Shown: piece by piece, positions 1 through 64,000 of the stretch
Position numbering within the stretch: the stretch's first letter is position 1
Layout: each line of letters starts with the position of its first letter
From: Naegleria gruberi
Taxonomy: Eukaryota
DNA length: 64,000 nucleotides
Strand: one strand, 5' to 3'
Assembly (NCBI GenBank): GCA_000004985.1
Contig: GG738861.1
Translations under genes and position numbers: made by a program
The notes under the pieces: model-generated
Told to the model about the DNA's origin: nothing
Database searches by the model: none
Seen by the model: the letters and a program-made list of their open reading frames with translations, nothing else

Positions 1-1526
1 CCAAAGTGAAATTAGAAAATGTTGTTTTACCTGACTCTCAAAAATCATTAATTGTTGACACTGTTGCCAATTATGAAAGATTCAAAAAAGCCAGATTACA
101 ATTAGGTTTTGAAGATATCATTTCGTACGGTAATTCAATTGTCATAATGTTCTACGGAGAATCTGGAACAGGAAAGACAATGATGGCAAATGCCTTAGCA
201 AATCATCTCAACCAAAAACTGCTGCTTGTTAATTTTTCCAACATGACTGAACAGAAGGGAGAAGTTATGAAATACGTATTTAGAGAATCAAAGATTAATA
301 ATGCCCTTCTCTTCTTTGATGAGTGTGAATCCTTTTTCGAATCTAGAAAACGATCAAACTCTGACGTTACAGCTCTACTCACAGAGATTGAAAAATTTGA
401 TGGCTTGATTATATTGGCCACCAACAAACAATATGAATTGGATGAAGCCATGCATAGGAGAATCACATTGGCCATTGAGTTTAAAGCTCCTGATCCATTG
501 TTGAGAAGGCAAATTTGGGAGAAGCACATACCTCCTCAAGCCAATTTCGCAAATGTAGATTGGGAAAGTCTTTCTCAAGATTTTGAACTCACTGGTGGCT
601 TGATTAAGAATGCAATTTTGAGTGCTCTCACTTTTGCCATTTCAAGAGACTCTGAAAATCCTGTCATTACTCATAATGACCTCGTAAAAGCATGTCAATT
701 ACAACTAAAGGGTCATCTCAAAATGGGAGAATTCGAAAAGAAGATTATTCCAAAAAGAGGACTACCAGATCTCATTCTTTCAGAGAGCTTGAAAAATCAA
801 GTTAAGGAAGTTATTCAATTTGAAAAGTCTAGGAAAATTTTGTTCAATTTATGGGGATTTGACTCTTCTCTGTTTAAAAAGCAGGGTACAACTTGTTTAA
901 TTGTTGGACATGGAACAGGAATTGGAAAATCACTTTGTGCTGAGGTTATTTCTTATGAAATTGGAAAGGCCATGAAAGTTGTTGATATTAATGAATTATT
1001 GACCAAATACAGCTTCCACACAACCAAGAATGTTGAAGCCCTCTTTAAAGAATGTAAAGAGCTCGATGCAATTCTTGTATTGGAAATGAGCACAGATGAT
1101 TCCTCAGGCAATCAATTTGACAAGTCAATCAAAATTTTATTGAATCACTTGGAACACTACGAAGGTGCTGTCATTGTCATTACATCCTCACTTACTTGCC
1201 TCGATAGTTCATTAATAAGAAGATTTAAATTTGTCTTGAACTTACCTTCGCCATCCCTCACTGAGAGAAAACAAATGTGGCAAAGACTCATTCCAGAAAA
1301 AGTGCCAAAGAACATTACCATGGAAGAATATGATGAATTGGCAGAACACTACTCTGAATTTTCTGGTGGAAATATTGAAAATTGCATCTTTAGGGCTTGT
1401 TCTAGAACTGCATTTTCCTCAAATCCAAATCTTTCTTTTAAATTGTTGAGAGAAAGTGCTGAGGAAGAATTGAAAAATTGTGGCTTGTTTATTAGTCAAG
1501 CAGCTAAATCATCTCTGTATTTTTAA
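1..1526 (+). CDS. AAA+ ATPase with two tandem AAA modules; 5'-partial (frame is open to the window edge, and the track 'M' at position 6 is a GTG)
   Basis: Module 1 has Walker A GESGTGKT and Walker B LLFFDECE. Module 2 has Walker A GHGTGIGKS and Walker B-like ILVLEMSTDD. The reading frame is open to position 1. Stop TAA at 1524-1526. Confidence 0.8.
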   Translation, partial: KVKLENVVLPDSQKSLIVDTVANYERFKKARLQLGFEDIISYGNSIVIMFYGESGTGKTMMANALANHLNQKLLLVNFSNMTEQKGEVMKYVFRESKINNALLFFDECESFFESRKRSNSDVTALLTEIEKFDGLIILATNKQYELDEAMHRRITLAIEFKAPDPLLRRQIWEKHIPPQANFANVDWESLSQDFELTGGLIKNAILSALTFAISRDSENPVITHNDLVKACQLQLKGHLKMGEFEKKIIPKRGLPDLILSESLKNQVKEVIQFEKSRKILFNLWGFDSSLFKKQGTTCLIVGHGTGIGKSLCAEVISYEIGKAMKVVDINELLTKYSFHTTKNVEALFKECKELDAILVLEMSTDDSSGNQFDKSIKILLNHLEHYEGAVIVITSSLTCLDSSLIRRFKFVLNLPSPSLTERKQMWQRLIPEKVPKNITMEEYDELAEHYSEFSGGNIENCIFRACSRTAFSSNPNLSFKLLRESAEEELKNCGLFISQAAKSSLYF

Positions 1527-1949
1527 ATGTAGATAATACATATTGGTAAATGCAAGATATTTATTGATTCAGTTTTTTGTAAAGCTCAATACAACGATTC
1601 TTAGAAAGATTCTTTTTTGCATTGGATTTACTAGAATGTAGAGTATTAATCAGAACTTTTAAGAGACCTCTCAGCAATTTTTGCTGTTAGTTTCCAATTC
1701 TCCATTCTTGGACCTTCTTTTGGAAGGATTCTTGATTTTGCAAAGTTTCGGATACAAGTTTTGTGTTGAAGAGAAATATCCACACGAAACAATAGAAAAA
1801 AACTTCTCACATTCTTCTACCATTCTCTAGGTATTTGTCACTTCTTTCAATTTTATCGAGTAGAAAGAGTTGCACACTAAACTTGTAATCCAATTTCCAA
1901 TTTTGAACCCGAGTAAGAAGTTTCACACAATTTTATTCGAAACAAGAAA

Positions 1950-4113
1950 ATGATGACCAATCACACCAGCAAGAAGGATGAATCATCCATTGTGTTTAGT
2001 GGATTCCTTCAACAGAAAGAGGGAAGTTTATTTAATCGATGGAAAAAGTAAGTAATAGCATTGCATTGTTTTTAACATTGTTGACGAATTGATTGGACGA
2101 AATGTGTAATATAGATATTGGTTTGTGTTGACAAAAGATGGAAAATTATTCAAATTTAAAAAACAAACAGAAAAGTTTACTCTCAATTGGAATGATAGTT
2201 CTCATCAACCAATTCAAGAATACATTCTCTCTCCGAATGATGATGTGGAAAATCAAAAATGTGAAATTCAAAGTGCAAAGAATATTTGTGGAAAGAATTA
2301 TAGTATGGCATTGACACTCTTCAATGGCAAGACCAATAATTCAATTCTATTAATGTTAATTGCTGAAAATCAATTGGAATATGAAGAGTGGTTTAATGTA
2401 TTTTACAAAATGATTCATTCTTCGGAAAATTCAAATTCAAATTCTCAACAAGTTAATCAAGTTGATAAGGAATATGAACAAATGAATGGGTTATTGAATG
2501 CAATTTTGGATGCTGCTGTCATTTCTGATACTTTGGGAACTATGTTAGCTGTCAATGAATCCATGACAAGTGTTTTTGGATATACGAAAGAGGAAATGAT
2601 TGGACAAAATGTTAAAATACTAATGCCATCTCATTTGGCAAGAATACACGATGAATATTTGCAAAGATATCTGAGGAGAAGAGATAAGAGATTAATTGGA
2701 AAATCTAGAAATGTTTTGGGAAAGAAATCTAATGGTGTGACATTTCCAGTTGAGATTTCACTTGGAGAAATGTCAAATACCTCAATGGAATCTATGAAAC
2801 CAGCTTATATTGCTGTGTTTAGAAGCAAGACATTCGAATCTTCTTTGGAAGAAAAGGAGCCAACCATGCACAAGTCATGGACAGTAGCTGCATTCCAAGA
2901 TGAAGATGAAAAGTCAACCGATTCAGAATCCAGTCAATCCAGTCAATCAAATTCATCTTGTTCCAATATTGCAGATGATCATACCTATTTGGATTATGAC
3001 GATCCAGATGTGCCCTATCAGCATCATGTCCAACAAGATTCTTGGCTTAATCATAGAACTTCTCTCAACTTGCAATTCGGCCACTTGATGAATCAACATC
3101 CTCAACAGCAGCAGCAGCATTGGTATCATGCAGAGAATCATTCACCACTCTCTAGTAGCCCCTCTTCTAATACTTCCTCAACCAGTTCAGTAACAAGCAA
3201 TGAAGATGTCTCTGATCCATTCCACGTATCTGGCATGGCTAGTAGTAATATGATATTGAAGAATTTACAATTTTCTGACTTTTCCAATTATGAATTGCAA
3301 CAAAATTTGACTAGAATAAGACTGAATAAGAAGAGGATGAAACAACAGGGAGATCATTTGAAGAGTTTGATGGATGAAATTCTCAATAGTGAATTTTCCT
3401 CTCTTCGAGTGAAGCTCATGCTCATGAAACATCAAGTCCAAGTGTTGGAAGAGGAAAATCAAGTTTTACAAAAACAAATGGACAATCAATATGAAACTTT
3501 ATTGATGAAAGAGCTAGAGTCGGGAATTTTAGAGAATGGTAATCCAGACAGCTATTTTTGGAAGAAACTAATCAAGGATAAGAATGTGTTTGAAGAATTG
3601 AAACGAATTGCGAAAGAGGAAAGACAATTGAGTCTGATTCAATTCCTGAGCAGAAGCATCAAATATGAAGAAGTATTCTCCGTTCAAAATTCCTCCAAAG
3701 AAGAACAGAAAAGTGTTCAAAGATTTATGAGAAATGAAGCAGAGGCCATTTGTGAAAAATTCTTTGGTATAAAGCCAGTTATAGACAATCAAGAGGCAGA
3801 TCAACACCACTCAATGATGCACTCTCAGTCCATGTCCACCATTGATGAATCTGAAAATGGTGGCCACAACAGTGGTAATAACAAATCTCATTCATCACGC
3901 AAACAAAGCATCATTCCAATTGCTCGCATCATGCTCTCCTCCAAGTGTGAAGACATTCTCAAATCCCACCTCCTATTCCCAACTCCCCAAATGTTCGATA
4001 TGGCTAACAGGGAAATTACTGAGCGATTGAAAAAAAAGACCTTTCAACAATATCTCATCACGGCCAAACAGGACCAACTCCAGATGGACAATCTCATTGA
4101 TACAATCCTCTGA
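1950..4113 (+). CDS. PH-domain + PAS-domain protein with a Q/S-rich linker and C-terminal coiled coil. Two exons: 1950..2047 and 2115..4113; the 67-nt intron is 2048..2114
   Basis: ATG at 1950. Exon 1 encodes MMTNHTSKKDESSIVFSGFLQQKEGSLFNRWKK. GTAAGT donor at 2048 and ATAG acceptor ending at 2114. The phase-2 splice restores ...KYWFVLTKDGKLFKFKK, a classic PH-domain start. The PAS core is NAILDAAVISDTLGTMLAVNESMTSVFGYTKEEMIGQNVKILMP...GVTFPVEISL. Confidence 0.75.
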
Positions 4114-4218
4114 GGGAGTCAAGAGCCATGAATCACTCAAACTCACACATTTCTGAACGTTACTGCTTGCTCTCTCTCATACACACATGACAAAGACCAA
4201 CGTTGTCTGCATTTACTG

Positions 4219-4234
4219 CACACACACACACACA
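4219..4234. repeat. (CA)8 dinucleotide microsatellite
   Basis: cacacacacacacaca read directly at 4219-4234, in the 5' leader of the gene starting at 4286. Confidence 0.9.
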
Positions 4235-4285
4235 GAAGAAGTAGTTGCAGTTGTTCGTAAGGAATTTTTTCATCTTTTGAAAAAA

Positions 4286-5380
4286 ATGAGTGTCTTTTCC
4301 TCAACACCACCCTTAATGGGGGCGACCTCAACAGTTGAGAAACCTCAAGAAGAGTTATCACTGATAGAGTTTATAGAGTCGGATGAGAGTTTGGATGCAG
4401 ATTTGGGAGAGATGGATCCATTGCTAGTAATTGATTTTCTTGTGGAACAAAATAAAAAGCTTTGGAATGAAAAGATAAAGTTTGAGAATGTAAGTCTTTT
4501 TAAATGTTATTGATGATGTATTGATTATTTATGTAATGAATTCGATAATTTCGGATCACAATAGTATGCCCTCTCTTTGAATCACTCTTTGGAGACTTCC
4601 GAACAAAAGTTGAAAAAGTTAGGAAGATACAAGAAGGCTCTCCTTCAAGAACAAGAAGAAAAGGAAAAGTACAAGAACAAATGTGAGGACCTCGAGAAGG
4701 ATTTGAAAAAGAATTCCTCAATGAGAGAAGCCTCAACAAATTCACTCTCCCTATCAGTGGAACAATTGCAAAGTACCGTTGCTCAATTACAATTAAAAGC
4801 ACAGCAGTCGGAGAGTGAACGAAGGAAGATTTCATTGTTTGCTGCTAAAGCAAAAACAAAAATTAAGGAAGTCAAGCTTGATCATAAGAATTTGAAAACT
4901 GATGTTAAAATGGTTACTAATCGATTCCTTGATGATTTCCAATCTCTTTCGACTCAATTACAAAAGCAAGTTAGTACACATTGCGAACTTGCTGAGGATC
5001 AATACTATAAGTTGGAACAAAAGTTCAGTAACTTTATGAAAGACAGCGAAGATCAAGTTAGAGAAACTGCTGGTTACCTCTTGAAGGTTGGTAAGACTGT
5101 TAAATCTTGGAAGAGAAGATGGTTTGTCTTTAGAAGAGATTTAACATTTAGTTATTTCAAAACTGTAGAAGATGTTAAACCATTAGACACTGTTGATGTA
5201 TCTATGGAAGATTCATTGGATGTTTCTGCTGATATTTCTCAAGGAAAACCATTTGCATTCAAGCTTGTAACCACAAATCGAACATATTTCCTCTGTGCCA
5301 CTAATGAGGACGAAAAGAGAAGGTGGATCTCAGTATTAAGGAGATGGTTCGAAGTTAATAAGTCTTACTTGGACAAATAA
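4286..5380 (+). CDS. Coiled-coil protein with C-terminal PH domain. Two exons: 4286..4489 and 4565..5380; the 75-nt intron is 4490..4564
   Basis: ATG at 4286. GTAAGT donor at 4490 and ATAG acceptor ending at 4564; the splice is phase 0 and in frame. The C-terminus reads GYLLKVGKTVKSWKRRWFVFRRDLTFSYFK...FAFKLVTTNRTYFLCATNEDEKRRWISVL, a PH-domain signature. A (CA)8 repeat lies in the 5' leader. Confidence 0.7.
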
Positions 5381-6129
5381 GAAAATTGTAGCTATTTCAA
5401 TAATATTCTCAACGCACTCCACATTTTGTAAATAAATCCATTATTACTTCACTGCGATTCATAGCTTCGGTTGCTGAAGAATCAATTGTTTAAAAGCTAT
5501 TTCTATTATTGTTCCTGATCCATTTCTACTGTTTTTAATGGCTATTCTATGGTCATTGCTGTTTAGTTTGATTTGAGAATCCATCATGGAGAATGCAAGT
5601 AGTTCAGCAGGTACGGAAATTGATACGCACATTCAATTGACTGAATATAAAACTGCTCGCAAATCTCTTTAAAAAATCCTTACTAACATAGTCATACACA
5701 TTCAACGATCCTTTTCAACAACAACGTTTCATCTCAAATTCTGAAAAACGCCAAATAACATCAATTTGAACTGTTTATCATCATCAGAATAAGACCACGG
5801 TGATCATCCTTCTTTTCTAACACTAAAAAAAAGAATCATCTTGGCTGTTTGATATTCATTTCCGTCCATCGCAACTTCCAAAAAAAGTTTCATAGACTAA
5901 AAAACCATTCAGCACACAGGACTCCATCATCATCACAACAACAAACCATCATCCTGTGTTTTGTCAAACAACGAGCGATATTGCATCGAAAGTTTATTCT
6001 TTAGAATATTTAAACCTCCTCTCTCTCAAATACAAAAGAGATTGCAAAAAACGACATTATAGACAAGTGTGTTATATTGTCCTACTCTATCAGTAGATAA
6101 TAATAATACAATTTAGATAAGATATCATC

Positions 6130-8496
6130 ATGATGAATAGTACAACATCAACAACAACAACAAGCTCTCTGGGTGAATATTCGGAGCAAAAATCCACTAC
6201 TACTAACCATCATCATCACTCCATTCCCTTCTCAATGCCAAATATTGTGAATAATACCTTCCATACTAATTTTGAAGCTTCTCTGTTACCTTTTACTTTT
6301 GCTCCTCCCCCAAGTAGATTCTTCTCTTTGCTTCATCATGATTCTGATGATGATCGTCGTCACCATCCCTATGAAGATAATCAGTATAACCAAAAACCAT
6401 CAAAAGTAATTATAACCAATAATAATGCAAGTGTTCATCAACAACAGACAATTGCAAACAACAATACTACTACTACTACTAATAGTGGTTGTTCAAATTG
6501 TTCCTCCTCATCCTCACATTCATGTTCTAACAATTTGCAGCAACAACAACAACAGCAATTATCATCATCAGTTAGTAACAATGTTTTTGTTCCTAACCAA
6601 TGCTCTTCCTCCTATAATTATAATTCATCGACATGTAACAATAATTCGGATAGTATTAGTAGTCAAAGAAAACGATCATCATCCTCAGCCAGTAATAAGA
6701 CTAATACCTCCTCTACCACAACAAAATCCCAACAAGAACAAATTGTAAATAAGAATCAGGAATTACTCGACGCTCCTGCTAGTGTACTCTTGTTGGAGCC
6801 TCCTTCATTATCTACCATTATTGACGATCATCACCCAACCATTCCAACCTCTGCCTATTACTTGAAGAAACAAGAAGAAGAAGAATATGGACCAAATAAT
6901 AATCCATCACTGCTGACTACTTCTCCAAAACATGCTCTTGATTTCAAGAAGAGAAGTTTCTCGCATGAAGCTGAAGAAATTAGTGTTGAAAATTGTGATG
7001 AGAGTGTTTGTTTAACGTGTGGATGCGAAGAGGATAAGGTTGAAGCCGAATTGAGATTACAAGATAAATTGGAGAGAAAAAGTCACAAGAGACGTATGGA
7101 AGGAAGTGATGAGGATGAACAAATGTCAGACGATAATACTTCTTCAACCACTGATAATTCTACCAAGAAGAGAAAAATGTTGTCAAAAGTGGAAAATTTG
7201 GAAGCACTGTCAAGTGTTTTACATCAACTAGAGCCAGATTGTGTTTTACATATTTTCGAATTTTTGAGTTTTTCTGGTAAGGACTATTGGTTTACTGATA
7301 TCAGAAATATGTATGGTAGATTTAGGTATAATAACCAAATTCTGCCATTATTCAAATTTGTTACAATTGAGCAACATAGTCCTTTAACTCTAGATGAAAC
7401 TAATAACCATGGAGCAATTAATTGCAACATCCAAAGCCTTACAATAGAAAGAAGAACAAACCAACCATTGGAATGTGAAACTGGTTATCTGAAAAAGCTT
7501 GGAAATGCTCTTAAAACATTTATTTATTACAACAGAAGTACTAATTTATCTAAAAATGTCTCTAATCTTGCCATCTCAATGATGTCTGACGAACAGAATG
7601 GAAAACCTAATCAAACTGATGTAATGGGTTATCTGTCCTCGGAAGATGAAGTTGATTTATCAAGCTTTGAGCTTATCGAAGACGAGAATAGTCACGTTAT
7701 TGGTTTGAAGAGAAGAGCTCGATCTGAGGGATCTTGCTTTTTGAGAGAAGTTTATAGAAATTGTAGAGTTTTGGAAAAACTGAAGATTGTCGATATTAAG
7801 GGATACGTTCCTTTCAAAGTATCCATGAGACCTGGAACTAATAGACCAGTCGATTGTTTAGCATTCACCAATACTCTTACGAAGATAAGATTGTATAATT
7901 GTATGCTTCCTAATCACACTTTGCAAGCTATATCTAAAATGGTCAATTTGAAGAGTTTGCACTTTGAAAAGATATTTGTGAGTGATCCAAATCAATATGA
8001 TGTACTATTGAAATTGCGTAATTTGGAAGTTTTGAAGATTGAAGTCTCTGAACTCCCACTAACAGTATTGAGAAACCTTCCTACTAGTTTGTCCAAGTTA
8101 ACAAAACTCTATATTAATGTCCTTTCTAATGGTAGCTTCGATGAGAATCTCAGAGTTGATCAGTTAAAGGAACTCAGATACCTGGCGTTGGTGAGCCACT
8201 TTAAAGTTGACTTATTGTCAATAATGAGAAATTGTCAAAAGTTGAAACATTTACATTTAGGATTTGATGTTTGCTTTAATCACATATTCCCTAATGAAAG
8301 ACTTGCTAGCTGTATTTTGAGAAATGTCTTCATTTCTCCAGACAGATCCAAAGTACTCATCCAAAACAACACCCTAGTCAACTTACAACTTTCCCCAGCA
8401 AGTATCAGAGCCGCACAAAAAGAGCTTACCTTTATCAAACAACAACGACAAGCCCTTGGTAAACCAACTCTTTCCATAACAGAGTTTTCACAGTAA
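6130..8496 (+). CDS. F-box-like / leucine-rich-repeat protein with a long N/S/T/Q-rich low-complexity N-terminus
   Basis: ATG at 6130. F-box-like motif LEPDCVLHIFEFLSFSGKDYW. The C-terminal half has LRR-like periodicity (LKSLHFEKIFVSD...LRNLEVLKIEVSELPLTVLRNLPTSLSKLTKLYINV...). Confidence 0.6.
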   Translation: MMNSTTSTTTTSSLGEYSEQKSTTTNHHHHSIPFSMPNIVNNTFHTNFEASLLPFTFAPPPSRFFSLLHHDSDDDRRHHPYEDNQYNQKPSKVIITNNNASVHQQQTIANNNTTTTTNSGCSNCSSSSSHSCSNNLQQQQQQQLSSSVSNNVFVPNQCSSSYNYNSSTCNNNSDSISSQRKRSSSSASNKTNTSSTTTKSQQEQIVNKNQELLDAPASVLLLEPPSLSTIIDDHHPTIPTSAYYLKKQEEEEYGPNNNPSLLTTSPKHALDFKKRSFSHEAEEISVENCDESVCLTCGCEEDKVEAELRLQDKLERKSHKRRMEGSDEDEQMSDDNTSSTTDNSTKKRKMLSKVENLEALSSVLHQLEPDCVLHIFEFLSFSGKDYWFTDIRNMYGRFRYNNQILPLFKFVTIEQHSPLTLDETNNHGAINCNIQSLTIERRTNQPLECETGYLKKLGNALKTFIYYNRSTNLSKNVSNLAISMMSDEQNGKPNQTDVMGYLSSEDEVDLSSFELIEDENSHVIGLKRRARSEGSCFLREVYRNCRVLEKLKIVDIKGYVPFKVSMRPGTNRPVDCLAFTNTLTKIRLYNCMLPNHTLQAISKMVNLKSLHFEKIFVSDPNQYDVLLKLRNLEVLKIEVSELPLTVLRNLPTSLSKLTKLYINVLSNGSFDENLRVDQLKELRYLALVSHFKVDLLSIMRNCQKLKHLHLGFDVCFNHIFPNERLASCILRNVFISPDRSKVLIQNNTLVNLQLSPASIRAAQKELTFIKQQRQALGKPTLSITEFSQ

Positions 8497-8606
8497 TAAA
8501 CCATAAGCTTCTTATGAATCTAAATTGAACTATACTGTTTTCGAATTGAATAGTATTCACTTCACCTTCAATTACAATAAGAAAAAAATTCTGCAACTCC
8601 ACAAGC

Positions 8607-10184
8607 ATGAAGAGAGTCTATCCATTTGGCGACGAAGAAATTACTCGAACACAACAGCAAAGAAATCTTCAACAGCAGGAAAAATCAACTGCCAATGATT
8701 CAGGTTGTTGTTGTGTTGAGAATCAAACTGTGAAACGACAAAAACAATCGGCCTTCTTTCCAATCACTCAAAACTTTGTGAACATTCCCGATGATGTGCT
8801 AACACATGTATTCTTGCATTTCTTTGATATTTATTGGTTGTTTTCTGTGGGAAGATTGATATGTAAGGAGTGGAATGAACTGATCACCAAACAGATGGAT
8901 CGACTCGAGTTGGATTTGTGTTTCTCTGGTGATGAAATTTCAGAATCATTTGTTGATTGTGTGAAGAGTGGATCATTCTCTTGTTGTGTCTCTGATTTGA
9001 CCTTGTTACAAATTGAGGAGCCAGTCTATGTGATTAATCATCGTAATAGAAAAGCTAAGGATTTCAAGGATGTGATGAGGGGAGAAATTAATAGACAAAC
9101 AAAAAAGATTTCAACTGTTGCCTTGGTCTATTATTTCAATAATGTGGAATATTTGAATTTGAGATCGAATAGGATTGGAGTGGATGGAGCTTCAATGATG
9201 GGAAGTTTTACTTTGAAAAAATTGCAGGTTTTGGATTTGAGTGGTTCACACGAAGCTCCAAATATTGGAAAGGAAGGTTTTTTACAATTGACTAGTAACA
9301 TGGATTGGTCAAATTTTCCCAATTTGACAAGATTATCATTAGCTCAGAATAGATTGGATGCAGAAAGTATGATTTCATTGATTGCGTGTGAGACATTCCC
9401 ACGACTGAAAGCTCTGGATCTATTTGGAAACAAACTCGACAATGATGCAATCGAATGGTTGGTGGCTTCAGAAAGAGTTTTATCAAATTTGACCGAATTG
9501 AATATTGGTTACAATGAATATTTTGAGGAGGCAACCCATTTTATTGCCAACTGCCCATTCCTTAAAAATCTTGTCATTTTAAATATGGCAGGGAAGGTTT
9601 CATATCGTCATGGAGCTAAAAGTATTGGTGATAATGGTGTGAATACACTATTCAATTCAGATTATTTGGAAAATTTGACAAGTATTAATTTGAGTAATAA
9701 CAATGTGAGTGATGAGGGAGCAAAGAATATCTACAAATCAAACAAACTCAAGAATTTAACAAAGATCAATTTGAATAGTAATGTATTAACCTCAAGAGGA
9801 GCATCCTATTTGGCTCAGTCAAAATGCTTGGAAAAATTGAATTTTCTATTCCTTTCGTTTAATATGATTGAATCTTATGGGTGTAAGGTCATTTGTCAAC
9901 ATTTGAAGAATTTGAAAGAACTTTATTTAAGAGGGAATAGAATTCACAATTTGGGAGCTAAAGAAATATCTGAGAGTGTAAACTTGAAAAATATTGAAAT
10001 TCTTGATATTTCACTTAATAGATTTGGAGTTGAGGGTCTTCTACATCTTTCAACAAGCAAAATCTTGCCATCTGAAATTAAAACAGAATTTCAAGATCGT
10101 CTTTCCTTAATCTCTGGCGAATTTGTGGAAGACATTTACTCGGTAGAAGAAGAAAACCCCTCCATCATTGAAATTGAACATTAG
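8607..10184 (+). CDS. F-box protein with RNI-type leucine-rich repeats
   Basis: ATG at 8607. Strong F-box: NIPDDVLTHVFLHFFDIYWLFSVGRLICKEWNELI. About 12 RNI-like LRR units follow (LNLRSNRIGVDGASMM, LSLAQNRLDAESMISL, INLSNNNVSDEGAKNI, LYLRGNRIHNLGAKEIS, LDISLNRFGVEGLLHL). Confidence 0.75.
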   Translation: MKRVYPFGDEEITRTQQQRNLQQQEKSTANDSGCCCVENQTVKRQKQSAFFPITQNFVNIPDDVLTHVFLHFFDIYWLFSVGRLICKEWNELITKQMDRLELDLCFSGDEISESFVDCVKSGSFSCCVSDLTLLQIEEPVYVINHRNRKAKDFKDVMRGEINRQTKKISTVALVYYFNNVEYLNLRSNRIGVDGASMMGSFTLKKLQVLDLSGSHEAPNIGKEGFLQLTSNMDWSNFPNLTRLSLAQNRLDAESMISLIACETFPRLKALDLFGNKLDNDAIEWLVASERVLSNLTELNIGYNEYFEEATHFIANCPFLKNLVILNMAGKVSYRHGAKSIGDNGVNTLFNSDYLENLTSINLSNNNVSDEGAKNIYKSNKLKNLTKINLNSNVLTSRGASYLAQSKCLEKLNFLFLSFNMIESYGCKVICQHLKNLKELYLRGNRIHNLGAKEISESVNLKNIEILDISLNRFGVEGLLHLSTSKILPSEIKTEFQDRLSLISGEFVEDIYSVEEENPSIIEIEH

Positions 10185-10275
10185 AAAGAGAAACATTACT
10201 TTTCTGTGCCTGATTCATTTGTACGAAATGTTAACTTCGGATTGAGAAGTTGCGGCCATTCACCATACTCAAAAA

Positions 10276-12889
10276 TTACTTTTCTGTGGCCATATAGACT
10301 CCTGTCCAATTTTCAGGAGGCATTGGTAATTCACCACTCATATACATGCAACATCTTGACATCATTTCTTGAGATGGTCCATCATCTGGATACTCTTCAA
10401 GGAATATCTCAAATTCTTTTAGGGCTGTTTTAAAATCTCTCTTCCAATAATGGGTTTCTAGAATGGTTGCATAACGATCACACATTCTTTGTACTTCATC
10501 TCCAATTTCTAATCTTTGACCGACTGGAGAATAGATTCTTCTTCCAATTGCTTTTCCTTTAACAGCAACGCAGTCAATCAGTCTGCAAACAACTAATGTC
10601 TTTACCTTTTCATAACAAGTATCAGAGATAAGCATATTGGTTGAATAGAGCTTGTTAATTCCTTCTAATCTTGCAGCCAAATTCACAGTATCTCCAATGC
10701 AAGTGTATGAATATCTATAACTAGATCCAATATTTCCCACAAGGCAATCACCTAATTACATTTTGAAAGATTAGAACCACTAAATACTTACCAACACTTA
10801 TTCCAATTCTTGTATATAATTGAGGCAAGTTATGCTTGATAAATCTCTTGTTGAGAAGATTTAGCATTTTCTGAATATCAAGAGCTGACTTAACTGCCAA
10901 ATATTCATACTTTTCAATAGTATCTGGAGCATTGAATAGAACCATCAACGCATCACCTATTTTCAAATTATATTTAAATTATAGTATCTTAATAAACATA
11001 CCAATAAATTTGTCCAAAACTCCCTTATTTTTGTAAATGATGGTACAAGTCTTTTCAAAATAAATATTCAACATTTTGATAAGCACACCTGGTTCCAATT
11101 GTTCTGAAATAGTTGTAAATCCCTTAATATCACTGAAAAATATAGCCATTTTCTTGCTCCTTACACCTAGCTCAAAACTTGATTGATCCCCTTTCATAAA
11201 TGTGCTGACAATTTCCACTGGTACATATTTCATAAATCCCTTCATTACAGAGCTCATTCTTGAAAAGTGGTCCTGCAAAACAAAAACTTCATAAAATATA
11301 GAGTTTCTTCCTTGATCCTCAACCTTTTCCAAGTCCATATCTTGTTCTTGATCATTTCTATCAGATTCTGAAGCTCTAGAAGTAACTTCACTAATCAAAT
11401 CAGCGGTATCAATTTGAATATTTTGCAATTCCTCCATTTTCTTTCCCAGTTGTGTTAATGGACTGGTTACAAAATAAGAAATTATAATTCCCACCACCAA
11501 AGAAATAACTACCACCAAAGAATCTACTATTAACACAACATCTCTCAATGTATACACATTTCCCATGTAGTCGTCTATTGCAATGAAAATCATACACTTC
11601 CAATCCAAACCGTACTTGTCTTTAATGTCTACCACCTCTAATCTGTACTCTGCTCCATTGACGTAGAATTTTGTTAATGGAATTGAGACATTTACCAAAG
11701 AAGTTCCATATGTGTGAATCAATTCAGATCCAATCTTGGCAACAGTTGGGATACTACTTTCATTCAATCTCTTTTTTTGAATAAACCCTTCTGCCTCCAA
11801 ATCAAATATAAAAATTGTATCGTTCAATTTGGAAGTGGCAACAATAACCATATCCTTGCTTTGGACAACATAGATAAACGAGTTCTTACTAATTTCTAAA
11901 TTTTGATACAAAAATATAGAAACACTTGCAAGATCCATATCCACTGATATCAATACATTCATTTCAGGCTCCAGTGTTTTGGTGTACTTGTTTAAAACAA
12001 TATTACTTTCATTCTTGATTGGAAAATAGGAACTGACCCAATAAAAACCATCCTTATCACAATAGGCATCCCCCCATGTTATTTTACCTAGTATGTTTCC
12101 CTGCTTCCACCAATACAAATCGTCCAAGTGGTTCACATAATAATTGTCACAATAATCAACTGGATCAGGAACGACATCAGTCCTTGCATCAATACTAGTC
12201 ACCTCATAGGTTCCATTAACCCAACAACCATCTCGATAAACATCTATAGCTGGTAGCCCTCTATCAGACCAAAACAAGCCAATATAAAGGTCATCCTTTC
12301 TAGTATATGACACATATGAGACGTTATTCACCACAAATTGAGCAAAAAGTGTTGAATAAATCTTACTGTACTCGAACGGTACAATTTCCTCATTGTACAA
12401 ACTTCTTCCCACGCTCTCTGTAATTCTGAAAGGAGCTGCCATAAAATTGGAAATAAATTCTGATGCTGAAAATTTTAAATTAGAACCCATCACTTTGGTA
12501 AATTCCTCAATAGACTGTTGTTGTACAGAAAGTGTGATGGCAAAGATGGTGAGTGTTGAAATTAATGATAGCAAAACAATACTAAGGGAAAAGCAGCATT
12601 TGATGGAGAGAATCTTTTTCAAAGATTTTGCTACATCCCTATGATTATCATGAAGCTCCACTTTTACCTCTTCCTTATCAATCTTGGAATCGGCTGTTTT
12701 CAACACTTGATTTTTACTAGTAAATATTTCCTCAACAGAATCCCGCATATTCACTCCATGAGCCAAATGCCCTTGTGAATCCTCTTGACGAGTTCTCTGC
12801 CAGGAGGATCTTGAATTCGTTAAATTTTCCTTCCTTACAACTTCTAGAGATTCATTGGAGGGAGAGGGTGTAATTTTACTCATTCCCAT
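10276..12889 (-). CDS. Receptor-type class III adenylyl/guanylyl cyclase: N-terminal putative extracellular sensor domain, a TM helix, then the cyclase catalytic domain. Three exons: complement(11002..12889, 10792..10956, 10276..10751); micro-introns are 10957..11001 (45 nt) and 10752..10791 (40 nt)
   Basis: Catalytic motifs FSDIKGFTTIS, KFIG|GDALMVLFNAP (split by intron 1), IGISVG|GDCLVGNIGSSYRYSYTCIGDTVNLAARLEG (split by intron 2). GTATGT and GTAAGT donors, AG acceptors, both phase 1. TM segment CCFSLSIVLLSLISTLTIFAITL. The extracellular region resembles a Cache-type sensor; this is weak. Confidence 0.85.
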
Positions 12890-13126
12890 ACTATGTGGTT
12901 ATAATGTTGCCAATTTTTTTGAACTTGTCGCATCTCTCTGCTGCAGACAAGACTCAATCCATGTAATCAATAAGGAGGGCAAAGCTTAATAAAATATTGC
13001 GCTCTTAATTTACGGTGTAGAAAGCAGTTAATCATTGATTCTTTTGTAAACATATAACCACTAAAGTACTATTCATTGTAAAAATGATATTATTAATGTA
13101 TTTTCACTTAATACAAATGAACACTG

Positions 13127-16100
13127 TTGCCAATTGCATCTGAACGGATCATAAAATTTCTTCTGGGATTGTTATGCGTTATTGAACAAAACACTGCTGT
13201 AAAGTGGACTGATTTGGCGCCAAAATTTAAAACTTTTAAAAAGAAAAATGCAAAACTCTTACTAGAACATTATTCATCATCTCTTCAAAGTTATCGTCAT
13301 CAAATTGTAATCAAAATATTATTCTCTTTCTTTGAAATATATAATTGTATAAGAACATATTATATGAATCAAACTAAAAGGCCAGCTAGTGCTGGAGTGA
13401 CCAGAAAGACTTTTGCTCCGGAACCTGTGTTGTTCTATCCTAACTTTAAATCAACTACAGAAATACCTAAAGAACTATCCGATGAGGCAGTTATTAAATA
13501 TAATAGCAGACCAGCATCTGCTAGTTGTGTAAATAGAATTTTCAAAAAGGATAGTATGAAACAGTCCAAAGAAATTGATAAAACTAAGTGCTTCCTAAGA
13601 ATTTCAACATCTCCACTACCCTATGCAAGATCACCCTCTCCCTCACCATCAAGTAAAATTGTGGCAAGTAATAAGAATATAACTAATTCTAGGCCTACAT
13701 CAGCCTCTAGGTCAGCAGTTTCAATAGCCAAGAGCAGCAGTACTTTCAAAATAGGGCTATCAAATGAAAATTTTAGAGAAATAATTGAAAAAAACATGTT
13801 GGAACAAAAGAAAGGGAGACCCCCTTTTCAAAAAACATTTACAACACAACTAGGACAGGAATCAGATGATGAAAATGAAGATAACAAATCTAGACAAGAA
13901 TATAGCGGAGATTTGAAACATAAAAATCCTAGACCAAGATCGGCAGTAGTACAAAGTGCAAGGCCATGGTCTTCATCTACTTCCTCATCAATGCGATATT
14001 CAAAAAAAAGTAGAGTTACTGAAACACCAAGATTTGCTGGAAGTCTACAGAATGAGAAATCAGAGAAACCCATTGTATCTGCATCCCAACCTAAATTTAG
14101 TAGAGTTTCTGAGCTGACCTCCCCTCATGGCCTTTCTCGCACCTCGCTTCCCACATCGGAAAGTATTGAAAAGAAGGTCGCCAATACTCCCAGAAAGTAT
14201 AGTAATCTCAAACCTACACAACAGTACAGCTCCTCATCATCGTTTGATAGTTCTGCTAGTATGAAAAAGTCTACATCTACATCCTCTGTAAAAAATCCCT
14301 CTCAATCCAATACTGCAAGTAATAGAACCACCCCTTGTATTGAAGAAGCTAGCGACTCTGATTCTGAAGAATTGGATATTAAACCATATGAAGTAGACTT
14401 GAGTGAATTGAAAATTGATACTACCAAAAAGAAAGCTGAAGAAAAGAAACCAACCCTATCACGAACAGGAAGCTTTGTTTCCAGTAGAAGCAGTACCCCA
14501 TCGAGTACCCCAACAAACTTTAATGCTACAACGAGTCAATTGAATATAACTGTAGCCCTCAATGAAAAATCCCAACCTAGCTCCAAAACAACGACACCTC
14601 AAAACAAACAAACTCCATCTTCATCCAGTAATAGAAGACAGAGTGTTTTTAAATCATCTGCACAATTCTCATCGGAAACATTCGGCTTAGGGGAGGAGTT
14701 TGAGTCAGCCCTAATGGACTCTACTGCTGTCCTTAAAACCCACATTCTCGCCCTTCCTAAAACTAAAAATCAGTTACAGAGAAGTCCTTCTAGCAAAAAG
14801 ATGGGAATTCATTCCTCACCACAGATTAGAAATGACTTTTTATTGTCTCGAAACAAGTTTAACACAACCAGTTTTGCAAAAGCAGCAGAAAGGCAAAACA
14901 AGGCGTTTACCAATCTGATCAAATCAGATAAGCAGAAAAATAACCAACTTGAGGTGGAAGAAATTCAAGAAACGGTAACCTCCATAAATCTGATGGAAAA
15001 GGAAATTGTCTACTCAACGATAGATATTCCTATCACATTCCATGAAGATGAAAATATACGAATAGATCTTAACATTCCAATAATTGACACTAAGGGAGGC
15101 TCTGATCAAAAACCAAAAGAAAAATTAACAGATTCTAAAACCTTCCAATTCAGTAATATCACAAAATCCATCAATCAAGTTATGGACAGTTGGGGTAATA
15201 ATATTCAAACTAGTCAAGAGAAACAAATATATGATTCAGTTATCAATGATGCTCAGGCCATTGAAAAAATGGCTGATTTAAAACAATCAGTCGAACTCAT
15301 TAGTGGCTACGGATCTAAGGCTGCAATGAAAACTGCAAAGAAAAACAGTGAAGAAATTTCAAGATATATTATAGAACAAAATCCATCGTTTTTTGGTTTC
15401 GAAGTTAGTAAAACTTTTTTGGAAGATTTTACTCAAAAAAAGCAGGTTGAAACAGAAGATGATATCATCAATATAATTAAGAATTTTAAGCAAGATATTA
15501 CACAGACTAAGAATGATACCAAATCTAGTGATTCTGAAGAGGAAGCTCATTTTTCTAAAAAAGCTGCTGAGCACAGACCACTTACACTAGGAAAGGAAAA
15601 GAGACGAAAAATCAACCAAAAGATTCTTGATGAAAGGATTGCAGAAATTAAAAAATACTCTTGGAAGTATACAGAGCTAGAGAATAGAGTAAAGGAAATT
15701 AAGAAGGAGATGAAGGAAAAGGAAAAGAAACTAAATATCCAAGATCATATCAAGTTAAATACTGCCAGGCAATCATTCGAGTCAATACAATCAAAGAAGG
15801 ACTGTGTAAAAGATAAATTCGCAGACAGAAGAGAAAGAGCCCTGGTCACTTTTCAAGAACAAGAGAAGAAACGGTTTGAAATACTTGAAACCAAATTTGA
15901 AGAAAAGGAAAAAAGGAGACAAAATGCAACAAGTGAGAAAATGTCCAAACTTTACAAACAGAAAATGTGGAAACTGCAAAAGACTTGGTTTCCTATTATC
16001 AAATTCTCTCTATTTATTACCCAGCTAAGCGAACCAATGCTCAAAGCAAGACAAGTCAGAAAACACAATGCAGACGTGGAATGGGCCCACTGCATTATGA

Positions 16101-17395
16101 AAAAGAGACTCTTGCCTTACATTCTTAAAAGAAGGGAGCAGAGACAAAAAGCTGCTCTCGAAGTTATTCGTAAAAATTGGCTTATCTATGTCATTAACTT
16201 TAGGGTTAGACGGAGGAAACGTGCTGCCAACCTTATTGAAAGATTTATTAATGACATCAACAAGACGAGTAGAATTGTTAGAGCTGTATCCAGATTCGTT
16301 ACAGCAGTCAAGAGAGTTCAAAGATTTATTAAGCACTTTTTGTTTAAGAGAAGAATACATTTGTACATTCTTAATGAACAGTACAAGCGATGTGAGAGAG
16401 ACCTTATTAAGAGCATAGCTAAGGAAGATTTCCAAGAAGTGAGATTTAAAATTGTTGATGTCTTGAAAAAGATGAAGGAAACAGCATTCTTTGAAGAACC
16501 AGTAAATGCCACAGAAACCAGAGCTATTCAAAGAAAACAAAATGCCTCTCCCACACATAATGCCAACAGTGGATTTTCAGATGATACAAGTGGCGTAAGG
16601 AGAACCAAATTAGCCATTACAGAAGCAAAGAAGAATCTCAAAGCTGTTCAAAAGTTTGTAATGGATGAATTGAGAGACTCCTCTACTTCAAAATCCGAAA
16701 CAAAGAGTAATTCCCCTCGAGGAAGAAAATTCTCATTCCTCTCAACTGTAGATTCCGTCCTCAAAGGAAGTGATAAATGGAACAAGGGATTGGATGATTT
16801 CCCATATTTAATACATATCATAGAACAAGGATCACTGAAAAGTGATATAATTTTAAAAGTTGGTAGAATGTTAAGAATAACTCCAAGAAAGAGAGCAACA
16901 AAGACTAAAGATGAAATTAGAATGAAGATTGTTAGAGAAGATCTTGCACGTAGAATGAATCAAATCCAAGTTGAAGAAAAAGAAAATGAAAAAAGACAAG
17001 AAAGAAATGTTATTGCTCTTAATGAACAAAATAAGAAATTTACAGAAATTCACAAAAGATCTGTACTTAATGCAGACATAACCAACCAAATCATTGCCAA
17101 ACAAATAGACATCATTGAGGAAGAGGAAGAAATTGAAAGAGCAAAAATAGAGCTCCAAAAGAAAAAATCTGTTACTTTCATTCCTGCTTTTTATATGGAA
17201 AATCTAGTTAGAAAAGGTCTTGAACTGACACTTCGAGAAGACAGTGGAAATCCACTAATAGAAACATCCTCAAGATCTCCAAAAAAGAAATCCACTAAGG
17301 TACGATCAAGAAGATCATCTATTAAAGACTCACTCGCAGAAGAAAGAGAGAATGATTTCCTTGAATATGAAAAACTTTTACAAGACCTTCAATAA
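13127..17395 (+). CDS. Large S/T/K-rich low-complexity protein with a C-terminal coiled coil and IQ-like calmodulin-binding motifs. The start is uncertain: the first in-frame codon is TTG and there is no ATG until about 13363
   Basis: 4.2-kb uninterrupted ORF. Basic/hydrophobic IQ-like repeats (AALEVIRKNWLIYVINFRVRRRKRAANLIERFINDI...VKRVQRFIKHFLFKRR). Long E/K-rich coiled coil. Stop TAA at 17393-17395. Confidence 0.5.
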   Translation: MPIASERIIKFLLGLLCVIEQNTAVKWTDLAPKFKTFKKKNAKLLLEHYSSSLQSYRHQIVIKILFSFFEIYNCIRTYYMNQTKRPASAGVTRKTFAPEPVLFYPNFKSTTEIPKELSDEAVIKYNSRPASASCVNRIFKKDSMKQSKEIDKTKCFLRISTSPLPYARSPSPSPSSKIVASNKNITNSRPTSASRSAVSIAKSSSTFKIGLSNENFREIIEKNMLEQKKGRPPFQKTFTTQLGQESDDENEDNKSRQEYSGDLKHKNPRPRSAVVQSARPWSSSTSSSMRYSKKSRVTETPRFAGSLQNEKSEKPIVSASQPKFSRVSELTSPHGLSRTSLPTSESIEKKVANTPRKYSNLKPTQQYSSSSSFDSSASMKKSTSTSSVKNPSQSNTASNRTTPCIEEASDSDSEELDIKPYEVDLSELKIDTTKKKAEEKKPTLSRTGSFVSSRSSTPSSTPTNFNATTSQLNITVALNEKSQPSSKTTTPQNKQTPSSSSNRRQSVFKSSAQFSSETFGLGEEFESALMDSTAVLKTHILALPKTKNQLQRSPSSKKMGIHSSPQIRNDFLLSRNKFNTTSFAKAAERQNKAFTNLIKSDKQKNNQLEVEEIQETVTSINLMEKEIVYSTIDIPITFHEDENIRIDLNIPIIDTKGGSDQKPKEKLTDSKTFQFSNITKSINQVMDSWGNNIQTSQEKQIYDSVINDAQAIEKMADLKQSVELISGYGSKAAMKTAKKNSEEISRYIIEQNPSFFGFEVSKTFLEDFTQKKQVETEDDIINIIKNFKQDITQTKNDTKSSDSEEEAHFSKKAAEHRPLTLGKEKRRKINQKILDERIAEIKKYSWKYTELENRVKEIKKEMKEKEKKLNIQDHIKLNTARQSFESIQSKKDCVKDKFADRRERALVTFQEQEKKRFEILETKFEEKEKRRQNATSEKMSKLYKQKMWKLQKTWFPIIKFSLFITQLSEPMLKARQVRKHNADVEWAHCIMKKRLLPYILKRREQRQKAALEVIRKNWLIYVINFRVRRRKRAANLIERFINDINKTSRIVRAVSRFVTAVKRVQRFIKHFLFKRRIHLYILNEQYKRCERDLIKSIAKEDFQEVRFKIVDVLKKMKETAFFEEPVNATETRAIQRKQNASPTHNANSGFSDDTSGVRRTKLAITEAKKNLKAVQKFVMDELRDSSTSKSETKSNSPRGRKFSFLSTVDSVLKGSDKWNKGLDDFPYLIHIIEQGSLKSDIILKVGRMLRITPRKRATKTKDEIRMKIVREDLARRMNQIQVEEKENEKRQERNVIALNEQNKKFTEIHKRSVLNADITNQIIAKQIDIIEEEEEIERAKIELQKKKSVTFIPAFYMENLVRKGLELTLREDSGNPLIETSSRSPKKKSTKVRSRRSSIKDSLAEERENDFLEYEKLLQDLQ

Positions 17396-17707
17396 AGAAC
17401 TACCAGTTTTCAAAAAGATTCTCGACTTGATATTTTCCACAAAATGTCAACTGAGTCAGAAATGAGTTTTAGATTGTTCTCAGTTGAAGATTCCCTCATC
17501 TCATAGTCTCTATTATTTAAACTTTACAATTTAATATTACGTTTCAACCACACAATATAGGAATGTAAAGTTTTTGTGGATAATGCTTAAATGTCAACAG
17601 ACATGTGAACTCGTCACCCACAAAACTTTGGAAAATATTATTTAAAAAAATCTCAAATTTCTTCGTGCCATTTCTTCCCCACCAATTAACAATACAACCA
17701 CATCATC

Positions 17708-19778
17708 ATGAAGAAGGTTCGTTTATTTTCATAATCCACAACAATGATGTATTCTGGAAATTATAGTTTTTCAGCTCTCGTGCCTCCAAATCAGTAAATA
17801 TTGAAGATGTACCATTAAAGAATTGGACTAGCGATAACTTTAAACAATGGCTCACCGATGAAGGCTATGAAAAGAAGAATGTTGTTACACGTATGTTTTT
17901 ATCTATTTTACATTGTCTCTAAATCATAAATGGACACTTTGAATCATCATGTGGTGATGAATAACTTACCGATCATCAATTTGTGTGATGATGTTTGATG
18001 AATAATAACAACAACATAATGAAATACAAATGTCGTGATATTAACAATTAACAATTAACAACAACAACAACATTTGAAAAAACAATTTTATTATTATTAT
18101 TATATTATTTAATATATATTTACATACGCTTGGTTTATTATTATTATTATTATACAATTAAAACAGCACTGGCCAAACAACAATTTGATGGTGCTGCACT
18201 GATGCACATCAAAGTGGAAGATTTTACTGATAGTGGTATTCCTAAAGGAAGTGCACTCTCAATCTTTAACAAAATTGAAGAGTTAAAGATCAAACAAATT
18301 CAAACAGGACTTCTCCAAGATTCCGTTGTACAATTACCATCCATGGCTACCACATCAACAACTGGCCAACCACAAACAAATAGACCACTCCCAACAACTC
18401 CAACCACAAATGCTCCTTCTTCAAAACCACCATCCTATGATGATGATGAAGTTGGAGATTCTCCAGTCGATCCAAATAGCAAATATAATGAAATTCTTTC
18501 TAAACCAAATCAAAAGACAGATGAAGAAGAGGAAGATGATAAAGAACTTGCACGTGATTTGGAAGATCGTCCAACAACAGGTATCAATATGGGTACTACA
18601 TCAGGAGCAAGTAATTTTGGAAGTAAGAGTGCTTCAACTGGTATTCAATCATTTAATCAAGTACCTGAAGCACCATTGTGGAGTATTAACGAATTTTCTG
18701 CTAATCAAAAGACAAGTAAGTTTCAAAATTGAAATATTATTGGTTGACTAGTGACGTAGACTTTGAATTCTGTCTCACCAAGTTGGATAATCTGAAAGCA
18801 CAATATGATACTAACATTATTAGTACTATTTGTCAAAATTTGACCTTCCCAGAAAGATTCCGTTACAAGTATCTTAATCCACAACGTTTGCCAATCTATG
18901 CAAATCAAAGAGCAAAGGATCAACCATTTATGAAGGTTAAGATGGTTGTCACTGAAATGGGTGACGGTGCTGCTCACCGTTTCGTCAGAAGATTCGGCTC
19001 TTTATTCAAGCACTCAACAATTCAACAAATGGAATACGGAATGTTCCACACTGCTTTAATTATTGGACCTTGGTATTTGGAATGGGGTGATTCATCTATT
19101 GCCGTTGTTAGAAGTAAATCTAGTTCCAAGGCTGTTTTTGCAGTTGATGTTGCTAAGGTTATGGGATTGGAAAATGTTGCTAAATCTATTGATAAGATTG
19201 CTTCTATTTGTGCTCACTGGAATGCTCACAAGACTTATGATAACAAGGCCTGTAACTGTCAACACTTTGTCAGTGCTGTTCTTGAATATCTTGGCCTCAG
19301 AGCTGAATTTGAAAAGAATATTAAGGGTCCATTGCGTGTATACATGGATCGTCTGAAGAATGATGGTGTCTGTGATATGAGATATCATCTCGAACCAACT
19401 ATTCAAGATGCCATTATTAACAGCGATTGTAGTGAAGAATTGAAAAAGTTCGTGGCAGGTAAATCAGTTACTTTCAAGACTCACAAAATGTTGGACGAAT
19501 TTGTACATACTATTCAAAAGTGCAAACCACTCTACTTTGATGCCAATGGTAAATATGATTACATGTTACTCAAGTCATTCGATAGAGCTTTCTGGTTGCG
19601 TGCTCAATCATCGAAGGAGGCCGAAAATCCAGATGTTAAACCTTGGACTGCTGATAATGGTGATTGTTTGTGTCCTTTCAATGGAAGTGTTGATACAGAA
19701 ATTAATAACAGTATTGTTGGTAAGGATTACGAAGTCGAAGATGTAAGAATTCCACTCCCAGTCTTTAGAAAGAAATAA
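17708..19778 (+). CDS. SAM-domain + PPPDE/DeSI-like permuted papain-fold peptidase fusion protein. Four exons: 17708..17716, 17767..17890, 18167..18715, 18760..19778
   Basis: Exon 1 is ATGAAGAAG, then a GTTCGT donor. The SAM domain is split across exons 2 and 3 (WTSDNFKQWLTDEGYEKKNVVT|P|LAKQQFDGAALMHIKVEDFTDSGIPKGSALSIFNKIEELK). Intron 2 is 17891..18166 (GTATGT...AACAG). Intron 3 is 18716..18759 (GTAAGT...GTAG, 44 nt, phase 1). It joins in frame to the downstream ORF, which otherwise lacks an ATG. PPPDE signature: MFHTALIIGPWYLEWGDSSI ... YDNKACNCQHFVSAVLEYLGL (compare DeSI-1 GIWHTSIVV ... EHNCNTFSNEVAQFLTG). Confidence 0.7.
18044..18152. repeat. Microsatellite-rich intron segment: (AACAATT)2, (CAA)5, (TTA)5, (TTA)6
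   Basis: acaattaacaattaacaacaacaacaac at 18044-18072. (TTA)5 at 18088-18102. (TTA)6 at 18135-18152. All lie inside the 276-nt intron 17891..18166. The poly-Y start of track ORF 18130 is an artefact of TAT repeats. Confidence 0.85.
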
Positions 19779-19786
19779 ATTATTTA

Positions 19787-22489
19787 TTATGTCATGATAA
19801 TTTGTACATTGAGGATTGATGTGATGGAGAGATTGAGGCCAACAATCTTTAAAACTCTATCAGAATAATCGAAAGTGAAAGTATTGATGGCAGCTCCATT
19901 AACAATAACAGAATTGACACTATTTCCATTATTCAAACCATACATGATCACTTGGTCGAGAATTAATTGTTTGGCGTTATTGTATCCCAAATTGGTTGGA
20001 ATACCTTTAAAGGAGTAAGTCTTTGAATTGCTTGAAACTGAATATTGAATTGTAGTGTAGAGTTGATCTTCCAAGGTATCTAATGTTTCACCGTCATCCA
20101 AGTACAACATTCCACTTGCAGTTTGATTTGCATCGAGAGCAACAATCAATTGGTATGGATTCAACAATTGTTGGACAGTATTCATACCTGGTGTTTGAGT
20201 TGGAACAATACTTCCTCCCTTAATTGAAATAGGCATTGTGTGAAGATCAGCAGGTAATTGAATAGTCACTCCACCAGTATTGGTTTGTAACTTTCCATTA
20301 AAGAAATCATACCAAACTGCTTTTGGGAAGTAGGCTGTGACAACTGTTTGTGAGTAGTAAAGAGCTGGTGAAACAAGCAAAGCTTCACCATACATGAATT
20401 GCTCCTCAATGGTGTATGTACTTTTTTCATTAGGGAATGAGAAGAAGAGTGGGCGAGCTGCTAAACCTCCATTCATACTGACTTGAGCCATTGTGGTGTA
20501 GAGGTATGGCAATAATCTATATCTGTTGGTAATGAATTTTCTAGAAATGTCAGTTGTTTCCTGATCGAAAGCAAATGGTTCTTGAGGACGATTTCCAATA
20601 GCATTATGGTTTCTTGAGAATGGATACATGGATCCAACTTGCATCCATCTAATTAAAAGCTCCTTTGTTGTGTTTTGATTGAAACCTCCAATATCAGAGC
20701 CAACATGTGCAAAACCAAACATACCATTCAAGATGATGGATGGAATTGAACTTCTAAGACTTTCAAATGTAGAATCATTATCACCTGTCCAGTGAGAAAC
20801 ATAGGCTCCACTACCAGCATAACTACTTCTAGACAAGACAAATGATCTTTTTCCATAGTAAGATTGCAAAGCTTCAGCTGTAGCAATTGACTCTAAAAAT
20901 CCGTATAAATTGTGAGCATTGTAATGTGTACTGGCACTCATTTGGGAGTCAAGGTCAATACTCTTGTGATAGAGAGGTTCGTTATCTCCACCTGGGACAA
21001 ATGGAGGGAAATTCAATGAATTTTGAGCAGGAACGAAAAAGTCCAATGTTGCTGGTTCGTTCATATCAGTCCACAATCCATCAAGATTAATTGTACTCAA
21101 AAAACCATGAATTACTGGTTTCCAATATTGATTCTTGAACTTTGGATGAGTCATATCAGGGAAATAGCAGTTTCCAGGCCAAACAACATGATTCACATAA
21201 TTGGAGCTATTGGCACCCTTAACAAAAATATCCAAAGAAAGACCCAACTCTAATGGTTCATAAGTTTCCTTATTCAAATCAAGGATTGGAATACCAGGAT
21301 CTACAATAACAACATATTTACGACCCTTGTTGTGCAACTCATTGGTAACGAATTGTCTAACATCATTGATTGGGTAACGATCTGGATCAAATGTAAAGTC
21401 CCAATACTTGTACATGTAGTCAATATCAGTCCACATGACTTCGAGTGGCAATTGGTTGGCATCGTATCCAGCAACAACTTTTTGCACTTCATCAAGAGTT
21501 CTATAACCCCACCTGCATTGATGGAACCCCATTGACCAGAGAGGAGGCAAATATGGCTTTCCAATAATTGAGTGGTATTGTTGAATAACTTGTTCAGCAG
21601 TTGGACCAAGGAAGAAGTAGAAATCCAAAATACCTCCAATAGTTTGATATTGAATATATTTTGCATTATTGTTGAATTCAATTCTAACACTCATAGCATT
21701 GGTATTGAGCAAGAAGGCACCATGAGCATTTGAATAAGTACCAGCTTGTAAGTAGAATGGATGAGATCCATAGAGATTCATCTTTTCTTGATTACCATTA
21801 TCATTATTCCACATGACGTATTCATTATTTGTGATATTCAAACTCATTCTGTCGATTCTCTCACCAAAACCATAAATATTTGGAGCATCACCTGTTTGAG
21901 TGGAGAACAAAGTGGTACCAATTGAAATATATTGATCACTAAACACAAATGGCAAACCCTTTGTCGTAAATACAGGAATACTTGATCCAACTCTATTGAT
22001 TGTAAAATAAAACGATTGACCAGTTTGGGCAACTTCAATTGCATACTTTTTGGATTGTTTGGCAGAAATCCTCCTCGACAAGACTTCCTTCTTTAACACA
22101 TATTGTTCTGCTTGCCATCTCTTTCCTTCCAAATCAGTAATTTTTACACGAAGAATTGAATCCGAAACATAGGTAATATTAAACTTTAAATTTTGAATAT
22201 CCTTCCCATAAGGACCTCCAGTCCCATCCAATAATCTTAAATTTCCACTCACACCACTAGCAGTCTCTGACACTGATTGAACAATATATTGAGAAGTGGC
22301 AATCTTGTACGGATCCGCCATACGATTCGTTCCGATCTTGAATTTTCTCTGTTCTTGTTGTTTCTGATTGATAGTCAATTGCACTCCATTCACGATCGGT
22401 GCCATTTGAAACCCAACAAGAAGCACAACCATCAACAGTGCCATCAGCACATGACCATCTCTCGGAACTAATATACAATTCATCATCAT
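19787..22489 (-). CDS. Glycoside hydrolase family 31 alpha-glucosidase (acid alpha-glucosidase-like), secreted
   Basis: 900-aa ORF. Hydrophobic signal peptide MALLMVVLLVGFQMAPIVNG. GH31 catalytic nucleophile motif GLWTDMNEP. Family-wide collinearity (e.g. HQCRWGY, YDANQLPLEVMWTDIDYM). Confidence 0.9.
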   Translation of the reverse strand: MMMNCILVPRDGHVLMALLMVVLLVGFQMAPIVNGVQLTINQKQQEQRKFKIGTNRMADPYKIATSQYIVQSVSETASGVSGNLRLLDGTGGPYGKDIQNLKFNITYVSDSILRVKITDLEGKRWQAEQYVLKKEVLSRRISAKQSKKYAIEVAQTGQSFYFTINRVGSSIPVFTTKGLPFVFSDQYISIGTTLFSTQTGDAPNIYGFGERIDRMSLNITNNEYVMWNNDNGNQEKMNLYGSHPFYLQAGTYSNAHGAFLLNTNAMSVRIEFNNNAKYIQYQTIGGILDFYFFLGPTAEQVIQQYHSIIGKPYLPPLWSMGFHQCRWGYRTLDEVQKVVAGYDANQLPLEVMWTDIDYMYKYWDFTFDPDRYPINDVRQFVTNELHNKGRKYVVIVDPGIPILDLNKETYEPLELGLSLDIFVKGANSSNYVNHVVWPGNCYFPDMTHPKFKNQYWKPVIHGFLSTINLDGLWTDMNEPATLDFFVPAQNSLNFPPFVPGGDNEPLYHKSIDLDSQMSASTHYNAHNLYGFLESIATAEALQSYYGKRSFVLSRSSYAGSGAYVSHWTGDNDSTFESLRSSIPSIILNGMFGFAHVGSDIGGFNQNTTKELLIRWMQVGSMYPFSRNHNAIGNRPQEPFAFDQETTDISRKFITNRYRLLPYLYTTMAQVSMNGGLAARPLFFSFPNEKSTYTIEEQFMYGEALLVSPALYYSQTVVTAYFPKAVWYDFFNGKLQTNTGGVTIQLPADLHTMPISIKGGSIVPTQTPGMNTVQQLLNPYQLIVALDANQTASGMLYLDDGETLDTLEDQLYTTIQYSVSSNSKTYSFKGIPTNLGYNNAKQLILDQVIMYGLNNGNSVNSVIVNGAAINTFTFDYSDRVLKIVGLNLSITSILNVQIIMT

Positions 22490-22652
22490 TTGAAGCAGTT
22501 TTTCGACTCAAACAACAAAATCAAAGCCTCCTTAGATTTGAACAAAAAAAAATTGGAAAAAATCTTTCGGAGTCAAAAGAGGAGTCTCAATCACAATTTT
22601 TTTAATTTTTTAATTTTAAAAATTTATAATATTAAATATCATCATAAAAAAT

Positions 22653-25600
22653 ATGCCAGCAAGTTTTGCTCCATCGACTGCGAATCCTTTCGGGAGTGCT
22701 GCAAACTCATCGTATCTGTATGATGAATTTATCGAGACGGCCGATCTTACTCCACAAGAACAACATCATGAAAATTTTAAAACTTTTTTAAATGAGTTTC
22801 AATTGTTATCATCAAATATGCAAGATAGTTTTCATGATGATGTTGTTACACAATTGTTGGAGTCTCATGATCAATATCAAATTGGTTCGGCATCGGGTAT
22901 GCCTGCTGTGGGGAGTATTGGTATGTTTGTAATTTATTTGATGATGATTGTGGAAATTAACATTGTGGAAAATTAATAGGAAGTTCACAACCTTTGATTC
23001 GTTTCAGTTTTGCACCAAATGAAAATCTTAGATTTGATGAATTGTTACAAATTTCAACAGAAAATCAAATACTTCGTAAAGTTCTTTTAGTCTTTGCTCA
23101 CTTGTGTGAAGAAATGTCCTTCCTTTCTACATTTGCCAAACAACACTTCTTCCCTGCACTTTCACTTTTCGGAGTTACTGTTCAAGATCAAGATGAATTA
23201 GATGGTGAAAAACAATTACAATTTGGACGTGCCATTCCACTTCTTATGGATTTGTGGAATTTCTGTGCCAGATCTAACTATGTCGTCAAATCAACAATAC
23301 AACAACTGGCAAGCTTATTTTGTGATACTAATGTAAATGACAAAAACTTGGCCACTTACTTGGGAGGTCCTGGTGGTTCACAAAGTCAATATTCACATTT
23401 TGAAAGAGTATATGAAACATTGGGTGAATTATTAGGAGTTTTGATAACTTTGGATGAAATTATTCTTCAAAACAGTGCCTTCTCTCATCAGCTCACTCTT
23501 TACAAGAGAATGATCAGTAAGGGTATGTATCTAATTGTTGTTAATTAATTTGAGACTGATCATTATTTTCTCACATTATAGTTATGACTGAACCTGAGAG
23601 ATACGGTACCACAAAGCAAAATGTAGGAAAGGTTTATTATTTATTAGAAAAAGTTGAAGGAGATGTTCTTGATGATTCAATCTTCAAATCATGTATTAAC
23701 CAAGCTTTTGAAGATGTTGTAACATATACCCAATTAGTTCAATCTGAAAGTGGAGAAACACAAGAAAAATATGAATCACTTAATATTGCTATTCAAAAGA
23801 ATAAGATTCTTAAAATGGAATTTGAACATCATTTGAAATTACAATTCGAGGAAATTTTGAAAACTGTCCTTCCTCAACCAACAACAACATTTAATATTCA
23901 ATCTTCAGGAACTGCTTCTCTCTCAGGAAATAACGCTAATAACGCCACATTCTTGGAATCGATACTTGAAAAGAGATTTGATTTTGTTGGATTTTGTGGT
24001 CTTTACATTTTATACTTTAATTTGTGGATGGATAATCAAACCTTGAAAAAGCTCTTCAAGCAAGTCTGGGAATTCCACAAAAAATGTCCAATTATTCACT
24101 TGTATGGTAATACTGCTTGGTCTTCTGCTGAATTTTTCCTTGCCAAGGTACCAGATATGGTCAGACTTTCAGGTGTCAAGAATCCAAAGAAAGAAATTGA
24201 AGTCGACAGAAGTAAATATATGGACGGTTTAATTAAGAGCTTGTTCCCTAACATGGTCAATCAACTCAATTTGAAGATGAACATTTGGCAAAGTAGATTT
24301 GAGTCCAACTTTGATGTGTTGGCCTCTGCTGGTAGAGACGTACTTGCTGTTGAAGGCTCACTGTTATTGCAAGGTTTGGAACTTGCTCAACAAATCAATA
24401 CTCTTGTTAAGAATGGTATTTATTTGCACATTCTTGCTGCAAAGAGTTTGTCCATGTCACAAGTTTTACAATTATGTAGCATGGTAGAAATGGTAAAGAG
24501 TATTCAAAACAGTTTTTACAGAAAATCTCCTCAACTTGCCAAGCACATCAGTTACATTACTGAATTCTTAACTTTCAAGATTCAAAGATTCTTGGTTGTT
24601 CTCAGAAATAGACTTCAAACAAAGAAAAAGCAAAGTAATGCTGATGCTGATCAATTGAGTGCTGTACTCTTAGCTTTGCACTTGCTTGATTCTGGACACC
24701 CAAGTAAGAAGAGATTGGTCTTGCTTAGTCTCACATTATCTGTAGCTTTCTCACGTGCTTCTGGTTTGTTCAAGGAGTCTGAATATGAGGAAGTTAAGGT
24801 TTTGATGAAGAGATTGGAAGTTTTGGCTCATTTTGATGTCTTGTTGGGAGAATACTGCGACTGTTCTTACTTGTACTGGAATAGAAATGTAATCCCAGCC
24901 TTCTTTGATAAGGTTTATGAGAATCCATCTCGTGCTCCTCAACTTCACCTCATGATGTCTGCTCTGCAAGATCCTCTTTACAATGTACTCTTGTCAAGTA
25001 AGGATGGTATTACACCAGTTGCTGTTCACTTGGAAGATGGCGGCAAGGCACTTGTAGATGATTATGTTGATGAAATTATGAGCTATTTCAATGCTCATAT
25101 CGTTGATCCATTGTGTCAAGAAATTGAAACTGATCTCAGATTGCACATCCACAATACAAATGTGTTCAAGAAGAAGGCCATTGCCTCTCAAACAAAGGAC
25201 TTGTCTCCATTCTTCAAGACTTTGGGTCCAATCAGATTCCATAACAAGCTCATTGAAATTAAGAGACTTGTTGAAAAATACTTGGACAAGACATTCTACG
25301 ATTTTACTATTATTGCTCTCCACGATTGGAAGACATATGAAGAAATGCGTAATTTGGCCTTTGAAAAGTACGGACTCAACTTGATTAATGTTTATTTGCC
25401 AGGTCAAACTTTGGAACAAGGTCTTGATGTTCTTGAAATTACCAGAAATATTCATGTTTTTGTTTCAAAATTCTCCTACAATTTGAATCAGAACATGTTC
25501 ATTGAACAATGTGCCAAATCCGAAGCCAAGAGTCTCAATGTTTTGCACATTAAACATATTGCCAACTCGATCAGAACTCACGGTACTGGTATTATGAATA

Positions 25601-26670
25601 CTACCATCAACTTTGTGTATAGATTTTTGGGTAAGAAACTCTACATTTTCTCCCAATTCTTGTTTGATGATCACATTAAGAGCAGACTCCTCAAGGACAT
25701 TAGATTCTACAAGGATGAAGCTCTCAAGAGTTTAGACAACAAATTCCCTCTCAAGAGTGCCAAGAAATTCATTAAGGATATCAAAAAGTTGGGTCTTTCA
25801 TCTCAAAGTGGACTTTCTTATCTTGATCAATTCAGAGTTCTCATTACTGAAATTGGTAATGCTTTGGGTTATGTAAGAATGGTTCGTGCTGGTGGTTTGC
25901 GTTATATTAACGATGCTATTCAATTCGTTCCAATGAATTGTTTCCCAGATGTTCAAGAAGATGAAGAAGAAAAGAAGATTGAAACACCAGATGCTGCCAC
26001 AACTGATGGTTCAGTTCCACCAACTACTGCAACCGAAGAAAAGAAGGAAGACGATGCCAACAATATGAGTGTATTGTGTAAGGATGTCTTCTCACAAGAA
26101 ACTATTGAAGCTGCCAATAATTTACACAATGTCGTTTTGAATATGGCAAAGATTTCACAATCTCAAAGAAGTGACTACTTTAAGACATTGGAAACTGTAT
26201 TCAAGAATGAATTGTTGAAGGAACAAAACAACCACTTGAGAAACTTTTATATTATCATTCCAGCTCTTACTCTGAGCTTTGTTGAAACAATGCTCATTTC
26301 TAAGGATAAGATGTTACGTTCAGGGAAGGAAGCTTCCTTTACCGATGATGGTTTTGCTTTAGGTGTTGCTTTTATTTTGAAGGTTTTGTGTCAAAATGAA
26401 AAATTCGACAGTTTGCATTGGTTTGAAAGTGTGGCTATGACTTTCAAGCAAGAATATGAAGATACTAAACGTGTAATGGCTGAACTTAGTCAAAAGAAGA
26501 ATGAAGGCAATAAGAAGAAGATGTCTGAAAAGGAAAGAGAAAAGATGATACAAAATGATGACGAGCTTCAAACCATGAACCTTACCCTTAACAGAATTTT
26601 GAGTTATAAGAGAGAATTCGAATTGTTATTCTTCTCATTCTCTGGAGCTAGAGTATTCTTTAGAGATTAA
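22653..26670 (+). CDS. WASHC4: WASH complex subunit 4 (SWIP/KIAA1033 orthologue). Three exons: 22653..22920, 22980..23522, 23582..26670
   Basis: Collinear with human WASHC4 along its length: ENQILRKVLLVFAHLCEE ~ ENKVLNKVITVYAALCCE; YETLGELLGVLITLDEI ~ YEHLGELLTVLLTLDEI; CDCSYLYWNRNVIPAFFDKVYEN ~ [58 protein letters not shown] ~ [35 protein letters not shown]. Two 59-nt introns (22921..22979 and 23523..23581), GTATGT donors, phase 1. Confidence 0.9.
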
Positions 26671-26941
26671 ATTTGTAAAACTTGTAAAAATCATATATAC
26701 TAGAAATTTATTGTTAGTGTTGTTATTCTGTTGGTTTGAAGGAGTTAAAGATCATACGAAACATAAAAATAGAAAAAACTATTAAATTGGTATTACCACC
26801 TCATCAGAACAATATTGTAAAAGTTTTAACGAGGACGTTAATTATCAATCAATTTGCGTTAATTTTAGAAAATCAGGGAATTTCAGAATCCTTTTCAATA
26901 AAGTCATCAAATTACACAACTGAAAGTAAATTTCAAAAAAA

Positions 26942-27862
26942 ATGTCATCAAACAATAATCAAACTGTTACAGGAATAGATTTGTATTCAAGATTTGCCTT
27001 GTCAGGAGCCATTTCATGTGGTGTAACCCATGGAGCTGTCACACCTGTTGACGTTGTCAAAACTCTCAAACAATTATATCCTCAACAGTACAATAAGGGA
27101 ATGATTTCAACTTTTAGACAAGTTGTCAATGAGAAAGGTGCTTCTGCTTTATTGACTGGAATTGGTCCAACTTTTATTGGATATTTCATGCAGGGAGCTT
27201 TCAAATTTGGTGGATATGAAGTGTTTAAGGAGAAATTTGTAAATTATTTGGGAATGGAACGTGCTAGAGAGAATAAGAATTCAATTTATGTTGCATCCTC
27301 TGCTATGGCTGAGTTTATTGCCGATATTTTCTTGTGTCCTCTGGAGGCAACTAGGATTCGTCTAGTTTCTCAACCTAGTTTTGCAAATGGATTAGTTGGA
27401 GGATTTGCAAGATTATATAGAGAGGAAGGTGTCTTGAAGGGTTTCTATTCTGGTTTCTTCCCAATTCTATTGAAACAAATTCCATACAATATTACCAAAT
27501 TTGCCACTTATGAAATTGCCTTGGCAAATATTTTGGCAATTATTGGAAAGCAAAAGAGTGAACTCTCCTCAACAAATGAAACCCTTGTTGATTTGGGAAG
27601 TGGTTTAACAGCTGGTATCTGTGCTGCAATTATTTCTCAACCTGCAGATACCTTACTGAGTATGATGAATAAGCAAAATGCAAGTGACCAATCCATTTCG
27701 TCTAGATTGGTGTTGCTCGTCAAGGAATTAGGTCCAAGTGGATTATTCCGTGGCTTGGGACCCAGAATTGTTATGGTTGGAGCTATAACAGCTGGTCAAT
27801 TTGCTATTTATGGAAGAATTAAGGCAGCTTTGGGTGCCAAACCAAATGTTGAAATTCATTAG
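26942..27862 (+). CDS. Mitochondrial phosphate carrier (SLC25A3/Mir1-type mitochondrial carrier family)
   Basis: [27 protein letters not shown] and [22 protein letters not shown] match the phosphate-carrier signatures (GLTHTAVVPLDLVKCR, PTFLGYSMQGLCKFGFYEVFK). About 306 aa with three carrier repeats. Confidence 0.85.
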
Positions 27863-27954
27863 TGTGTGTTATTATTGGTATATTGAAATTTTGATAACTC
27901 GAATTATTAGAGGTATTTGTACGCAATATCGAGTTGTGTGGAGCTAGCATAAAT

Positions 27955-30051
27955 TTAAAGTTTTTTAATTGTTTCCAATCTCTTCTTACTCTTTTCATGA
28001 TTTGGATCTAATTTGAGGGCATAGACAACATATTTCTCTGCTAAGTGTTTGTTATTCAATCGAATAGCCATCTCTGCAATATTACTTGCTATTATCACCC
28101 TTTCCGATCTAATTGTTTCAGGGGTTGGGTAGTTTTCTTCCAGGATATCACTAAGAATTACAAATGTGTTCTTGTATCCAATAATTGCTTGGTTGTAATC
28201 CCTTAATTGAACATCAAAATCATTAATACTTCTTTTAGAACCAATGAATGACACATAATACCTAATATAAAATTGTCCATCGTCATTGATTTTTCCATTC
28301 AACTCTGGTACTGCTTGAAGAATATTTCCCAATATTATGTATGATGAGGCGAATCTTGGAATGGTGATGTGAAACACTTTTCCATAATCATCAACAATAC
28401 ACACTACGTTTGATCGATTAGTGATTTCTGAATCGTATCCCCTCATGTTAGTATTGTCACTCTTTTGTTTTTCAATAACTGTTGAGTTGATCAACATATC
28501 AATAAGAATACCATTTTCAAAATTAGCTATTTTGGAAGCCAATATTGGGTTGTGTGAAAGCCAGGATAACACATAGACCAAAGACGTCTCTTCTGCAATA
28601 ATATTTTGCAAAGCTGTTGATAACCTATCCTCAAGCCCTCTATCATTCTTTTCACACTCAGTCATTAATTTCTTAATATTTGAAATAGAATAGAATAGGT
28701 CAAAATCAATTCTGGTCAGCATCTTACAGAATCTTTCAATTGGGAAAGTTGTGAGTTCTTCTAATAATTGATAATCAACTTCGAATGGCTGTTCTATATT
28801 TCCGTCTTGGTCCAACTTCTCCTCGTCATAGAGGAAGAGTGAGAACAAGTTAATCAAAAAGGTTCTAACAGAACTAAATAGAGTCATAAAATTGTCAACA
28901 TGTGGGAAATTGTCGATCAAGTCCAACAATTCAAACAGCATTGCTTGTGTGAACATTCTTTTTCTTAATCCCTTTCTCTTTGCTGTCAATGTAAGAGTAA
29001 GCATGGTTTTGGAAGCTTTTTTCAATGAAGATATTAACCATCTTCTAGCATTATTTGCGCCATCCTCATTATACTCGGCATCCATACTAGGGAAAATATC
29101 ACTTTGATAAAATCCTTCCTCATTAAATTCATTCCACATTTTTTCAGGATTTTGATAGTCCTTGATGAATTGTAATATTGCCTCATTGAGTGGATATGTT
29201 TCATTGAGTAGGATGAAATTAGGAATATCAAGACCTAACGTTGCACATCTGTCAATAATTGTTCTAATAATTCCTGTGACCAAATCACGTTGAGTGACCA
29301 CACCATATTTCAAAACCTTGTACAAGACACCAACACCGTTCATAACTACATGTCTTCCATCATTAATCATTTTAGAGCTATTTGGTCCATTCTGTTCTTC
29401 TGTGAAATATCTTTCAATAATAGCCTTGAAAGTTTTTTCATCTGAGGTGAGTAAAATAAAATTCAAAAGCTCAGCCGAATACACAGGATAATGTGCATGT
29501 TCATCTAAGAAATCCTTCTTTTCATACATGAAACAATCCACATTCTCAGGAGCAACTGGTAAATTCAAATGTTTAAACTTCTTCTTTTCATACAAGTATC
29601 TGTAGGAATGAGTCATGAACATGAGCAAGTGATTGACAAATCCCAACTCAACCATCATTTGAAAATTCTCATCCAATCCTCTTGGTGCAAAGCCCATCAT
29701 CGCATATCTTCTCATTGTCATTCTCAAAGAACTTGTCCAAGTTGTGGGAGCCTCATTATGTTGGAACAATGGACGAGTTTGCTTTGTTTTACTTCCGTGT
29801 AAAATAACTTTGAATCTGTGTCTTCTCCTGCTCAAATCACGTTCATGATTGATAATATCCAACAAATCCGAATAGTAAAATGCATGATCTTCGTTCAATG
29901 TTCCATAAGGTGATGAGAAGGGATTCATTTGTAATTGGTATTCTTTTCTTTTGAAGGAGGCAAAGAGAGACTCCTCCGATTGGTGATAACCATCATCATT
30001 GGTGAGTTTGGATAAATCTGATGATGTTTCAAAGCCTTTGAGTGGATACAT
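27955..30051 (-). CDS. Hypothetical protein (698 aa); no family recognised with confidence. The C-terminus is TPR-like
   Basis: Long uninterrupted ORF with in-frame ATG and stop. One segment (FPIERFCKMLTRIDFDLFYSI) loosely resembles a RasGEF motif but is not convincing. Confidence 0.5.
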   Translation of the reverse strand: MYPLKGFETSSDLSKLTNDDGYHQSEESLFASFKRKEYQLQMNPFSSPYGTLNEDHAFYYSDLLDIINHERDLSRRRHRFKVILHGSKTKQTRPLFQHNEAPTTWTSSLRMTMRRYAMMGFAPRGLDENFQMMVELGFVNHLLMFMTHSYRYLYEKKKFKHLNLPVAPENVDCFMYEKKDFLDEHAHYPVYSAELLNFILLTSDEKTFKAIIERYFTEEQNGPNSSKMINDGRHVVMNGVGVLYKVLKYGVVTQRDLVTGIIRTIIDRCATLGLDIPNFILLNETYPLNEAILQFIKDYQNPEKMWNEFNEEGFYQSDIFPSMDAEYNEDGANNARRWLISSLKKASKTMLTLTLTAKRKGLRKRMFTQAMLFELLDLIDNFPHVDNFMTLFSSVRTFLINLFSLFLYDEEKLDQDGNIEQPFEVDYQLLEELTTFPIERFCKMLTRIDFDLFYSISNIKKLMTECEKNDRGLEDRLSTALQNIIAEETSLVYVLSWLSHNPILASKIANFENGILIDMLINSTVIEKQKSDNTNMRGYDSEITNRSNVVCIVDDYGKVFHITIPRFASSYIILGNILQAVPELNGKINDDGQFYIRYYVSFIGSKRSINDFDVQLRDYNQAIIGYKNTFVILSDILEENYPTPETIRSERVIIASNIAEMAIRLNNKHLAEKYVVYALKLDPNHEKSKKRLETIKKL

Positions 30052-30339
30052 TTTTTTTCTTGTGCTTAAAACTTGAAGCCTTTGCTTTTACAATGCTGTT
30101 TTTCTCATATTGTGAATACAACAATAGAATGTTTCAAAGAATGAGATTTTACTTGAATTTTTTGGTGTTAATGAGGTGAGTAATGGAAAGGTCCTTACTT
30201 TTTCCACTCAAGATAAAGTGAAAACTGCAAAATTGGAAACTAAGAGCATTACACCAACTATTCTGAATACTTATTCTGATAGGATATTGTTTAGATTGTT
30301 TTCAACTTTTGATCTTGTATCAATATAATTAGTACATAT

Positions 30340-32019
30340 TTATTCATCCAAATCACTAGAATTTCCAGATTCAACACGAGCATCATCTCCATTGCCAGAT
30401 TCAACCATTGAAACTTGACTTAAATCTTCAATACCTGATGTATTCAAAGAGTCTTTTTGAGCTGCTTCAACTTCTTTGGTGGATCTTTCAGGTGAAATCT
30501 CTACTTTTTGTTTCTTTTGTGATTGATTTGCGATGGAAACTGATCTTTCTGAAACTTTAGAACTTTCTGGTGCTTGCTTTCTCTTCAAATCAACCTTCTC
30601 CTTAGATTGAGATTTTGGTGATGCAGAGGAAACCTGTTGTTGTTGTTTAACTTTAGCCTTCTGTGGAGTCTGTAAGGTCATATTAGTATCCAAAGTTTGT
30701 AGAGAAGATCCATCTTGTTGAGAAATATTAGAACCGTTAGATGCAGGTGTTATTCCCTTTTGTTCATTTCCATTATTGGTTGTTGTTACAGTCTTAATAA
30801 TTGGTAAACCACAGATATGTCTCAAACAATTTCTAATATCATTATAAAATACTTCTGCAAACTTTCTTACACCTGTCATGTATTTAGCACATCTCAATAA
30901 ATCGTCATAATTTGAAAGGTTAAATGTTTCAAAGGATTGCATTATGTACACTGGTTCAACACTTTCAGATTTCTTTGAAACTTCTTCACCATAATTTTCA
31001 ACAAGTGTATAAAATCTTCTCATTACATAACAAGTTACTAGAGGACCAACACATGTAATACCTGTAACAAATCTCTTTCTTGGTTTGGCACCACTTTGTT
31101 GGAAAAAGTTATATTGAGCTTCAAGGAAAGCTTTCAACATTATTGCCAATTCATTTTCTGCTTGAAATTGATTACCATTAATATCGTTACATTCTCTAGA
31201 ACAGAAGAATGGAAGGAATGTACCATTAAGGAAATGTTGTTCAATTTGAAGTGGATTAGGTTGTTGCATTGGTTTTGGACTTGTAATTTGAGAAACTCTT
31301 CTTGTCAATTCACGAATTTCCTTATTTCTTTGATGATTAAGTCCAATGAAGAAAGATCCATCAAATTTTGTCTTTTCCATTTGATTTGTTAATTGAAAAT
31401 CTCTATTCTCATCAAATAAATGTTCAAAGTCACGTGTAATAAATCTGTAAAGATTTGAAAAGATGGAACCTCTCCAGAAACTATCATGTTTACCACTGTA
31501 TTTTAACATTGTTTGAGGTAATTTAAACATTTGACCCCATAAATCAGTCAAGTATGAAAATTCATTCTTACTAACACCTAACTCTTCACTTGGTTTATCA
31601 AGTACTGAAATACTCTTACTAACTTTGATGAAGGAAGTAACTTCTTTTCTAGCATGTTGATGAGAAATCAAAGCAATGGATGAACGTGGAAGAACAAAAT
31701 TTTGCATTAAAAGCCTATTCTTACAATCTTGATATTCTTGATCTAAAAAGCATGTCATTCCATCCACAGAAGCAACTAAATTATCAGAAGAAGAGGTGTC
31801 ATCGGATGATGGCAAGGACAATAATATTGGCATAGAAGCAAAGTGTCCAATATGAATATGTTGACTTCCTTCCACTACACTCGATCTATAGAGGCTTGGA
31901 TCTAGATAGCTGTTATTGTTTGAAGAGCCTAGCAGCACACTATTAGTAGAAGATCCATCCGAGTTGTGCATCATATTGTTGGTAGGAATAAAAATTGTAG
32001 AGTCGAATTGGTTCATCAT
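30340..32019 (-). CDS. Hypothetical protein (559 aa) with an S/N-rich N-terminus and a K/Q/S-rich C-terminal tail
   Basis: Uninterrupted ORF. No recognisable domain. Confidence 0.5.
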   Translation of the reverse strand: MMNQFDSTIFIPTNNMMHNSDGSSTNSVLLGSSNNNSYLDPSLYRSSVVEGSQHIHIGHFASMPILLSLPSSDDTSSSDNLVASVDGMTCFLDQEYQDCKNRLLMQNFVLPRSSIALISHQHARKEVTSFIKVSKSISVLDKPSEELGVSKNEFSYLTDLWGQMFKLPQTMLKYSGKHDSFWRGSIFSNLYRFITRDFEHLFDENRDFQLTNQMEKTKFDGSFFIGLNHQRNKEIRELTRRVSQITSPKPMQQPNPLQIEQHFLNGTFLPFFCSRECNDINGNQFQAENELAIMLKAFLEAQYNFFQQSGAKPRKRFVTGITCVGPLVTCYVMRRFYTLVENYGEEVSKKSESVEPVYIMQSFETFNLSNYDDLLRCAKYMTGVRKFAEVFYNDIRNCLRHICGLPIIKTVTTTNNGNEQKGITPASNGSNISQQDGSSLQTLDTNMTLQTPQKAKVKQQQQVSSASPKSQSKEKVDLKRKQAPESSKVSERSVSIANQSQKKQKVEISPERSTKEVEAAQKDSLNTSGIEDLSQVSMVESGNGDDARVESGNSSDLDE

Positions 32020-32239
32020 CTTGTTGTATGTTATTCAAAATATCGGAGTAAATTACAAAGCCTTGTGATGAAAAGAGCCTATTTAATAAGTAGTTGGTTA
32101 ATCCAAGAGCACCTTGTCCAGTTTTTTTTTGTTGTTATTTTTAAGTTGGTGAACATACAGGCTTGTTTCCACTCACCACTGGAATCCAGAGAAGGCTGGA
32201 AATATTGAAAATACGCGGTAAAAAATAAAACAAACTGAT

Positions 32240-33448
32240 TTATAAAGTTTTTATTGGTGCAAAACGATAGTGAGCAGGTAATTTCGATCTATTGATAAAG
32301 TCCACTGAACGATCATATTGTGGTAACAACTTGCAAACTTGCATGAGGATTTTACCTCTTGAATTTCTGGATTCGGCCATTGAAAATGCTGATTTGATAC
32401 TCTCCAAAGACATTTCATTGAATGCTTCGGCAATTCGTGTTTGTATCTTTCCAGTGGTGTGATATTCTGCCAATTGTTCGAGTGTATCCGATTGATTTTT
32501 AGTATTGATTGTGAAAAAGACATATTCAGGACCTAGACCTAAAGTTGAAATGACCCTTCTCCATGAATTGTAAGTTCCAATAGATATCATTTTGAGAAGT
32601 GAAATTGGTTCATTAGCAAGACCAACTTGTATATATTTTGATTGTCTAGATCTGAGGAATTTCCAAGCTCTCTTCTTCAAATCCTTATCTCCAATAAGGT
32701 CGATAATAACATCCACATCAGGTGTATTATATTCAAAATCTTTTACAGTTTCTCCTTCTTTAATTTCATTCTTATCCTCCACTTTGGCATCTCCATAAAT
32801 TGAAAATGTTGAGAATGGTTTCAAATCCTTCACAATTTCCATACCAGCATCAGTTGTGCATCCTGCATAAACTTCTGCTTCTAAAACATTTCTAGCGTAT
32901 TGAACACAATAAGATCCAACATTTCCAGAAGCTCCCAAAATTAAAACTCTTGACCCCTTCTTTACCTTTCCAATATTCACTAAACTTTGATGAGCAGTCA
33001 ATCCTACCATCGGAATTGTACTTGCTTCAGCGTGTGAAAGTTCCTTTGGTTTCAATGCAATAGATTCCTCATGAAAAATATTATATTCAGCCAAACATCC
33101 TCCTTCTCCATTAATTCCAAATACTTCATCTCCAACTTTAAATCTCGATGCTGATGATCCTGTCTGTACCACAATACCACTCATATCCGATGAAGGTATC
33201 AATGGAAATGATGGTTTTCCGAGGAGAATATTTTGAAAGAAACCACTCCTAATTTTATAATCAAAAGGATTAATACTCGAATAGACAATCTTAACTAGAA
33301 CACTCCTCTCCAATTCCTTTGATGATTTTTTACTCGACTCGAAGGAAGGAACAGGAGTAAATTGATCAGAATATTGCAACACGTCCAAGCCTCCATATTT
33401 TTGATAGTAAATGGCTCTCATGGTTGGAGGAAGTGATTGTGATGACAT
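32240..33448 (-). CDS. Medium-chain dehydrogenase/reductase (zinc-type ADH superfamily), RTN4IP1/quinone-oxidoreductase-like
   Basis: N-terminus MRAIYYQKYGGLDVLQY...VLVKIVYSSINPFDYKIRSGF ~ human RTN4IP1 [21 protein letters not shown]. Nucleotide-binding motif RVLILGASGNVGSYCVQYA (GxxGxxG). Confidence 0.85.
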   Translation of the reverse strand: MSSQSLPPTMRAIYYQKYGGLDVLQYSDQFTPVPSFESSKKSSKELERSVLVKIVYSSINPFDYKIRSGFFQNILLGKPSFPLIPSSDMSGIVVQTGSSASRFKVGDEVFGINGEGGCLAEYNIFHEESIALKPKELSHAEASTIPMVGLTAHQSLVNIGKVKKGSRVLILGASGNVGSYCVQYARNVLEAEVYAGCTTDAGMEIVKDLKPFSTFSIYGDAKVEDKNEIKEGETVKDFEYNTPDVDVIIDLIGDKDLKKRAWKFLRSRQSKYIQVGLANEPISLLKMISIGTYNSWRRVISTLGLGPEYVFFTINTKNQSDTLEQLAEYHTTGKIQTRIAEAFNEMSLESIKSAFSMAESRNSRGKILMQVCKLLPQYDRSVDFINRSKLPAHYRFAPIKTL

Positions 33449-34159
33449 TTTTTTATATTTTTAATGGAATTTCTAATCTTCAACAAGAATATTTCAACTT
33501 CTTGCACTTTCGATAGATTGTAATGTACATCTTTCTAGTTTGAATCTTAAACTCATAGTTATCATCAAGAATAGTACTTTTGGGGATATGATAGAGTGGT
33601 GTGTAGTGGAGAGTGTGAGATCCATCCAGATCATGCGAAAATCAAAATCGTAGTAGATTCATTGATGATCTTCATCTCTCAGAATACTCAAAATTATTCA
33701 AATTTCATATTTCTCAAAGAAGATAATGCTTTGCAAGATATCCTAAATGAAAAGTTTATTTGAAACTATCCCAAGCAGCCTTCTTCTTGCAATTCTCTTT
33801 ACATCTTTCACCTTAGCTCTCTTGACTTCAAAAATCTTTCCTCCAACTTCAATTTCTTAATCATTGTGCAATAACACATTTATCAACACATTGATTTTGA
33901 AAATTGTGAATTTAGAATGAACAGTATTAAGAGAATTCTTGGATTGAAAACATTTCAATCCTACTTGAAACACTCTAAATTACCTCAATTAACCACCATC
34001 GTTACCACTCAATGTAGTCCATATAAGAACACAAGTGCCATCAAAATAATTATCAATCAAATCAAAATTTATATGAATCAATTCATTAATCATGAAAACA
34101 TCATCAAAATCCAAAATAAATAACCAAAGTTCACTTTAAATTTCCAATCTTCATACGAA

Positions 34160-35037
34160 ATGGTGAACTTTTCAAAGCAAAAAAACATGTCAGCAACTGA
34201 GATGCAACCAAAATCTTATCCCATCTTTGCATTCCTTCGTGACTTTTCCATCACAGGAGGAGTGTATTTTGCCTCGTGTACAATAACAAATCCCATTAGA
34301 GGGGCTGTATTCCACTTGGGAACACAAGACATTTTTTCTGATAAACCAAAATATACAGGAATAATCAATTATCTTGTAAATACTGTTAAGAATAATGGGA
34401 TTAGAGGCTTATGGGCTTTCAATGTTGGAATTTATTTGAGAGAAGTGTCAGGTGTCGCCTTTAACTTTGCTTTTCATGCATCATTCAAGAAAATTCTTCC
34501 ACAATTTTCTCCAGTCAATAATCAATTGGAATACATGTTGATGCAATTCATATCTGGTGGACTAGCAGTTCTTACCACAAGAAGTTTCCAACATCCTCTC
34601 GATTTTTTATCTACTTATGAATATCGTGATCTAAAACCAGGATTTAGAGCTTGCTTTAATGGACTTGGTGATGTAGTATGATTTATGGTGGTTTATATTT
34701 TGGATTATTTGATATTTGGAAAGAAATGAGAAGGAATCAACATTCCTTTGTGGAAAAACTTGGTGTGGCTCATGGAATTTCCCTTATTTCTACAATAGCA
34801 ATTTATCCAGTTGGAATGGCTAAAAGAGAAGCATTTGAAAAAGCACACAACCTTGTATCTCAAAGGAAATTCTATAATGGTACCTTAAAAGAATTATTTA
34901 ACATTGGAAAAGAACAAGGAGTGAAAGGTTTGTTTAGAGGGCTCTCTGGTGGATACCCTATTCTTTCAAGTATTAAACCAGCTTGTACTTTGGTGCTATT
35001 TGATGAAATACGTGGATGGTTATTGAAACAAGAATAG
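34160..35037 (+). pseudogene. Divergent ADP/ATP-carrier-like mitochondrial carrier gene, interrupted by a -1 frame break at about 34672-34681 (pseudogene or sequence indel)
   Basis: ORF 34160..34681 is AAC-like: FLRDFSITGG, YTGIINYLVNTVKNNGIRGLWAFNVGIYLREVSGVAFNFAFHASFKK. It ends at ...FNGLGDVV*. The homology continues in the -1 frame from ATG at 34678: IYGGLYFGLFD ... YNGTLKELFNIGKEQGVKGLFRGLSGGYPIL. The two frames overlap and no GT..AG intron can bridge them. Carrier signature motifs are degenerate (NPIRGA instead of Px[DE]xx[KR]). Confidence 0.6.
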
Positions 35038-35048
35038 AAAATGTATTT

Positions 35049-36172
35049 TTATGGAGATAGTTCATTAATTGTTGTGATGATTTGAATGTCAGTCAGTAAT
35101 TTCCTCAGATAAATATTATACATAGTTGTTATCATTCTATTGGTGATTGGAAGTAAACATGGAGAAATAAAAGGAGTGGTGACATTATCAAAGATTAGTT
35201 CAGTAACTGATCTTACTTCTTCTTCTGAAGTTACATTAACAATATGATAAGAATCGAGATGAAATGAAACTCTTTCCAAATATTCTGTTATGATGGAATT
35301 AATAACTATTCTTTCATTGTAATCATTTGAAATTATTTCCAATTCTGGCCTCACAACTGAATTAATCTTCCTACTATATTCCATTCTTTTCTGCAATTTC
35401 TTTACCAGAATATCTGGCTTTGTAAAGAGAATTACTTTACGAGCATCAGAAAGAAGCCCATTTCCAAACAATTTTCCTATCATTTCCAAAGAATCATTCA
35501 TCACTTCTACATTATTATACTCCACTAAATTAAATTCTGAAAGGGAGACTGTGTAGATCAAAATTTTGATATTTTCAATACAGTAGATCCACTTTCTTCT
35601 TTCAGATCTTCTTCCAAATGCATCAAGAAATTCAACATTTGAATTATTCCAAATAGTTCTATAAGAAGTTATTCCACTGCTTCTCAATTTAATTAATGAG
35701 AAAGGATCAAATATTTTCTTTCTTTCAATTCTTGTGACAAACTCTTCCACATTTTCATATAACATTGCATTCTTAGCCCAGTTTGATTCATAATACTCTT
35801 TAAAGAATGGACAATTCCACAATTTTACCAATAGCCACATGCTGAATCATCTTGTATCCTTTGGATAAAACTTTCGTCAGTAGTTGATTCGAATATATTT
35901 CCCATATCTTCATCAAGATGTTCAACTATTTTTCTTAACTGCTGCTTTGCCTCCTCCTTATCCATCGAGTAATAAATTCGTTCAATAATCCAAAAACTAG
36001 CAAGTTGTAAATTATATTCGAATTTGTCATCATCAAAGTTTCTAATAGTGCATCTTTGAACGGATCGAAAAAAAGTTGATTTACCAGAATGAGATGATCC
36101 CAGTATTAGAACTTTTTGGAGGTTTTTGTCTTCTTTGTTAGCACGCTTGGATTTCGATTTGGATAAACCCAT
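35049..36172 (-). pseudogene. Heterotrimeric G-protein alpha-subunit-like gene with a -1 frame break near 35826-35846 and degenerate GTPase motifs
   Basis: N-terminal ORF (36172..35825): MGLSKSKSK... (N-myristoylation-type MGxxxS) and P-loop KVLILGSSHSGKST. C-terminal ORF (35840..35049): switch II / Q-loop region DAFGRRSERRKWIYCIE versus canonical DVGGQRSERKKWIHCFE (catalytic Gln replaced by Arg, first Gly by Phe). The NKxD motif appears as LFTKPDIL. No GT..AG intron reconciles the two frames. Confidence 0.65.
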
Positions 36173-36269
36173 TTTTTTGAATTAAAACTATTTAAATATT
36201 AAATTGTTAAATACATAATATTAAATATTTCCATTAATTAATAGAAAATGCTATCATCACATTCAAATA

Positions 36270-36584
36270 TTGATGATGAGGAAATTTCTACTGGTACTGG
36301 AGAGAATGATACATGATTGTGAGCAAATGCTTTCTTTTTTACAAAAGATTTCTCTCGCTCTTAATGAGATCCACAAAGATGATTACGTTCATGGAGATAT
36401 TAAGCCAGAACACATCTGGATCTCTCCAGAGGGCACTAGAGTTGGCTCAAACTCAGCTGATATCTACTCATTAGGACTTTCCATCCTCCAAATATTGTAT
36501 GGAAGCAGTGATCCCAATTACATTCGAAACAACAAAGAAAAGCTTTTGGAAAATTTAACTTGTAATGAGCTTAGGTATTCTTGA
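36270..36584 (+). pseudogene. Orphan protein-kinase C-lobe fragment (kinase gene remnant)
   Basis: 104-aa ORF with a catalytic-loop-like HGDIKPEHIW and subdomain IX-like SADIYSLGLSILQIL. It has no N-lobe (no GxGxxG, VAIK or alphaC) and no DFG. No upstream coding space remains, because the G-alpha-like gene abuts it on the other strand. Confidence 0.5.
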
Positions 36585-36729
36585 AAAGATGTTGAAAGAC
36601 AATCCCTTAGAAAGATTTCAAAACGCTTCTCAATTAGTTTACTAGTCTCAAATCACTAAAGATCAATAATTTCTCTTTTAATTGTTGTGAATTCTTTTAT
36701 GTTTATTAAGCAATTGAGGTGAACATGAA

Positions 36730-36802
36730 GCCGACATAGCTCAGTTGGGAGAGCGTAAGACTGAAGATCTTAAGGTCCCTGGTTCGATCCCTGGTGTCGG
36801 CA
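36730..36802 (+). tRNA. tRNA-Phe (anticodon GAA), 73 nt, no encoded CCA
   Basis: GCCGACATAGCTCAGTTGGGAGAGCGTAAGACTGAAGATCTTAAGGTCCCTGGTTCGATCCCTGGTGTCGGCA. Acceptor stem 7/7. D arm GCTC/GAGC. Anticodon stem TAAGA/TCTTA with loop CTGAAGA. T arm CCTGG-TTCGATC-CCTGG has a single U51-U63 mismatch. Near-identical to metazoan tRNA-Phe. Followed by a T-run. Confidence 0.95.
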
Positions 36803-36804
36803 AA

Positions 36805-36808
36805 TTTT
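36805..36808 (+). terminator. RNA polymerase III oligo-T terminator for tRNA-Phe
   Basis: TTTT immediately 3' of the tRNA discriminator base (caaaTTTTaac). Confidence 0.4.
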
Positions 36809-37560
36809 AACTTTGAATCATTACTGCATTTTCAATATTTATTTAATCTTAGAATTTTGGTCTATTCGAAAGCAACAGAGTGAGTTTTTGTGTTGGATCT
36901 GTGTTGTGTTCAAGGAATTCTTTCGAATAACATAAACTAAACGAATACCACTTACCAAGAAGAGAACTATTTCAGTAGCAATAACGGAAAGGTATAATAC
37001 AAAGAGTGAAATATAAATTGGAGTGACGGCAAATCTAATTTCTTGAAATTTGAGCAACAAGTTGACCGTACCATTAGATACAGAAACAGTAACCATTACA
37101 ATCCAAAAATAACAGTTGATGTTCTTTTACCCATAACTGTTTGTAACTATTTCAATCCTAAATATTCGAAAGTAAAGAAAAACTTTCAAAATGGTCAAAA
37201 TGAAAGACATGATGAAACAACTGAAAGGAATCATTTGAAGGAAGGAATGACATTCTCCAAGAATGCAGTTGCCCACAGTAATTTCCATCACTGTCTCCTT
37301 ATCAATAGTTTATATTCACATGAAGTCCAGTCGAATTATAAATTAATCTAAAGAGCAAGGCAATAGCATGGTGAATACGAAACTGAGCATGACCCATGCA
37401 TTCTTTGATGAGTTTAGTTTGAAAATAAGAATCAAATAGATCCAATCATACACAAGAACAGGAAAATGAATTAAAAAAAAATTAATTTATCATTTTATTT
37501 TTAGAAAATTTAAAACCAAAAAGTTTTTGCCCCTTAAAAATAAAATTTAAATTAAAAATA

Positions 37561-37920
37561 ATGCCATCAAACTTCTCATCCGAACAATACAAACAACTTA
37601 ACAAACAAGTTACACCACCAGCTGCAACATTTGAAAGATTGCAACAAAAAACTCCATCTTCTAAAGCAGCTCCAGTCCTCAACAATCTTCCAACTACTCC
37701 ATCAAAGGCAACACAAAGCAAGACTGTGAACTCTTTATTAACCGGAATTAAAAACCTTCCATTGGAAGCTGCTCAATTTAAAAAGAAGAAGGGTGCCGGT
37801 CTTGTCGCTCTCGCTTTAGGTTCATTGATTGTTGGTTCTTATTCCTACACTATCAAGAGTATGAAACAAGAAAACTTTGCCGATGTTGTCATTCCAGATA
37901 CTTTGAAGCTCAAAGAATAA
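37561..37920 (+). CDS. Small (119 aa) tail-anchored-type membrane protein, function unknown
   Basis: ATG at 37561. Basic patch KKKKGAGLVALALGSLIVGSYSY forms a C-terminal TM helix. Stop TAA at 37918-37920. An A/T-rich leader lies upstream. Confidence 0.4.
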   Translation: MPSNFSSEQYKQLNKQVTPPAATFERLQQKTPSSKAAPVLNNLPTTPSKATQSKTVNSLLTGIKNLPLEAAQFKKKKGAGLVALALGSLIVGSYSYTIKSMKQENFADVVIPDTLKLKE

Positions 37921-38103
37921 TTTAAAATTGTGGATACTTTTAAATCGGATCATATTGTCACTTGATGGTGGATACTCACATTTAGTAATAATGGATATCT
38001 AGCATCGGCTCATGCCACTTATTTAATAATAAAAGAAATTTGGAAATAATAATATTCTGTATTATTTAACATTAAACGCATTGAGAATATTAAATAGGCG
38101 AAA

Positions 38104-39699
38104 TTAATAAGAAGAAAGTCGTGATGATACCGAACCAACATGCTCCACTAGATCGGGTATCACCAAGTATGAATCGAGATCCTTGTGTCGTTTCTTGTAA
38201 ACGTAATTGTAAATTATTCTATCATTTGGATATTCTGATGAGGCTTGTGGTTGCCATTCTCTCAAATAATCAAGAAATGGATTTATGAGTTCAGGTTTGT
38301 TTGGATAAAGCATGGCTAGTAGTACATTAAATATTAATAACTAGAAAATATTAATACAAAACTTACCAACCGCACTACCATAATGAGGGAAATCTCTTTG
38401 CAAATGATATTTTCTTCCAGTTCCTTCATATTCATTGGAGAAGAATTTAGTGAGCTTGATGAATTTGGATTCCAAATAGTGGAATCGAACCAAGAGTAAG
38501 AATCCGAGTGTAATGGCAAACAGTAACACAAATATCCAATAGAATTTAAATCTATTGAGAATAATCTTGTCATTTCCACTATTGAATTGATTTGCTTGAA
38601 TTGTAAAGTAACCAATGGTCATGATGAAGGAAAAGAATAAAGCTACAAAAGAAATCAAGTGCAATCTCTTCTCATTGTAATCATTGTAGGAATGAGAAAA
38701 ATACAATTTCATCCACATAAATGATCTATTTTTGAATAGTCTCTCTCTGTCTTCATTCCTATTTGATGGGTCGTAGAAATCGTGATTCATATTTTTCAAT
38801 AGCTCTCTAATACTATCTAGCCATCCTTTTGGTACTACTGCATCATCCTCCAAAATGATAATATAATCCATATGAGGATAATGTTTCGTACAATATTCAA
38901 TTGCTGTTATATAGTCCAAAGCTTGTTTTTGATGATAGCTCATACTATAAACTTGATCAAAATTACTAGTGAAGAAATGTCTATCTCCCTTGATATCATC
39001 CCTGTGAAAAATGTTAAAAATTTGCTTTTCCTTAATAGCGTTCAAATGTCCAGTTGGGAACGAACTTGCATCAAATATATTGATTGCAATATTGGAGGTG
39101 GGTATCAAATCATTCATGGAGGTATTGGCCAAAATTGAATGAATCAAAACTTCTTGGTATTGTCTGTTTCTGGTAATCGAAGGTATCGAGATGCAAAATT
39201 TAGAATGCTCAACTGGTCCACTACTTGGTGTCTTGGCCTGTTCAAATGATTTCCTCAATAGAGAAACCAATTCTGTAGGCATATTATTAATATAATTCCG
39301 AGCTTTATCAATTCTATCCAATTCATTCCTTTGTATTTCCTCACCCGTAGTGTCGTGATGTTTTGCAAACATTGAAGATGGCAAAACCTTCCGCATCATT
39401 GAAAAGGCATATTGTGCTCTATCCTCCCGTGTGATACTAATCATTACAAATAAAAACAATATTGATAAGAGTATAATTTTGCATGAGGTTATTAAATTTG
39501 ATTTGATCGTCTCCGAGAATGAATGTTCTTCCAATAGAAAATTAGAAATCGGAGATGTTGTTGTTGTGGAAGATTTACTCGGTAATGTAGGTGAATCATC
39601 AGTGATGATATCCGATTCCTTGTGAGTGGTTACATTGGGTTGTTCTACTTCTATTCCTTCACCAAGTGGAGAGGATGCTGCATTGGTACGTAAAGACAT
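38104..39699 (-). CDS. Type-II-like membrane protein with a glycosyltransferase-like EDD motif. Two exons: complement(38367..39699, 38104..38315); the 51-nt intron is 38316..38366
   Basis: N-terminal TM helix LITSCKIILLSILFLFVMISI. Motif MDYIIILEDDAVVPKGWLDSI is a DxD-like signature as in GT13-type GlcNAc transferases. Second TM cluster near the C-terminus. GTAAGT donor after ...HYGSAV and CTAG acceptor; the phase-1 splice joins in frame to MLYPNKPELINPFLDYL.... Confidence 0.5.
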
Positions 39700-39878
39700 T
39701 TTTTGTAATGTTGAAAACTTTAAATTTCGAATCCTAAGTATTATAATTTATAATATTATAAGTTAATATGAAGGTTTTATGTGTGAAGTTGGTGAATAAA
39801 AACCATCACAAATTAATTAATTAAAACAACAAAAGAAGGATGAAGTTTTTAAATTGAAAAATTAAACTATTAAAAAAA

Positions 39879-41279
39879 ATGAATAATCAACAACAGCAAT
39901 CAATAAAAAATCCATTCGCCAAGTCTGCCCTTCAACTCCAGAAGGAGCAACGAAGGAAGTTGATGTTACAAAGACAACAAGGTGGTAATGCAACACCATC
40001 GGCATCATCATCATCACCAACTCCCAAACCAATAATACAAAACCGATCAGCACCACCTACACATATACCAAGACAAGCACCACCACAAAATGTAAATTAT
40101 AATAGACCACCTCCTAATGTAAATGTTACTGAATTACGTCTTACCAAGGTTGCTACACCGAATGCATACTACATTTGTAAATTCCCAAAGGTTTTGGACT
40201 TTGAATCAATGCCTGGACAATTAAAAATCAGACTTAAAGGAAAGGAGGATGAAGAGGCTGATATGGAGGAAAAACCACAAGAAGAGGAACCAGAACCAGA
40301 AGAAGAAAATCCATTCCAAAAAAAGAAACAAGTAAGAAGAAATCAAAAACATGAATATATTTTCGAAAATGCTGAGCCACCAAAGAAAGCTTTTGAAGGT
40401 ATTCCAGAGGAAACTCAGGATGCCAAATATGCTCTCTTTATCATTAGAGAAAATCCTCAAACAGGACAACAAGAATTTGGAGTTTTACCTGTCGGATCAC
40501 AATGGTTGACTTTCAGGCCAAGAATTTTAAAAGCCAATGCTGTTCCTCTAACTTTGGAACAAGCTGAAAAAAAGATGAAACAAAAAGATTCCCTGATGAG
40601 CGATCAATGGAAGAGAATTAAACCTGAAATTGCTGAGGAATTAAAACATGATAGAAAGAGAAAGAAGGAAAAGGAAATCGATGATGAAATGGACTTTGAG
40701 GATGTTAATGATGATGATGAACAAGATGAATATTCAAAGAAAATTTCTAGGGAAGATAGAATGGAAGCAAAGAAAGTTTTCGGATCTGATGACGAAAATG
40801 GATCTGACTCGGATTCTGACTCTGACGACGAAGAAAAGATGCGTAAGGAAAAGGAAAAGACCTCAAGACGAGAATTGGATAAGCTCATCAAGAAAGAAAA
40901 TGGAGAGGAGGTCGATGAGGAAGATGATGAAAATGAACAATTGAAGGAAAAGATCAAAGAAGCCAAAAAGAGAAAGGTCGAAGAAAACTCTTCTGGTTCA
41001 TCTGAAGTCAAGACAGAAGAACCAGAGGCCAAGAAGGTCAAAACAGAGCCAGTGTCAGAGAATGACAAACTAAAGAACTCAATCCTAAAGTATTTGAAGA
41101 AGAAGGGTGAAGTCAAGACAAGTCGTTTCAAGAAGAAGTTCTTTAAAGATTGCTCTTCTGAACAGGAAAAAGATCAAAGAAAGAACCAAGTTCTCCAAAT
41201 CATGAAGGAAATTGGAGCTAAAACTTATGACCAAAATGGAACCAAAGTTATCAAATTAGATCCAACTGCTCAAGAATGA
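39879..41279 (+). CDS. General transcription factor TFIIF alpha subunit (RAP74/Tfg1-like)
   Basis: N-terminal dimerisation-domain match YALFIIRENPQTGQQEFGVLPVGSQWLTFRP ~ human YYIFTQCPDGAFEAFPVHNWYNFTP. Highly charged D/E/K-rich centre. C-terminal winged helix NSILKYLKKKGEVKTSRFKKKFFKD...QVLQIMKEIG ~ human DAVRRYLTRKPMTTKDLLKKFQ...NVLAQILKRL. Confidence 0.7.
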   Translation: MNNQQQQSIKNPFAKSALQLQKEQRRKLMLQRQQGGNATPSASSSSPTPKPIIQNRSAPPTHIPRQAPPQNVNYNRPPPNVNVTELRLTKVATPNAYYICKFPKVLDFESMPGQLKIRLKGKEDEEADMEEKPQEEEPEPEEENPFQKKKQVRRNQKHEYIFENAEPPKKAFEGIPEETQDAKYALFIIRENPQTGQQEFGVLPVGSQWLTFRPRILKANAVPLTLEQAEKKMKQKDSLMSDQWKRIKPEIAEELKHDRKRKKEKEIDDEMDFEDVNDDDEQDEYSKKISREDRMEAKKVFGSDDENGSDSDSDSDDEEKMRKEKEKTSRRELDKLIKKENGEEVDEEDDENEQLKEKIKEAKKRKVEENSSGSSEVKTEEPEAKKVKTEPVSENDKLKNSILKYLKKKGEVKTSRFKKKFFKDCSSEQEKDQRKNQVLQIMKEIGAKTYDQNGTKVIKLDPTAQE

Positions 41280-41471
41280 TACTCTTCAGAATAAAAATCC
41301 AAGTTTGCTCTTAGTGTCTCAGAAATCTTAATTAAATTAATTTTATTGAGAGAATTTCTTCCATTTTACGTATTCATATTTACATTTAAAATGCTCTATC
41401 TAATTTACTAGTTGAGTTTTCAAAAGTTTAAATTGGTTTCAAATATCCGTATCAATTTCTTTTGAAATATC

Positions 41472-42062
41472 TTAATCATTTCTATCCATATCCTTTTCAA
41501 CTCTTCCTCTTTGCATTTCCAAGAACTTTTTGACTCTTTCGTCATTCTTTGTTTTTTCTTGCCAATACAAATTATAGTTACTGGCATTACCAAGTTCAAC
41601 TTGTTGCATATTCTTGGCCAAATCAACTTCTTCTTGACTTTGTGAAGATTGCCAATTATCCATGTAGGATTTAGTTTCAGGCATTTTAGAAACAATCCAC
41701 TCCTTGATAGCTGGTTGGGAAATGGCAAAAACAACTCCGAAAGGATACAACAAATACCAACCAAACTTGAAAGCTTCACGGCCAAATCTATATTTAATAG
41801 GAGGAATGTGGGAAAGAAGTTTTTGGAAGGAATTTTGTTTTACAGCACGGGTCGGAATTTCACCTAATTTTTGTTTTTCGTCAATGGATTTTTGTATAGA
41901 TTGTTTGTGGAATGTACTATATAAAGTTGGAATATCACCATTTGCACTGTGTTCACGAAGAGGTGTAAATGAAGATGATGATGGTTTGCTGGATGATGAT
42001 TCAGTCATTTTTTTAATTTGGATAAAATGTGTTTGGAGGACAATTTTGAAACAATTCGCCAC
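41472..42062 (-). CDS. Small membrane protein (about 178 aa if translation starts at Met 42008), function unknown
   Basis: One predicted TM helix FKFGWYLLYPFGVVFAISQPAI. The likely real start is MTESSSSKPSSSS at 42008 rather than the first in-frame Met of the track ORF. Confidence 0.4.
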   Translation of the reverse strand: MANCFKIVLQTHFIQIKKMTESSSSKPSSSSFTPLREHSANGDIPTLYSTFHKQSIQKSIDEKQKLGEIPTRAVKQNSFQKLLSHIPPIKYRFGREAFKFGWYLLYPFGVVFAISQPAIKEWIVSKMPETKSYMDNWQSSQSQEEVDLAKNMQQVELGNASNYNLYWQEKTKNDERVKKFLEMQRGRVEKDMDRND

Positions 42063-42555
42063 CTTCTTAGACTTTTTTCAGCTTCTCAATAATATCAACC
42101 ATAAGAAATACAATTGATTTTCAATTCATAACTCAGTGATTACTTTTCATGGTCACATTGGCTCGGCCCGAAGCAACTGATACTCCGTTCAAAAATTTCA
42201 AAGATTCAAAATTTTATTATTTTTTCAAAAAATGTTCAACCCACAAACATAAGCAAGGAATATTCTCCAATGCTTTTCAGCATTGCATTCCTTCCAATAA
42301 ACTTAGACATTTACAATTATTCACACCTCTCTTGCTGCCCATCTCTGAAAAAGAAGGTCATGTCTTTGATAGTGTGACATAGTGTCGAGAGCAGGCTTTG
42401 CTACCCCTCACGTAATGAGAGGAACGCGTTATAATGCATCCAACATCTCACTTTTTTACAATCAACAAAGTAATTAATAAAATTCTATCGTTTTCAGATT
42501 GGAAGAACATCCACTTGTTGATGGAAGTTTTTAACCCGCCAATAAGCAGAAAAAA

Positions 42556-45500
42556 ATGTCTCAAAATCCTCTTCTTTCTGCTCCGATGAAGAAGGAAAAT
42601 CAAAGTGATTTAAATTCGTTGAAGAGTTGTAATTTAATATTGTTGATTGGGAGAAGATGTTCGAATAAGACACTTTGTTATCAGAGGAATTTTTCAGCGA
42701 GCCATGAGAGGATTTCTCTCGAGGAGTGGAAGAAGGATAATTTATCTATTCATGCTACATTTAAAAAGATTATTAAAAAGTTGGAAAAGGTATAGTATTT
42801 GTGGCGGAATTCTATTAGAAAGTTTAAAGAAAAACGTAGTTATTGATGACACTAATTTGGTGAAAGAAACTAGGAAATCTCTAATTGACAAAATCAAACA
42901 AAGTATTCCTTCATGCACAGTTGGGGCACTCTACTTTAATTGTGAAAATCCAAAATTATTAGAGTTTCAATTTTACATGAATCAAACAATGAGCTTTTTT
43001 GTGGATAGATATTGCTCAAATTCATCTTCTATTCCTCTAACTCTTACTACTGATGGACCATTTCAAACATCAAACATTTTGGATGATGAGAAGAAATCAA
43101 TAGTACCAACTAAGGATGAAGGGTTTGATACAATTATTGAACAACCTGTAAAATTAACTATACTGAACAGGGATAGAATTGAATTTAATCATCAGGGACT
43201 AATTGTGGATGGGTTAATATTTGTTCATTCAATGCTCGTCGATTCGGATACAGATTCTGGACCTCTGTCCCATGTTCATTGGATTTTTACTCAATGGATG
43301 AAAATCAAACCTAACGGTAGAATAATTGTAATTCTTATCGAGAAAGACTTTGATAGGCTGTGTGATTCCCTCAAATCTAAGAAAACATTCGAACAATTTC
43401 AAACCTGGTTATCAAAGACATGTTGTAAATACTTTCCATTCCCAATTTATACTGTACAGATTAGTAACTCTAATTTCTCTCAACTCAAAAGAGATGAAAC
43501 ACTATTATTTTCTACCTTATTTTACTATCAATCACTGGCTGCTTCGGAATCACTAGTTCTGACCTCTCCATTTATATCACAAAGTTTAGCCCAACTCAGT
43601 GGTGCCAATACAACTGCCTCCACAAGACACAAGAAATTTTTCAAGCAAGAATGTAACCTAGATGATTCGTGTATTTACTTTAACAGCGATTTGTACTTTA
43701 AAATGTCTAAAATAGGACTTTTGCTGTTGGATTTTTCAAGTATTTCAGAAATATCAATAGCAGAAATTAACAGCATTCAAATGGAACAAAAATTTGCACT
43801 TTGTCAATTAGATTATAGAACTAATCAGCCATCCTATTTTAAACAAATTGAATTTGTTCAACTTAACGATTGGAAACCAGATGGTAAATCTATTTCAAAA
43901 TTTATAGGAAGATTTCCACTTGTTCAAGAATTAACTGTAAATCACACAAATAATTTCAGTATTGGTATTTTTAAGGATATTCAAAAGAAGGAAATCAAAT
44001 CAATACTCTTTGGCGTCATATTAGACACTCACCATATCAAACAATTCTCTTCTCAAAATGATTTCAACAACTTTGTACAATACTATGAACGAATTAATGA
44101 GTATAGTGTATCTAATCAAATGAACAACGCAATAGAAACCATGAATAATGAAAGAAAGAGATTTTCACCAAAGCAAACTTCTAGGTTATCAAAGGGTCTT
44201 GAGGTTGGAACTAATAGCCCAAGCTCTTCGAAATCTCAAGCTTCTGCTCCTGTAACAACGTCTGATGGAAAAACCTCAGATATTTATCAATTTCCGGTAA
44301 CAGATATGAGTATTTCTTCAATTTGTGACTACTTTGGATTACTGACATTCCAGAAAGGAAGGGACATGGAAACCCAAATTTATGATGTAATGGTAAAACT
44401 CATTCCAGAAAAACCAAATCATTTTAAATTATATGCCAAGTGTTCCAGCGCAACTGAGAAGGATACTTTTTACAGAGAGGAGATCCTTATGAAACAAGGT
44501 AAAATTGTTAAAGGAATTTGTACATGCCCTATTGGAAGCCAAGGAAAATGTAAACATGTTTGTGCCAGTATATTATCCTATGTGTCCATTATTTCTAACA
44601 GGAATATGGGAAATGAGCAGAAAATTGAGGAAAAGGAAAAGATTCTAAAATCTGGATCACTTGGCTCTCAATCAGAAAGTCAACTCAGTGAATCCAAAGT
44701 CATATCCCAAGATCCTCCACCAGTCTCATTTGCTGTAAAGCCAGAATCATCTGTAGAGCCATCTCAAGAACCAAAAAAGAAGAAAACTCTACCAAGTTGG
44801 ATGGGTGGCTCAAAAGAAAAGCCACAAAAGTCTTCCTCCACCAAGTCTGATTCAAAATCGGATCTCAAAAAACCAAAAACTAGTTTCTTTTTGTATTGTG
44901 ATGAGTATAGAGATGCAGTTAAGGAAGAGTTGGGAGGAAAGGTTGCTGCTTCTGAAGTGGCAAAAGAATTAGGAGCCAGGTGGAAGCAATTATCAGAAGA
45001 GGAAAAACAAGTTTATGTTGACAAGCACAAGGAATTAGCCAATGAATACGCCGAGAAGAAGAAGGAAATTAAATCCAAAAACAAAACAGATTCAGAGTCT
45101 ACGAGCACGAATGAAAAACCAAAAACAAACAAAAAGAAAGTGAAAAAGGAATCTGTGGATAATGATCCAATAGAAGAGAGTGATGAAGAGGAAGACGAAT
45201 CATTTGGAAATATATTCTTCTCAAAACAAAAACAAAAATCCTCTGAAGCCAAGCAAGAATCCAAGGATAGCTCCATAAGGCCAATTCCAGAAATGTCACC
45301 AGAGAATGTCACCAAATCAAAACCACAACCTGCAACAATTGTGAAGAAGGAACAACGCAGTGATGACGAAGATGAAGCATTTGGAAATATTTTCTTTTCA
45401 AAACCGTCATCTAAACCTTCAGTTGTCACAACCAGTGAAAAACCAGTTCTCAATTCTGTACCTAGTGTCATCATAAAGCAAGAACCTCAGAGCCCTAAAA

Positions 45501-46264
45501 AGAGAAAGCTCCCCAGTCCTGTTAAGCCAACAGTTCAGAAACAAAATGAAGAGGATGAATCCTCTGATGAGGATGTTGGCAGTATATTCTTTGCAACATC
45601 AAAGAAAAAGAAACCAAATAACTTGGAAGAAACTAATGTAAAACCTGTTAAACCTGTTTTGCAAAGTAATACAGTTGAAGAGAGAAAACCTATCCATGAA
45701 ACAAAACAAGCAATGGATGAAAGCGATGATGAAGATGCAAGCAGCATTTTCTTTTCCTCCTCTAAAAAGAAACCAAATGTCGAAACGAAGAAAGAACAGT
45801 TAATTACGCCCATTAGCTCAACAACAGAAAAAAAAGATTCAAATCTGGGTAAAGATCGAATGGAAGAAAGTGATGATGACGAAGAAGGTGGTATTGCAAA
45901 TATCTTCTTCTCCAAGCAAACAAAGAAGAAACCATCCTCTCCAATTATTACAAAACAATCAACTGTTTCGAATACTAGTGCACTTTCGAGTAATATTTCT
46001 TCAACAAGTAAGCCAACACTAGCTCCAAACAATAAGAAAGATATGGATGAAACAGATGACGATGAGGAAGATGTTAGTTTTGCCAATATTTTCTTCTCCA
46101 AATCTACAAAGAAACAACCTCCTCCAGCTTCATCATCTACAAACTCATCTACTTCATCAGTTCCAAAACCTTCATCTTCCTCTCCATCCAAAACTAATAA
46201 TCAGGAGAAGAACACAAAGAAAGTGACATCCCTTAAAGCTATGATGGCAGAATTTGATTTTTAA
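42556..46264 (+). CDS. Multidomain protein: PNK/AAA_33-like P-loop kinase domain, SWIM zinc finger, HMG box and six tandem acidic 'FGNIFFSK' FF motifs. Two exons: 42556..42789 and 42830..46264; the 40-nt intron is 42790..42829
   Basis: Exon 1: MSQNPLL...CNLILLIGRRCSNKT (atypical Walker A, G-x5-KT). GTATAG donor at 42790 and TTTAAAG acceptor; the phase-0 splice gives ...KNVVIDDTNLVKETRKSLIDKI, a PNK-family DxTN signature. SWIM: CTCPIGSQGKCKHVCASIL (CxCxnCxH). HMG box: KKPKTSFFLYCDEYRDAVKEELGGKVAASEVAKELGARWKQLSEEEKQVYVDKHKELANEYAEKKKE. Six repeats of [D/E-rich]-(F/A)GNIFFSK-[K-rich] between about 45170 and 46125. Confidence 0.75.
45170..46125 (+). repeat. Six-copy intragenic tandem repeat, about 160-200 nt period, each with an acidic tract followed by xGNIFF(S/A)K and a lysine-rich tract
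   Basis: SDEEEDESFGNIFFSKQKQK; SDDEDEAFGNIFFSKPSSK; SSDEDVGSIFFATSKKKK; SDDEDASSIFFSSSKKK; SDDDEEGGIANIFFSKQTKKK; TDDDEEDVSFANIFFSKSTKK. The cores are also similar at the nucleotide level (tttggaaatat[at]ttctt[ct]tcaaaa). Confidence 0.85.
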
Positions 46265-46365
46265 AAGATTTAAAAAAACAGCCTTAACAAGCCTTGTTGC
46301 GAATAACTTTTTCAAAAAAATAAACAGCTTCTACAGTGAGAGGGAATCCTTAGATTGACTAAAAG

Positions 46366-47217
46366 ATGATTGGTTGTAAGATTAATGATCCGAGTTTGAT
46401 TTCCAAAGTAATAGAATTGATGAGTCACTTTACAGATTTGGTCAACTTTGAAGTATCCTCCTCAAGTCTATTCATTCATGCTGTGGATAATTATAAGGTT
46501 GTTCTCTTTGAATTTAGATTATTGGAAAATCAAGCCTTCGTATTTGTTAATCAGGATCAAACTAGAAGAATTAAACTACCCAACTTTGAGAAGCACTATG
46601 GAATTAATTTGAAAATATTTTCCCAAGTAACAAAAGGCTTGAAATCCGATGATAGTTTGTATATTCAATTTCCATCCAATGACGAAGCCTCAGACATACT
46701 ACTCCACATCAAGAAGAAGAATCCACTCAGAAAGTTTACCTATCAACTCTCACAATTCGAAATATGTGATAATGAAAGTTATGAAATTAATGATTTTGAC
46801 CAACAAGCAAGAGTGGAAATATTAATGAATACTCAAAACTTTTCTCAAATGATTCAAGACTTGCACCACTTGAATGGTAATCGATTCAGATTAGAAGTAG
46901 AGAAGAGGGATGATTTTGTACTAACTCTCAAAACTTGGAATGAATTCATCAAGGCAAGTATTGATATTTCCAATGGTGAAGAAAATGTTTCCATTAGTAT
47001 AAGTGAGAGGGAAGAAGAATTTGTTAATATTGGTAATGAATATCCATTCAAAATACTATCAGTTATTTCTCGTGCAAGTAAGATTTCAGATCAGGTATTG
47101 TTTCAAGTTTGTGAGAATGGTCCTCTTGGAATATTATATGGATTAGAGGGAGGTAGTTTCCAATTCTTTGTGGCTCCATTCATTCCAAATGATGATTCCG
47201 AAGATGTTGATGATTAA
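46366..47217 (+). CDS. Highly divergent PCNA-like sliding-clamp paralog (283 aa)
   Basis: Collinear with PCNA end to end but with low identity: [43 protein letters not shown] ~ [69 protein letters not shown] ~ [25 protein letters not shown]; C-terminus [21 protein letters not shown] ~ GHLKYYLAPKIEDEEGS. ATG at 46366, about 100 nt downstream of the HMG/SWIM gene on the same strand. Confidence 0.8.
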   Translation: [283 protein letters not shown]

Positions 47218-47309
47218 AATAATTATTCCAATTTATAATAATAAAGAAATTTATCCAATAATTTATATTCTTATTCTTTTGTTCTTCTCCTTTTCTTCTT
47301 GAGCTTCCT

Positions 47310-48020
47310 TCAGTATTGATCTACCTCAGTATCAGGAAGGACTGTATAAACAACTTCTCCAGATTGGTCTTTGGTGAAAGTAATAAACTCTAGTTTTTCA
47401 CTTGATAAACTAGTACTATCCATTGTCTTTGTCATGACCTTGACAGCCAACTTTTTAGCAGCACCAATCTTCAAATCCTCCTTCCATTCTTGTTTCAAGA
47501 TTGATTGAGCAGCTTGATTATTAGCTCCGATTGCTGTAGCTTTCCATCCACCATAATTTCCTGAAGGATCAGAATGATACAATTGATATCCATATTGTTT
47601 ATCCCAACCAGCATACAAGAAACTGACGCCAAATGGTCTCATACCACCAAATTGTGTGTAACTTTGCTTTGAATCACAGAGAGTTTTTACAAGTTGTTCT
47701 ACTGGTATTGGTTCTTGATACATGAATTGATAACGTTGAGCGTGGAGACGAGCAGAGTTAATCAAAATGTTGGCATCAGCTGTAATACCAGCAACAGCAC
47801 ATCCAATATGTTTATCTAATTTGTACATCTTTTCTGTTTTCTTTTCATTATCGAGAAGCTTGGAAGTAATTTTCTTTTCAGCAGCTAATACAATACCATC
47901 GGTGGCAATAATACCGAGAGCAGCACCAGCATGGCTGATAGCTTCCATAGCATATTCGACTTGATACAATCGTCCTTCAGGTGAAAATGTTGTAGTTCTA
48001 TTGTCGTATCTTCTACTCAT
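47310..48020 (-). CDS. PSMA4: 20S proteasome alpha subunit type-4 (alpha3 / PSMA4 / Pre9 orthologue)
   Basis: [50 protein letters not shown] is near-identical to human PSMA4 [50 protein letters not shown]. Collinear throughout, including [14 protein letters not shown]. Confidence 0.95.
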
Positions 48021-48379
48021 TTTTTATAATGTTTATTACTTCCCTCAATCCAAAAATAACTTGAGAAATCCGCAGCATTTGGCTTGAAGTTTTTGATCAT
48101 CACAAAAATTTAATTTAAAATTATTGATGAAAATACAAAGCTGTGATCCGATGACAAGAAGAGGTTGTTAACAAACCAGATAATTGTTCTAGTTCTATTT
48201 GTTGAATAACAGGTGAATTCACAAAGATAATAACCTCTTTTTTAAGAGGATGATTAGAAAATGTAGAAAAGCTATTTTCAGAAAATTGCCTTACTTGAGT
48301 TGACTAAACAACGTGAGAAATTGTTTAAATATCAAATAGGCAAAAACAAGTTTAAATAACAAAAAAAACAATAATCAAG

Positions 48380-48586
48380 ATGGAAATCTCAAAGAAGGAA
48401 CGGAAAAAGTTTGGAACCACCATTAGTAAGCAACACAAGCCAAAAAAGACTAAAAAACAACAAGCAAATGTTTCAAATGTTTCCAATGTAAATCAAGATT
48501 TGGATCAGAATCAACAAAATGTATTCAGTGACAAACAAGCCAACTTTAATCCGTATGGTGTTGATAATTTGAGTCCAAACAAGTAG
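48380..48586 (+). CDS. Small lysine-rich protein (68 aa), hypothetical
   Basis: ATG preceded by an A-run. Basic N-terminus KKERKKFGTTISKQHKPKKTKKQQ. Sits between divergently and convergently arranged proteasome genes. Could be spurious. Confidence 0.3.
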   Translation: MEISKKERKKFGTTISKQHKPKKTKKQQANVSNVSNVNQDLDQNQQNVFSDKQANFNPYGVDNLSPNK

Positions 48587-48761
48587 ACATATTGTAAATA
48601 AATTCTCAGTTAGTGTTGAACAGCAAGGATTTGCTTTTTCTCTTTGATAATCCAAAATTCTTTAAAACCCAATTCATTAGATTGACATCTTTAAGAAGAA
48701 TTTGATATTTTTAAGATTGGGATAGTTACAATTTTTTTATATGATAATTTACAAAATGGAA

Positions 48762-49589
48762 TTATTCAGAGGTTTGCATTGCTGTGCTAATAGTTTCTTC
48801 AACAACCAACTTTGATTTCAATTCAAGAACCTTTTGGTTCAAAATAGCAGTCGTACCACGAGGAATAACATATTCACGACGATACTTTCTTCCAGAAGGT
48901 ACGTCATAACCACGAATATAGTTAGCTACACCTTCCTTATTAATGACACATAAATCTACATTTGAACCAGAACCCAAATCATTGTAAATACCAGCAGAAA
49001 TAGCCTTGTGAACAATAGCTTTAGCTTCTTCTTCAGACATATCATCCTTATATTCAGCTTCAAAAACTGACATGGCAGCCAATGATCCTGAACCCATAGT
49101 AACGAATGGTAATTTATCAGTAGAACCATGAGGATAGATTGTATAAAGAGAAGGTCCATTAACATCAACACCACCCAAAACCAAAGCAGCACTAACATGT
49201 CCTTGATATTTCCATAACATACGTTTAAACATTGTCATTGATGTATCAACACGTGATTGTTTACCTGTGGCATAACGATGGAGTTGTAATTTAGAACTGA
49301 TCAATGCAGTGGAATTTTCAGTATCGGCAGCAGTACCAGCACCACAACAATAAATGTTTGGAGCAATGTAGTGAATCTTTTCGCAATTCTTATCAGCGAC
49401 AATAGGACCTTCAGTAGCTCTTGTATCAGCTCCCAAAACAACACCATCCTTGTAAACTACACCACAAATTGTTGTACCAGTCTTGAGTACTTTTGGTGGT
49501 GTTACATTAAGATTTGATTGAAGATAAATGTTACGGGCAACATTATCAAATTCAAAGCCTCCAATTGTTGATGACATGTTTATATACAA
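48762..49589 (-). CDS. PSMB7: 20S proteasome beta subunit type-7 (beta2, trypsin-like; PSMB7/Pup1 orthologue)
   Basis: [11 protein letters not shown]...[56 protein letters not shown] ~ human PSMB7 [56 protein letters not shown]. Propeptide followed by the Thr1 (TTI) active-site N-terminus. The real start may be the internal Met (MSSTIGG, about 49577). Confidence 0.95.
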
Positions 49590-49920
49590 AATATGATGAA
49601 TATTAAATTCCTGTCCTACAATATTTGATGAAAATTTCCTAACACAAGCAGGGTGTTTTCAGGTATTGAATATTTTTTTGATTAATTTTTCTTCAGAACA
49701 AAGGTTTTCCAGCGTTGAGAATGGAATGGTGTTTTATTTTTAGCATGATAGAATTACTTGAAGAAAATTGGAAACAAAATTTAATTGTTTTTGCTTGTGG
49801 TTACATATAGTGGCAAGCCTCAAAGTTTTTTAAATAATAAAAATCAATCTTCTTGTAATTTATCAGAGTTCTTTACAAACTTTTTGAAATTTTCAATTAA
49901 GATTTCAGTTTCTTCTCAAT

Positions 49921-51384
49921 ATGAAAAAATTAGTAATTAAAAAAATGCCCAAACAGCAGCTGGATGAAGAATACCTTCGGGATGAATATTCAATTTCATC
50001 TCTGGCTATGATTTGTCACTCTACGGATCATGGTTATTATTTTTCTGATTATCAATTCTCGCAGGCTTGCCATTCAATTTCTCATATGATTTGTCTAGTT
50101 CAGAAATCAAGTGTTGCTAGATTGTATAATTCTCCAGAGGTTTCAACGAGACTTGGAATTATCAAAGTAAATTCAATATGGAATGAACCTTATAATATTG
50201 GTAAGATGGAAAAGTTTGGAAATGATTTTCAATTTAAAAAGATAAGGTATCAATATGCTTATTCAACACCATTCGTTGAGGCTCATCCATCGACAAATAA
50301 TGGAACGAGAAAGGTCATTGATTTCTATTGTTTGAAGGATAGCTTTAAATTCATTATTGATTTGAATCAGGAAAATATTTTTTATTCGAGTTTGAATGTT
50401 GAAAAGATACCAAAATTGTTGAGAAGTGAAATATTTTCAAATTGGAATAGCGTTATTCCTCAGCATATTTTCCTTCACAAACCGAATGAAAATGAATTTA
50501 ACAAAATGTGTATGATTGTTCATAACGAACAGGATACAGTACTGAAACCACTTATCATTAGAGATGAAGGGTCTTTGGACGAATTGAGGAAATACGATGT
50601 TAGAATACAACCTCTTCCATTGGATTCAAACAACTATCCATTATATTGGAGTTTTTTAACAAGACTAGACTGTATTGATGAAAATTATCTGACCTATAGT
50701 TATCAAGATGAAAAAAATAAGAAGATTTGTCACATTATTAGAAAAATATCTATCCAATACGATGAAGATACCAAATTATACAGCGGAAAATTATCAAAAT
50801 CTCCCTTACTGGACTTTTTTAAATTTTTCACAGACAATTCTAACATTTCTGGATCTTGCAGATTGACGGATAGTTGTTTCCTCTTTATGCTTTGTAAAAA
50901 TGGACCTTATTGGCACAGTGTTAAATATAAGGATTGGGGGACATTCACTCAAAATGTGAAATGGATTCTAGTTGACCTGAAAAACTCAACAATCAAAAAT
51001 ATTGAACCCTACTCTGGAAATTTGAAGAGCTCACAACCAATTACTAAAGTGGGTACTCTAGTTGATGATGATGGATTTGAAACTACCATCAAGAAAAAGC
51101 ATATCACTCTCAGAAAGAGTAGCACTGAAGTACGAACTGAGGGTGCCGATTTCCTGCATGTTGATTTGGTGGCTTATCAGCCTTTTAAGGGATATCCAGA
51201 GTTGGTAAATGTGATTTGTACTATCCCAGCCTGTGAAACAAGAACTGCACATAGTCAACCAAGGAAGGAAAGTCTCCACACAGTCATCCAAGTTCACTAT
51301 TGCTTTAAAATTCATGATGAATTTAGACAATTATTCAAGGAAACTCCTAAATCTTACAGCGATATTTATTTGAGATTTTGTTAA
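49921..51384 (+). CDS. Hypothetical protein (487 aa), Cys/Tyr-containing, no recognisable domain
   Basis: Uninterrupted ORF from ATG at 49921 to TAA. Lies between two proteasome genes. No family signature recognised. Confidence 0.5.
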   Translation: MKKLVIKKMPKQQLDEEYLRDEYSISSLAMICHSTDHGYYFSDYQFSQACHSISHMICLVQKSSVARLYNSPEVSTRLGIIKVNSIWNEPYNIGKMEKFGNDFQFKKIRYQYAYSTPFVEAHPSTNNGTRKVIDFYCLKDSFKFIIDLNQENIFYSSLNVEKIPKLLRSEIFSNWNSVIPQHIFLHKPNENEFNKMCMIVHNEQDTVLKPLIIRDEGSLDELRKYDVRIQPLPLDSNNYPLYWSFLTRLDCIDENYLTYSYQDEKNKKICHIIRKISIQYDEDTKLYSGKLSKSPLLDFFKFFTDNSNISGSCRLTDSCFLFMLCKNGPYWHSVKYKDWGTFTQNVKWILVDLKNSTIKNIEPYSGNLKSSQPITKVGTLVDDDGFETTIKKKHITLRKSSTEVRTEGADFLHVDLVAYQPFKGYPELVNVICTIPACETRTAHSQPRKESLHTVIQVHYCFKIHDEFRQLFKETPKSYSDIYLRFC

Positions 51385-51573
51385 TCCTGAGATGTTTGGC
51401 TATTCATTTTAGAATCTTTTACTCCCAATTCTTAAATCACCCAAAAACAGCCCTTGCTCGTTCCACTAGTGTAAGCAAAAGCAGGGAAAATTGAAATCGT
51501 TTTACCAGACTTTTCCTGAATCTTGATTTTAATAAAATATGCAGGAGATATTACAGAGAAATTATTTTACAAT

Positions 51574-52950
51574 TTATTGTCTAGCACCTTGGATCATGTA
51601 TTCCTTGTTAATAAGGTGGTTTGACTTTTCAACCAATTGAAGCAAATTCACAATATCGTGTGACCAAGAGTTCAAAACTTCATTATTGTCACCAGTTTGT
51701 AATTGTTTGAAAACAACAAGACCATCCAATCTGTCCATCTTGGCAAGAATTGTCTTGGAGGTAACCATTCTTGAAATGTATCCTTCAACTTCTTCTTCAC
51801 CCAAGTACAACAATGAGCACAAACGTTTAGTTGGAATTCTAGAATAAAATTGAGCAATGACACGAATATTCTTTTCAACAATTCTACTTCTGAGATCGGC
51901 ATAAGTTTCTGGAGAAGTCTTGAAAATTGGGTGATCCTTAATTAATGAACCAAATGTTGATTCGAATTGTGGCCAATTAATCAAACTACGATTTACAAAT
52001 TGCTTAAGCAAGTTTCTATATGGTTGTAATTGTGGTTCTTCTAATTTCTTTTCTTCAAAGGTTCTATGCATGAGATCGTTTTGTTCATTACCATATTCAG
52101 CCAAAACAATATATAAAACCATACGTTGTAAGATATTCATCCAATCCTTTTCATTTGCTTGAATGATAGGTGTAGTGAAAATTTGTTGGTATGAACGGAA
52201 AATATCTAAATATTGCTTCTTGTTATTATAGAAACGAATCATAAGTTCATGGAAACGAATCTTTAAATCTTGGTGAGATTCTTCAGAAATACTCTTCTTT
52301 GTAATTTTCTTTGATACAATGACAGCACGAACAAAATCTTGCTTTTCAATGCATAATCTAATAGATTCAAGAATAAATTCAATCTTTTCTCTAATTTCCA
52401 TACTTCCGATTGTTTCAACTTGAACATCTTGTAACAATGAAGCAGCTTCAGCAATATTTCCTTCTTCTTCTCTGATCTTTGCCAACATTCTAATAACTCT
52501 AGCACCTTCCAATTCAACAAATATTTTACCTTCAGTAATTTTACGAATATTATTGATTAATTCAATCTTTCTTTCCAAAGATGGAGTAGAATCAATATAT
52601 TTCATAGCTTCTTGAATCATCTTTTGAGTACCACCTCTTGATTGAGCACGTTTCTTACTAAGACTATTTAATTGATCATTCAATTCATCCCAAGCTTGAA
52701 CTTTAGCACAGAAAGCAATTATTTGGACAAGAATTTTAGAGAGATTTTCATAATCTTCAGCAAGACGAACAGTCTTTTCCAAAGCTAAAACAGGTTCAAG
52801 AACTTCCTTTAATTTGTTGATTCCTCCTTGATCCAAAGCAGTAGAAGCACTTTGAAGAGTGGCCTCGGTTTGTTCGGTATAATCAACATTCATCTTTTTA
52901 CTTTGTTGATCTTCAGAAGAATCTTCTGGATCGAATGTTGGAAGTGGCAT
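51574..52950 (-). CDS. PSMD12: 26S proteasome lid subunit Rpn5 (PSMD12 orthologue), PCI domain
   Basis: IRKITEGKIFVELEGARVIRMLAKIREEEGNIAEAASLLQDVQVETIGSMEIREKIEFILESIRLC ~ human PSMD12 [63 protein letters not shown]. The C-terminal PCI/winged helix is collinear. 458 aa, matching Rpn5 length. Confidence 0.9.
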   Translation of the reverse strand: MPLPTFDPEDSSEDQQSKKMNVDYTEQTEATLQSASTALDQGGINKLKEVLEPVLALEKTVRLAEDYENLSKILVQIIAFCAKVQAWDELNDQLNSLSKKRAQSRGGTQKMIQEAMKYIDSTPSLERKIELINNIRKITEGKIFVELEGARVIRMLAKIREEEGNIAEAASLLQDVQVETIGSMEIREKIEFILESIRLCIEKQDFVRAVIVSKKITKKSISEESHQDLKIRFHELMIRFYNNKKQYLDIFRSYQQIFTTPIIQANEKDWMNILQRMVLYIVLAEYGNEQNDLMHRTFEEKKLEEPQLQPYRNLLKQFVNRSLINWPQFESTFGSLIKDHPIFKTSPETYADLRSRIVEKNIRVIAQFYSRIPTKRLCSLLYLGEEEVEGYISRMVTSKTILAKMDRLDGLVVFKQLQTGDNNEVLNSWSHDIVNLLQLVEKSNHLINKEYMIQGARQ

Positions 52951-53375
52951 TATGTTACTATTATTAAATTAGTATGGATTGGCTTGCAAATTGATGATGG
53001 ATATACAACACGAGTGTTAATGCAAAGCAATTACGCAACAATAGAACACTTGTATTTTTTTAATGTATTTTTGATTTTAAATTTTAAAAATAGAACTTTA
53101 CTTCCTCTTGCCATATGACAAAGCCAAATTTTTCATCTTCGTTTCTTACAACTGTAGAACTTTATTAAGAAAATTATTGAGCATCATCAATAGTTAATAA
53201 TTCTTAGAGTTGAAGTCACTTTACCATTAAGATTCGGTAATTTTTTGATTCAGTCAAGTCAAATAATTTTGAACATCCAGTTTTCGAAAGAATTGACTTT
53301 CCCGCTCTTCCATTGTTAACTAGAAAATTTAAAAAATATTCATATGAAAAAAAATAGTCGTTTTACTTCGATAAC

Positions 53376-56300
53376 ATGATGCAAAATAATTTGGGCCAAC
53401 TTTTGGCAGGCTTTAATAAGAAGCCCTCAAATTCAACTAACAACTCCGGATCTTCATCATCATCAACAACAGGAGGATTCACATTTAAAAGAAAGGCTGA
53501 AACATCACCAAATAATTTTACATCCACAACAACAACAAATAATAGGTATAATAGTTCATCAAGAAATGGTGGTGACACATCAGGTTATGGGTCAATTTTA
53601 AATCCAAAGCCATCATCCACCACAATAGAAGAGCCTACAATTAAAAAGAGAAAAATAGAAGAGGAGGATGAAGAATTAATTGTTGAAGATTTAGATTCCG
53701 ATTCAAATAGTAGCAAACCATCGTCGTTTGTGAGAGCCTCTTCATTACTAAAACCTCCAACAACGACAACAAGTACTAACATAGCCCAACAACAAAAATC
53801 TATGGTACGAATTAAAACAAAACAAGAACCTACTAATAACTCGAGCACTGTCACATTCAAGTCAAATCAAAAAAGGCTTTGGAAGGATAAAGATGAAGAG
53901 GATGCAGAAATGGATGAATTGATTTCATTGACAACCACATCCAATGTAAATAATATTGATGAAATTGATATTACATCCGATGATTTAAATTTTGATGAAT
54001 TAGATGAATCTAATAGTAGTACATCAGCATCAAAACCAAAATTGCCAACTTTTAAAAGTACTTCACTACTTCCTCCACGTAATAATAATAATATTGGCTC
54101 ATCTAATGGTTCAAAGAGCTCAAACAAAACTGAAACAAATATGGTGGATGATGATTTTGTTTTTGAAGAAAATTCAAATCATTCAACAACTAGAACTGAA
54201 ACAATGCCAAAAAAGAAATTTGTAATACCTTCAAAACCAGCAGATACAAATACTGCCAAGCCAAAGAGTTTATTACCAACAAATAGCACCAAGTCAACAA
54301 CAAATTTATTCACCTCACCTTCACTTTCAAAAAGCACACCAAAAAGTGCTTCTAGTAGTAGTAGCAGCAGTGATATTTCAAATTTGAAAAACCTTGTAGA
54401 AAGTTATCAACGATTGACTGCTCATTTTAGTGGACTTCTCAGTGATTGTCTTGATTTTGCTGAACATAATGGAAATTCAGATAATGAAACTCTCCAAGAT
54501 TTCAAAGAGCACAGGGAACAATTGGAAGATTTAAAGAAAACACTAGAAAGTCAAGCTTTGGACTTGCAGTCAGAAAATGTAAATAATCATGATATTTCAA
54601 CACCTTATACACCAGTTAATAATTATTCCAATAATAAGAATACTTCAAATAGCACACCTACCCTCACATCCAAATCTTATACAGAAAATAGTAACACAAG
54701 CCTAAAGTCTACACCCATCTTCTCCTCCAATACATTCACAAAAAGCACTCCAAATGTTTCACCTCCAAATGATGATTATTATGATGATTACAACGATTAC
54801 AACAATACACCACTTGGTGGTGATAACAATCTAGTCCAGATAGAAGATTTGGATGATGAAGATGTTGTTTTTACTGGAAGTCAGTCTAATCATTCAAATT
54901 ATCAAACTAGCACAAACAATAATTTTACAAAGAATAATTATAATAGTAACACTGTAAATATTAATGATGACGATGATGGTTATGGTGCTGTAACTTCAAA
55001 TTATGGTTCAAGCAATTATACATCATATAACGATAATTCATATTCTTCTAAAACAAGTAGTAGCAGGGCAATTGCTAGTAGCAGTAGTTCAAGCAATCAT
55101 GATGCTTCATTTTATGCTAAAGAATCTTTTGAATGGAGTAGTGTTTTAAGAAGTACTTTGAAAGATGTTTTTGGTATTCCATCATTTAGAACTCTACAAC
55201 TTGAAGCTATTAATGCAACATTATCGGGAAGAGATGTTTTTATTATTATGCCAACTGGTGGTGGTAAAAGTCTTTGTTATCAATTACCTGCAATTATTGA
55301 TGTAGGATCAAGTGGAGGTGTAACTATTGTCATTTCTCCTTTACTTTCCTTAATTCAAGATCAAGTTATGTCATTAATCAATTTAGATATTCCAGCAGTA
55401 TTTTTGACAAGTGAACAAGATTCAGAAACTACAAAGGATATTTATAGAGAATTAGGATCTAGAAATCCAAGTTTTAGATTACTTTATGTAACACCAGAAA
55501 AAATTTCTAGGAGTGAAACTTTCTTAAATATTTTGAGAAGATTACATGAAAGAGGATTATTTAAGAGAGTAGTTGTTGATGAAGCTCACTGTGTTAGTAA
55601 TTGGGGTCACGATTTTAGACCTGACTATAGAAAACTAGGTATTTTTAAAGATGAATTTCCAGATGTTCCTTTAATTGCACTTACAGCTACTGCTACAGGA
55701 ATTGTTCAAGAAGACATTATTCATCAACTTAAAATTAAGAATTGTGTATCATTGAAAGGTTCCTTCAATAGAACAAACTTGTATTATGAAGTTAGAAAGA
55801 AACAAACATTAGAAAAAACAGCAAAAGAAATTTCAGAATTTATTAATAAGAAATATCCAAATCAATCAGGAATTATTTATTGTTTGAGTAAGAAGGATTG
55901 TGAAAAAATGGCTGAAGAATTGACCACTCTTGGACATGATGTTGGTGTTTATAACTCTGATATTAAAGCAGCAGACAAACAAGAAGTACATGAAAAATGG
56001 AGCAGAGATGAACTTAAGATTATTGTTGCCACTATTGCTTTTGGTATGGGTATCAATAAGCCTGATGTTAGATTTGTTATTCACCACAGTTTACCAAAAT
56101 CTATTGAAGATTATTATCAAGAATCAGGAAGAGCTGGAAGAGATGGACTACCAAGTCATTGTATTCTTTTCTATTCATATGCAGACAAGGCAAGACAACA
56201 AAAGTTCTTAGAAAATGAAAACACCAACAAGAGTGGCTATGAAAATATTAACAAGATTGTATCATATTGTGAAAATGATTGTGAATGTAGAAGAGTTGTA

Positions 56301-57455
56301 CAATTGAGACACTTTGGTGAATCATTTGATCCAAAAGTCTGTTCAAAAATGTGCGATAATTGTTGTGATGAAACACCTGTTGAAAGAAAGGATTTCACAA
56401 AAGAAGCAGCATCCTTTGTTAAGCTTCTTAAGAGTATTGGTGCTTTTAGATGTACTCTGTCACATGTTGTATCAGTTTGGAGAGGTTCTAACACTCAAAA
56501 AATCAAAACTTTACAACATGATAAGCTTAGTGAGCATGGCTCTGGTAAATCAGTTTCTAAACAAGTTTCAGATTTCCTGGGTTCCAAACTTATTAGTGAG
56601 GGATATATTGAAGAAAAAGTACATGTTAATGATCAGTATGGTGGAAGTTATTCACAAATTGCTGCTTCAAAGAAGGCAGATCTTTTAATTACTGGTAAAG
56701 CTAAGTTTGAAATTCTGGCAAGAAGTAAGAATAAGAAGGCACCAAAGACCTCATTAGAAAAACATCTCAAGTCATCAAAATCAAACTCTTCGAAAGACTT
56801 TGAAAATGCTCTCAAGGAAGCTCTTACACAAAAGAGATCAGAATTGGCTACTGCTAGAGGACAAAGACCTTATGCAATTTTATCAACCAAAATTCTACAA
56901 GATCTCAGTGAAAAACAACCACTCGATATGGAATCTATTGCTTCCATTCCAGGTATGGGTAGACATGTTCTCTCTAACTTTGGTCTCATTTTCTTAGAGT
57001 TAATTCGTTCAATGAGACATAAGGCAATAGGAGATTGTGAACCAATGTCAGAAGCTGAAAAGAAAAAGTTTAGAGAAACCTATAGTAGTACTGGTAGTAG
57101 CAATACCTCAAAACTCAATTTTAAAACAAGTTTTACACGTCCTCAAACTGTCCATGATTCAGATGATGATATTGATGTGGAAAATATAGTTCTAGACGAT
57201 GATGAGCCAACAGCACCATCAAAAAAGGCTTCACTAGGTATTACAAAAGAGGAATGGGATGATATTGGTAATCTTGTGGAAGATTTGGATGACGACTTGT
57301 TGACTGAAAATATTTTCAATAGCACCTCTTCTTCTTCTACTACTCCTAGTGGTGGTTCAACCTCTAACTACCAGTCCACAACTACTAACAATAGTAACAA
57401 TGGCAACAGCTCTACTACGACAACTACTCCAAAGTTTAAATTCAAAAAACTTTAA
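53376..57455 (+). CDS. RecQ-family DNA helicase, BLM/Sgs1-like, with a long disordered N-terminus, RQC and HRDC domains
   Basis: Helicase motifs: [31 protein letters not shown] (I), [19 protein letters not shown] (II, DEAH), LTATAT (III), [32 protein letters not shown] (VI). RQC zinc-binding cysteines [10 protein letters not shown]...CSKMCDNC. The HRDC-like region [31 protein letters not shown] lies downstream of the RQC. Confidence 0.95.
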
Positions 57456-57495
57456 AATTCTCTCCTTCAAGAAATTGCAAGAATTAATAAAAAAA

Positions 57496-59658
57496 ATGTC
57501 AACACAATTCAAGAGGATACATCTTTCTGGTGATAGTAGTAGTGATGAAGATGATAACTCATCGGATGATGATTCAATAATGTCAGATGATGAACCGGTA
57601 ACCTATGATTCCTCTCAATCATCAACCATATCCTTTAATTTTGAAAACATTAAAATTGAAAATATTAAATCGGAGAAGAAAACAACAGCAGATGTTATTG
57701 AAATGGGATTGGATTCGGAAAATGCAATTGATATTGATGAAGAGGATGACGTCATATTTGTAACATCATCACGAGGTCGTATCAAACAAGAAAATGACTT
57801 GTTCATAACTTCGGAATTGGAACTAAAAAGTGTGAGAGTGAAGAGAGCAGGTATTGAAAAATCGTGTTTTATCAGATTTTACTTTCGGGATTGCAAATAC
57901 TTTAAACATTCAAGGTCTGCTATCAGTTATTTTGTTCCGTGCGACCAGAAATTCCAAATATTCATCTACTCTCAACTATTAAAGAATAATTATTTGGATA
58001 GTGGTAGTAGTAGTAGTAAATCTGAATCTCCGATTATTGATTGGAACAATGAGGCTTTTGAAATTATTCCCATGTTTATGTATCCTAAACGAATGATTCC
58101 CTTATGTCCAAAATGTTTTGAAGAGTACAAGAAGGGTCAATCCACTCTAATGTTTGACCACATTTTGAGCACATATCACGGTGGTGGTGGTGCCTCTACA
58201 TCTTCAGAACAAGTGGAAAACATTGGAGTGAAAGTGGAAGTTAAAAAGGAGAATGCATCGGTAGGGAAGAATTCAAGAGAAGTACAATTGAAACCACCTC
58301 ATGATTTGATTGATAGATTAATTTACAATCGAAGAAGATTACAAAGAATATTGGAACATCATTGGTCAATACCCAAGCCAAGAAATAATGAAAATAGTAC
58401 GAGAGTTATTAGAATGATATCTTATATTGAGAGATTATATCTATATTTTAAACATTTAATAGCTGAGAAGGAATTTAGCAAAGCAGATACTATTGGTAAT
58501 TCTATTTTATTGATTATGGCCACTCATGGTCAATATTTCAGTAAGAAAATATCAGGACATTATCCATTATTATGGATGGAAAGAGAAGAGTTGTTAATTA
58601 CACATACTAAGGTAGCTATGGCAAATGCATTTCTGAAAGGAACGACAGCCATGCTTGAAAAATCTCACATCAACAAGACTGGTGTCAAGGCCTACATGAA
58701 CACTAAGATGTTTTCAGATCAGATTCATCTTACTTCATTATTGCAAGTTTCATTCTTCCTGTTCAGAATGACAAAGAAAGAGAAGGGTTTATTTTTGCTA
58801 AACAAATTTACTTTGAGTTGGGTATTCTCTTCATTTTGTAGAGGTTATTATGATATTTTGGTTACAAGACAAACTGGTGGTTATAATGCTGTTGATTTAT
58901 CTGCTTTGGAGAACCTCTTATTCAGATTACCAGGTTTTATTCATAATCATGACTTTTTGGATTTCTTGTCAGAGTGTGCTTTCAAACAGAACAAAAAACC
59001 TCTTGTGAAGGATTATCACGCTAGATTTTATGAAAATGCTCCAAATGATATTTATGCAAAGGTGAAATACATGAAAATACTAATGTCTCTATGTAAGGAG
59101 GAAAAACATTTAATTGTTTCTCTTGCTTTGGAAATATTACAGGTGGATCCACTCTCGACAATAGCAGAAAAGGTTTTGAATATTTATGCTTTTGAGAATT
59201 CTGTAACGAGCTTAAAAGTCAAGCTAAATGCTGGTCAAGTACTATCTCTGATGAAATCATTGTGGAAGTATATTGAAAGTGATTTTGAATTGGATTCACC
59301 ATGGAGAGTTCTATCTAAAACTATTATTTATGCTACAAAATCACTGACACCAGAAGAAACTGTAGCACTTATTAAGGAATTTCGTGAATTTTCCCAACCA
59401 ACATTTGATTTATTTGAAATTGGGGATGTCTTGTACGCATATCTTTTGAAAAGGATGGAAAATGCATCTCCAAAGGTATCTGAAAAAAAGAAAGATCAAA
59501 ATATTCTATTGGCAATGCATTTAATTTATCATAATAATACTGAAGTTGTTGGAGATTTTTCAAATGAAAAATTAATGGAATCTCTAAAGAATTCGATTTG
59601 GCAAAAAGCCCAAAACTTAATAACAGCAGCCAATGTTATTGTTGAGAGATTAAAGTAA
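57496..59658 (+). CDS. Hypothetical protein (about 720 aa) with an acidic Ser/Asp-rich N-terminus. The track ORF extends upstream in frame, overlapping the RecQ 3' end, but ATG 57496 is the first Met after the RecQ stop
   Basis: MSTQFKRIHLSGDSSSDEDDNSSDDDS.... A possible Cys/His cluster (CPKCFEEYKKGQSTLMFDHILSTYHGGGG). Alpha-helical repeat-like C-terminal half. Stop TAA at 59656-59658. Confidence 0.55.
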   Translation: MSTQFKRIHLSGDSSSDEDDNSSDDDSIMSDDEPVTYDSSQSSTISFNFENIKIENIKSEKKTTADVIEMGLDSENAIDIDEEDDVIFVTSSRGRIKQENDLFITSELELKSVRVKRAGIEKSCFIRFYFRDCKYFKHSRSAISYFVPCDQKFQIFIYSQLLKNNYLDSGSSSSKSESPIIDWNNEAFEIIPMFMYPKRMIPLCPKCFEEYKKGQSTLMFDHILSTYHGGGGASTSSEQVENIGVKVEVKKENASVGKNSREVQLKPPHDLIDRLIYNRRRLQRILEHHWSIPKPRNNENSTRVIRMISYIERLYLYFKHLIAEKEFSKADTIGNSILLIMATHGQYFSKKISGHYPLLWMEREELLITHTKVAMANAFLKGTTAMLEKSHINKTGVKAYMNTKMFSDQIHLTSLLQVSFFLFRMTKKEKGLFLLNKFTLSWVFSSFCRGYYDILVTRQTGGYNAVDLSALENLLFRLPGFIHNHDFLDFLSECAFKQNKKPLVKDYHARFYENAPNDIYAKVKYMKILMSLCKEEKHLIVSLALEILQVDPLSTIAEKVLNIYAFENSVTSLKVKLNAGQVLSLMKSLWKYIESDFELDSPWRVLSKTIIYATKSLTPEETVALIKEFREFSQPTFDLFEIGDVLYAYLLKRMENASPKVSEKKKDQNILLAMHLIYHNNTEVVGDFSNEKLMESLKNSIWQKAQNLITAANVIVERLK

Positions 59659-59695
59659 TGATAATATAAATTATTTATTTTTCCAAGTTAACTTT

Positions 59696-62600
59696 TTACA
59701 AAAGGGAGGATTGAGGTTGACTATTCGCAACCAAATTATTGCTAGTGCTTGCACTGTTAGCTGTACTAGTGACATTACTATTTACATTATTTAGGAGAGT
59801 TTGCTTTCTTACACCTGCACTCATTGAACGACGACTCTGGAGTGGCATAGCTCCATATTTATCCTTGCCATATGTTGGTAGGACTGTTAAAGGGCGAGAC
59901 AAAGTTGTGGAAATAGAACCAATAGCTTGAGATGCCTTTTTGAATTGTTGTAATTGTTGCTGTGTGACACTGGAATTACTATTGGCCTTAGCTTGTGCTC
60001 TTGCAGCACCACTTGTGGCCGGTCTTTTCTTTGCAGCTGTTTGCTCAATCATGAAAATTCCGTTCATTCCATTTTGTGGAGATTCACTTTCGGTTATTGG
60101 TCTCAAAAGTGTTGAAGGTGAAGCAGTTTTTCTACCAGAACTTGGAGGAGAAGGAGTACCATTTATGCCATCCAACATTAGAGGAGCATTCATTAAAATA
60201 CTGGAAACATCTTCATTTTGGCCACTGGCATATCTTTCTAGAGCATTTTTAAGAATAGCGTTTTCCTTTGTTAATTGTTGGAAATCTTCTGTCAATAAAT
60301 GGTATTTTCCTTGCCAATCAACTTGTCCAGTTGAATCTCTGTAATCTTTTAAGGTTTCTAGTTGCTCCATTATCTTACTTTTAAGACTTTGCTCTTTAAC
60401 AAGTTTCTTTTTAAGAGTTTCTATAGTCTTTTGGTTCTTGAAATCGATGGCATTGGTCTTTTCTTTCATTCTTTCCTTCAATTTTTCATAGTGACCAGCC
60501 TCTCTCTTCTTTTCTTCCAATTCTAGTAAGAGCTTATCTACGTTGGTATGACTCCATCTTTCATACTTCTCAACCTTCTCTTCAAGTTCTTCTAATAATT
60601 GAGCATTTTTAACTTTCCAATTGACAAGTTTTTGTTTGTTCTTGATTTGAAGTTGCAAGTCCTTTCTCAATTGTTCAACTTCCATTTCTGCATTACTGAG
60701 TTGTTGTTGAGTCTTGAGTAACTCTTGTCTGAGCTGATTTTCTCTAAGTCCAACCTCATATTTGCTTGCATAAAATTCTTTGAGGGCTTCATCACGTTTA
60801 AGCTCTGCATCTTTGATCAACTTTTCATATTTTGATCGGAGAGAAACTGTTCTGATTTTGTGTAAGGCTAGGAGTTGAGTGTGTTGTACTTTCAAATCTT
60901 CATTTTCTCTTCTAAGCTTATTCAACTCACTGTCTTCCATTGCCACATCTATAGCTTTCTTCTTGAAAGAGGCGTCACCAAAATCTTTTTGGGTAGCAAT
61001 TTCAAAGAAGGTGTTTTCTCTAACTTCGTAAAACTTTTGATCCAAGTTTTGCAAGAAATCCTTTTTGAATTTAGCTACTTTACCGTTGGTGGAAACAAGT
61101 TCTTTGTAAAGACTTCGTACAAGATCCTCATATTCACCAACAAGCTCTTTCCTTACTTCTGATTTGACTTCTTTGAGTCTGTGATCGAGTTCTTTGTTTT
61201 TCCAGAGAATGTTATTAACCAAAAATACTAGATCATAATTCTTATCATCAACTTCGGCGTCAATTCTTCGCTTGAGAGATTTTCTATCTACATCACGTTT
61301 GTAAAGTAAAAACTTTACTTTTTGCTCAGAAGAAAACAAGTTTCGTTTGAGGTGATCGACTATTTCTGATGTCTTGCTTTCTACAATTTGTACATAATCA
61401 TTTTTCCAGTCTCTAATTTTTTGTCCTACTTCTTCCAATGATTTTTCTAATTCTTTCTCATAAATAGTAATTATTGTTTCACCATTTTTCGAAGTACTTT
61501 TACCTCCTCTGGTGGTCAATGTTTCTAAAAAGTTGTGGAAAATATCTAACTTGCTGTCCAAAGTAGTATCATCGAAATCTTTTTCTTCCATAGCGAATAA
61601 CTCCTTTTTCAAGGCAGAAGTATTCTCTTTCATTGTTTGAATATGTTTGGAGATTAGTAGTTTTGAAATTTCCTGCGATAAAATTTGAACTTGCTTATCT
61701 CTGAGCTCCTTTTCTCTCTTTCTTTTGGCTTTTTGCTGAGTAGCTACATCAAAAATGTCATTTGTTGTCTTTTGCTCTAAGGTAGCAATGAGACCTTTGA
61801 GCTGCTTTTCATAAATCCTCTTGGCTTTTCTAAATACAGTAAAATTGTATAAATCTTCCATCTTTGCTTCATCCATAAGCATCAACTTGGAATTTTCACA
61901 ACTCAATTCTAAGAAAATATCTCTTAGTCTGTACATTAGAACTGATGCTTTCACAAATTCTACTTGAATCTTAATTGCTTGTTCGGGCATACTGTTTGCA
62001 TAGACTTTCTCCTCTGTTAGTAACTCTTCCATACAAAGTGAAACATTCGCATCTTCAGCTGAGAAATAGTTTCTCTCAGAGTCAGGGAAATCCAGAAGGA
62101 AAGACTTTAAACATGAAAGAGGAAGGATATGAGCATTTTGGTAATCGATTCCTTTGTACTTGATTCTTATTTCTTCATCCATGTAGCAAGGAGAAAAGGT
62201 GAAGAATTGAGAGTCTATTATCGCCTCTTCTGTTTTTTCATTACAAAGCTGTAAAAAGTATTTCTCAGGAATAGTGTACGAGTTCATATTTTCTTTCCTT
62301 AACTTGTGTTTTAAATTATCCAATACAAGTAGGTATTTGTGGAATAAGAGATCACATTTAGAACTCAAGTAAATTATAACAGACAAAGGATTTTCAGGTT
62401 GACGTAAATGTTCTAATTCAGAAATTAATGCTTTGCAGAAGTCGCCTAGTGGCTTTGACAATCCATTTCCTTCATTCAAAGTTACATCGTATAGTCTTTG
62501 AGTTGCCTGAATACTCACAGTCCAGAATCGCAAAATCAAATAAATTCTTTGTAAAATTTGAAGTAGATTGGAGAAGTTTTCGATAGAAGGATCTACCTCT

Positions 62601-64000
62601 TCATTGACTTGAATGAATGTTGTTCGCATCACTTGAACATAATGAGGAACATAAGTTATATTTACAACCTCACCATCCTTAGCAAGAACACACTTGTTGG
62701 AGTGATCATCCTTATTCTTTGAAACAACACCATGAGATGCAACTTGCACGTTGTGCTCAGGTCTTCCCAATGAAAATCCACTCTCTTCTGGAATAGTTGA
62801 AACCAGATTTCTGTATTCCTTTACCACTTCAATAACTTCACATTTGAGAATATATGGTTGAATAGCAGCCATCATGGAACTACAAAAACTAGCTGATAAT
62901 CGAAATTTAAGTTCTCTCAAGTATCTTCTAACAGTGTTGGCCCTTTTGCTTTTGATGATACTGTCAGACAATTTTTGATATTCTTTAAGTATTCTTTGTC
63001 TGATTGGAACTTTCATATTATTGAAGGATAGGAACAATTCTTGTAAAACTTCCTTTGTAAAGAATAATGAGGTGTCGTTATTAGTATTCATGGAAGTCAA
63101 AAAGAATTCCTTCTTTTCTTGATTGACAAAGTATTCATCCATTGGTGTTTGATTATACTTTACAGCAGTTTCATAAAGTATCTTTTGGAGTAATTGGTAT
63201 TGATATACGTGGCGAAGTTCAAACAATCCAACTGAAGTAGCCAACCTTTTGATTCCATCAAATGTTGTAAAATTAACTTCAGCCATAGAACTATCAAACT
63301 CAACTATTGCAAGGTTTGTAAGATATTGAGCTCTTATTTCACTGGTATCCATTCTTGATTCATTAAATAGATCCTTATTATCAAAATTGATAGGAGCTAA
63401 TGTTGGATTGGTGACTTGTTGGGTTGAACCAATCATGTTTGATTGAGAAATAAAAACTGAAGATAAAATCTCTGTTTCGTGTAATTCTTTTGAGAGTTGT
63501 TTCCACAGAGTAATCATTTCAATTGTGTTAGAAAAACATTGTAGAGCAGTTGACTCCTTTTCACTCATGTGGTATCCTCCTTCTGTCTCTCTTTGTACAA
63601 CATTTTCCTGATCATCGTTATGCTTACTGGCCCTTTCGTTTTCAATTACACCCTCAAGCATGTAAATTAATTCGTTTGGATCCTCCAATAAGTTTGCATC
63701 GTCAATTTCGTCGGAGAGCTTATTTTTGAGTGCTCTTTGAATCTTTTCCTCCTTAGAAATAAGCTTCCATTCCACTATTAACTGCTGCAAAACAGCTCTC
63801 TTAACAGCATTCAGAGAAAGTACATTTTTAAACTTGAAAGAACCATTAATATTGTTAACTACTTTTTCTAGATGTTCATGTATTCTGCCAATAGTAACAA
63901 TAGAAGGGAAAAAGTCTAAAAATGCTATCTTTGAGGAGCCAGGGAATAGTTCGGTCTGTGCATAATTTTCTGTATTAATATTGTCTGGAAAACCTGACCG
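59696..64000 (-). CDS. Very large coiled-coil protein, 5'-partial. The reading frame stays open through the window edge at 64000, and the track 'M' at 63790 is a TTG
   Basis: More than 1430 codons without a stop on the minus strand. The last about 500 aa are a heptad-rich E/K/L coiled coil (LRKDLQLQIKNKQKL...LEELEEKVEKYERW...) with an S/N/Q-rich tail. Extending the frame upstream of 63790 gives 70 further sense codons (RSGFPDNINTENYAQTELFPGSSKIAFLDFFPSIVTIGRIHEHLEKVVNNINGSFKFKNVLSLNAVKRAV) with no stop. Confidence 0.6.
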   Translation of the reverse strand, partial: RSGFPDNINTENYAQTELFPGSSKIAFLDFFPSIVTIGRIHEHLEKVVNNINGSFKFKNVLSLNAVKRAVLQQLIVEWKLISKEEKIQRALKNKLSDEIDDANLLEDPNELIYMLEGVIENERASKHNDDQENVVQRETEGGYHMSEKESTALQCFSNTIEMITLWKQLSKELHETEILSSVFISQSNMIGSTQQVTNPTLAPINFDNKDLFNESRMDTSEIRAQYLTNLAIVEFDSSMAEVNFTTFDGIKRLATSVGLFELRHVYQYQLLQKILYETAVKYNQTPMDEYFVNQEKKEFFLTSMNTNNDTSLFFTKEVLQELFLSFNNMKVPIRQRILKEYQKLSDSIIKSKRANTVRRYLRELKFRLSASFCSSMMAAIQPYILKCEVIEVVKEYRNLVSTIPEESGFSLGRPEHNVQVASHGVVSKNKDDHSNKCVLAKDGEVVNITYVPHYVQVMRTTFIQVNEEVDPSIENFSNLLQILQRIYLILRFWTVSIQATQRLYDVTLNEGNGLSKPLGDFCKALISELEHLRQPENPLSVIIYLSSKCDLLFHKYLLVLDNLKHKLRKENMNSYTIPEKYFLQLCNEKTEEAIIDSQFFTFSPCYMDEEIRIKYKGIDYQNAHILPLSCLKSFLLDFPDSERNYFSAEDANVSLCMEELLTEEKVYANSMPEQAIKIQVEFVKASVLMYRLRDIFLELSCENSKLMLMDEAKMEDLYNFTVFRKAKRIYEKQLKGLIATLEQKTTNDIFDVATQQKAKRKREKELRDKQVQILSQEISKLLISKHIQTMKENTSALKKELFAMEEKDFDDTTLDSKLDIFHNFLETLTTRGGKSTSKNGETIITIYEKELEKSLEEVGQKIRDWKNDYVQIVESKTSEIVDHLKRNLFSSEQKVKFLLYKRDVDRKSLKRRIDAEVDDKNYDLVFLVNNILWKNKELDHRLKEVKSEVRKELVGEYEDLVRSLYKELVSTNGKVAKFKKDFLQNLDQKFYEVRENTFFEIATQKDFGDASFKKKAIDVAMEDSELNKLRRENEDLKVQHTQLLALHKIRTVSLRSKYEKLIKDAELKRDEALKEFYASKYEVGLRENQLRQELLKTQQQLSNAEMEVEQLRKDLQLQIKNKQKLVNWKVKNAQLLEELEEKVEKYERWSHTNVDKLLLELEEKKREAGHYEKLKERMKEKTNAIDFKNQKTIETLKKKLVKEQSLKSKIMEQLETLKDYRDSTGQVDWQGKYHLLTEDFQQLTKENAILKNALERYASGQNEDVSSILMNAPLMLDGINGTPSPPSSGRKTASPSTLLRPITESESPQNGMNGIFMIEQTAAKKRPATSGAARAQAKANSNSSVTQQQLQQFKKASQAIGSISTTLSRPLTVLPTYGKDKYGAMPLQSRRSMSAGVRKQTLLNNVNSNVTSTANSASTSNNLVANSQPQSSLL

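Follow-up and report, generated by a model that had tools for sequence, protein, structure and literature searches.

Unprocessed pseudogenes, whether unitary or duplicated, are genes that decay in place within their promoter-side context, with frames that stay open around a small indel, and they can further be recognized by an intact allele in a close relative and by a dN/dS raised towards 1. Here we describe a patch of about 2.5-2.6 kb in Naegleria gruberi NEG-M, at positions 34160-36802 including a tRNA-Phe gene, in which three adjacent loci (transporter-like, G-protein-like and kinase-like) are damaged. The patch shares the first two properties with unprocessed pseudogenes, and its carrier-like gene shares the last two as well. 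It departs from them in that the decay is very young, the carrier-like and G-alpha-like genes having accumulated no stop codons yet, and in that the G-alpha mutation is putative. The families with which the three loci have to be compared are the mitochondrial ADP/ATP carriers, the heterotrimeric G-alpha subunits and the protein kinase domain.

The window, that is, the whole stretch of DNA analysed, comprises 64,000 nucleotides of contig GG738861.1 (assembly GCA_000004985.1). A sequence-only reading of it had proposed that three consecutive loci are disrupted here, and all three were indeed found disrupted where it placed them, the frame of the carrier being compared with that of an intact orthologue from a wild relative (P0261, contig L002), the frame of the G-alpha-like gene with the paralogues P0002 and P0003, and that of the kinase with the Pkinase profile. 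The features of the patch and its margins are as follows.

33980-34181, no strand: 202-nt segment of the reference, upstream of the carrier-like gene and overlapping its start, which the wild relative lacks
34160-34681, plus strand: 5' part of the carrier-like gene (helices H1-H3 and the start of H4), with a premature TGA at 34679-34681
34671-34674, plus strand: junction of a net 10-nt deletion with an adjacent substitution, reading GGTGAGGTTGCACCAATTAGTATG in the relative and GGTGATGTAGTATG in the reference
34678-35037, plus strand: 3' part of the carrier-like gene in the -1 frame (rest of H4, H5 and H6), unreachable by translation from the start codon
35027-35028, no strand: indel junction, lying between two convergent stop codons, at which the relative carries 180 nt more than the reference
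35049-35840, minus strand: 3' part of the G-alpha-like gene (most of the helical domain, the switch regions, G3-G5 and the C-terminal tail), annotated as NAEGRDRAFT_66226, 263 aa
35828-35846, minus strand: frame-change stretch of the G-alpha-like gene, repaired by one base between 35836 and 35835
35825-36172, minus strand: 5' part of the G-alpha-like gene (MGLSKS N-terminus, P-loop GSSHSGKST), ending in a TAA at 35827-35825, with no gene model
36270-36584, plus strand: kinase relic, frame A, covering the hinge through the catalytic loop (HGDIKPEH), and then subdomain IX (DIYSLG)
36559-36645, plus strand: kinase relic, frame B (+1), reading GILEKMLKDNPLERFQNASQLVY up to a stop codon and containing subdomain XI
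36730-36802, plus strand: tRNA-Phe gene (anticodon GAA), intact and with a T run after it (ARAGORN; Rfam RF00005, 67.9 bits against a threshold of 29)

The patch probably consists of accessory genes, lineage-restricted and dispensable, in which a real decay has reached different stages. This decay is not uniform: the kinase is old, and the carrier-like and G-alpha-like genes kept open, codon-biased frames through a long divergence and were hit only recently. Codon usage is coding-like in the proposed frames of all the pieces, being weakest in the kinase, and neither of the flanking genes, one ADH-like and one COA3-like, is damaged. That three broken genes among about 33 in the window should lie side by side has a chance of about 0.006 (31/5456), by our own post hoc arithmetic. 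As read from the sequence, translation would yield stumps of 173 aa for the carrier and 115 aa for the G-alpha, or, for the latter, the annotated 263-aa piece if it started at an internal Met, without the P-loop; none of these is expected to function. The patch represents ordinary recent gene decay, with no new mechanism or feature type.

The carrier-like gene and its intact relative

In the reference, the two parts of the carrier-like gene match successive portions of an ADP/ATP-carrier profile in different frames, frame 0 at positions 6-160 (E 6.9e-23) and the -1 frame at positions 183-300 (E 1.8e-13). The homology continuing across a -1 frame break, as claimed for this gene and for the G-alpha-like gene, is real in both. 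The 5' part is annotated as NAEGRDRAFT_66225 (164 aa), and the JGI model starts at the ATG at 34187. A wild relative carries an uninterrupted orthologue of 292 aa, P0261, on the metagenome contig L002 (ENA), which is 97.3% identical in DNA to the reference over 855 aligned columns (about 97-98%). The sole frame-changing difference between the two is the net 10-nt gap at 34671-34674. The sequence-only reading had assumed a 1-nt deletion and had suggested looking at orthologous loci in related strains; for the carrier this comparison finds the relative intact and 10 nt longer, and the 1-nt deletion is not borne out. Over carrier-profile positions 167-194 the alignment of P0261 is gapless and that of the reference needs a 3-residue gap, which argues that the 10-nt deletion is derived in the reference. 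The alignment of the two sequences indicates that the carrier was broken by a true deletion and not by a 1-nt base-calling slip, and it is unlikely that an artefact in the metagenome contig would restore both a 292-codon frame and the spacing of the family. That the carrier frame of the relative runs on uninterrupted, 10 nt longer, marks the break as a mutation rather than a recoding signal. A single larger loss of some 67 nt (22 codons and one base), considered for the profile gap at 161-182, was rejected, since the relative is itself about 20 residues short and the reference lacks just 10 nt.

Both ends of the gene also differ between the strains. The in-frame upstream ATG at 34160 comes from the 202-nt segment, and the frame of the relative begins with the ATG at 34187. 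Where the 3' ends of the two genes meet, the 180-nt indel gives the relative a different carrier C-terminus. The 11-nt spacing of the convergent stop codons does not establish a deletion of these 180 nt in the reference, because another convergent pair in the window lies 8 nt apart. Contig L002 ends 26 nt into the G-alpha-like gene.

The best sequence matches of the carrier-like gene are mitochondrial ADP/ATP carriers (SLC25A4-6, AAC), with 26-30% identity over about 90% of its length. The [FY][DE]xx[KR] motif of these carriers is retained on H4 and H6 (FDIWK, FDEIR), whereas PX[DE]XX[KR] on H1, H3 and H5 is degenerate (PIRGAV, PLDFLS, PVGMAK) and the subfamily signature is absent: RRRMMM, or RRR(L/M)QM, has become AKREAFE, and Arg no longer occupies the YRG and LRT positions. 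SLC25 carriers have three tandem repeats of about 100 residues in one polypeptide, each comprising two transmembrane helices and a matrix helix. Here Pfam Mito_carr is matched by repeats 1 and 3, and repeat 2 is about 20 residues short of this pattern, its matrix helix h34 (about 20 residues) being natively missing even in the intact relative. An AlphaFold model of P0261 (pLDDT 84.4, pTM 0.81) has six long helices, H3 and H4 being joined by a loop of just 9 residues with no matrix helix in repeat 2, and its best match in the PDB by Foldseek is the ADP/ATP carrier 6gci_A (TM 0.79; 1okc, TM 0.55). The intact protein of the relative is predicted by this model to adopt the six-helix carrier fold, and the 10-nt deletion would lie inside the predicted H4. 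The gene would thus appear to have been long maintained as a much altered six-helix protein derived from an ADP/ATP carrier, without most of the salt-bridge and substrate residues, until the deletion in helix 4 presumably inactivated it recently in the NEG-M lineage, with translation predicted to stop after 173 codons; the deletion itself is the step that the relative documents. The search for orthologues yielded N. gruberi-like sequences only.

The carrier differs from that of the relative by 9 non-synonymous and 3 synonymous substitutions (omega 0.84), against a pooled omega of 0.17 for five intact control genes compared with the same relative. It has diverged at non-synonymous sites about four times as much as the controls (binomial P for the dN excess 0.001), with the same dS, and Fisher's test on the N:S counts gives P 0.03, a contrast that is based on only 12 carrier substitutions and in which the excess non-synonymous changes may belong to either lineage. 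For the carrier, to which this comparison is confined, dN/dS therefore nears 1 relative to the neighbouring genes. One control, gene 48208, has an omega of 1.3 on 6 substitutions. Across 6.8 kb of adjacent aligned DNA, 14 of 16 indels are intergenic, and the two coding ones are 3 nt long and in frame; about 5.6 kb of neighbouring reference coding sequence holds no frame error when compared with the relative.

The kinase relic and the G-alpha-like gene

Among the conserved elements of the protein kinase domain (PF00069), HxDxKPE, the DxxSLG of subdomain IX and the ...DP..R of subdomain XI are recognizable in the relic, whereas the N-lobe with GxGxxG, the VAIK Lys and the helix-C Glu is absent, as are DFG and APE, and what is left is split over two frames. 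Frame A matches the Pfam Pkinase profile at positions 92-134 (E 4.5e-6), and positions 176-229 are weakly present in the relic. About 40 profile positions are skipped internally, and the DFG-to-APE segment is missing; at 28.6 bits against a PF00069 threshold of 31.7, the relic falls short of a whole domain. A +1 frame change inside 36559-36584, overlooked in the sequence-only reading, leads into GILEKMLKDNPLERF and on to a terminal VY and a stop codon at 36645. The kinase thus has three independent lesions, and no gene model covers it. It had been described as a C-lobe-only fragment with no room for upstream exons, which is correct: only about 76-100 nt separate it from the start codon of the G-alpha-like gene on the other strand, too short a gap for an N-lobe. 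An inversion that would have moved the N-lobe to the left flank was also considered and rejected, as no frame of 33449-34160 contains a kinase motif. A word-indexed homologue search returned nothing for the relic, and an exhaustive HMMER search returned distant kinases only, with 30-40% identity over 40-60 residues; the best phmmer E-value among 1.8 billion proteins is 1.5e-12. The kinase sequence is a relic and not a pseudokinase gene, and it would represent the old end of the decay, with the N-lobe and activation segment gone and a frameshift near the 3' end.

The G-alpha-like gene is otherwise whole on both sides of its break. Against a profile of intact paralogues its N part matches to about position 107 and its C part from 109 to 368 (E 8e-88), so that the two frames abut at 107/109. 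As encoded, the two parts score 31.3 bits (below the threshold of 48.8) and 106.3 bits against PF00503 in different frames, and the full-length domain is not found in any one frame; after conceptual repair it forms a single stretch covering positions 11-332 of 333, at 138 bits. The repair changes tgt g^g cta into C-E-L, which matches the CEILV.LW of the paralogues without a gap, the codon GAG of a conserved Glu being read here as G-G. The nearest intact relative is NAEGRDRAFT_59438 of N. gruberi (P0002), at 46% identity. Heterotrimeric G-alpha subunits have an MGxxxS N-terminus, a GxxxxGKS P-loop and DxxG, all present in this copy. The G3 motif DVGGQ, in contrast, reads DAFGR, in which the catalytic Gln is replaced by Arg (the subfamily has Arg or Gln there); the switch I motif RxxTxGI reads KLRSSGI; G4, NKxD, reads TKPD (TKPD or VKPD in the subfamily); and G5, TCAxDT, reads VNVTSE (VNxTSE in the subfamily). 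The subfamily also adds a conserved tail of about 45 aa (FISPC..NRMI..LTDIQIIT) past the normal C-terminus. Several of these deviations are found in the intact paralogues P0002 to P0004 too, and those are subfamily traits and not signs of decay. Six peptide patterns run against JGI metagenomes gave no confirmed locus for an orthologue, and cluster look-ups gave no environmental members for the G-alpha N part, the kinase ORF or a neighbouring 119-aa gene.

The G-alpha-like gene has no stop in 378 codons, which bounds the time since inactivation at less than 0.044 neutral substitutions per site (95% bound), and the repaired protein is 29% identical to the outgroup P0004, as compared with 29-31% for intact paralogues, indicating no long-term acceleration. 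On a tentative and less likely view, the draft Sanger consensus has one base wrong at the G-alpha break and nowhere else in the patch, the gene would be intact and functional in NEG-M, and only the carrier and the kinase would have decayed. The gapless alignment and conserved Glu that one added base restores, the full-length Pfam G-alpha that results, the unaccelerated rate, the normal codon usage and the absence of any other lesion would all fit such an error. Nevertheless, the break site is not a homopolymer, the 5.6 kb of neighbouring coding sequence is free of frame errors, and the adjoining carrier, with which the gene shares the 180-nt indel at the 3' ends, is broken by a real deletion. 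Judged from the sequence, the break is most likely a very young null mutation in a relaxed region, so that a small Naegleria-specific subfamily would have a member here whose sole defect is the base lost from a conserved Glu codon.

Clustering, alternatives and annotation

The suggestion of a gene graveyard or of relaxed selection is supported for two of the three loci, namely the carrier, with its deletion, its omega of 0.84 against 0.17 and the 180-nt and 202-nt indels at its ends, and the kinase with its three lesions. The clustering may have its cause in local dispensability together with local structural instability, of which the several between-strain indels would be a sign, and not in the tRNA gene.

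The consequence is chiefly one for annotation. NAEGRDRAFT_66225, which UniRef names 'ADP/ATP translocase', and NAEGRDRAFT_66226 are fragments of frameshifted genes, and neither should be counted as a functional carrier or G-alpha in inventories of Naegleria transport and signalling. Searches of the literature and by locus tag found nothing usable on them. That the reference strain has a null allele where a wild relative keeps the gene intact also adds, in a small way, to the record of gene loss, or of presence/absence variation that is still segregating, among the many accessory genes of Naegleria.

Naegleria has been described as mainly a heterozygous diploid of varying ploidy (PMC9928731), and the assembly might then have happened to take up null alleles from one haplotype, the other haplotype of the heterozygous strain having an intact allele like that of the wild relative. 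An intact allele diverged by about 1.5% does exist in nature, but a carrier with a raised dN is more in keeping with complete relaxation than with a recessive null that has been sheltered only recently. We consider this doubtful; it would in any case refine the account of dispensable genes in decay and not truly compete with it.

Errors concentrate in low-coverage stretches of draft assemblies, and three frame changes do fall within 1.9 kb (at about 34672, 35836 and 36570). It is nevertheless very improbable that the whole patch is a poor piece of assembly, with every frame break an artefact and both the carrier and the G-alpha-like gene intact. The carrier difference consists of 10 nt and a substitution and not of a 1-nt slip, the loss of the whole N-lobe and of some 40 profile positions from the kinase is beyond any base-calling error, the window contains no Ns, and the carrier has a raised dN. 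The idea of two independent 1-nt assembly errors is thus refuted for the carrier; the G-alpha break alone could be such an error, one missing base explaining everything there.

The tRNA-Phe gene had been pointed to as a hotspot for insertions, and its proximity (85 nt from the end of the kinase relic) and the difference in locus structure between strains are what could be said for an insertion or rearrangement hotspot that broke its neighbours. We regard this as even less credible, and find no support for it: the segment 32000-39000 contains no repeats, target-site duplications or transposon-like ORFs, no transposon remnant or Rfam match accompanies the intact tRNA, the lesions are deletions and not insertions, and the documented indels lie 1.7-2.7 kb away from the tRNA.

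That both -1 breaks are decoded in Naegleria, by programmed -1 frameshifting, by editing or transcript correction or by an unconventional intron, to give full-length carrier-like and G-alpha-like proteins has next to no likelihood, for although both breaks have the same -1 phase and fully open frames downstream, the overlaps at 34672-34681 and 35846-35825 hold no X XXY YYZ slippery heptamer, the carrier of the relative is one continuous frame 10 nt longer, and splicing would cost conserved residues. No transposon, repeat or plausible intron was found behind the breaks. In the strict sense, the claim that no GT..AG intron can bridge them fails, since frame-restoring GT..AG pairs exist formally (43 for the G-alpha-like gene, 67 for the carrier and 15 for the kinase); in substance it stands, as each pair removes conserved aligned residues and none has the GTAAGT or GTATGT donor of the real introns of the window. 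A tiny 13-nt intron at 36562 (GTAATG..TTAG) was rejected once those had been found. The ORFs elsewhere in the window can fairly be called clean, the other frame changes being ordinary introns of 44-60 nt (18716-18759, 22921-22979 and 23524-23581).

Disrupted loci beside tRNA-Phe

The three disrupted loci described in the sequence-only reading are real and were confirmed far beyond chance by Pfam, custom profiles and codon usage. The features concerned are:

34160-35037 (+), ADP/ATP-carrier-like gene (carrier)
36172-35049 (-), G-alpha-like gene (G-alpha)
36270-36584 (+), kinase relic, frame A, with the hinge, HGDIKPEH and DIYSLG
36559 to stop 36643-36645 (+), kinase relic, open frame B (+1), GILEKMLKDNPLERF
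36730-36802, tRNA-Phe (GAA), intact (Rfam, 67.9 bits)

The N-terminal part of the carrier (34160-34678) and its C-terminal part (34678-35034, -1 frame) match Pfam Mito_carr with E-values of 1.7e-8 and 2.6e-5, and on a profile built on 87 full-length ADP/ATP carriers they fall on positions 6-160 (frame 0) and 183-300 (-1 frame). The N-terminal part of G-alpha (36172-35828) covers positions 11-88 of its Pfam profile and the C-terminal part (35840-35052) positions 116-332 (E 2.4e-30); on a profile built on its three closest intact relatives, the upstream frame runs up to position 107 and the downstream frame starts from 109. For the third locus, the Pfam match is to Pkinase over positions 92-134. 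Codon usage in the proposed frames is coding-like for all pieces (0.20-0.25 bits per codon, with the kinase piece lower at 0.09); intact genes score 0.33 +/- 0.12, and off-frame reading gives -0.59.

The carrier N-terminal ORF is 100% identical to NAEGRDRAFT_66225 (XP_002678546) and the G-alpha C-terminal ORF to NAEGRDRAFT_66226 (XP_002678655), both entered as 'predicted protein [Naegleria gruberi]' on one 507,294-bp scaffold. Neighbouring ORFs are consecutive NEG-M models (NAEGRDRAFT_48207, the phosphate carrier, 48208, 66224 and 66227), and the window as a whole is gene-dense, ~34% G+C, with zero Ns.

An intact carrier allele in a wild relative

Clustered at 90% identity with the annotated 164-aa carrier fragment is a second protein, P0261, uninterrupted at 292 aa, from a wild Naegleria close to NEG-M (ENA metagenome assembly ERZ929261, run ERR1078381, contig k127_475569, locus L002). 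Its gene at L002 536-1414 corresponds to window 34187-35037. Window 34182-35026 is 97.3% identical to L002. The sequence at the break is GGTGAGGTTGCACCAATTAGTATG in L002 and GGTGATGTAGTATG in the window, which at 34671-34674 lacks a net 10 nt and differs by a substitution; since 10 is 3n+1, the frame moves by -1, just as seen, and meets the TGA at 34679. Base-calling slips do not typically make differences of 10 nt, and thus the 1-nt assembly deletion that had been offered for the carrier gives way to a net loss of 10 nt against an intact allele. P0261 (GLGEVAPISMIYGG) is gapless on carrier-profile positions 167-194 (ynGlGvsvvgiipyrG), where the reference has a 3-residue gap; judged by this spacing, the deleted state of the reference is the derived one. 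A single ~67-nt deletion, drawn from a 22-position profile gap, was rejected because the intact relative is also short there; the ~20-residue shortfall in repeat 2 is therefore native. The segment GFRACFNGLG can be placed on either the '...krqFNGLvD' or the '...glYNGLGV' motif of normal carriers.

AlphaFold models P0261 with confidence (pLDDT 84.4, pTM 0.81) as six long helices, H3 (113-143) and H4 (153-184) being joined by a loop of only 9 residues; in the PDB the model comes closest to the ADP/ATP carrier 6gci_A (TM 0.79). Unlike ADP/ATP carriers, P0261 natively has no matrix helix between H3 and H4, and most of their salt-bridge and nucleotide-binding residues are missing, and yet as modelled the intact protein looks foldable as a six-helix carrier. 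Given that the 10-nt deletion takes out residues inside H4, the reference product would end after H3. Best identity to any other carrier is only 26-30%, and there are zero in-frame stops over 292 codons, in which ~5% of point changes would make one, so that neutral drift is limited to at most ~0.066 substitutions per site. Taken together, the low identity and the stop-free frame indicate a maintained, highly derived gene until recently.

Selection was measured by Nei-Gojobori between window and relative. As controls we used five intact window genes (ADH-like gene 66224, 48208, 48207, the phosphate carrier and 79315). Their orthologues come from contigs of that metagenome (a single run, in its ENA and Logan assemblies), in regions that share 98.5-98.8% identity with the window.

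Substitutions between window and relative
Five controls pooled: non-synonymous 21.5; synonymous 33.5; pN 0.0033; pS 0.0195; omega 0.17
Carrier: non-synonymous 9; synonymous 3; pN 0.014; pS 0.017; omega 0.84

The non-synonymous excess of the carrier has a binomial P of 0.001 (Fisher's test on N:S, P 0.03). In 6.8 kb of adjacent aligned DNA, from contigs spanning four of the five controls, 14 of 16 indels are intergenic, and the two in coding sequence are both 3 nt and in frame. One control, NAEGRDRAFT_48208 (30340-32019 (-)), differs by 5 non-synonymous substitutions and 1 synonymous one (omega 1.3), as well as by two indels of 3 nt that keep the frame; the gene may evolve fast, or the ratio may be small-number noise.

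Larger differences surround the carrier. A 180-nt indel at 35027/35028 (L002 1386-1565) lies exactly between the convergent carrier and G-alpha stops, which in the reference are just 11 nt apart, and alters the carrier end (...LLTTCTCTSST in the relative versus ...LLKQE in the reference). A 202-nt segment (33980-34181) is present in the reference only, as compared with L002 and L003, a further metagenome locus; the ADH-carrier spacer (33466-33572) is non-collinear, with unique sequence on each side (L003 1-226, L002 1-81). The patch is probably also a short stretch that is structurally unstable between strains.

The G-alpha frameshift and the kinase relic

The closest relatives of G-alpha are the intact N. 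gruberi paralogue NAEGRDRAFT_59438 (P0002; 376 aa, 46% identity), P0003, an environmental orthologue of P0002, and P0004, a more distant Logan protein. The frame change is confined between 35846 (after the downstream-frame TGA) and 35828 (before the upstream-frame TAA). With one base inserted between 35836 and 35835 (tgt-gg-cta to C-E-L), the gene reads DDSACELLVKLW versus the paralogues' RDDCCEILVTLW, gapless and with the conserved Glu back, and forms a single Pfam G-alpha stretch over 11-332 of 333 (138 bits). It retains the MGLSKS N-terminus, the P-loop, DxxG and the conserved tail of its subfamily. Identity to the outgroup P0004 is 29%, equal to that of the intact paralogues (29-31%), which argues against long-term acceleration, and the stop-free frame, capping neutral drift at <0.044 substitutions per site, makes the lesion young.

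Three unusual motifs, with TKPD for NKxD, VNVTSE for TCAxDT and Arg where the catalytic Gln would be, recur for the most part in the intact paralogues and are thus subfamily traits, not decay. Compared with usual G-alpha, this subfamily has (T/V)KPD, VNxTSE and Arg or Gln at these three places, and beyond the usual receptor-contacting C-terminus it carries a conserved ~45-residue extension (FISPC..NRMI..LTDIQIIT). The subfamily is small (35049-36172 (-), P0002, P0003, P0004 and P0262) and was seen solely in N. gruberi-like sequences.

The sole lesion of G-alpha is one missing base: a very recent mutation, or else an error in the consensus. L002 stops 26 nt into the gene, its last nine codons and stop identical to the reference, and searches of the protein collection and of JGI metagenomes gave no further close relative. 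Given the proven lesion in the adjacent carrier, we infer that the frameshift is probably a real mutation.

The kinase relic matches Pkinase over positions 92-134, with a weak match over 176-229. It lacks the N-lobe (1-91) and ~40 positions from DFG to APE, and the joined frames score 28.6 bits versus a Pfam threshold of 31.7. With the G-alpha start codon ~76-100 nt upstream on the other strand, the description of a C-lobe-only fragment without upstream room holds. An N-lobe motif was looked for on the far flank and was absent. The locus has no gene model, and homology searches gave no close homologue. With its three independent lesions it is unambiguously a relic, and an old one, for which sequencing error cannot account.

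Proposed causes and extent of the gene loss

On the best reading, the reference strain is undergoing ordinary gene loss, recent and still in progress, among its lineage-restricted accessory genes. The carrier has its 10-nt deletion and raised dN, and the kinase relic has multiple lesions. The genes of the patch are presumably dispensable, as no N. fowleri or N. lovaniensis orthologue was among the G-alpha and carrier search matches, and the adjacency of three broken genes suggests local relaxation rather than chance. Naegleria has been described as mainly heterozygous diploid (PMC9928731), and NEG-M could be heterozygous for these nulls. The pseudogenes are new and previously unflagged, but of well-known kinds; the practical upshot is two misleading gene models to correct.

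Other causes do not explain the patch. According to the sequence-only reading, no GT..AG intron could bridge the breaks; formal frame-restoring pairs do exist, but each would cut out conserved residues, and all of them miss the donor consensus of the local introns, leaving no plausible intron. In the carrier an intron is excluded outright by the unbroken ORF of the relative. Real introns in the window measure 44-60 nt, begin with GTAAGT or GTATGT and end in YAG, and those of one gene served as a yardstick for this genome:

22655-26670 (+), WASH complex subunit 4 (SWIP) gene, two canonical introns (22921-22979, 23524-23581)

The second is flanked by positions 31-196 and 197-572 of the Pfam profile for this subunit. 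Recoding was rejected, the slippery heptamer being absent from the frame overlaps of both carrier and G-alpha. Mobile elements, or the tRNA as the insertion hotspot once proposed, fail because 32000-39000 holds no repeats, notable inverted repeats or other RNA families. The proposed graveyard under relaxed selection stands for the carrier and the kinase relic but does not extend further, since the genes on both sides are intact, namely the conserved ADH-like gene (omega 0.14) to the left and, to the right:

37561-37920 (+), COA3-like gene NAEGRDRAFT_66227, 119 aa, Pfam Coa3_cc (E 9.5e-8), modelled only as 'predicted protein'

Between the tRNA and this gene, ~750 nt (36803-37560 (-)) have no gene model and contain three short minus-strand ORFs with hydrophobic stretches, ambiguous coding scores and no family match, together with a candidate intron (GTAAGT...CACAG) near 36955-36900 (-). 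The stretch may be a further relic, or else a small membrane-protein gene with an intron.

Run ERR1078381 (ERZ929261 and Logan, loci L001-L005) contains two Naegleria lineages in one public metagenome, one ~98.5% identical to NEG-M in DNA and one more distant, whose G-alpha, P0003, shares 77% protein identity with P0002. NEG-M gene models can be checked against wild alleles from this run.

Follow-up and report, generated by a model that had tools for sequence, protein, structure and literature searches.

The gene described here lies on contig GG738861.1 of the Naegleria gruberi assembly GCA_000004985.1, within a stretch of 64,000 nucleotides that was analysed as a whole and is called the window below. 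It is a G-alpha-like gene on the minus strand, divided by one missing base into a 5' and a 3' open reading frame (ORF); its features and those of the neighbouring loci are collected in Table 1. Frame 1 of the gene reads MGLSKSKSKRANKEDKNLQKVLILGSSHSGKST and onward to a TAA at 35827..35825, and frame 3 carries, in order, the segments LLVKLWNCPFFKEYYESNW, LDAFGRRSERRKW, LFTKPDIL, SYHIVNVTSEEE and FISPCLLP and ends on LTDIQIITTINELSP before the stop codon. The product of the 3' ORF is 100% identical to an N. gruberi "predicted protein" (XP_002678655, EFC45911, locus NAEGRDRAFT_66226; P0001 among our search results) from a 507-kb scaffold, and this public model of 263 amino acids, which begins at the first ATG past the break, is truncated. 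No near-identical second copy is found in the N. gruberi protein set, where the nearest protein is just 46% identical, so that the gene cannot be one half of a recent segmental duplication whose other copy is intact. A search for contigs encoding P0001 or its closest N. gruberi relative, P0002, found none, and two metagenome scans found no relatives of the locus.

Table 1. Features of the G-alpha-like gene and of neighbouring loci in the window
Feature	Position	Strand	Description
Whole G-alpha-like gene	35049..36172	minus	374 codons with the missing base put back
5' ORF	35825..36172	minus	115 codons; start, MGLSKS, polybasic run, P-loop, first part of helical domain
Start codon ATG	36172..36170	minus	MGLSKS, then polybasic run
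MGLSKS	36155..36172	minus	N-myristoylation-type start (Gly2, Ser6)
G1 P-loop GSSHSGKST	36074..36100	minus	GxxxxGK[ST] kept; Glu of GAGESGKST replaced by His
Frame-break interval	35828..35846	minus	19 nt, TTCAGCATGTGGCTATTGG; lacks one base, reading passes from frame 1 to frame 3
3' ORF	35049..35840	minus	263 codons, 100% identical to P0001; rest of helical domain, switch I/II, G4, G5 equivalent, C-terminal extension
Switch I KLRSSGI	35670..35690	minus	Gi1 R178 replaced by Lys; Mg-binding Thr181 by Ser
G3/switch II DAFGRR	35607..35624	minus	DxxG kept; first Gly of DVGG replaced by Phe; catalytic Gln by Arg
G4 TKPD for NKxD	35412..35423	minus	Asn lost, Lys and Asp kept; TKPD is the subfamily consensus
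YHIVNVTS	35226..35249	minus	strand beta-6 and G5 equivalent; TCAT replaced; subfamily consensus YHIVNT
C-terminal extension FISPCLLP...LTDIQIIT	35073..35171	minus	subfamily-specific; no counterpart in canonical G-alpha
Stop codon	35049..35051	minus	closes the G-alpha-like gene
Mitochondrial-carrier gene	34160..35037	plus	Pfam Mito_carr, weak scores; ORFs of 173 and 119 codons
Carrier-gene break	34672..34678	plus	one base missing in 7-nt interval TGTAGTA; otherwise open
Protein-kinase remnant	~36241..36650	plus	hinge and C-lobe only; no N-lobe, no DFG/APE segment
tRNA-Phe (GAA)	36730..36802	plus	just downstream of kinase remnant; only tRNA in the window
Second mitochondrial-carrier gene	26942..27862	plus	intact; 306 aa, three repeats, E=7e-51

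A preliminary description made from the letters alone had recognized a G-alpha-like protein on this stretch, and the database searches bear this out. The merged protein matches the Pfam G-alpha family PF00503 with 138.2 bits (E=4.6e-40; the curated cut-off is 48.8 bits) over profile positions 11-332 of 333, and a sequence search of the PDB also returns solved Gq, G11 and Gi chains. The AlphaFold2 model of the merged protein, with the subfamily alignment as input, reaches a pLDDT of 81.2 and a pTM of 0.80, and a Foldseek search of the PDB with this model gives top matches that are all G-alpha proteins (TM 0.6-0.76 over ~340 columns). In the model the fold is that of a two-domain G-alpha, a Ras-like domain with an inserted all-helical domain, as in the canonical proteins (human Gi1, Gq/G11). 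The sequence has moved far from these, with 17% identity to human Gi1 in our alignment A2 and 15-21% to the solved G-alpha chains aligned by Foldseek.

Much of the canonical apparatus is recognizable, including the GxxxxGKST P-loop, the DxxG motif, the RxERRKW segment of switch II with its reporter tryptophan and an N-terminal MGxxxS lipidation signal; the retained start and good P-loop had been noticed in the preliminary description, as had the replacement of the catalytic glutamine by arginine and the reading TKPD in place of NKxD, all of which are found as stated. Its further statement that switch II lacks the conserved glycine holds for the first glycine of DVGG (Gi1 G202), which is phenylalanine here, but not for the glycine of DxxG (Gi1 G203), which is kept. 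Two more departures from canonical G-alpha had escaped it. In switch I a lysine takes the place of the arginine finger (Gi1 R178), in the context IKLRSSGI, where the RxxTxGI pattern is absent, and the equivalent of TCAT is VNVTS, in the loop between beta-6 and alpha-5. Also unlike the canonical proteins, this one has a short N-terminal helix, and in place of the receptor-contacting tail stand the ~40 amino acids of a conserved C-terminal extension. This extension has no Pfam match, even at E<=10, and is modelled by AlphaFold2 with low confidence; a BTB-like reading of its "...LTDIQIIT" tail was rejected for want of a Pfam match at that threshold, and further exons past the tail were rejected for want of space, the stop codon of the convergent carrier gene being 11 nt off.

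Relatives of the protein were collected by sequence comparison and by a profile search of 1.84 billion representative proteins, which together yielded at least 12 other members of the same subfamily, those from the profile search among its 150 best matches; a word-indexed search with the subfamily profile returned only five family members, missed known ones and is of no use as a census. The closest relatives are NAEGRDRAFT_59438 of N. gruberi (P0002, 46% identity) and a metagenome protein (P0003, 43%), the latter an uninterrupted ORF of 372 codons seen on its own 3-kb contig. On that contig it is adjoined by a CoA-transferase (PF02515) gene (L001, 1389..2972, minus strand), so that synteny with the window is not conserved. 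Besides P0002, the N. gruberi members are NAEGRDRAFT_73162, _49275 and _50404 (P0013, P0027 and P0053); N. lovaniensis contributes P0024 and P0033, and metagenome and Logan sequences from the profile search P0014-16, P0028 and P0037. The members of these three groups match through the unusual C-terminal extension. Each of P0002, P0003, P0013-16, P0024, P0027, P0037 and P0053 reads as one protein without a break; the NAEGRDRAFT_66226 gene alone is interrupted.

An alignment of 13 sequences (A3) shows what the subfamily has in common: SLSEFN after switch II, [FL]TKPD, (V/I)NSIxxE, YHIVN where canonical G-alpha has the strand that precedes TCAT, FISPC(L/I) and, at the end, L(T/S)D(I/V)xI. NAEGRDRAFT_66226 carries every one of these motifs. 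At G4 the reading is [TVS]KPD in 11 of the 13 sequences and TKVD or SKVD in the other two, with the aspartate invariant and the lysine present in at least 90% of the subfamily, and the GK[ST] of the P-loop is kept in all members but two, which have lost the lysine (P0013, GTADSGTST; P0053, GSGAST). The position of the catalytic glutamine is covered by 12 sequences and reads R in NAEGRDRAFT_66226 and R, Q, S, K, S, D, K, D, S and T in ten others, with one unclear (P0016, DDNGM); since it varies across members in this way, it is unconstrained. The switch-I arginine position is lysine in NAEGRDRAFT_66226 and histidine in its two closest relatives. An MGxKxS, MGxxxS or similar start is present in seven sequences of A3, NAEGRDRAFT_66226 included, and in an eighth, P0166, which comes from an independent metagenome, is more than 90% identical to P0002 and begins MGTKPSRT. 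The public model of P0002 starts with MLIQNNNN, and P0166 starts 17 residues upstream of this with MGTKPSRTSKSD; the NCBI model of P0002 is thus probably truncated at the N-terminus, with its myristoylation signal missed.

The preliminary description had expected a GTPase-dead pseudo-enzyme and took the frameshift as an argument for recent pseudogenisation. A reading of the change of glutamine to arginine and of the TKPD motif as signs of decay in this copy cannot be upheld, as DVGGRR and VKPD stand together in the one uninterrupted ORF of NAEGRDRAFT_59438 and again in P0166. Of the contrary outcome that it had named, which joined a sequencing error at the break to a subfamily with these substitutions, the second half, that the substitutions are typical of a lineage-specific subfamily, is borne out by the G4 readings and the variable glutamine position, and on comparison of the sequences the missing catalytic glutamine, switch-I arginine, NKxD asparagine and TCAT are traits of a Naegleria or heterolobosean subfamily, not decay. 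Among the conserved positions of the catalytic loops, the one change peculiar to this copy is that of the G202-equivalent glycine to phenylalanine, found only in NAEGRDRAFT_66226 and opposed by glycine in 10 of the 11 other members; by itself this change could already compromise switch II.

The -1 frame break, likewise noticed in the preliminary description, is genuine in the given sequence and can be placed closely. The last stop in frame 3 lies at 35849..35847 and the first stop in frame 1 at 35827..35825, and because frame 3 has no stop below 35846 within the gene while frame 1 is closed by that TAA, the shift must fall inside the 19-nt interval between them. The missing base fits best directly 3' of the Cys codon TGT, where the repaired reading DDSAC-x-LLVKLW can be laid gap-free against RDDCCEILVTLW of the N. 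gruberi paralog and R-DCCEILVNLW of the other closest relative. Neither a homopolymer nor a slippery heptamer of the form X XXY YYZ is present in the interval. Off-frame stops occur at the gene about once per 7-11 codons, and because they are so dense the open stretches of 115 and 263 codons are much longer than chance would give and have to be regarded as maintained coding sequence, in the whole 374 codons of which no second lesion is found.

Apart from the break, the copy appears to be under the same constraint as its relatives. It keeps 40 of 43 conserved columns (93%), the threshold being 75% conservation or more in the rest of the subfamily, as compared with 95% in P0002 and P0003 and 66-80% in the remaining members. 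Tajima-type counts with ten outgroups gave 19-45 unique changes for NAEGRDRAFT_66226 against 16-39 for the comparison sequence, which is no consistent excess and hence no sign of rate acceleration. A single lesion, an unaccelerated rate and 93% of the columns kept are not the marks of relaxed constraint by which a pseudogene is known; with one lesion and undiminished constraint, the break, if it is real, must be very recent.

The surroundings of the gene bear on whether it is real. The carrier gene, which is convergent with the G-alpha gene, has a lesion of the same type. The kinase remnant, 70 nt from the G-alpha start codon, reads HGD for HRD and KPEH for KPxN, has a +1 frame break near 36565..36575, ahead of its LGILEKMLKDNPLERF end, and looks like a truncated pseudogene from its sequence. 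Elsewhere in the window the second carrier gene, intact throughout, contrasts with the broken and weakly scoring one beside the G-alpha gene. We also observed three junctions on the plus strand at which ORFs of the same strand meet in different frames (18729..18732, 23548..23584 and 57349..57455). The second has the look of a canonical intron of ~60 nt (GTAAGG...TATAG, near 23520..23580); the other two, one of them in low-complexity sequence rich in Ser, Thr and Asn, could be introns, separate genes or further breaks.

We consider the odds about even between a very recent, possibly allele-specific null mutation and a local error in the sequence. Both are sub-cases of the explanation of the locus that we prefer, and our estimates for them concern the origin of the break; each falls a shade short of an even chance. 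If the mutation is real, a one-base deletion has been fixed in N. gruberi NEG-M, or stands on the haplotype that was assembled, and has made a unitary pseudogene of a formerly functional member of the subfamily, from which only an N-terminal peptide of 115 amino acids, or nothing, would be made. The context of the break, with no homopolymer, is not prone to error, and this tells as much against a miscalled base as it does for a mutation. The same holds for the neighbours: both are damaged, and the structural degeneration of the kinase relic is real damage that cannot come from base calling. The other long ORFs of the window, of up to 1422 amino acids, are unbroken, which speaks for a generally good quality of the assembly, and the change of glycine to phenylalanine in switch II may mark an earlier loss of function specific to this copy. 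Against a mutation stand the youth that the pristine remainder of the gene would impose on the pseudogenisation, the odd coincidence of two independent one-base deletions within 1.2 kb in adjacent and otherwise pristine genes, and the fact that the deletion is known from one assembly.

If instead a base was miscalled, the gene is intact and encodes a functional subfamily member of 374 amino acids, and the 263-amino-acid model is an artefact of annotation. That just one base is missing, that the paralogs align without a gap across the break and that the conserved positions are fully kept all favour this, and the same pattern in the adjacent carrier gene would fit a short patch of low quality in a draft assembly; opposed to such a patch, the window holds zero Ns or ambiguous bases, and its remainder reads cleanly. 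The two lesions within 1.2 kb would also fit, speculatively, a haplotype undergoing degeneration in a clonal polyploid strain.

Two further explanations fare much worse. It is very improbable that the gene is a canonical G-alpha in decay that, once its function was lost, acquired DAFGRR, TKPD and the frame break alike by neutral drift: several catalytic positions do deviate together, but the same deviations are found in relatives without any interruption, which come from two or more Naegleria species and from several environmental contigs, the motifs specific to the subfamily are conserved in NAEGRDRAFT_66226 itself, and neutral drift at this base composition would bring many stops. Still more improbable is a biological bridging of the break, whether through a very small intron or through -1 ribosomal frameshifting of the programmed kind, since, although the genome does appear to have short GT..AG introns, the 19-nt interval aligns residue-for-residue with the paralogs and leaves room for none, the sole GT..AG candidate (31 nt, GTAAAA..AAAG) would cost the protein its conserved KLWNCPFF and introduce a stop, and a programmed frameshift is ruled out by the absent slippery heptamer.

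We therefore regard the locus, with a probability of about 0.7, as a full-length member of a divergent G-alpha-like subfamily specific to Naegleria or the Heterolobosea, a putative non-hydrolysing adaptor, split either by a recent null mutation or by an error. Its Gly2 and Ser6, together with the lysine-rich stretch that follows, suggest a myristoyl-plus-polybasic membrane anchor. Guanine nucleotide would still be bound, to judge by the conserved P-loop lysine and serine, the Mg-binding Ser/Thr, the DxxG motif and the lysine and aspartate of G4, and the preliminary description's expectation that canonical GTPase chemistry is gone agrees with the absence of both the catalytic glutamine and the NKxD asparagine. 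With the switch-I arginine missing as well, GTP hydrolysis by the canonical Gln/Arg pair is not predicted. Substitutions at the NKxD asparagine and at the alanine of G5 lower nucleotide affinity and speed up exchange in Ras and Gi, and the changes at the NKxD asparagine and the TCAT alanine (here V/T/N) would probably make binding weak or exchange fast. The invariant G4 aspartate and the near-invariant P-loop lysine make guanine-nucleotide binding without normal hydrolysis likely as far as motifs alone can tell, which would describe an adaptor that is constitutively loaded with GTP, or indifferent to its nucleotide state, and not a timed switch. Nucleotide binding may even be dispensable in the family, given the two members without the P-loop lysine. 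The short, unconserved N-terminal helix and the family-specific C-terminal module make classical coupling to G-beta-gamma and receptors doubtful. The product of the NAEGRDRAFT_66226 gene itself, given the break, may not be made at all.

A large and divergent complement of G-alpha proteins in Naegleria has been described previously. According to a 2021 review (PMC8584482, citing Anantharaman et al. 2011), N. gruberi has 44 G-alpha genes, and some G-alphas of Dictyostelium, Naegleria and plants have deviant catalytic motifs, which suggests that their nucleotide-dependent activity is reduced or lost. The lineage-specific diversification of N. gruberi G-alphas was reported by de Mendoza et al. 2014 (PMC3971589), and NAEGRDRAFT_66226 and its paralogs NAEGRDRAFT_59438, _73162, _49275 and _50404 belong to this 44-gene set. 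For N. fowleri, the part of Bosch et al. 2022 (PMC9283941) available to us reports 13 putative G-alpha subunits, six of them made recombinantly and tested biochemically, and characterizes G-alpha 1-7; the FTKPD/FISPC subfamily is not discussed in that part.

As a functional parallel to a G-alpha-like protein that does not cycle, the plant proteins XLG1-3 serve best in our view; they are likewise G-alpha homologues with deviations in conserved catalytic motifs and are reported to signal independently of nucleotide state (PMC8584482). The likeness would be one of independent origin, in plants and in Heterolobosea, and the substitutions themselves differ. The XLGs are extended at the N-terminus, by a long segment with NLS/NES, and lack a C-terminal extension like that of the Naegleria subfamily, whose proteins are known from sequence.

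At the level of the single gene, these results mean that the public NAEGRDRAFT_66226 model covers only part of a G-alpha-like gene of 374 codons, which has one frame break. At the level of the family, since catalytically deviant Naegleria G-alphas are already in the literature, the subfamily refines known biology. We tentatively hypothesize, at something less than even odds, that there exists a heterolobosean clade of myristoylated G-alpha-like proteins in which hydrolysis by the Gln/Arg pair was dropped while guanine recognition was kept, and in which the receptor-coupling C-terminus was exchanged for the FISPC...LTDIxI module. If this is true, non-cycling "pseudo-switch" G-alpha signalling would have an origin independent of the plant XLGs, the C-terminal module would possibly engage a new partner, and the broken NAEGRDRAFT_66226 copy would be a snapshot of turnover inside the clade. 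The subfamily offers a natural test case, parallel to the plant XLGs, for G-alpha action without the GTPase timer, and it bears on the exceptionally large G-protein network of Naegleria, the pathogen N. fowleri included.

Follow-up and report, generated by a model that had tools for sequence, protein, structure and literature searches.

Phage T4 Pnkp, a small active enzyme, keeps its motifs intact and has a kinase domain followed by a HAD domain. In mammalian PNKP the HAD domain comes first and the kinase second (~220–370 of the catalytic fragment). XRCC1, which has BRCT domains, carries an FF motif, and the PNKP module resides on a separate protein. ZSWIM8 and SWS1/ZSWIM7 are SWIM proteins with a C-x-C-x(n)-C-x-H signature. 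APLF and MRI/CYREN are accessory factors whose tether to Ku80, at its von Willebrand A (vWA) domain, is a basic patch and L-P-x-W-M within a flexible region, and they carry further docking motifs (PMC4831024; bioRxiv 10.64898/2026.07.22.740027).

Here we describe a gene of Naegleria gruberi, located in a 64,000-nt stretch of contig GG738861.1 (assembly GCA_000004985.1; hereafter the window), whose product resembles each of these systems in part. From the N- to the C-terminus it comprises a kinase-like domain, a HAD-fold domain, a conserved alpha/beta region, an extended SWIM domain, a Ku-binding-type motif, an HMG box, six IFF motifs and a C-terminal motif. The domain order of its N-terminal half matches that of T4 Pnkp, but the motifs are degenerate and a large non-enzymatic extension follows. 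Compared with mammalian PNKP, the two domains have traded places (here the kinase precedes HAD), a FHA domain was not found, Walker A has Asn in place of Gly, the DxDxT motif is absent, and there are ~880 extra residues accounting for SWIM, HMG and short motifs. As in APLF and MRI, a basic patch with LPxWM is accompanied by additional docking motifs, Ku binding being a prediction here, and, as in MRI, there is a separate C-terminal motif. However, no homology extends beyond the motif: APLF has FHA and PBZ domains, MRI is small and disordered, and neither has kinase, HAD, SWIM or HMG domains. Like the XRCC1 system, the Naegleria protein joins FF motifs with a PNKP-like module, but it does so in a single chain that lacks BRCT domains. 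With ZSWIM8 and SWS1 it shares the SWIM domain, of which it has both the ligand signature and, ahead of it, the 'FQRG...Y' strands of the extended form, and nothing else.

The first-pass annotation of the locus knew of no described protein combining PNK-like, SWIM, HMG and FF elements, and the literature that we searched indeed contains no description of this combination or of any family member. The fusion is not a one-off. The N. gruberi protein is one member of a conserved, uncharacterised eukaryotic family, with relatives in Heterolobosea, Amoebozoa, Cnidaria, echinoderms including sea urchins, a hemichordate, an annelid, a nemertean and a brachiopod; the family was not found in any standard model organism. 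Within Naegleria, the proposed search for orthologues yielded the full-length N. fowleri protein FDP41_002535 and an N. lovaniensis counterpart, and the IFF motifs are kept in relatives.

Gene model

The gene occupies positions 42556..46264 of the window (+ strand, as do all features below) and consists of two exons encoding a product of 1222 residues. Exon 1 (42556..42789, aa 1–78), which carries the N-terminal part of the kinase-like domain, has an in-frame stop eight codons 5' of its ATG. Exon 2 (42830..46264) is a single continuous ORF that encodes aa 79–1222 and ends with the stop codon at 46262..46264. Between them lies a 40-nt GT..AG intron (42790..42829, GTATAG...TTTAAAG). Unspliced, exon 1 would hit a TAG at 42793, and the splice is required because a single fold includes both GRRCSNKT, encoded by exon 1, and VVIDDTNL, encoded by exon 2. 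Nine in-frame GT..AG joins are available, and the 40-nt one is the only one that keeps the junction ...FKKIIKKLEK/KNVVIDD... (slash, splice site), a junction shared with N. lovaniensis and N. fowleri; in the former species, the gene is broken at the same place as the N. gruberi intron. The exon 1 product is 64–65% identical to the N. lovaniensis N-terminus. A BLASTP comparison of the spliced protein with FDP41_002535 (1237 aa) gave one collinear alignment at 43.6% identity, covering aa 18–1222 of the former and aa 12–1237 of the latter. The in-frame splicing of this intron, as initially annotated, is thus confirmed by junction conservation in two other species and by full-length collinearity with N. 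fowleri. The public N. gruberi annotation (P0001) begins at Met132, leaving out exon 1 and the kinase-like domain, and the spliced model is better. This work demonstrates the gene model, the folds, and the motifs with their conservation, and the architecture is solid; the function is what we infer.

The PNKP-like module

The PNKP-family P-loop kinase-like domain spans the intron (42628..43015, aa ~25–140). A Pfam search with the whole N. gruberi protein returned no kinase match. When the kinase segment was isolated, AAA_33 became the top match, with 15.5 bits against a cut-off of 27 (E=0.022) for N. gruberi and E=0.0059 for N. lovaniensis; 13 of 24 relatives match this family, the best at 2.4e-6. 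A 24-member family profile had mammalian PNKP as its top PDB match (E=1e-5), with both Walker A and VVIDxTN aligned. In that alignment the Walker-B/DxTN-type strand VVIDDTNL (42836..42859, aa 81–88) faces PNKP VVIDNTN. The predicted structure of the N. lovaniensis orthologue, which by our alignment is 52–65% identical to the N. gruberi protein here, contains a PNK-type kinase fold followed by a HAD Rossmann-like fold. At the level of family and fold, the kinase assignment is clear.

The catalytic motifs are another matter. The Walker A pattern GxxxxGK[S/T] is not matched by the N. gruberi sequence GRRCSNKT (42649..42672), with Asn instead of Gly before Lys, nor by GKKCSNKT of N. lovaniensis or GNKCSNKT of N. 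fowleri. About 19 relatives have a canonical Walker A (GPPxSGKT, e.g. GPPCSGKT). The variant [CSN/CNN/CTN]KT is kept in the three Naegleria proteins and in P0008, P0016 and P0018, and more divergent members of the HMG-type clade have lost the motif outright (GPPCSNAS, GASSEQYK). Conservation of CSNKT within this clade implies selection and could reflect retained nucleotide binding. In the profile alignment, the catalytic Asp of the PNKP 'NRD' faces a variable column, and a conserved E/D lies one residue off; given this acidic residue, those members of the family whose P-loop is canonical may be genuine kinases.

The HAD-fold domain (43109..43615, aa ~172–340), absent from the first-pass annotation, lacks catalytic motif I. 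The pattern DxDx[T/V] is not matched: its position is occupied by LIVDGLI in N. gruberi and by FIDAHS, FIQWEG, FLEWTA and similar sequences in relatives, and the second Asp occurs in no family member examined. Sequence profiles for HAD/PNK3P gave no match, the HAD assignment being by fold only; one family member matches PGP_phosphatase (E=0.016), and the family profile matches 2o2x (E=2.8). With motif I missing, the domain looks like a pseudo-phosphatase. Both domains of the N. gruberi module therefore look catalytically degenerate as far as their motifs tell. The initial assignment of a PNK-family P-loop and a DxTN-type motif stands, on the strength of the family profile and fold, but the accompanying remark on DNA-end processing by PNK kinases probably does not hold for this protein in the enzymatic sense, given the Gly-to-Asn change in Walker A and the missing DxDxT. 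The module is followed by an alpha/beta region of unassigned fold (43628..44200, aa ~345–535), which is conserved family-wide, has a pLDDT of 55–89 in the predicted structure and has no match in Pfam.

SWIM zinc finger and HMG box

The extended SWIM domain spans aa ~575–666 (44318..44593), with the zinc ligands in CTCPIGSQGKCKH (44519..44557, aa 642–654). The C-x-C-x(n)-C-x-H signature is present, and none of its four ligands varies across 18 relatives. Pfam SWIM (PF04434) is the only family matched consistently, by 14 of these 18 (best E=3.1e-5), though N. gruberi alone, at 15.5 bits, stays below the cut-off of 19.6. A family profile of the region had the ZSWIM8 SWIM domain as its top PDB match, a weak one (E=0.034). 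The HMG box, a DNA-bending domain (44864..45070, aa 757–825), is recognised directly: Pfam HMG_box (PF00505) matches aa 758–824 with 50.9 bits against a gathering cut-off of 25.4 (E=2.2e-13), rising to 56.8 bits (E=3e-15) when the box is searched in isolation, and the best PDB matches are the HMGB1 and HMGB3 boxes (E=1e-11). Both domains had been proposed from the sequence alone, and both proposals agree with these results: the SWIM finger by its invariant ligands and family-wide Pfam matches, the HMG box by its Pfam and PDB scores. The Naegleria box has a Ser at a position which we take to be diagnostic of the non-sequence-specific HMGB type.

A Ku-binding-type motif

Ahead of the HMG box lies KKKKTLPSWM (44774..44803), a motif of the APLF (A-KBM) Ku-binding type according to its conservation and the published motif definition. 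The minimal KBM, R-x-x-P-x-W, is short and found in more than 600 human proteins (PMC4831024); the W-M pair characterises the high-affinity form (bioRxiv 10.64898/2026.07.22.740027). With Lys allowed for Arg, the Naegleria sequence fits the A-KBM definition, including the W-M pair, and is a candidate Ku80 ligand. The pattern [R/K]-x-LP-x-WM recurs at the same position in N. lovaniensis, N. fowleri, P0006, P0007, P0043, Heterostelium, Balamuthia, and the annelid, nemertean and brachiopod members. Arg is kept in Heterostelium (RKLPEWM) and Balamuthia (RRLPEWM), with Lys in N. gruberi. Altogether, LPxWM occurs in 14 family sequences, always between the folded N-terminal domains and the HMG box or tail. 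In echinoderms its forms are weaker (VPAWM, PPSWM), and the OB-type paralogues lack it. DNA-PKcs has been reported in N. gruberi (PMC8021618). The first-pass annotation had passed over this motif, the one most telling on function.

IFF motifs and the C-terminal tail

The long low-complexity tail, to which the Ku-binding-type motif and the HMG box also belong, is presumed to be disordered. It contains six copies of an acidic tract, a hydrophobic-x-[N/S]-IFF motif and a Lys tract: IEESDEEEDESFGNIFFSKQKQKSSEA (45170..45250, motif at aa 873), KEQRSDDEDEAFGNIFFSKPSSKPSVV (45347..45427, aa 932), QNEEDESSDEDVGSIFFATSKKKKPNN (45542..45622, aa 997), KQAMDESDDEDASSIFFSSSKKKPNVE (45704..45784, aa 1051), MEESDDDEEGGIANIFFSKQTKKKPSS (45860..45940, aa 1103) and DETDDDEEDVSFANIFFSKSTKKQPPP (46046..46126, aa 1165). 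When the tail was shuffled 20000 times, no shuffle reached six motifs, the maximum being two. The count given in the first-pass annotation is therefore well founded, but the repeats are not tandem: they are dispersed, with starts 147–195 nt (about 50–65 aa) apart, and at the DNA level their likeness is confined to the cores (60–80% identity). Relatives have 1–6 conserved copies, and the family core reads hydrophobic residue, x, [D/N/S], [I/L], F, F; its counterpart in animal members is LDDIF, with a single Phe. In several members, FF is followed by Pro at +2 or +3 (IFFTPSK, IFFTPFK, LFFPGMRR, IFFGPSS, IFFPTTE). Within +4, Pro occurs in just one of the six N. gruberi repeats, the second (IFFSKPSS, at +3). 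Long acidic tracts are found only in Naegleria and are not conserved family-wide.

The tail also includes SPKKRKL (45473..45511), which from its sequence is likely a classical nuclear localisation signal, and ends in a conserved motif, KNTKKVTSLKAMMAEFDF-COOH (46208..46261), in which a basic patch precedes the hydrophobic and Phe residues that close the chain. The corresponding ends are TSLKSMMDAFF(D/E)F in N. lovaniensis and N. fowleri, KK[IV]SLKxL[LMF] in protist relatives and FSFLD(D/E)IF in animal relatives. The first-pass annotation had not noted this C-terminal motif.

Proposed function and alternatives

We assign a probability of roughly one half to the 1222-residue product being a nuclear, non-catalytic DNA-break scaffold built around a pseudo-enzyme module, of the APLF/XRCC1/MRI kind and tethered to Ku. 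Since both PNKP-like active sites are degenerate, we infer that the module would bind rather than catalyse. The HMG box would hold the protein on distorted or broken double-stranded DNA, LPSWM would tether it to the Ku80 vWA domain at DNA ends, and the IFF motifs might recruit multiple copies of a further partner. That these motifs contact the protein's own PNKP-like module is pure speculation.

Two alternatives concern the protein itself. It would be a gene-model artefact if the kinase/HAD and SWIM/HMG/repeat halves were two adjacent genes, as in the N. lovaniensis annotation, where genes of 564 and 664 aa are separated by 53 nt with a stop in the linker. Yet the N. gruberi ORF is uninterrupted over this junction, and both the N. 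fowleri annotation and the independent assembly fragment P0004 read through it. The N. lovaniensis halves are a frameshift apart within about 16 nt, and the conserved block STIDGKTSDIFQFPVTD lies 5' of the point where the second half has its first in-frame ATG and hence could be translated only from upstream. With the fusion also present in the more distant relatives P0006, P0007, P0009 and P0011, we consider two separate genes extremely improbable. If the protein is one chain, its N-terminal module might still be a working polynucleotide or other 5'-kinase with an unusual P-loop, targeted to DNA by the remaining protein. Its nearest structural and sequence relatives are true polynucleotide kinases, most family members retain GxxxxGK[S/T] and the hhhDDxN strand, and conservation in the HMG-type clade extends to the deviant CSNKT. 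However, Asn replaces Gly in all three Naegleria HMG-type orthologues, divergent clade members are without the motif, the column facing the PNKP catalytic Asp is variable, and the catalytic Asp pair of the attached HAD domain is gone in every family member. An active kinase is thus highly unlikely, and a non-catalytic scaffold remains our preferred reading.

The other two alternatives concern the partner of the IFF motifs. In the first-pass annotation, they were taken for Rev1-interacting regions (RIRs), so that in translesion synthesis the protein would offer the Rev1 C-terminal domain several docking sites at once. Cores of the N. gruberi repeats (NIFFSKQKQK, NIFFSKSTKK) closely resemble the published RIR peptides VLSFFSKKQMQD of pol iota and KKSFFDKKRSER of pol kappa (PMC5295019, Table 2), and all six have the two adjacent Phe residues of an RIR. 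In addition, a POLI gene has been reported in N. gruberi (PMC8595933), and FF motifs are promiscuous, the one in XRCC1 binding Rev1, PNKP and SSRP1 (PMC5625035). A bound RIR, however, forms a three-turn helix after FF, anchored on the two Phe (PMC5295019), which fits poorly with Pro at +3 in N. gruberi repeat 2 and at +2 or +3 in relatives. Animal members retain just one Phe, and the conserved residues N-terminal to FF (hydrophobic at -4, I/L at -1) are not RIR features. To judge by these sequences, the Rev1 reading appears poorly suited to the wider family, and we regard it as distinctly unlikely. Alternatively, the motifs may be PIP-like or histone anchors binding a sliding clamp (PCNA/9-1-1) or H2A-H2B/H3-H4, in which case the protein would be a replication or chromatin factor and not an end-joining one. 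The family core is similar to the pol kappa PIP box KHTLDIFFKP (PMC5295019, Table 1), the C-terminal K[IV]SLKxLL is, in our reading, spaced like a degenerate PIP box, and several motif copies would suit a trimeric clamp. As for histones, the APLF acidic domain is described as binding them through acidic tracts and aromatic anchors (PMC6101569; PMC9328677). Against this stand the hydrophobic residue at PIP position 3 instead of 4, the absence of Gln, and the restriction of long acidic tracts to Naegleria. A neighbouring Rad1/PCNA-like gene carries no weight because it is not syntenic in N. lovaniensis. We consider this reading unlikely as well.

Paralogues and family-wide variation

The Ku-tethered scaffold proposed for N. 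gruberi may, more tentatively, be extended to the whole family, which would then represent an ancient and overlooked accessory to DNA end joining that may date back to the last eukaryotic common ancestor. Such an accessory factor would combine a PNKP-derived pseudo-enzyme, tethered to Ku by an APLF-type LPxWM, with an interchangeable HMG (double-stranded) or OB (single-stranded) DNA reader and with IFF and C-terminal motifs gathering repair factors. If so, amoebae and many marine invertebrates would possess a functional counterpart of APLF or MRI. An N. gruberi paralogue has an RPA-like OB fold where the HMG box would be, and is without LPxWM; this sister protein might do the same job on single-stranded DNA. 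The SWIM domain has been lost in most animal family members.

Gene model

The gene under study lies on the plus strand at positions 42556..46264 of the window and consists of two exons that together encode a product of 1222 aa. Exon 1 comprises 78 codons from the start ATG at 42556, which has an in-frame stop 8 codons upstream; left unspliced, it would terminate at TAG 42793..42795. Removal of a 40-nt intron (42790..42829, GTATAG..AAAG) keeps the frame and joins exon 1 to an ORF of 3435 nt that ends at 46264. Among nine possible in-frame GT..AG joins, only the one made by the 40-nt intron gives the conserved junction FKKIIKKLEK/KNVVIDD, which matches FKKVIKKLEKQCKIVIDD of N. lovaniensis and its N. 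fowleri equivalent. The splice is also demanded by the fold, since the P-loop is coded in exon 1 and the next strand of the same domain in exon 2. Exon 1 shows 64-65% identity to the N-terminus of the N. lovaniensis protein. Moreover, the N. gruberi and N. fowleri proteins align by BLASTP as a single collinear segment (aa 18-1222, 43.6% identity). The junction and this collinearity bear out the first-pass annotation, which had proposed one gene with a 40-nt intron spliced in frame. P0001, the public N. gruberi 'predicted protein' of 1091 aa, matches the long ORF at 100% identity, but it begins at Met132 of the spliced model and leaves out exon 1 and the intron together with the entire kinase-like domain (window 42556..42949). 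The first-pass gene model is therefore better than the public annotation. The gene itself is already public, in N-terminally truncated form, and all its parts are known kinds of domain or motif.

In the N. lovaniensis annotation, the two halves of the protein appear as separate genes, coding for 564 aa and 664 aa, with 53 nt between them. The halves are offset by a frameshift confined to ~16 nt (positions 11890..11906, within 11880..11925, of the N. lovaniensis locus L001; PYSW02000005.1 ~83990). In the second half, the first in-frame Met comes only after the conserved block STIDGKTSDIFQFPVTD, which can thus be translated from upstream only. None of the GT..AG introns that we sought to heal the split preserves the conserved residues, and a one-base frameshift is likelier. 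N. fowleri FDP41_002535 (1237 aa) reads through the junction without interruption, as does P0004, a fragment from an independent assembly, and distant relatives are also fused across it. We conclude that the fusion of the N-terminal and SWIM/HMG/repeat halves is real; the N. lovaniensis genes probably appear split through a one-base assembly error and not because of a true gene split.

Distribution of the family

A HMMER search against 1.84 billion representatives detected 47 proteins at E<=1e-3, about half of which were looked up. The relatives for which the first-pass annotation had suggested a search were thus found in Naegleria, in other heteroloboseans and beyond. Named members come from Heterolobosea (three species of Naegleria, Willaertia magna and Acrasis kona), from other protists (Heterostelium album and Balamuthia mandrillaris) and from animals (Acropora cervicornis, Patiria miniata, Diadema antillarum, Ptychodera flava, Owenia fusiformis, Lineus longissimus and Lingula anatina). 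They are labelled as hypothetical or uncharacterised, or are called after one domain. Vertebrates, insects, nematodes, yeasts and plants are not represented among the organism-named members in the roughly half of the 47 that were looked up.

A PNKP-like module with apparently degenerate active sites

Pfam and PDB sequence searches with the whole protein found the HMG box as the sole domain and no kinase match. When the isolated N-terminal segment was used, the top Pfam match was AAA_33 for both N. gruberi (E=0.022) and N. lovaniensis (E=0.0059), followed by tRNA_lig_kinase. AAA_33 was matched by 13 of 24 family members (best 2.4e-6), and in PDB a profile of the 24 members matched best the kinase domain of mammalian PNKP (E=1e-5), with Walker A and VVIDxTN aligned. 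Fold assignments were made on an AF2 model of the N. lovaniensis orthologue, not on the N. gruberi protein. An alignment of 3 sequences gave a pLDDT of 33.5; relatives from the HMMER search made possible a better model, based on a 40-sequence alignment (pLDDT 74.8, pTM 0.79). The best eight Foldseek matches to this model were all mouse PNKP (E=5e-6 to 4e-5). Both the family profile and the fold therefore agree with the earlier assignment of a PNK-family P-loop domain with an atypical Walker A. In the same model, strand-helix repeats that follow the kinase domain, equivalent to N. gruberi aa ~172-340, are HAD-like. As modeled, the N-terminal third is a complete PNKP-like kinase and HAD module, with its domains in the same order as in phage T4 Pnkp, where the kinase comes before HAD. 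We rejected a weak match to ERCC4 (E=0.005-0.017) because the segment concerned, aa 236-302, falls within the HAD-like domain and the match is seen in no other family member.

Walker A of the N. gruberi protein reads GRRCSNKT, with Gly replaced by Asn. The replacement is common to three Naegleria orthologues and several metagenomic relatives; ~19 other family members have the canonical GPPxSGKT. The HAD motif-I strand reads LIVDGLI in the N. gruberi protein, and DxDxT, sought across family members, is present in none. Judging by these motifs, neither active site of the N. gruberi protein looks intact. To our knowledge, no pseudo-enzyme derived from PNKP has been described.

SWIM finger and HMG box

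On its own, the SWIM region of N. gruberi scores 15.5 bits, below the cut-off of 19.6. However, all four C-x-C-x(n)-C-x-H ligands are invariant in an alignment of 18 relatives, in which the FG..FQRG..Y strands before them are conserved as well. Pfam SWIM is matched by 14 of these relatives (best E=3.1e-5) and no other family consistently; the invariant ligands and these matches support the SWIM zinc finger proposed at first pass. The family profile searched against PDB placed the SWIM domain of ZSWIM8 on top (E=0.034).

The HMG box, also recognized at first pass, is confirmed by Pfam at aa 758-824 (50.9 bits against a cut-off of 25.4, E=2.2e-13), and its closest PDB matches are the HMGB1 and HMGB3 boxes. 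Its TSFFLY segment carries Ser at the position discriminating HMGB from SOX boxes, which we take to be a mark of the non-sequence-specific HMGB type. HMG_WDHD1 of Pfam scored 34.7-40 bits against a cut-off of 51.6 and therefore offers no specific link to AND-1/Ctf4.

Animal members P0032, P0053, P0042, P0047 and P0039 have a helix-like motif, [T/I]-[V/I/L]-Y-[C/V]-[L/M]-[S/T/D]-x-x-E-L-x-x-x-A-x-x-h-L, ~40-60 residues past the LPxWM motif described below. It is located about where the Naegleria HMG box has its first helix, TSFFLYCDEYRDAVKEEL, and could be an HMG-box remnant or else a different module.

A candidate Ku-binding motif

Ku-binding motifs have so far been characterised in the vertebrate proteins APLF, WRN and MRI. 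In the stretch that connects its SWIM finger with its HMG box, the N. gruberi protein has KKKKTLPSWM, which was missed at first pass; the candidate Ku-binding-type segment is the peptide EPKKKKTLPSWMGGSK, with W735 as the motif Trp. At the equivalent place, [R/K]-x-LP-x-WM is found in N. lovaniensis, N. fowleri, three metagenomic relatives, Owenia, Lineus and Lingula. Heterostelium (RKLPEWM) and Balamuthia (RRLPEWM) have Arg-bearing forms, and echinoderm members a weaker one. The minimal Ku-binding motif, R-x-x-P-x-W, is made up of a basic patch, a hydrophobic residue, Pro and Trp (PMC4831024), and KKKKTLPSWM fits it if Lys may replace Arg. A Met after the Trp, a variant found in APLF, is reported to increase affinity for the Ku80 vWA domain >30-fold (bioRxiv 10.64898/2026.07.22.740027); KKKKTLPSWM also has this Met. 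A phmmer search with the motif peptide against PDB gave no useful match. The extreme C-terminus, too, carries a conserved motif, with [IV]SLKxL[LMF] after a basic patch or, in animal members, FSFLD(D/E)IF. This C-terminal motif is loosely similar to XLF-like motifs as described in PMC4831024.

IFF motifs and their possible partners

The tail of the N. gruberi protein contains six IFF cores, a number reached by 0 of 20000 shuffled tails (maximum 2). The six FF motifs of the first-pass annotation are therefore all present, but they are dispersed rather than tandem, with start-to-start spacing of 147-195 nt. The spacers have diverged, and DNA-level identity of 60-80% is seen in the cores only, a pattern that looks like selection on the motif, not recent duplication. 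Nor are the motifs absent from orthologues: there are four in N. lovaniensis and three plus one degenerate copy in N. fowleri, and other protist members have 1-4. Conservation centres on a hydrophobic residue, x, [D/E/N/S], [I/L], F, F, with Lys/Arg and Pro as the usual next residues; in animal members this reads LDDIF and then KPPPK. A CK2-type S/T-D-D-E site precedes every N. gruberi repeat but is not kept in N. lovaniensis or N. fowleri, and these sites were therefore given no weight.

The FF core had been likened to the Rev1-interacting region (RIR), making the repeats docking sites for Rev1. Taken by themselves, the N. gruberi motifs truly resemble the RIR peptides of pol iota (VLSFFSKKQMQD) and pol kappa (KKSFFDKKRSER; PMC5295019, Table 2), but the family pattern departs from this likeness. 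A bound RIR is a three-turn helix anchored by two Phe (PMC5295019), whereas several family members carry Pro at +2 or +3, only one Phe is present in animal members, and the positions conserved upstream of FF are not RIR features. Moreover, the RIR-type motif of XRCC1 binds the PNKP catalytic domain far more tightly than Rev1 (PMC5625035), and the PIP box of pol kappa, KHTLDIFFKP, is equally similar to the family IFF core. Given the promiscuity of FF motifs and the likeness to the pol kappa PIP box, we do not assign a single partner to the IFF motifs; on these comparisons, Rev1 docking would be one possibility among several, without being the best-supported one.

An OB-type paralogue

N. gruberi also encodes a paralogue, XP_002678062 (P0012), which owes its annotation as replication factor A protein to an OB fold. 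The fold is RPA70-like and lies downstream of the SWIM finger, in the place of the HMG box; LPxWM is absent from this paralogue. The two proteins share the HAD-like domain, the middle region, the SWIM finger, one EDIFF motif and the C-terminal KKVSLKFLL. The annotated XP_002678062 begins within the HAD-like region, which makes N-terminal truncation probable here as well. This OB-type paralogue has probably been mis-named as an RPA subunit. Literature searches on the domain combination and on six locus tags or accessions found nothing relevant, and no paper that we found describes the family, the PNKP-derived pseudo-enzyme at its core or the candidate Ku-binding motif.

Proposed function

The architecture as described is very probably correct. 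From directly observed features, namely the architecture, the folds (on the orthologue), the motif conservation and the domain swap in the paralogue, we infer that the protein is a nuclear DNA-damage scaffold (probability about 0.65). Such a repair scaffold would have a degenerate PNKP module as its base, and its interest, though real, is still inferential. The PNKP-like module would have lost catalysis in the HMG-type clade and been kept as a binding module, the HMG box would bind distorted or broken duplex DNA, and the IFF and C-terminal motifs would recruit further factors. SPKKRKL is a putative nuclear localisation signal. LPSWM is a candidate tether to Ku; this specific role, suggested by motif likeness, we propose tentatively, with the odds leaning against it. 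APLF, MRI and XRCC1 are of similar design, with folded modules and short docking motifs on flexible linkers. N. gruberi has been reported to have DNA-PKcs (PMC8021618), which makes DNA-PK-type end joining plausible there. If our interpretation holds, PNKP, a core DNA-end-processing enzyme, has an old non-catalytic paralogue family serving as a scaffold, and the Ku-binding motif is much older than vertebrates and can be tested outside animals. Lineages that keep DNA-PKcs, which include Naegleria, dictyostelids, echinoderms and cnidarians (PMC8021618), would likewise gain a candidate end-joining accessory factor.

Neighbouring genes

Roughly 100 nt past the stop codon, a plus-strand gene at 46366..47217 encodes a divergent sliding-clamp-like protein of 283 aa (Pfam Rad1 31.4 bits, PCNA_N 30.7, PCNA_C 22.2), a second gene of DNA-damage type. 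The 10 kb that follow the orthologue in N. lovaniensis yielded no homologue; the adjacency therefore looks coincidental, and linkage with this Rad1/PCNA-like neighbour was rejected for lack of synteny in N. lovaniensis. On the minus strand, 47310..48020 holds a 236-aa ORF, whose sequence looks like that of a proteasome alpha-type subunit. Upstream, a 196-aa ORF at 41472..42062 on the minus strand is 69% identical to the translation of L001 8874..9398, for whose product no Pfam match is on record. This N. lovaniensis counterpart lies just upstream of the orthologue and on the same strand as it, the opposite arrangement to that in N. gruberi, and comparison of the two loci suggests a small local inversion.

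What the first reader, a model, noticed from the sequence alone, without database searches (positions are those of the whole stretch)
45170..46125. Six-fold acidic-FGNIFFSK-basic tandem repeat, similar at the nucleotide level
The repeats recur with a period of about 55-65 aa. Their cores are similar at the nucleotide level (tttggaaatat[a/t]ttctt[c/t]tcaaaa), which implies recent intragenic duplication or concerted evolution. Each unit has a D/E/S-rich run that may be a CK2-type phospho-acidic patch, then an invariant I-F-F, then K-rich residues. This resembles multivalent short linear motifs. Candidates are RIR-type, or FFAT-like with two Phe in an acidic tract.
Basis: seen in the sequence. 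Interest (0 to 1): 0.6.

Follow-up and report, generated by a model that had tools for sequence, protein, structure and literature searches.

The report
Six-copy IFF docking-motif array
The disordered tail of an uncharacterised Naegleria gruberi DNA-binding protein carries six copies of a short acidic–IFF–basic peptide motif that is conserved in related amoebae while everything between the copies has diverged, so it is most likely a multivalent protein-docking site for a partner that is still unknown.

Summary
The window is Naegleria gruberi. ORF 42647..46264 encodes six acidic–Φxx-IFF–basic units, 52–65 aa apart, in a 394-aa disordered tail. Shuffles of that tail never gave more than two IFF.

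The nucleotide similarity needs no recent duplication. Codons at identical residues match 95 times against 85.5 expected from codon usage, and TRF finds no long-period repeat.

The motif is under selection. N. lovaniensis keeps four copies, which align with gruberi units 2, 4, 5 and 6, while the spacers have diverged. One to four copies of Φ-x-[DNS]-[ILV]-F-F occur in relatives from Willaertia, Acrasis and unnamed metagenomes. They also occur in a paralogue line that carries an RPA70-like OB fold instead of the HMG box.

The host protein has a P-loop, an HAD/PNKP-like fold, a SWIM finger, an APLF/MRI-type Ku-binding-like motif (LPxWM), an HMG box, the tail, and a conserved C-terminal motif.

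Best reading: a multivalent fold-on-binding docking motif in a candidate DNA-repair scaffold, partner unknown.

It resembles RIR, PIP-like and Artemis–ligase IV FF motifs, but fails the defining features of RIR, PIP box and FFAT. I rate it a new variant of a known kind, of moderate interest.

The parts
42556..42789 (+). Probable first exon, missing from the NCBI model. It starts at an ATG and encodes a degenerate P-loop (LILLIGRRCSNKTL).
   Evidence: The frame-1 ORF aligns residue for residue with the N-terminus of the N. lovaniensis orthologue P0002. Paralogues carry a canonical GPPxSGK[ST] at this position.
42790..42829 (+). Inferred 40-nt intron (gtatag...tttaaag) joining exon 1 to the long ORF.
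   Evidence: Read from the sequence. It is the only GT..AG choice that restores the frame, and it gives KKLEK|KNVVIDD, matching KKLEKQCKIVIDD in N. lovaniensis. This is an inference; no transcript data were available.
42830..46264 (+). Main coding exon of the gene. P0001, 'predicted protein [Naegleria gruberi]', covers 42990..46264.
43187..43564 (+). HAD-phosphatase-like alpha/beta domain. Motif I is degenerate: IVDGL, with the second Asp absent.
44519..44557 (+). SWIM zinc-finger core, CTCPIGSQGKCKH.
44774..44803 (+). KKKKTLPSWM: a basic patch followed by [LI]-P-x-W-M, resembling the APLF/MRI-type Ku80-binding motif (A-KBM).
   Evidence: Conserved at the same place in N. lovaniensis, the third Naegleria, P0005, P0062 and P0077. 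The minimal KBM is R-x-x-P-x-W. Met follows Trp in APLF and in most MRI sequences.
44867..45067 (+). HMG box.
   Evidence: Pfam PF00505, E 2.3e-13. It is the only part of the full-length AF2 model with pLDDT near 70.
45161..45253 (+). Unit 1: NDPIEESDEEEDESFGNIFFSKQKQKSSEAK.
   Evidence: It has no counterpart in N. lovaniensis.
45338..45430 (+). Unit 2: IVKKEQRSDDEDEAFGNIFFSKPSSKPSVVT.
   Evidence: It aligns with N. lovaniensis ACSNIFFSKSG and with the third species' ASSNIFASKS.
45533..45625 (+). Unit 3: VQKQNEEDESSDEDVGSIFFATSKKKKPNNL.
   Evidence: It has no counterpart in N. lovaniensis.
45695..45787 (+). Unit 4: HETKQAMDESDDEDASSIFFSSSKKKPNVET.
   Evidence: It aligns with N. lovaniensis ...SIMDVFFSKKKRK.
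45851..45943 (+). Unit 5: KDRMEESDDDEEGGIANIFFSKQTKKKPSSP.
   Evidence: It aligns with N. lovaniensis TNVFFSKS.
46037..46129 (+). Unit 6: KDMDETDDDEEDVSFANIFFSKSTKKQPPPA.
   Evidence: It aligns with N. lovaniensis FQQIFFSKSTKT.
46220..46261 (+). Conserved extreme C-terminal motif KVTSLKAMMAEFDF. The family consensus is K-[KR]-[IV]-S-L-[KR]-x-[LM]-[LIM].
   Evidence: It is the fourth conserved island of the tail. It is present at the C-terminus of every full-length family member, both HMG and OB types.

Best explanation
The six units are copies of a short linear docking motif. Its core is Φ-x-[DNS]-[ILV]-F-F. In Naegleria the core is framed by an acidic run upstream and a Lys-rich patch downstream. 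The copies sit in the intrinsically disordered C-terminal tail of a nuclear DNA-binding scaffold protein.

Inferred mechanism: each copy is disordered when free. On binding it folds into a short amphipathic turn or helix, in which the residues at -4, -1 and 0 (i, i+3, i+4) and the second Phe insert into a hydrophobic pocket of a partner protein. The flanking charges add electrostatic steering. Six copies would give either avidity for an oligomeric or DNA-bound partner, or recruitment of several partner molecules.

The host protein has a PNK-like P-loop, an HAD-like fold, a SWIM finger, a Ku-binding-like LPxWM motif and an HMG box. Its paralogues carry an RPA70 DBD-A-like OB fold instead of the HMG box. 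This suggests the partner belongs to DNA double-strand-break repair or replication-stress machinery.

What is shown: the existence, non-randomness, disorder context and purifying selection of the motif, and the domain context. What is inferred: binding itself, the folding mode and the pathway.
For: Non-random array: 6 IFF against at most 2 in 200,000 shuffles, and every Phe of the tail lies in a unit or in the C-terminal motif.

Disorder: the tail is 18% hydrophobic, 34% charged and 43% S/T/P/N/Q. AF2 predicts coil at pLDDT 25-35.

Selection on the peptide rather than on the DNA: codon identity is 95 against 85.5 expected. In gruberi versus lovaniensis the tail is 28% identical overall. The only islands with at least 5 of 7 identical residues are three motif units and the C-terminal motif.

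N. lovaniensis has 4 units, positionally matching gruberi units 2, 4, 5 and 6.

Deeper conservation: FEDIFF, FESIFFG (three times), LEDIFFG, FADIFFA, LENIFFS, FENIFFK, EDLFFP and SDLFFN occur in the tails of family members. These include the N. gruberi paralogue, Willaertia magna, Acrasis kona and unnamed metagenome proteins.

Specificity control: none of the HMG-box-only hits among the 150 best matches carries such an array, and there is no other instance in the 64-kb window.

Context: HMG box; HAD/PNKP-like fold; RPA70 DBD-A-like OB fold in the paralogues; LPxWM fits the A-KBM. N. gruberi is reported to have Ku, DNA-PKcs, XLF and PAXX, and a PNKP-like protein fused to an MRI-type KBM is reported in sea urchin.

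Known FF-type helical motifs work this way: RIR, PIP-like motifs and Artemis W489/F492/F493 on ligase IV.
Against: No binding partner has been identified and no experiment exists.

AF2 shows no helical propensity for the units.

The motif fails the defining features of every named FF-motif class tested.

The flanks are not conserved across the family. The long acidic run and the Lys patch are prominent in Naegleria but weak in P0005. The charge framing may therefore be lineage-specific, or may serve another purpose such as histone or DNA contacts.

Confidence: 0.5

Rival explanations
1. Histone or chromatin-binding tail. Each acidic run with aromatic anchors would bind H2A-H2B or H3-H4, as in the acidic domain of APLF or the C-terminal tails of FACT. 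The Lys patches would contact DNA. The protein would then be an HMG-box chromatin chaperone.
For: The layout alternates acidic, aromatic and basic stretches, with net charge -3 to -9 upstream and +2 to +4 downstream. The protein has an HMG box and a KBM-like motif followed by an acidic tail, the same order as in APLF (own knowledge of APLF; KBM). Multivalency is typical of histone-binding disordered regions (own knowledge).
Against: Conservation is concentrated on the exact [ILV]-F-F triplet rather than on acidity. P0005 and the OB paralogues keep FE[DS]IFF with little acidic run. Histone-binding acidic tails usually tolerate much more sequence drift (own knowledge).
Confidence: 0.15
2. REV1-interacting regions (RIR). 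Each FF would dock into the REV1 C-terminal domain, and the following residues would form a helix.
For: FF is followed by helix-compatible, Lys-rich residues in most units. N. gruberi has Y-family polymerases such as POLI. RIR and PIP-like motifs are cross-reactive.
Against: The consensus nFFhhhh needs an N-capping residue directly before FF. Here that residue is I/V in 10 of 10 Naegleria units and I/L elsewhere in the family. Unit 2 has Pro at h3. The strongly conserved positions -1, -2 and -4 are not part of the RIR definition. Whether Naegleria has a REV1 C-terminal domain was not established.
Confidence: 0.07
3. A non-canonical PIP-like motif that binds PCNA or another sliding clamp (9-1-1). 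Six copies could load several trimeric clamps.
For: The double aromatic followed by basic residues is typical of PIP-like motifs. The protein has a DNA-metabolism context. A Rad1/PCNA-like gene lies immediately downstream at 46366..47217.
Against: The PIP consensus Q-x-x-[ILMV]-x-x-[FY]-[FY] fails. Position 4 is G, G, G, S, A, A, and position 1 is never Q. The hydrophobic residue sits at position 3, one residue out of register. The Rad1-like neighbour is not syntenic in N. lovaniensis.
Confidence: 0.08
4. Artemis-type DNA ligase IV-binding helix, or another NHEJ-factor docking site (Ku70, XRCC4, XLF or PAXX). Together with the LPxWM motif it would make the protein an APLF/MRI-like NHEJ adaptor.
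For: Artemis 485-495 binds ligase IV through W489, F492 and F493 on one helical face. That is the same Φ-x-x-Φ-Φ logic. An A-KBM-like motif is conserved 130 residues upstream. The NHEJ core is present in N. gruberi. The fold is PNKP-like.
Against: The conserved Trp that defines the Artemis motif is absent; the position holds F/V/A/I/C/L. The register differs by one residue. The OB paralogues keep the FF motif but lack LPxWM, so the two motifs are not obligatorily coupled.
Confidence: 0.12
5. Intramolecular regulation. The acidic/IFF units would fold back onto the HMG box, as the acidic tail does in HMGB1, and gate DNA binding.
For: An HMG box lies next to an acidic tail. The precedent is HMGB1 (own knowledge).
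Against: The motif is equally conserved in paralogues that have an OB fold and no HMG box. AF2 shows no contact or confidence gain between the tail and the HMG box.
Confidence: 0.05
6. Neutral low-complexity repeat expansion or assembly artefact with no function.
For: Copy number varies (6 against 4, and 1-4 in relatives). One copy in a third Naegleria reads IFA.
Against: The motif islands are conserved while the spacers diverge. The motif is kept across genera and paralogues. Synonymous sites are randomised, so the copies are old and maintained. Three independent assemblies agree.
Confidence: 0.03

Closest known systems
REV1-interacting region (RIR; ELM LIG_REV1ctd_RIR_1)
   Same: A short motif in a disordered region, centred on an invariant FF. 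It is followed by helix-compatible, often basic residues and occurs in DNA-damage-tolerance proteins.
   Different: The residue before FF is I/V/L, not an N-cap residue. Positions -4 and -2 are conserved here but are not part of the RIR definition. One unit has Pro in the helical segment. There are six copies per protein, against one or two in polymerases. A REV1 partner has not been demonstrated in Naegleria.
PIP box and the wider PIP-like motif group (PCNA / MLH1 / REV1 hubs)
   Same: A hydrophobic helix with a double aromatic, with basic residues downstream, in a genome-maintenance context.
   Different: There is no Gln at position 1. Position 4 holds a small or polar residue instead of I/L/M/V. 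The upstream hydrophobic residue is one residue out of register.
Artemis 485-495 DNA ligase IV-binding helix
   Same: Three hydrophobic residues at i, i+3 and i+4, including an FF pair, are used to complete a helical bundle on the partner, in an NHEJ context.
   Different: The defining Trp is absent, the register is shifted by one, and the motif is repeated six times.
APLF and MRI/CYREN (disordered NHEJ adaptors with Ku-binding motifs)
   Same: A basic patch followed by [LI]-P-x-W-M upstream, a second conserved motif at the extreme C-terminus, and long disordered regions. APLF also ends in an acidic tail (APLF architecture from own knowledge). A PNKP-like protein fused to a KBM is reported in sea urchin.
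   Different: No FHA or PBZ domains. The host has P-loop, HAD-like, SWIM and HMG modules. Ku binding is untested. The IFF array has no counterpart in APLF or MRI.
FFAT motif (VAP/MSP-binding, EFFDAxE in an acidic tract)
   Same: FF preceded by an acidic tract.
   Different: The core positions 1, 4, 5 and 7 do not match (I, S, K and K/S/T instead of E, D, A and E). The downstream flank is basic. The host is a nuclear DNA-binding protein.

Membership tests
RIR (REV1-interacting region) | Two adjacent Phe | tested here: met
   FF is invariant in 6 of 6 gruberi units and 4 of 4 lovaniensis units.
RIR (REV1-interacting region) | An N-capping residue (S/T/D/N/G/P) immediately before FF (nFFhhhh) | tested here: not met
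   The consensus is taken from PMC11276120. Position -1 is I (8) or V (2) in the ten Naegleria units, and I or L in other family members.
RIR (REV1-interacting region) | Four helix-forming residues after FF | tested here: inconclusive
   Five of six gruberi units have no Pro in +1..+4. Unit 2 is FFSKPS. AF2 predicts coil.
RIR (REV1-interacting region) | The organism has a REV1 C-terminal domain as receptor | not tested
The literature search returned only a statement about POLI in N. gruberi.
PIP box | Q1-x-x-[ILMV]4-x-x-[FY]7-[FY]8 | tested here: not met
   Consensus. With FF at positions 7 and 8, position 4 is G, G, G, S, A, A and position 1 is E, D, D, D, G, V.
FFAT | Core E-[FY]-[FY]-D-[AC]-x-[ESTD] within an acidic tract (consensus from own knowledge; class named) | tested here: not met
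   The acidic tract and FF are present. However, position 1 is I, position 4 is S/A, position 5 is K/T/S and position 7 is K/S/T, and the downstream flank is net basic (+2 to +4).
Artemis-type ligase IV-binding motif | A conserved Trp three residues before FF, docking into the VPF pocket of ligase IV | tested here: not met
   Feature taken. Position -3 is G/S/A/Q and position -4 is F/V/A/I/C/L. Trp never occurs.
DNA-level tandem repeat under concerted evolution | Unit-length DNA periodicity, with synonymous-site identity above the codon-usage expectation | tested here: not met
   TRF finds no long-period array. Same-codon count is 95 against 85.5 expected over 161 comparisons.
Short linear motif (SLiM) array in a disordered region | A short conserved island in a disordered, otherwise fast-evolving region, conserved in orthologues | tested here: met
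SLiM array | A demonstrated binding partner | not testable with these tools
   No complex prediction or experiment was available.
APLF-type Ku-binding motif (applies to KKKKTLPSWM, not to the repeat) | A basic patch, then a conserved Pro and Trp (minimal R-x-x-P-x-W), with Met after Trp in high-affinity versions | tested here: met
   K-T-L-P-S-W-M is preceded by KKKK. It is conserved as [KR]-x-[LI]-P-x-W-M in six HMG-type relatives. Features taken. K replaces R in Naegleria. The minimal pattern is unspecific: more than 600 human proteins match it.
APLF-type Ku-binding motif | [quoted passage not shown] | not testable with these tools
   Ku is reported to be present in N. gruberi. No binding test was possible.
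PNK-like kinase-phosphatase (host protein) | A Walker A P-loop followed by an HAD (DxDxT) phosphatase fold | tested here: inconclusive

The most novel reading that the evidence does not exclude
The family would be a heterolobosean, PNKP-derived pseudo-enzyme scaffold that acts as an APLF/MRI-like adaptor in end joining. It would be anchored to Ku through LPxWM and to DNA through the HMG box or the OB fold. Φ-x-[DN]-I-F-F would then be a previously undescribed class of docking motif, whose six-fold array concentrates several copies of one repair factor at a break.
Probability: 0.2. Interest if true: 0.6.

Novelty: new variant of a known kind. Interest (0 to 1): 0.4.

Why it matters
FF-centred docking motifs (PIP, RIR, MIP, Artemis-LigIV) organise eukaryotic genome maintenance, but they are defined almost entirely from animals and fungi.

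A conserved FF motif with a different register, amplified to six copies, would extend that motif repertoire to a deep-branching eukaryotic lineage. It sits in a protein that combines PNK-like, SWIM, Ku-binding-like and HMG or OB modules. It would also give a concrete handle for finding how Naegleria, including the pathogen N. fowleri, assembles its repair complexes: peptide pull-downs with FF>AA controls.

If the partner turns out to be a histone, or nothing specific, this is simply one more lineage-specific disordered tail.

Tried and rejected
- **Full-length word-indexed protein search.** It was swamped by low-complexity words and returned only the protein itself.
- **Word-indexed search with a motif profile.** A 40-column doubled profile gave 36 candidates, none scoring, not even the source protein.
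- **Local HMM tests.** A gruberi-only unit profile barely detects the lovaniensis array (15 bits). A database-wide motif-only search would therefore have had little power.
- **Full-text search for 'IFFSK'.** It returned only German words. The search 'Naegleria + polynucleotide kinase + SWIM' returned swimming-pool papers. No literature on this family was found.
- **First representative-library job.** It failed because the profile had more than 1,200 positions. It was re-run after trimming.
- **Sequence-profile searches of the N-terminal part against PDB and Pfam.** They found nothing significant: ERCC4 at E 0.019 and adenylate kinase at E about 1.
- **AF2 of the full-length protein with 3 sequences.** The model was unusable outside the HMG box.
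- **Foldseek against PDB with the second model.** It gave no significant hit; weak FEN/PIN-like matches were discarded.
- **Readings considered and rejected for the repeat:**
  - LC3-interacting region: [WFY]-x-x-[LIV] is matched by only 3 of 6 units.
  - SUMO-interacting motif: the core is not of the V/I-x-V/I-V/I type.
  - PIP degron: there is no TD and the +4 basic residue is inconsistent.
  - MDC1-like SDT or PNKP-FHA phospho-sites: the Ser/Thr is not conserved outside N. gruberi.
  - Functional linkage to the neighbouring Rad1-like gene: the neighbour is not syntenic in N. lovaniensis.
Full report
**Source and gene.** The window is Naegleria gruberi. The 1205-codon ORF at 42647..46264 (+) is 100% identical to a 1091-aa 'predicted protein [Naegleria gruberi]', P0001. 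G+C is about 34% throughout the window. The neighbouring genes are a Rad1/PCNA-like clamp subunit (46366..47217, +) and a proteasome alpha subunit (47310..48020, -).

**The observation.** Reading the sequence and indexing every FF in the ORF gives six units. Their first Phe lies at residues 857, 916, 981, 1035, 1087 and 1149, so the spacing is 59, 65, 54, 52 and 62 aa. Each unit has three parts:
- 18 residues upstream of the FF that are net acidic (net charge -3 to -9) and contain at least one S/T-x-x-D/E site
- an invariant I-F-F
- 12 residues downstream that are net basic (+2 to +4)

The tail after the HMG box is 394 aa long. It is 18% hydrophobic, 34% charged and 43% S/T/P/N/Q. AF2 models it as coil at pLDDT 25-35. 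All 17 Phe of the tail are either in the six units (15) or in the last five residues, EFDF (2). In 200,000 shuffles of the tail, IFF never appeared more than twice, against six observed.

**Nucleotide similarity.** The repeat finder recovers the units as islands of 34-82 nt at 60-79% identity. Tandem Repeats Finder sees no array with a period near 160-195 nt. I compared codons at positions where two units share the same amino acid. The codon is the same in 95 of 161 comparisons, against 85.5 expected from the codon usage of 20 long ORFs in the window. Ile is ATA, ATT or ATC; Phe is TTC or TTT; Ser is TCA or TCC; Lys is AAA or AAG. The DNA similarity is thus what peptide conservation plus codon bias produces. 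There is no sign of recent duplication or gene conversion.

The units are still probably old duplicates. They share an extended [MI]-[DE]-E-[ST]-D-[DE]-[DE] stretch upstream of the motif. Units 1/2 and 3/4 are each other's closest relatives.

**Conservation in orthologues.** The N. lovaniensis orthologue is split into two gene models: P0002 (N-terminal part) and P0004 (SWIM, HMG box and tail). Its tail has four units: SNIFFSK, MDVFFSK, TNVFFSK and QQIFFSK. These align with gruberi units 2, 4, 5 and 6. Units 1 and 3 have no counterpart.

Over the aligned tail the two species are 28% identical. The only islands with at least 5 of 7 identical residues are three of the units and the extreme C-terminal motif. 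A third Naegleria (Logan run SRR29240419) has SSNIFASK at the position of unit 2, after which the contig ends.

**A wider family.** An exhaustive HMMER search of 1.84 billion representative proteins with a full-length profile gave mostly HMG-box proteins. It also gave nine genuine relatives. Their sequences and names include:
- an N. gruberi paralogue (XP_002678062, annotated 'replication factor-a protein')
- Willaertia magna KAL9656276
- Acrasis kona KAL0488844
- several unnamed metagenome or Logan proteins

All share the following layout:
- an N-terminal P-loop, which is canonical (GPPxSGK[ST]) in the paralogues and degenerate in the HMG-type proteins
- a conserved middle region
- a SWIM finger, CTCP.G..G.CKH
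- either [KR]-x-[LI]-P-x-W-M plus an HMG box (P0062 has the LPAWM motif, but no HMG box was detected in it), or an OB fold
- a disordered tail
- a conserved C-terminal K-[KR]-[IV]-S-L-[KR]-x-[LM]-[LIM] motif

The OB fold is homologous to RPA70 DBD-A (PDB 4gnx_C, E 1.4e-16; 1jmc, E 1.7e-15).

The tails carry one to four copies of the same core: NYEDIFFG and three copies of DFESIFFG (P0005); LMDIFFP, DFADIFFA, LENIFFS and LEDIFFG (P0062); FENIFFK and ADIFLS (P0077); TFEDIFFT (N. gruberi paralogue); SFEDIFFT and IQGIFFD (Willaertia); LSDLFFN (Acrasis); VEDLFFP (P0017). One OB-type member, P0019, has no clear copy, only a degenerate NVFK.

The family core is therefore Φ-x-[DNS]-[ILV]-F-F. The long acidic run and the Lys patch are strongest in Naegleria. 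As a control, none of the HMG-only hits in the top 150 has such an array. The motif occurs nowhere else in the window.

**What the host protein is.** Pfam recognises only the HMG box. Sequence profiles of the N-terminal part find nothing significant in PDB or Pfam. With a 10-sequence family alignment, AF2 gives a medium-confidence model (mean pLDDT 50.6; residues about 120-245 at 60-80). Foldseek finds nothing significant.

Upstream of the annotated start, a frame-1 ORF from ATG 42556 plus a 40-nt GT..AG intron (42790-42829) restores an N-terminus. This N-terminus aligns with the N. lovaniensis protein.

The KKKKTLPSWM segment fits the minimal Ku-binding motif R-x-x-P-x-W. It also fits the Trp-Met pair that characterises APLF and most MRI sequences. 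N. gruberi is reported to have Ku, DNA-PKcs, XLF and PAXX, and a PNKP-like protein fused to an MRI-type KBM is reported in sea urchin. These points make a role in DNA repair plausible. They do not prove it.

**Mechanism.** The best-supported reading is a multivalent docking motif. In the known FF-type motifs a disordered peptide folds on binding and buries the aromatic pair, together with a hydrophobic residue one helical turn away. Examples are RIR on the REV1 C-terminal domain (nFFhhhh), PIP-like motifs on PCNA and Artemis W489/F492/F493 on ligase IV. Here the conserved positions -4, -1, 0 and +1 give the same Φ-x-x-Φ-Φ(-Φ) pattern. This part is inference: no partner was identified, and AF2 shows no helical propensity.

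**Comparison with known classes.**
- RIR: FF is met. The N-cap before FF is not met in any of 10 Naegleria units. The helix-former criterion is broken by Pro in unit 2.
- PIP box: not met. Position 4 is G/S/A and there is no Gln at position 1.
- FFAT: not met. The core positions 1, 4, 5 and 7 do not match and the downstream flank is basic.
- Artemis type: not met, because there is no Trp.

Its specific RIR and FFAT assignments do not, and neither does 'recent duplication or concerted evolution'.

**Rivals.** A histone-binding acidic/aromatic tail of the APLF or FACT type remains possible. It explains the charge pattern better than it explains the strict IFF conservation. Autoinhibition of the HMG box is unlikely, because the OB-type paralogues keep the motif. 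A neutral repeat or an assembly artefact is excluded by the conservation pattern and by three independent assemblies.

**Verdict.** This is a real, selected, six-fold short-motif array in an uncharacterised heterolobosean protein family with DNA-repair-like architecture. It works like an FF-type docking motif but is not a member of any defined class. I rate it a new variant of a known kind. Interest is moderate (0.4). It would be higher if the partner proves to be a repair factor and the LPxWM motif binds Ku.

Noticed in passing
window 42556-42829: The public gene model (P0001) starts at Met 42990. It appears to miss a first exon (ATG 42556, degenerate P-loop LILLIGRRCSNKTL) and about 50 further codons of the long ORF. 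A 40-nt GT..AG intron (42790-42829) would join the two. The reconstructed N-terminus aligns with the N. lovaniensis orthologue.
   Followed up: partly
window 44774-44803: KKKKTLPSWM is a basic patch followed by L-P-x-W-M. It resembles the APLF/MRI-type Ku80-binding motif. It is conserved at the same position, between the SWIM finger and the HMG box, in all HMG-type relatives, and is absent from the OB-type paralogues.
   Followed up: partly
window 46220-46261: The extreme C-terminus, KVTSLKAMMAEFDF, is a second conserved motif. Its family consensus is K-[KR]-[IV]-S-L-[KR]-x-[LM]-[LIM], and it is found at the C-terminus of every full-length family member. It contains a basophilic-kinase-like [KR][KR]xS site. 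Its function is unknown.
   Followed up: partly
P0022 (N. gruberi XP_002678062), P0038 (Willaertia), P0032 (Acrasis), P0019 and P0017; not in the window: A paralogous line has the same P-loop, HAD-like and SWIM front end, but an RPA70 DBD-A-like OB fold where this gene has LPxWM plus the HMG box. A DNA-binding module has been swapped within one family. The public annotation as 'replication factor A' rests on the OB fold alone.
   Followed up: partly
P0019, P0022, P0038, P0032 and P0017 tails (alignment A7, columns ~1390-1420): The OB-type paralogues carry classic SUMO-interacting-motif-like stretches: VIDLESDSDEE, VLDYVVLSDNEEVEILDF, VMEVVELSDGEGEIEVLE and IIDDDDDDEVIMMD. The HMG-type proteins lack them.
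   Followed up: no
window 45140-45151, 45341-45352 and 45473-45484: There are three ψ-K-x-E sumoylation-consensus sites in the tail (VKKE, VKKE, IKQE). The second and third are also present in N. lovaniensis (VKKE, IKSE), and the second is present in the third Naegleria.
   Followed up: no
window 43187-43564: The HAD-like domain lacks the second Asp of motif I (IVDGL here; DAH, DSS, DFS or DAC in relatives). The Walker A motif is degenerate in HMG-type members but canonical in OB-type members. This suggests that the HMG-type line is a pseudo-enzyme.
   Followed up: partly
window 46366-47217 (+): A Rad1/PCNA-like sliding-clamp subunit gene (Pfam Rad1 1.3e-07, PCNA_N 2.9e-07) lies 100 bp downstream of the repeat gene. 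The adjacency is not conserved in N. lovaniensis.
   Followed up: partly
L001 6040-10064 (N. lovaniensis PYSW02000005.1): The N. lovaniensis orthologue is annotated as two separate genes (C9374_012405 and C9374_012406). These correspond to one continuous ORF in N. gruberi. The likely cause is a mis-called gene boundary at an intron near FICDYFGL.
   Followed up: no
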